Both the position numbers and the translations under genes were made by a program. The notes beneath the pieces were generated by a model. It was given only the letters and a program-made list of their open reading frames with translations, ran no database searches and was not told where the DNA came from. A DNA stretch of 10,374 nt from Candidatus Methylomirabilota bacterium. Lineage in GTDB: Bacteria; Methylomirabilota; Methylomirabilia; Rokubacteriales; CSP1-6. The stretch lies in assembly GCA_046726415.1 (NCBI GenBank), contig JBKPAK010000126.1, forward strand, positions 1 to 10,374. The letters are read 5' to 3'. Positions 1 through 10,374 of the stretch are shown here, piece by piece (position 1 is the first letter of the stretch; each line of letters begins with the position of its first letter).

Positions 1-72
1 GAGATCTATCGCGTGCTGCAGATCCCGGACGAGGTCATGAAGCCGGTCAAGACCTGGACGACCAGCCGATAG
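1..72 (+). CDS. 3' end of a CDS truncated by the window edge (EIYRVLQIPDEVMKPVKTWTTSR*); probable IS1634-family transposase C-terminus
   Basis: Frame 1 is open from base 1 to TAG at 70-72 with GC3-rich codons. The peptide resembles the C-terminal tails I recall for IS1634-type transposases and is followed by an IS-like end. Only 23 aa are visible. Confidence 0.5.
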   Translation, partial: EIYRVLQIPDEVMKPVKTWTTSR

Positions 73-137
73 TGACGCAACGAGCTCGCAACTCCCCGGA
101 ATCGCAGCATTCTAATCCGCCGACCGTGGAAGTTGGG
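1..137 (+). mobile_element. Probable right end of an insertion sequence (IS1634-like), ending ...GTGGAAGTTGGG and followed by CTAA
   Basis: The stop sits in TAGTGAC, followed by a short spacer, GGAAGTTGGG (128-137) and CTAA (138-141). This layout matches IS1634-like ends as I recall them. The left end is outside the window, so the inverted repeat and target duplication cannot be verified. Confidence 0.45.
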
Positions 138-158
138 CTAACCGGGCGGCGCGGGCGG

Positions 159-956
159 TCAGCGCTCGACCAGCGACGCCGTGAGCCGCGCGAACTCCTC
201 GAGGTCGAGCGTTTCCGCGCGCCGGGCCGGATTGATCCCGGCGCCCACCAGAATTTCCCGCGTCCGCCCGGTCGAGAGCGACAGGCTCGCCGCGAGCGCA
301 TTGCCCAGCATCTTCCGGCGCTGGGCGAAGGCGGCTCGCACGATTGTCCGAAAGTGCCCCTCGTCGGCCACCGCCACGCGGGGCTGCGGCAGCACCGTGA
401 GCTTCACCACTGCCGATTCCACCTTGGGGGGGGGCCGGAAGGCGCCCGGTGGCACGCGCAGGATCACGCGGGCGTCACACCCGAGCTGAACCAGGACCGA
501 GAGGCTCCCGTAACTCCGGCTGCCCGGGGCGGCGGCCACGCGCTCCGCCACCTCGCGCTGAAGCATCACCACCATCTCGTCGATGGCCTCGCGCGCCTCC
601 ACCAGCGCCACGAGAATCGCCGTTCCGACGCTGTAGGGCAGGTTCCCGACGATCAGCACGCGCCCCCCCAAGGGACGCCGGATCGCCGCGTAGTCCCAGC
701 GCTGCGCGTCGGCCTCCACCACCTCGACGCCGGGAAACCGCGTTCGCAGCGAAGAGACCAGTGAGCGATCGATCTCGAGGGCCATCAGATGCCCGGCGCG
801 TCGCGCCAGCTCTGCGGTGAGGGCTCCCTCGCCAGGGCCGATCTCGACCACGAGATCGGAGGGGCGCGGGGCGACGGTATCGACAATGGCCCGCGCGATG
901 CCGGCGTCGCGAAGGAAGTGCTGGCCGAGGGCGCGCCGGCGGGGCCGCGCGGTCAC
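159..956 (-). CDS. rsmA: 16S rRNA (adenine-N6,N6)-dimethyltransferase RsmA/KsgA, 265 aa
   Basis: Motifs LGQHFL, VVEIGPGEGALT (SAM binding), GNLPY, MLQREVAER, FRPPPKVES, FAQRRKML and RRAETL. The GTG start overlaps the coaE stop (GTGA, 953-956). Confidence 0.97.
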   Translation of the reverse strand: MTARPRRRALGQHFLRDAGIARAIVDTVAPRPSDLVVEIGPGEGALTAELARRAGHLMALEIDRSLVSSLRTRFPGVEVVEADAQRWDYAAIRRPLGGRVLIVGNLPYSVGTAILVALVEAREAIDEMVVMLQREVAERVAAAPGSRSYGSLSVLVQLGCDARVILRVPPGAFRPPPKVESAVVKLTVLPQPRVAVADEGHFRTIVRAAFAQRRKMLGNALAASLSLSTGRTREILVGAGINPARRAETLDLEEFARLTASLVER

Positions 957-1591
957 CGCGCGGGGGCGGCCCGCCGCGCGCGCAATTCGGCCAGGAGCGC
1001 GGCATGGACGCGCTGCGTCTGAGCCTCGGTGGCTGAGCGATCGCCGGCGTTGTCGATGACGTAGTCGGCAAGCTTGGCCTTGTCCGCCACGGGCATCTGA
1101 CTCGCCATCTTGCGCTCCGCGTCGCCCTCGTCGACGCCGTCGCGCTCCCGCAGCCGCTCGCGCTGGGTGACCTCGTCGGTGGCGACCACGACCAGGCGGT
1201 CCATCTTCCGGTAGTTGCCGCTCTCGATCATCACGGGGGCGTCGAAGATCACGATACCCTCGAATCCCAGGGCGGTCAGCTCGTGCAATTGCTCGGCGAA
1301 GCGCTGGCGAATGCGAGGATGCGTGATCGCCTCCAGCCGCCGCCGCCGCGCCGGATCCGCAAACACGATGGCGCCAAGCCGCTTGCGATCGAGCGTGCCG
1401 TCTGGCTGCACCACGTCCTGGCCGAACTCCGCGACGATATCCCGGTACGCGGCCTCCCCCGGCTTCACCACTTCACGCGCCAGCACATCGGCGTCGATAA
1501 TCACGCACCCCAGGTCCCGAAACATCGCCGACACTGTGCTCTTCCCCGTCGCGATCCCCCCGGTGAGCCCCACCAGCAAGAACGGCCGCAT
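953..1591 (-). CDS. coaE: Dephospho-CoA kinase, 212 aa (ATG at 1591; the upstream 151 codons of the ORF-track call are not part of the protein)
   Basis: Begins MRPFLLVGLTGGIATGKSTV (P-loop), then IIDAD, LDRKRL, ITHPRI, SQMP and ADYVIDN. Length is typical of CoaE. Confidence 0.96.
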   Translation of the reverse strand: MRPFLLVGLTGGIATGKSTVSAMFRDLGCVIIDADVLAREVVKPGEAAYRDIVAEFGQDVVQPDGTLDRKRLGAIVFADPARRRRLEAITHPRIRQRFAEQLHELTALGFEGIVIFDAPVMIESGNYRKMDRLVVVATDEVTQRERLRERDGVDEGDAERKMASQMPVADKAKLADYVIDNAGDRSATEAQTQRVHAALLAELRARRAAPAR

Positions 1592-1597
1592 GCCTAG

Positions 1598-1866
1598 CCG
1601 CGGTGACTTGTGAACGACCGTAACCGAGAGCTGGGCGGGCAGCACCCGATCCCCCGGGCGAGGGCCTGACCCACCATGACCGTGAGCCGGCCGGGTGGCG
1701 CCGTGGATGGTTCTGCGAGCGTCCGCAGCGTCGGTGAATTCCGGGTGACTCCGGTTGCCCTTGCCCGGCTGTTCGAGGAGTGCTTCGAGCGAGGACGTCG
1801 GCAGAGCCACCCACGGCGACAGGACCCGGCCGCCTCGCGCTCGAGATCGTTCATCGGCAGCTCCAC
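1598..1866. mobile_element. Putative MITE-like / highly structured 269-bp insertion between polA and coaE
   Basis: Flanked by the direct repeat GCCTAG (1592-1597 and 1867-1872). Imperfect inverted ends CTAGCCGCGG-N7-TGAACGA (1594-1617) and TCGTTCA-N9-CCACGCCTAG (1847-1872). Long internal inverted repeats. Removing the insert plus one repeat leaves polA TAG-GC-ATG coaE. Confidence 0.55.
1681..1839 (+). repeat. Long imperfect inverted repeat (hairpin with a branched apex) inside the polA-coaE element
   Basis: CGTGAG 1681-1686 pairs with CTCGCG 1834-1839. CGGCCGGGT 1688-1696 pairs with ACCCGGCCG 1824-1832. CGCCGTGGATGGTTCTGC 1699-1716 pairs with GCAGAGCCACCCACGGCG 1801-1818 (16/18 Watson-Crick). 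CGTCC 1720-1724 pairs with GGACG 1793-1797. Apical hairpins at 1741-1768 and 1771-1790. Confidence 0.85.
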
Positions 1867-1868
1867 GC

Positions 1869-4451
1869 CTAGACCTGCGACCAGTCAGACCCGGTCTTGA
1901 CGTCGACCACCACCGGGACGTCGAGCGGGAGAGCGTCGGCCATGATCTCGCTGGCCAGGCGCTCGACCTCCGAAACCTCGTCGGCCGGCGCCTCGAAGAG
2001 CAGCTCGTCGTGCACCTGGAGCAGCATGCGCGCGGCCAAGCCACGCGCCTGGAGGGCCTCGTGCACGCGAACCATCGCGATCTTGATCATGTCGCTGGCC
2101 GTGCCCTGCACCGGCGCGTTCATGGCCATCCGCTCGGCCGCATTGCGCGCCACCGGGTTCGTGGACTTGAGATCCGGCAGATAGCGTCGGCGGCCAAGCA
2201 GCGTGGTGACGTAGCCGCGCTCGCGTCCCTCCGCGACCGTGCGGTCGATGAACGCGCGCACGCGAGGGTGCATCGCGAAGTACTCGTTGATGTAGCGCTG
2301 GGCTTCCTTCTGGTCGATCTTGGTGGCCTGGGAAAGGCCGAAGGCGGAGACTCCGTACAGGATGGCGAAGTTGGCGCTCTTGGCGATGGTGCGCTGAAGC
2401 GGGGTGACCTCCTCGGGTGGGACTTTGAACACCTCGGCGGCCGTGCGGCGGTGAATGTCCTCCCCGCGCTGGAAGGATGCGATGATGGCCGGCTCCCCCG
2501 AAAGGTGCGCGAAGATTCGCAGCTCGATCTGGGAGTAGTCGGCGGCCACGAAGCGCCAACCCTCCTCGGGAATGAAGGCGGCCCGGATCCGGCGGCCCAG
2601 TTCCGTCCGGATGGGAATGTTCATGAGGTTGGGATCCTGCGAGCTGAGGCGTCCGGTGGCGGCTACCAGCTGATTGAAGGTCGTGTGGATCCGCCCCGTG
2701 TCGCGGTTCACCAGGACGGGTAAGGCGTCGGCGTACGTCCCCTTCAGCTTGGAGAGCGTTCGGTGCTCGAGCACCTTGGCCGGCAGCGGATGTCCGAGGC
2801 TGAGGTCGGTCAGCACGTCGACGTCGGTCGAGTAGCCGGTCTTGGTCCGGCGGGCCCGCGGCAGCTTGAGCTTCTCGAACAGGATGTGGGCAAGCTGCTT
2901 GGGGGAGGCGATGGTGAACTCCTCGCCAGCCAAGGCGTAGATCTCGCGCGTCAGATTGTCGAGCTGGCGCTCCAGTTCTTTCGCGAAGTCCTCCAGGCGG
3001 CGGGGGTCGACGCGGATGCCATGGCACTCCATGAGCGCGAGCACTGGCACCAGGGGCCGCTCGATGTCCTCGTAGATCCGGAGAAGATCGCGGGCCTCCA
3101 GCTCCGCGCGCGCGTGCTCCCAGTAGCGCCAGACCCACTGTGCGCGCGCGCCCAGCACCGCGTTCAGGTCGCCATCCGCGGCGCCCGCACCCGGAGCGGG
3201 CATCGACGGCGGGCACGACCCGAACGCCTCCATGCAGATCTCGTCGAGGCGGTACGTCTGACGCGCGGGATTGAGGAGGTATGAGGCCACCGCGCTGTCC
3301 TCCACGCGTCCCTGGCGGGCGCCGGAGGCCAGCCACCACTCGGCGACGGGCTTGGCGTCGTGGACGACCAACTCACGCGCGCCGAGCGCCGCCGTCAGGA
3401 CTTCCGCCGGCGCCGCCGCGGCGCCGATTTGGGGATGAAACAGCGCGGCCGCGAGCATGCGCGGAGCGGGTGGCCGGCTCTCGCCCGCCCACTCCAGCGC
3501 GAGTGGCGCGTCCGCGGGCGCGCCCCCGAGCCACGCCGCGAAGGTCTCGGGCGTCGTCAGCATGTCTACCGGCTCCGCTCTCGTCTCGACCTTCAGGACC
3601 GGAAGCTCCTTGACGAGCCGGGTGAACTCCATCTCCATCCACAGCGCCCGAAGCCTGACCCAGTCTGGCTCCACCCGTCGGAACGCCTCGAGGTCGAAGG
3701 CCAACGGCACGGAGTGCGACAGTACCGCCAGCTCTCGCGAGAGCACGGCCTGCTTGCGCTGGGTGGCCAAGGTCTCGCGGAGCTTGCCGGAAACGAGCGA
3801 GAGGTTCTCGTACAGCCGCTCTACGCTGCCGAACTGGCTGATCAGCTTGACCGCGGTTTTCTCCCCCACCCCTTTCACGCCGGGAATGTTGTCGATGGTG
3901 TCGCCCATGAGGGCGAGCACATCGGCGATCTGACCGGGATCCACACCCCAGCGCTCCCGCACCTTGGCCTCGTCGTAGACTACGCGTTCACCGGTTCGAC
4001 CCAACACGGACAAGGCGCGCACGCCCGGGCCGACGAGCTGCAGCAGATCCTTGTCCCCACTGACGACGGTGATATCGACGCTGTGAGCGCGCGCGTGGTC
4101 CACCAAGGTGGCCAGCACGTCGTCCGCCTCGAACCCCGCCACCTCTATCACAGGCACGCGCAGGGCTTCGAACAATCGCCGCACATAGGGAAGCTGCTGG
4201 ACCAGGTCGTTGGGCATCGATGTCCGGGTGGCCTTGTACTCGGCGAAAAGGTTGTCCCGGAACGTTGGACCCGGCGGGTCCCAGGCGATCCCCAGGTAGT
4301 CGGGCTGCTCCTCGCGAATGAGCTTCCACAGCATCGTGCTCAGGATGAGCACGGCATGAGTGGGGACGCCTTTCGATGTGGAGAGGAAGCCCACCGCGTG
4401 GTAAGCGCGAAAGAGATGCGAATGCCCGTCGACGATGTAAAAGCTCGGCAT
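1869..4451 (-). CDS. polA: DNA polymerase I, 860 aa (5'-3' nuclease, degenerate 3'-5' exonuclease-like domain, family A polymerase)
   Basis: 5' nuclease motifs VDGHSHLFRAYHA, FEADD, SGDKD and GDTIDNIPGVKGVGEKTA. Polymerase motifs TGRLSSQDPNL, ADYSQIELR (A), RTIAKSANFAILYG (B) and LQVHDELLF (C). Confidence 0.98.
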   Translation of the reverse strand: MPSFYIVDGHSHLFRAYHAVGFLSTSKGVPTHAVLILSTMLWKLIREEQPDYLGIAWDPPGPTFRDNLFAEYKATRTSMPNDLVQQLPYVRRLFEALRVPVIEVAGFEADDVLATLVDHARAHSVDITVVSGDKDLLQLVGPGVRALSVLGRTGERVVYDEAKVRERWGVDPGQIADVLALMGDTIDNIPGVKGVGEKTAVKLISQFGSVERLYENLSLVSGKLRETLATQRKQAVLSRELAVLSHSVPLAFDLEAFRRVEPDWVRLRALWMEMEFTRLVKELPVLKVETRAEPVDMLTTPETFAAWLGGAPADAPLALEWAGESRPPAPRMLAAALFHPQIGAAAAPAEVLTAALGARELVVHDAKPVAEWWLASGARQGRVEDSAVASYLLNPARQTYRLDEICMEAFGSCPPSMPAPGAGAADGDLNAVLGARAQWVWRYWEHARAELEARDLLRIYEDIERPLVPVLALMECHGIRVDPRRLEDFAKELERQLDNLTREIYALAGEEFTIASPKQLAHILFEKLKLPRARRTKTGYSTDVDVLTDLSLGHPLPAKVLEHRTLSKLKGTYADALPVLVNRDTGRIHTTFNQLVAATGRLSSQDPNLMNIPIRTELGRRIRAAFIPEEGWRFVAADYSQIELRIFAHLSGEPAIIASFQRGEDIHRRTAAEVFKVPPEEVTPLQRTIAKSANFAILYGVSAFGLSQATKIDQKEAQRYINEYFAMHPRVRAFIDRTVAEGRERGYVTTLLGRRRYLPDLKSTNPVARNAAERMAMNAPVQGTASDMIKIAMVRVHEALQARGLAARMLLQVHDELLFEAPADEVSEVERLASEIMADALPLDVPVVVDVKTGSDWSQV

Positions 4452-4460
4452 GGACTAGTT

Positions 4461-4498
4461 GACGTTGGGAAGAGCGCGCGCCGCTCCTCCCCGACATC
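4461..4498 (-). promoter_or_regulatory. Stem-loop in the glnE-polA intergenic region (polA 5' leader)
   Basis: On the mRNA strand, GGGAGGAGCG-gcgcg-CGCUCUUCCC (4491-4467) forms a 10-bp stem with one G-U. It is extended by GAUGU (4498-4494) pairing with ACGUC (4465-4461). No U-tract follows. Confidence 0.5.
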
Positions 4499-4538
4499 CT
4501 CCACTGGGTTCCCGATACATTGAAGTTCTCACGAGATA

Positions 4539-8755
<4,217 letters not shown>

Positions 8756-8759
<4 letters not shown>

Positions 8760-10168
8760 GTGGTCCGAGCCTCCGCGACGGCCTGAGCGCGCTGCAGCCG
8801 CGCAAGCACCTCGTCGCGGCCGACAAGGGCCAGAACGTCGAAGATCGGCGGGGAGGCCGTGCGTCCGGTCACGGCGAGCCGGGCGAGCTGGGCCAGGTCC
8901 ACCAGCTTGAGCCCCATCTCAGCGGCGAGCGTGCGCACCGCATGCTCGAGGGCGGCCGGGGTGAACTCCTCGAGCTGGGTCAGGGAGGCGATGAGACAGA
9001 CGAGCCGGCGCGCTCCTTCCGGAGTGAAGAGCTTCGTCGAGGCCTTAGCCTCGTACGTCGCCGGAGCCTCGAAGTAAAAGCGCGCCTGCTCTACCAGCTC
9101 CGCCAAGGTCTTGGCGCGCTCCTTCAAGGTGTCGGCCACGCGGGCGAGCCAGGCATCGTCGGCGCCCTCACCCAGGCCTGCCGCGGTCAGGAAGGGCCGC
9201 AGCCGCGCCGCCAGCTCTGCGCCGGGCATGGTCTTCAAGTAGTGCTGGGACAGCCACTCGAGCTTGGTGATGTCGAAGATCGCCCCCGAGGCGCCGACGC
9301 CCTTGATGTCGAAGAGCGCCGCCAGCTCTTCGCGCGAGAAGATCTCCTGGTCGCCGTGGGACCAGCCCAGGCGCGCCAGATAGTTGACCATGGCCTCGGG
9401 GAGAATGCCGGCGTCCCGAAACGCCTGCACCGACGTGGCACCGTGGCGCTTGGACAGGCGGCTTCGATCCGCGCCGAGGACCATGGGGACGTGCGCGAAG
9501 GCAGGCGCGGTGTAGTCGAGGGCCTCGTAGCAGAGGATCTGCTTGGGCGTGTTCGACAGGTGATCGTCCGCGCGGATGACGTGGCTGATCCGCATGGTGA
9601 CGTCGTCGACGACCACACAGAAGTTGTAAGTCGGGGTGCCGTCGGTTCGCACGAGGATCCAGTCGTCGAGTTGCTGGTGGTCGAAGGTCACAGTGCCGTG
9701 GATGAGGTCGTCCACGACCGTGGCTCCGGCCTCCGGAAGCTTCAAGCGCAGAGCCCCTGCGGTCAGCCCACGCTCCCGGCAACGGCCCGAGTAACGGAAG
9801 GTCTCACCGCGCTGTTGAGCCTTCTCGCGCTCCCGGTCGAGCAGCGCTGGTGAGCAATCGCAATAGTAGGCGCGGGCGGCGCGCCGCAGGCGTGCCGCGT
9901 GCTCGGCGTAGATCTCGAGGCGCTCTGTCTGGCGGTATCCGGTGGTCGGCGGGCCCTCGTCCCAGTCGAGGCCAAGCCATTGCAGGGCCTCGATGATCGA
10001 ACCGATGTTCTCCTCGGTGGAGCGAGAGCGATCCGTGTCCTCGATGCGGAGGATGAACTGCCCGCCATGGCGGCGGGCGAAAAGCCAGTTGAAGAGGGCG
10101 GTCCGCGCTCCGCCCACGTGGAGGTGCCCGGTGGGACTCGGCGCGAAGCGAACACGGACCGGCTTCAT
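8756..10168 (-). CDS. gltX: Glutamate--tRNA ligase, 470 aa (ATG at 10168)
   Basis: VRVRFAPSPTGHLHVGGARTALFN (HIGH motif), LRIEDTD, YYCDCS...YSGRCR (Zn-site-like), HVIRADDHLSNTPKQ, RLSKRH (KMSKS-like) and a C-terminal anticodon-binding domain (RLAVTGRTASP). Confidence 0.97.
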
Positions 10169-10175
10169 CGCTTGA

Positions 10176-10181
10176 AGTGTA
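10176..10181 (-). promoter_or_regulatory. Possible -10 element (TACACT) 7 nt upstream of the gltX ATG
   Basis: The minus strand reads GAGGG-TACACT-TCAAGCG-ATG, which fits TAnnnT. No recognisable -35. Confidence 0.35.
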
Positions 10182-10194
10182 CCCTCTTTGGAGT

Positions 10195-10374
10195 TTGGAG
10201 GGGGCGCGACGCCCCCTCCAATCCTCCCCCGCCGCGCGGCGGGCGACGGCGCGCTCATCCAACCTCGACTGGGTTCTTGGCGGGGGCGCGACGCCCCGCA
10301 TTTCCAGCGCCGGCCCTGCCGGCGCAGTCGCGTGTGACACCCCGCGCGCTTGGGGGGTTTGGGGGGGCCTAGGC
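10195..10374. repeat. Cluster of GC-rich palindromic (REP/MITE-like) repeats, truncated at the window edge
   Basis: Perfect 12-bp stem TTGGAGGGGGCG-cga-CGCCCCCTCCAA (10195-10221). 16-bp palindrome CCCGCCGCGCGGCGGG (10228-10243). GGGGGCGCGACGCCCC occurs at both 10200-10215 and 10282-10297. 8-bp stem GCGCCGGC-cct-GCCGGCGC (10307-10325). A G-rich unit starts at 10350. Confidence 0.8.

Follow-up and report, generated by a model that had tools for sequence, protein, structure and literature searches.

Insertion sequences and MITEs with CTAG-containing target sites, on which a preliminary description of the locus considered here had drawn, are documented in the sections of the literature cited. MITEPsy1 of Pseudomonas syringae measures 100 nt, has 18-nt terminal repeats and duplicates CTAG or YTAA (PMC3189936), and members of the IS481 family generate a 6-bp NCTAGN duplication, with a stop codon located within the insertion site of ISLxc2 and ISLxx4 (PMC2516522, PMC3053399). 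Other small elements are characterized by their position in operons. According to the passages cited, start codons are the insertion sites of MIRUs, which carry a coupled ORF (PMC12548453); filled and empty sites have been described for them, as have short direct repeats and inverted repeats that are internal and G-C-rich (PMC3184786). ERIC, in the part of the source used here, is co-transcribed and changes the decay of the upstream mRNA (PMC3184786).

A spacer between polA and coaE of a Candidatus Methylomirabilota bacterium can be compared with these systems. It is located in a stretch of DNA of 10,374 nt, referred to here as the window, in which the junction comprises the following features:

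953 to 1591, minus strand: coaE, dephospho-CoA kinase, 212 aa (ORF list; Pfam CoaE, E 1.3e-57)
1591 to 1589, minus strand: ATG start codon of coaE
1589 to 1597: coaE-side copy of a direct repeat, with GCCTAG at 1592-1597 and the extended form CATGCCTAG
1592 to 1868: spacer between polA and coaE, 277 nt
1594 to 1866, minus strand: ORF90, GTG to TAG, 90 codons, filling the insert exactly and not gene-like
1598 to 1866: inserted DNA proper, 266-269 bp, according to whether 6 or 9 bp are counted as duplicated (alignment, junction table, composition)
1864 to 1872: polA-side copy of the direct repeat, with GCCTAG at 1867-1872 and the extended form CACGCCTAG
1871 to 1869, minus strand: TAG stop codon of polA
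1869 to 4451, minus strand: polA, DNA polymerase I, 860 aa (ORF list; Pfam DNA_pol_A, E 4.7e-159, and both 5'-3' exonuclease domains)

In 36 of 38 related loci, polA was found directly upstream of coaE. The two genes are -4 to +16 nt apart in 30 of these loci and 32-49 nt apart in 3, and the gap of the remaining 3 measures 1.0-5.5 kb and contains other genes. Nothing alignable to the insert was detected in any of the 36, and when the window is aligned with eight relatives, all eight have a clean gap of about 270 nt. In the nearest relative, L037, the CoaE of which is 82% identical across the aligned portion, TAG is separated from GTG by 10 nt at this place. Empty-site orthologues, for which the preliminary description had proposed to search, are abundant. 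The spacer at 1592-1868 is a real lineage-specific insertion, and a site that is filled here and empty in relatives is as seen for MITEs. The G+C content of the insert is 70%, and that of the genome is 69%.

Other sources of this DNA were discarded. As for a remnant of the genes that part polA and coaE in L028, L029 and L030, only the polA end matched, and a 253-column alignment to L030 (score 33) is at the top of the empirical tail (next scores 32 and 30) and falls in coding sequence. A duplicated flank was also rejected, with z-scores of at most 0.96 against coaE and polA and of 1.8 against the rest of the window, and a 16-nt likeness of the insert to the P-loop region of coaE is due to chance.

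The insert, about 270 bases of hairpin-forming non-coding DNA, sits on the polA stop codon, exactly between this codon and the start of the next gene, and leaves both polA and coaE intact. As noted in the preliminary description, GCCTAG is present at both boundaries (1592-1597 and 1867-1872, 6/6 bases exact); the repeat extends to the 9-base forms at 1589-1597 and 1864-1872, which agree in 8 of 9 bases and are 275 nt apart. On the minus strand, the polA-side copy reads CTAG-GC-GTG, that is, the polA stop, 2 nt and the GTG that opens ORF90, and the coaE-side copy reads CTAG-GC-ATG, that is, the ORF90 stop, 2 nt and the coaE start. Deleting the insert together with one repeat gives TAG-GC-ATG, in which the polA stop is followed after 2 nt by the coaE start. 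The GTGA overlaps to which this tight junction had been likened do exist in the gene cluster, namely, at 953-956, where the coaE stop overlaps the rsmA start, and at 8756-8759.

CTAG occurs four times in the window, as had been counted before, and this is to be compared with 12.4 +/- 3.3 expected from shuffled sequences, all 200 of which contained at least four, so that CTAG is avoided in the window; for the window together with 594 kb of related loci, its density is 0.13 per kb. For GCCTAG, there are four strand matches at three places in the window, a number reached by 55 of 200 shuffles, so that the count alone is not above chance. The unusual point is its position, since the hexamer that begins one base before the polA stop recurs directly before the coaE start, and the chance of this exact register is roughly 3e-4 as estimated from base composition. 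Because GCCTAG is repeated exactly and the match extends to 8 of 9 bases, the flanking repeat looks like a target-site duplication, and it directly abuts both ends of the insert, as in MITEs. CTAG at both ends would also result if a restriction fragment with CTAG-compatible ends had been ligated into a cut CTAG site, and the strong avoidance of CTAG would fit a CTAG-cutting enzyme, but ligation accounts for only 4 of the 8 repeated bases. The contig, judged by its relatives, comes from a metagenome-type assembly, which would allow for a chimera; however, neither flanking gene is disrupted, both sides are collinear with relatives, and assembly artefacts of this kind are normally found at contig ends. 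An origin by ligation or chimeric assembly is thus very improbable.

ORF90 starts 2 nt past the polA stop and ends 2 nt ahead of the coaE start. The possibility that it is a real small protein gene gained between polA and coaE draws on this exact filling of the gap, with start and stop spacings like those of the neighbouring junction, and on a third-position G+C of 0.78, the highest of the three minus-strand frames. However, its second-position G+C is 0.69 as compared to 0.38-0.53 in seven genes, its codon score is -0.33 bits per codon as compared to at least +0.13 in all 87 in-frame gene windows, and its peptide contains many R, S, P and C residues. None of the six frames of the insert had a positive host codon score (range -0.20 to -0.68 bits per codon). 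Neither the insert nor ORF90 had a match in Pfam, protein homologues sought for three frames of the insert were not found, a word search returned no homologue of ORF90, and a HMMER search against 1.84 billion representatives gave a single spurious match, a repeat artefact. A similar open frame arises in 45% of shuffles, and the chance of it being open and in phase is about 0.15 (0.45 x one third). The insert is non-coding, and the odds that ORF90 is a gene are close to negligible. With about 270 bp and no transposase or other coding capacity, the insert has the small size and non-autonomous character of MITEs. An N-terminally extended CoaE, the frame of which is open up to 2044, was rejected on the basis of contrary composition and a read-through part that had no homologue among 734 candidates; the plus-strand ORF at 1676-1900 was rejected as a gene for its negative codon score and lack of a homologue.

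The preliminary description had also taken the ends of the insert as imperfect inverted repeats. The end sequences that it quoted are present, but their complementarity is at the level of chance: for the terminal 30, 45 and 60 nt, p-values of 0.32, 0.21 and 0.14 were obtained against random CTAG-anchored pairs from related genomes, and a second test gave 0.31. CTAG and one 7-mer are all that match between the ends, which differs from the terminal inverted repeats of MITEs. IS481-type elements have identical NCTAGN copies on both sides and TGT... ends, whereas the copies here are CCTAGC and CCTAGA on the plus strand (5/6 bases, differing at one N, the perfect hexamer being offset by one base), and the insert neither starts with TGT nor finishes with its complement. 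A second copy with the same ends was found neither in the 10-kb window nor in loci of other species (1.3 Mb), plasmids or phages. No transposase or IS end matching the insert is known, and a supposed IS end at 128-137 and the end of a 23-aa ORF at 1-72 had no informative match.

The insert resembles MITEPsy1 and IS481-type elements in being small, lacking a transposase, sitting on CTAG, having a short CTAG-containing direct repeat and targeting a TAG stop, and it is unlike them in that terminal inverted repeats are not significant and a second copy was not found; its ends also differ from those published for MITEPsy1 and ISLxc2 in the sections cited (PMC3189936, PMC2516522). Of the earlier view of a transposase-less element at the polA stop, the insertion, its position on the stop codon, the flanking duplication and the lack of a transposase have held up, the terminal inverted repeats have not, and further copies were not found in the loci, plasmids and phages searched. 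Our preferred explanation, to which we assign a probability of roughly 0.55, is that a single insertion event in the lineage of the window left the 277-nt spacer as its footprint and that this is a relic of a small non-autonomous mobile element. An alternative that needs no transposase is that DNA was captured in double-strand-break repair or by a template switch, or that a hairpin grew in place, with the repeat as the microhomology of joining. The ends at chance level and the missing second copy speak for it, as does the finding that GC-rich palindromes are common in the phylum. Yet the insert shows no resemblance to the flanking genes (z below 2) or, above the empirical tail, to any other sequence of the window or the loci, and a perfect 6-bp (8/9) repeat exactly at both ends is of the kind that a staggered transposase cut produces. 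Taken together with the related elements described below, this makes the alternative unlikely.

Most of the insert is formed by one imperfect hairpin, for which the following parts were distinguished:

1634 to 1675: side hairpin in the longer coaE-side flank (minimum-free-energy map; in the family alignment, a stretch present in the window copy alone)
1684 to 1733: coaE-side arm of the core hairpin, containing CGGGTGGCGC at 1692-1701
1734 to 1785: apical region between the arms, with small local stems (minimum-free-energy map)
1786 to 1836: polA-side arm of the core hairpin (the imperfect internal palindrome), with pair probabilities of 0.84-1.0 in every flank context

Because the polA side has no equivalent of the side hairpin, the element is asymmetric. 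The internal palindrome is real. The inverted repeat of 1684-1733 and 1786-1836 has a score of 22.5, compared to a null mean of 8.0, and this score was reached by 2 of 3000 random pairs (p about 7e-4). When the window was scanned for palindromes in 281-nt segments, the three over the element scored 25.5-26.5 and the other 334 of 337 at most 17.5. Such strength is not rare in the phylum, where palindromes scoring at least 25.5 were found at 28 distinct regions in 594 kb. The fold z-scores were -3.1 and -3.7, and none of 200 shuffles folded as well, and the probability of the basal helix drops to 0.30 with at least 100 nt of flank. The stability of the core (pair probabilities as above, fold z of -3.1) is also compatible with a functional cis-acting RNA of the polA-coaE transcript, whatever its origin, such as a terminator-like or processing hairpin that would uncouple coaE-rsmA from polA. 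Related palindromes of other genomes immediately follow stop codons (TAA or TAG), and elements of the ERIC type are reported, in the part of the source cited, to alter mRNA decay (PMC3184786). However, the hairpin is missing from all 36 relatives in which polA is directly upstream of coaE, it is represented by a single sequence, a search of Rfam 15 at E up to 1 left the spacer without a match, and promoter and terminator scans detected no such site in the spacer. This function is therefore improbable. The sole Rfam match in the window is a chance microRNA at 7203-7260.

Palindromic elements were also identified in related Rokubacteria genomes (coordinates are those of the respective locus):

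L004, 1646-1816: element that begins on the rsmA stop TAA
L005, 12680-12732: 53-nt mini-palindrome, a short form of the L010 element with the same ends
L010, 5381-5511: 131-nt element that begins on a TAG stop, terminal repeats with p 0.003
L022, about 2160-2290: element
L033, about 16030-16160: element cut by the contig end

Those of L004, L010, L022 and L033 are GC-rich, form hairpins of 130-170 nt and differ in locus from genome to genome. The terminal repeats of the L004 element match at 16 of 20 positions (p 0.005), and this element is missing from the nearest relatives of L004, namely, L030 and L033. A relationship to the core of the window hairpin is suggested by several observations. 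The window agrees with L004 at 65 of 87 model-aligned bases (75%), compared to 48-56% for four other GC-rich palindromes used as decoys, and for its coaE-side arm the L010 element is the best match among 5828 windows. The 10-base CGGGTGGCGC is the longest invariant block of the L004/L033/L022 alignment, occurs in the corresponding arm of the window copy and has only 7 occurrences across the 38 related loci, of which 3 lie within the L004, L033 and L022 elements; around it, the window matches L004 at 18 of 20 bases. The window copy is about 100 nt longer than the related elements, with a larger apex and the side hairpin. The core may thus belong to a family of palindromes dispersed over related genomes, and a motif and 75% of aligned bases held in common with dispersed elements argue against the alternative without a transposase. 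The L005 and L010 elements (53 and 131 nt, same ends) show that hairpins at one site change size by internal gain or loss, which would suit capture or growth in place.

Other comparisons of the window copy with these elements were less favourable. Its ends and the four ends of the L004 and L010 elements (TAR-CGCG ... TTCACGA type) gave p-values of 0.38-0.88 among 3103 TAG-starting 28-mers, so that a likeness noticed by eye was rejected and terminal repeats are not shared. A nhmmer search with a four-member profile recovered its training members alone (5 hits, E up to 10). The blastn scores between putative family members are 35.6-41 bits, the best hits of shuffled queries average 33-37 bits and 29-65% of these reach 35.6, and the corresponding E-values of 1e-3 to 1e-4 were rejected as evidence by themselves, being equalled by shuffled queries. 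When the search was reversed, the L004 core placed the window element only 11th to 17th of 2963, and L033 placed it 217th or lower. A covariance model built on the single sequence of the core picks up mainly any long GC-rich hairpin, so that its E-values are no evidence of kinship, and from its alignment only the identity counts were used.

Among described palindromic elements, MIRUs, as far as the cited passages describe them, are like the insert in lying between cistrons of an operon of a high-G+C host, in being present or absent at a given site among relatives, and in having short direct repeats as well as inverted repeats that are internal and G-C-rich. A further likeness is the predicted ORF that runs through the insert with its ends geometrically coupled to the neighbours (stop, 2 nt, start), an open in-phase frame itself having the above chance of about 0.15. 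In contrast, MIRUs are given in the same passages as 40-100 bp long, present in about 40-50 copies per genome and coupled by 4-nt overlaps (PMC3184786, PMC12548453), whereas the insert measures about 270 bp, was observed a single time and is set off by 2 nt at either end, so that the two are likened by features and not by sequence. ERIC, Nezha, Correia and RPE elements are similar to the insert in that most of it is one imperfect hairpin at a transcribed intergenic position. ERIC differs in having terminal repeats, TA flanks and tens to hundreds of copies, according to the sections cited (PMC10969869, PMC3184786). The palindrome of the insert is internal, unlike in these four groups. RPE-like palindromic inserts are also found in frame within polA of L007 and L038 of the phylum. 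REPINs are not known to leave a target duplication and have a conserved head tetranucleotide, and are in this respect unlike the insert. REP/REPIN sequences, which are mobilised by RAYT transposases, resemble it as GC-rich hairpins at the 3' ends of genes without classical terminal repeats, in the parts of the sources consulted (PMC3116915, PMC3733652).

Under the preferred reading of a mobile-element relic, non-coding, hairpin-bearing DNA of about 266-269 bp would have landed on the junction polA-GTC TAG GC ATG-coaE, the target being the CTAG formed by the last polA codon and the TAG stop. On landing, 6 to 9 bases of the junction would have been duplicated, either CTAGGC or CTAGGCATG with one later change. 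Transposition is the probable mechanism; most likely, a non-autonomous palindromic element of a MITE-like or MIRU-like kind would have been mobilised by a transposase supplied in trans. Tolerance of the insert may have several reasons. The duplication would restore the polA stop and leave the coaE start untouched, and it would place the whole stop-2 nt-start coupling signal at both ends. Since this signal is copied to both ends and a frame in the right phase is by chance open through the insert, a ribosome relay is conceivable, with ORF90 as a possible relay frame: after terminating on polA, ribosomes would reinitiate at the ORF90 GTG and be brought to the TAG 2 nt before the coaE ATG, which would pass on the ancestral translational coupling. 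In addition, the ends are predicted to pair in the unflanked transcript, and the insert might loop out and bring the polA stop beside the coaE start.

A more far-reaching idea, which we regard as doubtful, is that Rokubacteria harbour an undescribed dispersed family of GC-rich palindromic mobile elements that land on TAG or TAA stops, at operon junctions and, in other genomes, even in frame in polA. At coupled junctions such elements might survive by means of the duplicated stop-spacer-start signal together with a relay frame or loop-out, so that polA-coaE coupling would be kept across 275 nt. Our literature search, in which papers on palindromic elements were judged by title, returned no paper on such mobile elements in Rokubacteria. 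If the reading as a mobile-element relic holds, the locus is a clean filled-versus-empty example for small mobile DNA from a phylum of which nothing but metagenomes is known, and a natural test case of an operon, normally joined by a GTGA overlap, that tolerates 275 nt of structured RNA. The event is ordinary in kind, and the example, from one lineage of an uncultured soil phylum, is tidy and new. The cost for annotation is small, in that the insert should not be labelled a gene. Such palindromes may, in addition, interrupt assemblies, as with the L033 copy, at which the contig ends.

The spacer between polA and coaE (1592-1868) is an insertion specific to this lineage; it is non-coding, contains a hairpin, bears the signature of a target duplication, and probably represents what is left of a small mobile element. 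The preliminary description had interpreted it as a transposase-less element at the polA stop codon; insertion, duplication signature and lack of coding function are supported, but it is at most a putative MITE. The window has a G+C content of 69%, and all of its recognisable genes lie on the minus strand:

159-956, minus strand, rsmA
953-1591, minus strand, coaE
1869-4451, minus strand, polA
4539-7547, minus strand, glnE
7646-8284, minus strand, ORF containing the P-II domain of glnB
8133-8759, minus strand, histidine-phosphatase gene
8756-10258, minus strand, gltX

A search with the CoaE protein retrieved 80 loci, none identical to the window, of which the best 38 (65-82% identity) were compared. 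By title, 35 of these belong to Rokubacteria, Rokuibacteriota, Methylomirabilota or Methylomirabilia, two to an "uncultured bacterium" and one to "Binatia"; they are referred to below by handles such as L004. In 36 of the 38, polA immediately precedes coaE in the same orientation, the upstream polA being absent from L004 and L033. For 30 of the 36 loci the extrapolated gap between the two genes falls between -4 and +16 nt, in most cases as a GTGA overlap or a spacing of a few bases. It is 32-49 nt in three, and 1.0, 2.4 and 5.5 kb in the remaining three, where other ORFs intervene (L028, 217-2642; L029, 8988-9997; L030, 4457-9997), so that the phylum has seen this junction open at least twice. 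The intervening stretch of L029 includes a 328-aa ORF on the opposite strand. The polA stop codon is TGA in 33 of the 36 loci, TAG in L029 and L037, and TAA in L007. Alignment of the window with eight relatives left a single clean gap of about 270 nt, and in L037, the closest relative, the junction reads TAG, 10 nt, GTG; the gap and the empty junctions bear out the proposed insertion. The insert gave no alignment above the empirical tail against the 80 loci and does not resemble its own flanking sequence. The PolA and CoaE matches of L037 stop or change frame at about 9889-9892 and 10444, which suggests frameshift errors in that assembly.

The inserted DNA is bounded by GCCTAG at 1592-1597 and 1867-1872, as had been noted, and the repeat can be extended to 8 of 9 matching bases (1589-1597 versus 1864-1872). 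Read on the coding strand, each copy is CTAG-GC-RTG, made up of the polA stop, two bases and GTG in the first and of TAG, two bases and the coaE ATG in the second. CTAG indeed occurs only four times in the window, against 12.4 expected from shuffled sequences, and its density in 594 kb of related loci plus the window is 0.13 per kb. The count of GCCTAG in the window is ordinary, being equalled in 55 of 200 shuffles; what is unusual is its placement at two gene boundaries, not its number. The GTGA overlaps reported elsewhere in the cluster are present at 953-956 and 8756-8759. At the window edge, the palindrome GCCTAGGC (10367-10374), which includes the CTAGGC common to both repeat copies, adjoins C runs upstream of gltX and is truncated.

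A single long hairpin spanning the whole spacer is predicted for both strands (-144 and -147 kcal/mol; z -3.1 and -3.7). Its parts on the coding strand are:

1874-1837 paired with 1592-1631, basal stem
1634-1675, side hairpin
1836-1786 paired with 1684-1733, core stem, followed by the apex

The core stem has a pair probability of 0.84-1.0 in all contexts; that of the basal stem is 0.99 when no more than 50 nt of flank are included and drops to 0.30 once the flank reaches 100 nt or more. The complementarity of the core arms is well above chance, equalled by 2 of 3000 random pairs. The flanking repeat, the CTAG count and the GTGA overlaps of the preliminary description were confirmed; its inverted-repeat ends were not: the terminal 30-60 nt do not exceed chance (p 0.14-0.32). 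The insert is the strongest palindrome of the window (25.5-26.5 versus at most 17.5 elsewhere); 28 regions in 594 kb of related genomes reach a score of 25.5.

A 90-codon minus-strand frame (ORF90, 1594-1866) exactly spans the gap, and its peptide is high in R, S, P and C. Its G+C content by codon position is 0.63/0.69/0.78, compared with 0.59-0.77, 0.38-0.53 and 0.79-0.89 in the seven genes of the window. The insert scores -0.20 to -0.68 bits per codon across all six frames, whereas all 87 in-frame windows of the genes score at least +0.13. It has no Pfam match, and word-based searches with ORF90, the plus-strand ORF and the coaE-frame read-through returned none; HMMER against 1.84 billion representatives gave a single match (E 3e-4), to a tandem-repeat artefact. 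ORF90 stays open in 45% of dinucleotide shuffles. With negative codon scores in six frames and neither a Pfam match nor a real homologue, a coding function was rejected, and the insert is not coding.

The account with the best support is one insertion event driven in trans by a transposase, whose staggered cut would have spanned the CTAG that the last polA codon makes with the TAG stop; this would explain why the flanking repeat is exact and the genes are intact. Such a CTAG target choice is described for the published element MITEPsy1 (PMC3189936), and an NCTAGN choice for IS481-family elements (PMC2516522, PMC3053399). The duplication would place a stop-2 nt-start signal at both ends of an insert that is open in phase. 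As a hypothesis drawn from the sequence, ribosomes leaving polA could on this basis be handed on via ORF90 to coaE; a relay of this kind has been proposed for MIRUs (PMC12548453, PMC3184786). An open in-phase frame arises by chance alone in about 15% of cases, so the relay frame may reflect a survivorship filter and not design. In the predicted fold, pairing of the insert ends might also bring the stop codon of polA next to the start of coaE; coupling by RNA unfolding across tens of bases is described in a review on translational coupling (PMC12548453).

No copy of the insert with the same ends was found in the related loci, plasmids or phages. Pursuing the strongest palindromes of the related loci revealed a dispersed set of palindromic elements that occupy different loci in different genomes:

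L004, 1646-1816, begins on the rsmA stop TAA, with TAA at both ends
L010, 5381-5511, begins on TAG, the stop codon of a 409-aa gene (terminal repeats, p 0.003)
L005, 12680-12732, 53-nt short form with the same ends and place as L010
L033, about 16030-16160, separate place; the contig ends within the copy
L022, about 2160-2290, 3' end of the histidine-phosphatase gene

All five begin on or near stop codons. The terminal repeats of the L004 element match at 16 of 20 bases (p 0.005); L030 and L033, the nearest relatives, lack this element and have rsmA close to rnj. In L005 the inner hairpin is about 78 nt shorter than in L010, and L022 matches L033 with a score of 42 (92 in a second scoring) versus 18 (41) for the best unrelated window.

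Whether the insert belongs with the L004, L010, L022 and L033 elements is about evenly balanced. In a model-guided alignment 65 of 87 bases are identical to L004, compared with 59/105, 49/98, 54/113 and 44/80 for four other palindromes. The L010 element is the top match of the coaE-side arm among 5828 windows, and for the other arm the L004 element is among the tied best matches. CGGGTGGCGC, the longest stretch that is unchanged across the aligned L004, L033 and L022 elements, is also present in the insert, in the corresponding arm (1692-1701); the 38 loci contain it seven times, three of them inside these elements, and two of the four others look coding by eye. The insert ends do not match the terminal repeats of L004 or L010, reverse searches place the insert 11th to 17th with the L004 core and no higher than 217th with L033, nhmmer with the element profile matched its own training set alone, and blastn scores among the elements are equalled by shuffled queries.

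Several further features were observed. Within window positions 1-160, a plus-strand ORF of which the last 23 aa are visible terminates at 70-72 and converges on rsmA; neither this ORF end nor the supposed IS end at 128-137 has a relative in the loci. An in-frame GC-rich palindrome lies in the polA linker of L007 (8507-8712; polA 7268-10000) and L038 (8564-8723) and looks like the in-frame palindromic inserts of Rickettsia; PolA of L007 has 910 aa with the palindrome, compared with 860 aa in the window. At a single syntenic position, L017 (1958-2114), L013 (2239-2418) and L026 (2114-2315) carry intergenic palindromes that match no Rfam family; their arms differ in sequence (46 nt perfect in L017), and all three have a 65-nt loop. 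Finally, a promoter-like block, GAAACTTCGG ... TACGATGA ... GAAAGGAG, is conserved 5' of the RNase J-like gene rnj in several related genomes, for example L010 (5520-5580), L005, L019 and L037.

Follow-up and report, generated by a model that had tools for sequence, protein, structure and literature searches.

The spacer between polA and coaE in the window (the whole 10,374-nucleotide stretch of DNA analysed here, which is contig C126 of a 7.6 Mb source genome in 352 contigs) contains an element that spans 279 bp from CTAG to CTAG, at 1594–1872. This element is probably, with a likelihood that we put at a little under four in five, an old and partly decayed non-coding MITE copy using ends of the IS1380 family, which is related to piggyBac. 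It belongs to a large family of repeats, it is an insertion, its ends are common to IS1380 elements, and the arms of the family have evolved in concert through compensated changes. Its span is wider than the segment 1610–1854 which the initial annotation had described as a candidate novel non-coding RNA or folded single-stranded DNA.

The element at the polA-coaE junction

All of the genes around the element are on the − strand. The upstream neighbor is polA, encoding DNA polymerase I (1869–4451; Pfam DNA_pol_A, 4.7e-159, together with 5′–3′ exonuclease domains), and the downstream neighbor is coaE, encoding dephospho-CoA kinase (953–1591; Pfam CoaE, 1.3e-57), which is followed by ksgA/rsmA (159–956). 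Further upstream is glnE (4539–7547), with a P-II gene, a histidine phosphatase gene and gltX beyond it. The spacer that houses the element, from the polA stop to the coaE start, is 277 nt long (1592–1868). The left CTAG (1594–1597), a putative copy of the 4 bp target, is 2 nt from the coaE ATG (complement of 1589–1591), and the right CTAG (1869–1872) includes the polA TAG stop (complement of 1871–1869), such that the coding strand reads ...CAG GTC TAG, then the element, then ...CTAG GC ATG.... In 7 of the 14 relatives with a readable junction the polA stop overlaps the coaE start (as GTGTGA, GTATGA or GCATGA), and the spacer in the window is therefore an insertion; in G002, a member of the same genus as the window, the spacer is just 10 nt. 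We propose that the element landed in a CTAG containing the polA TAG stop and so split the junction. It would be a passenger at this locus that contributes a strong hairpin to the transcript, the transcribed strand being the reverse complement. A selfish element would then have parted the polA-coaE pair and placed a very stable hairpin before an essential gene, a concrete example of an operon reshaped by a MITE.

Other relatives carry unrelated inserts of about 0.3–1 kb between these two genes (of about 0.5–1 kb in L139, L142, L146 and L148; another, L137, is from the unpublished genome G011), and because several genomes took up unrelated DNA here the junction is a recurrent landing place. In soil DNA, one contig of X1 covers 1200–2015 with five differences; none of the soil contigs provides a near-identical, isogenic empty allele. 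Two apparent skips in the soil data (1576>1949 and 1578>1975) were considered as excisions and rejected, as they are imprecise joins of low likeness from other organisms. Soil-metagenome contigs with the element vary at positions 1609, 1644, 1654, 1674, 1722 and 1737, and the variant 1644 A>G would make a G–C pair with C1659 in the 5′ hairpin described below. No empty sites for two copies in another genome (G062) were found in genomes of the same genus, where alignment extended over the left coding flank only, the intergenic DNA having diverged too far.

The repeat family and the IS1380 elements

A first DNA search of 41 genomes gave short matches in 13 of them, mainly to window positions ~1806–1854, and the loci of these matches contain palindromic units of 120–280 nt with ends of the form CTAG-CCCGGATTATTCATGAAC. 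Of the 183 genomes of the order, 68, representing 27 of its 58 genera, contain the most conserved motif of the family, GACAGGACCCGNCCGCCTCGCG (1818–1839, + strand), with no more than two mismatches; a reversed-pattern control gives 0–1 matches per genome. Copies of this motif number 45 in G108, 32 in G087, 22 in G082 and 20 in G062. Rokubacteriales, a soil lineage represented here by MAGs only, thus carry up to dozens of copies per genome of a MITE of IS1380 type, a family for which there appears to be no description in the literature searched. The end consensus, allowing up to three mismatches, was scored in five genomes and occurs 83 (G108), 48 (G087), 31 (G062), 10 and 3 times, with none for the control. 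The paired ends listed are ~100–220 bp apart, and end-motif matches are often at the ends of contigs; MITE copies break assemblies there. (Three genomes that are unpublished, G011, G047 and G167, are counted in these tallies.) In the genome to which the window belongs, the copy described here is the one full core at E ≤ 0.001 among the 150 of ~15,339 candidates that were scored, alongside diverged fragments such as a short two-arm version at C16:3764–3867.

Among the public loci with an exact match to the motif, 52 of 71 are titled Candidatus Rokubacteria, Rokuibacteriota or Methylomirabilota (a hand count of titles). The other 19 are in MAGs titled as other phyla, including Verrucomicrobiia, Deferrimicrobiaceae, Limnocylindria and Gemmatimonadota (L062, L074, L065, L095, L098, L109, L113 and L115 are among these). 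Several of these 19 loci have full elements, an indication of mis-binned contigs, of mislabelled bins or of transfer. The matches in Amycolatopsis and Rhodovulum have no hairpin and seem fortuitous.

The elements are located at the ends of genes. Among 72 copies, 22 are between convergent genes, 16 are antisense and eight sense within tandem genes, one is between divergent genes, and 25 are partly uncallable. Where a flanking frame continues into the element for 60 or more codons, its stop is TAG in 13 of 23 right-hand cases and in 10 of 20 left-hand cases, the pattern that a CTAG target would give in DNA of 70% G+C. At one gene junction (with downstream flank ...GGTCGCCAGCGCGAGCTTGCC) one genome has a full element, whereas two others, from two genera, have half-elements that differ from one another (L005/L107 in G021, L006/L116 in G016, and L042 in G072); the 22-nt motif is intact in all of them. 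The site could be an ancient insertion, inherited in common and constrained, or else a CTAG hot spot that is used repeatedly.

The relationship to IS1380 is seen in the ends. IS1380 transposase genes (E ≤ 1e-30) are present in 42 of the 183 genomes of the order, and 15 of 30 IS1380 loci examined have a MITE-like end; both ends are recognizable in 11, at 1,532–1,708 bp from one another, and CTAG, or a sequence one base different from it, adjoins every one of these ends. The arrangement common to the MITE and to the 1.5–1.7 kb IS1380 elements of relatives is CTAG followed by CC(C/T)GG...TTC.TGAAC, and the two differ in that the MITE has no transposase. The transposase of the larger elements corresponds to the NCBIfam IS1380 model (213 bits, full protein) and to Pfam PF13701. 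Members of the IS1380 family have target repeats of 4–5 bp and ‘CC’ ends. A 5 bp direct repeat is given for IS1247 of this family in PMC3281130, and IS1380 transposases are placed as a prokaryotic outgroup of piggyBac in PMC10813416.

In the window's own genome there are 15 end-like sequences (five for the reversed control), and these adjoin IS1380 transposase fragments recognized by PF13701 and NCBIfam IS1380. The genome yields 17 PF13701 matches, mostly partial and many near contig ends, and has at least two IS1380-type insertion sequences with identical ends at contig breaks (C84, C324, C252, C279, C75, C320, C87 and C307). It also has an 82-bp mini-element (C304:7336–7417) with similar ends, a small GACAG-containing hairpin and a direct TTAG...TTAG repeat, and this favors duplication of a 4-bp target over a longer inverted repeat. 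Most copies of the family cannot separate these two since CTAG is palindromic; it is present on both sides in 15 of the 34 copies with both ends recognizable.

Several observations weigh against a MITE of this parentage. The core motif is absent from the 30 IS1380 loci examined, which therefore do not account for the core. The repeat is carried by 15 of 42 transposase-positive genomes and by 53 of 141 transposase-negative genomes (a hand count), and is therefore not enriched where the transposase is present. Four high-copy genomes (G062, G082, G107 and G108), all fragmented MAGs, have no transposase match at E ≤ 1e-30, and a Pfam transposase search, again of fragmented MAGs, gave no match in either G062 or G026 and, in G108, just a fragment interrupted by an in-frame stop. 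The ends of the window copy are also poor, its own genome has no second full core among the candidates scored, and no isogenic empty site was found. We considered IS630 as an alternative parent, given the TA within CTAG, and rejected it; DDE_3 is present in three of five genomes, and a MITE end is within reach at none of six loci.

Anatomy, folding and covariation

We identified 114 distinct cores, 67 of which are 140–149 nt long, and the family has several constant features. First, the distance between end and core is fixed, at 36–37 nt on the left and 34–35 nt on the right. Second, a basal helix of 4 bp (CGAG/CTCG) is followed by P1, an 8 bp helix of GGNCGGGT with ACCCGNCC, in which N co-varies (G–C in 22 copies, A–U in 20 and C–G in 18; 60 of 61 are paired and the last is gapped). 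Third, P1 leads to an asymmetric loop of GG versus ACAGG, and beyond it to P2, a stem of about 27 bp in which the pairing is kept and the sequence is highly variable. Finally, the apical module has conserved GAGTGGG and GGGTGAC sequences and an 8-bp hairpin with a GAA or GCA loop. Of 72 cores, 18 have the family end consensus CTAGCCCGGATTATTCATGAAC on both sides and 18 more have it on a single side, and there is no recognizable IS1380-like end, allowing up to six mismatches, in 32 of the 72; cores of this last kind often have diverged yet still inverted versions of the family ends.

The window copy departs from this arrangement in part. Its left terminal inverted repeat (1598–1619) is decayed, matching, together with CTAG, 14 of 22 positions of the family end consensus (hand alignment), and its inner part is GTGAACGACC. 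The CGAG of the basal helix (1625–1628) is followed by a copy-specific stretch (1629–1688) that includes a 5′ hairpin (1632–1673) and is missing from canonical copies, in which 36–37 nt separate the TAG of the end from the core. The conserved core (1689–1833) contains P1 (GGCCGGGT at 1689–1696 with ACCCGGCC at 1824–1831), the asymmetric loop (GG at 1697–1698 versus ACAGG at 1819–1823) and the long stem P2 (~1699–1724 with 1793–1818); the segment 1840–1868 begins with the CTCG of the basal helix, and the right terminal inverted repeat within it is decayed and contains indels. All of these are given on the + strand. A covariance model (R1), for which 61 further copies were used and the window was left out, matches 1689–1833 end to end on the + strand (55.9 bits, E 8e-8), scores 24.6 bits on the − strand of the window, and gives 12.6 bits for the next best match, or background. 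The model passes over the 58-nt apex (1733–1790), and the 5′ hairpin is outside the match. P1, the GG/ACAGG loop and P2 of the window are thus those of the family, and the apical hairpins and the 5′ hairpin are private to the window copy. Part of the apex and the 3′ arm (1734–1831) recurs in only one copy, from the same genus, at 82% identity (L004). The copy-specific positions 1629–1662 have short matches of 85–88% in C144 of the same genome and in G032:C131, and may be a second small repeat or a chance product of G+C-rich DNA.

All of the stems listed in the initial annotation are present in the sequence and in the + strand MFE structure predicted by RNAfold, which contains the 5′ hairpin, a rod of 1681–1724 with 1793–1839 and both apical hairpins. 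The closing stem of GTGAACGACC (1610–1619) with GATCGTTCAT (1845–1854) has eight Watson-Crick pairs, one G-T and one C-A, and the basal helix pairs CGAG at 1625–1628 with CTCG at 1840–1843. The predicted RNA fold of 1605–1860 is better than that of shuffled sequences, moderately so, with −137.0 kcal/mol on the + strand versus −115.1 ± 5.6 for shuffles (z −3.88; none of 200 as good) and −128.3 kcal/mol on the − strand (z −2.36; 4 of 200 as good), and the fold of the element is therefore above chance only moderately for DNA of 70% G+C. With single-stranded DNA parameters (1594–1872) the order of the strands is the opposite, with z of −1.31 on the + strand (20 of 200) and −2.60 on the − strand (2 of 200). 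The + strand G-U bias reported earlier, about eight against two, is not reproduced at that size; the MFE folds of 1610–1854 contain 12 G-U among 89 pairs on the + strand and eight among 87 on the − strand, and those of the whole element contain 13 of 101 and 10 of 99, respectively, both strands folding at −142.9 kcal/mol. The strand bias of the window is small, and varies with the boundaries and the energy parameters.

Across 61 sequences of the family and 47 predicted pairs, 96.3% of cells are paired, compared with 81.2% when the partners are shuffled (a value reached in none of 500 shuffles) and 40–48% when partners are slid by 1–3 columns. Two-sided changes are present in 26 of the 47 pairs, in 406 cells versus 128 in the shuffles, and the covariation score is 0.374, against 0.111 for shuffled and ~0.07 for slid partners. 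Covariation among homologues, which the initial annotation had put forward as a check, is thus strong. The ‘multi-domain’ structure that it described stands in so far as it reflects a non-chance, conserved foldback of a large repeat family, but the extra domains (the 5′ hairpin and the apex) are not features of that family. The fold of the window copy is the whole-length foldback of the family, composed of the terminal inverted repeats, basal helix, P1, GG/ACAGG loop, ~27-bp stem and apical module, with the addition of a private 60-nt insertion and a divergent apex.

The arms also change in concert within a genome. Among 13 copies in G062, paired columns have changed by 3.4% per site, and 12 pair-cells have changed on both sides, 11 of them remaining Watson-Crick, where 0.69 would be expected if the sides were independent; a second subfamily has 11 such cells versus 1.36 expected. 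These counts within subfamilies are inflated somewhat by shared descent. In one G062 copy (L218, on C28) the same 1-nt deletion is found in each arm of the long stem, and several others (among L216–L233) have mirrored transversions. Compensated change is seen in the transposon ends too, as in CTCGTGAGCGGG / CCCGCTCACGAG of L077. Compensation in small mobile repeats is already known, as it has been described for bcr1 of Bacillus, in which base-pair compensatory changes preserve the RNA-level structure (Delihas 2011, PMC3184786), and for REPINs, which are hairpin doublets with conserved ends and a variable spacer whose pairing is the critical property, compensatory changes being common (PMC3116915). 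The compensated arms within single Rokubacteriales genomes make a good natural system for the upkeep of hairpins, in which selection through transposition may be set against arm-to-arm correction.

Alternative readings and known systems

We favor the view that the pairing is maintained because it helps the element to propagate, or because one arm of the palindrome is corrected against the other, and that it would not be kept for a functional + strand RNA of the polA-coaE locus. A cut-and-paste DDE transposase gives no evident reason for selection on a 27-bp internal stem, which counts against a simple MITE, and the asymmetric loop, the conserved unpaired motifs and the excess of isolated G-T over A-C mismatches (40 versus 22) would fit a strand-specific, single-stranded function. 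There is some chance, albeit a rather small one, that the core is a strand-specific structured ssDNA or RNA with a function of its own and not MITE filler, its features being the GG/ACAGG loop, the repeated GGGTGRCG and the variable ~27-bp stem. It could be a hairpin needed for movement of IS1380/piggyBac type or a transposon-borne small RNA, with arms kept complementary by templated arm-to-arm copying, to which the mirrored indels and transversions within the burst of one genome point. It is unlikely that the 145-nt core functions as a structured RNA of one strand (a small RNA or a cis element) spread by a MITE shell, with the window copy a candidate + strand ncRNA antisense to polA-coaE. This RNA reading draws on the strong covariation combined with the conserved unpaired motifs GG/ACAGG, GAGTGGG and GGGTGAC, although a DNA-level palindrome process would produce an equal covariation result. 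In 43 of 51 cores RNA folding is more favorable for the motif strand, on average by 4.4 kcal/mol, and strand constraint is suggested by purine-purine versus pyrimidine-pyrimidine mismatches (74 versus 34) and by the G-T excess (p ~0.03 in 114 cores, whose copies are not independent; 24 versus 14 in 72 cores, p 0.14). There are also no Rfam matches, either at gathering score in the window or at E ≤ 1 in six loci with typical copies. Set against this, an RNA function would not survive the inversion of the apical module that is seen in two copies (L052/L126 and L101), gene orientation is without clear preference (16 antisense versus eight sense in tandem, and 22 convergent), the compensated change in the ends of L077 points to a process at the level of DNA, and the window copy has no family apical module. 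Selection on the + strand, which the initial annotation had proposed, is weakly indicated at best: the G-T excess belongs to the family, and the strand difference in the window is lost for the full element and reversed with DNA parameters. No terminator-like site was found, and the sole promoter-like match, to a sigma-70-type promoter (TTCACG-18-GATAAT, 9 of 12 positions; 1472–1501, + strand), is antisense within coaE about 100 nt upstream of the element; it overlaps the codons for a conserved motif of CoaE, and coding probably accounts for it. The RNA runs found contain 0.00–0.05 of the sampled words, and one run (X17) covers only 1976–2139, in polA, with reads from other organisms (relatives). 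An antisense ncRNA at the window copy is not supported. Most of the novelty claimed for the structure is also gone, since the initial annotation had allowed that a match to an Rfam or ISfinder family already described would remove it and the element is a MITE with IS1380-family ends; such copies can pass for structured RNA genes in sequence scans.

In the two copies with an inverted apex, the apical module of ~75 nt is the exact reverse complement of that in L067/L110 and the outer arms are unchanged; this would be expected from recombination between inverted arms or from a nested insertion.

It is appreciably less probable still that the foldback is the ssDNA substrate of a structure-specific enzyme (of the tyrosine/HUH transposase type that acts on REPINs, or of the integrase type that acts on attC) and that the IS1380-like ends are secondary. 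The architecture is attC- or REPIN-like, in that the base is conserved, a stretch outside the helix is asymmetric and the stem is variable but paired; the mirrored arm changes, the 1-nt deletion included, would agree with this, as would the 32 of 72 cores in which no IS1380-like end is recognizable. However, these apparently endless copies often have diverged inverted ends, the end-core distance is fixed, and the elements are single dispersed copies at gene ends and do not form cassette arrays. The Y1_Tnp domain (PF01797) is absent from all five genomes searched, three of them high-copy genomes at 86–100% completeness, although controls gave matches; a RAYT/IS200 mobilizer was rejected on this basis. 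There is next to no likelihood that the spacer encodes a small protein. A 90-aa ORF (1594–1866, − strand), with its start near an ATG inside the right end, is open from one side of the element to the other, terminating in the left CTAG, but open frames are trivial in this family (on the + strand in 66 and on the − strand in 69 of 70 cores). The ORF has no Pfam matches, and its G+C content by codon position (0.63/0.68/0.78) is unlike that of its neighbors (0.70–0.77/0.44–0.52/0.88).

A non-coding MITE, our preferred reading, has several parallels among known elements. The Correia/nemis elements of Neisseria, the enterobacterial ERIC sequences and bcr1 of Bacillus are likewise small and non-coding, have terminal inverted repeats and short target repeats, are intergenic at gene ends, and fold over their whole length; the Rokubacteriales element differs from them by its IS1380-type ends, its CTAG target, its host and its conserved GG/ACAGG loop. 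Integron attC sites are structure-conserved, sequence-variable hairpins with asymmetric unpaired bases that are located just after stop codons, and the element may resemble them in this; it differs in being present as single dispersed copies and not in cassette arrays, and no GTTRRRY boxes were seen. The likeness to REPINs and their RAYTs is in the paired, variable spacer and the compensatory changes; Y1/RAYT was found in none of the five genomes, and REPINs are ~70–100 nt long, whereas the Rokubacteriales elements are 120–280 nt with ends and a target that look like those of a DDE transposon.
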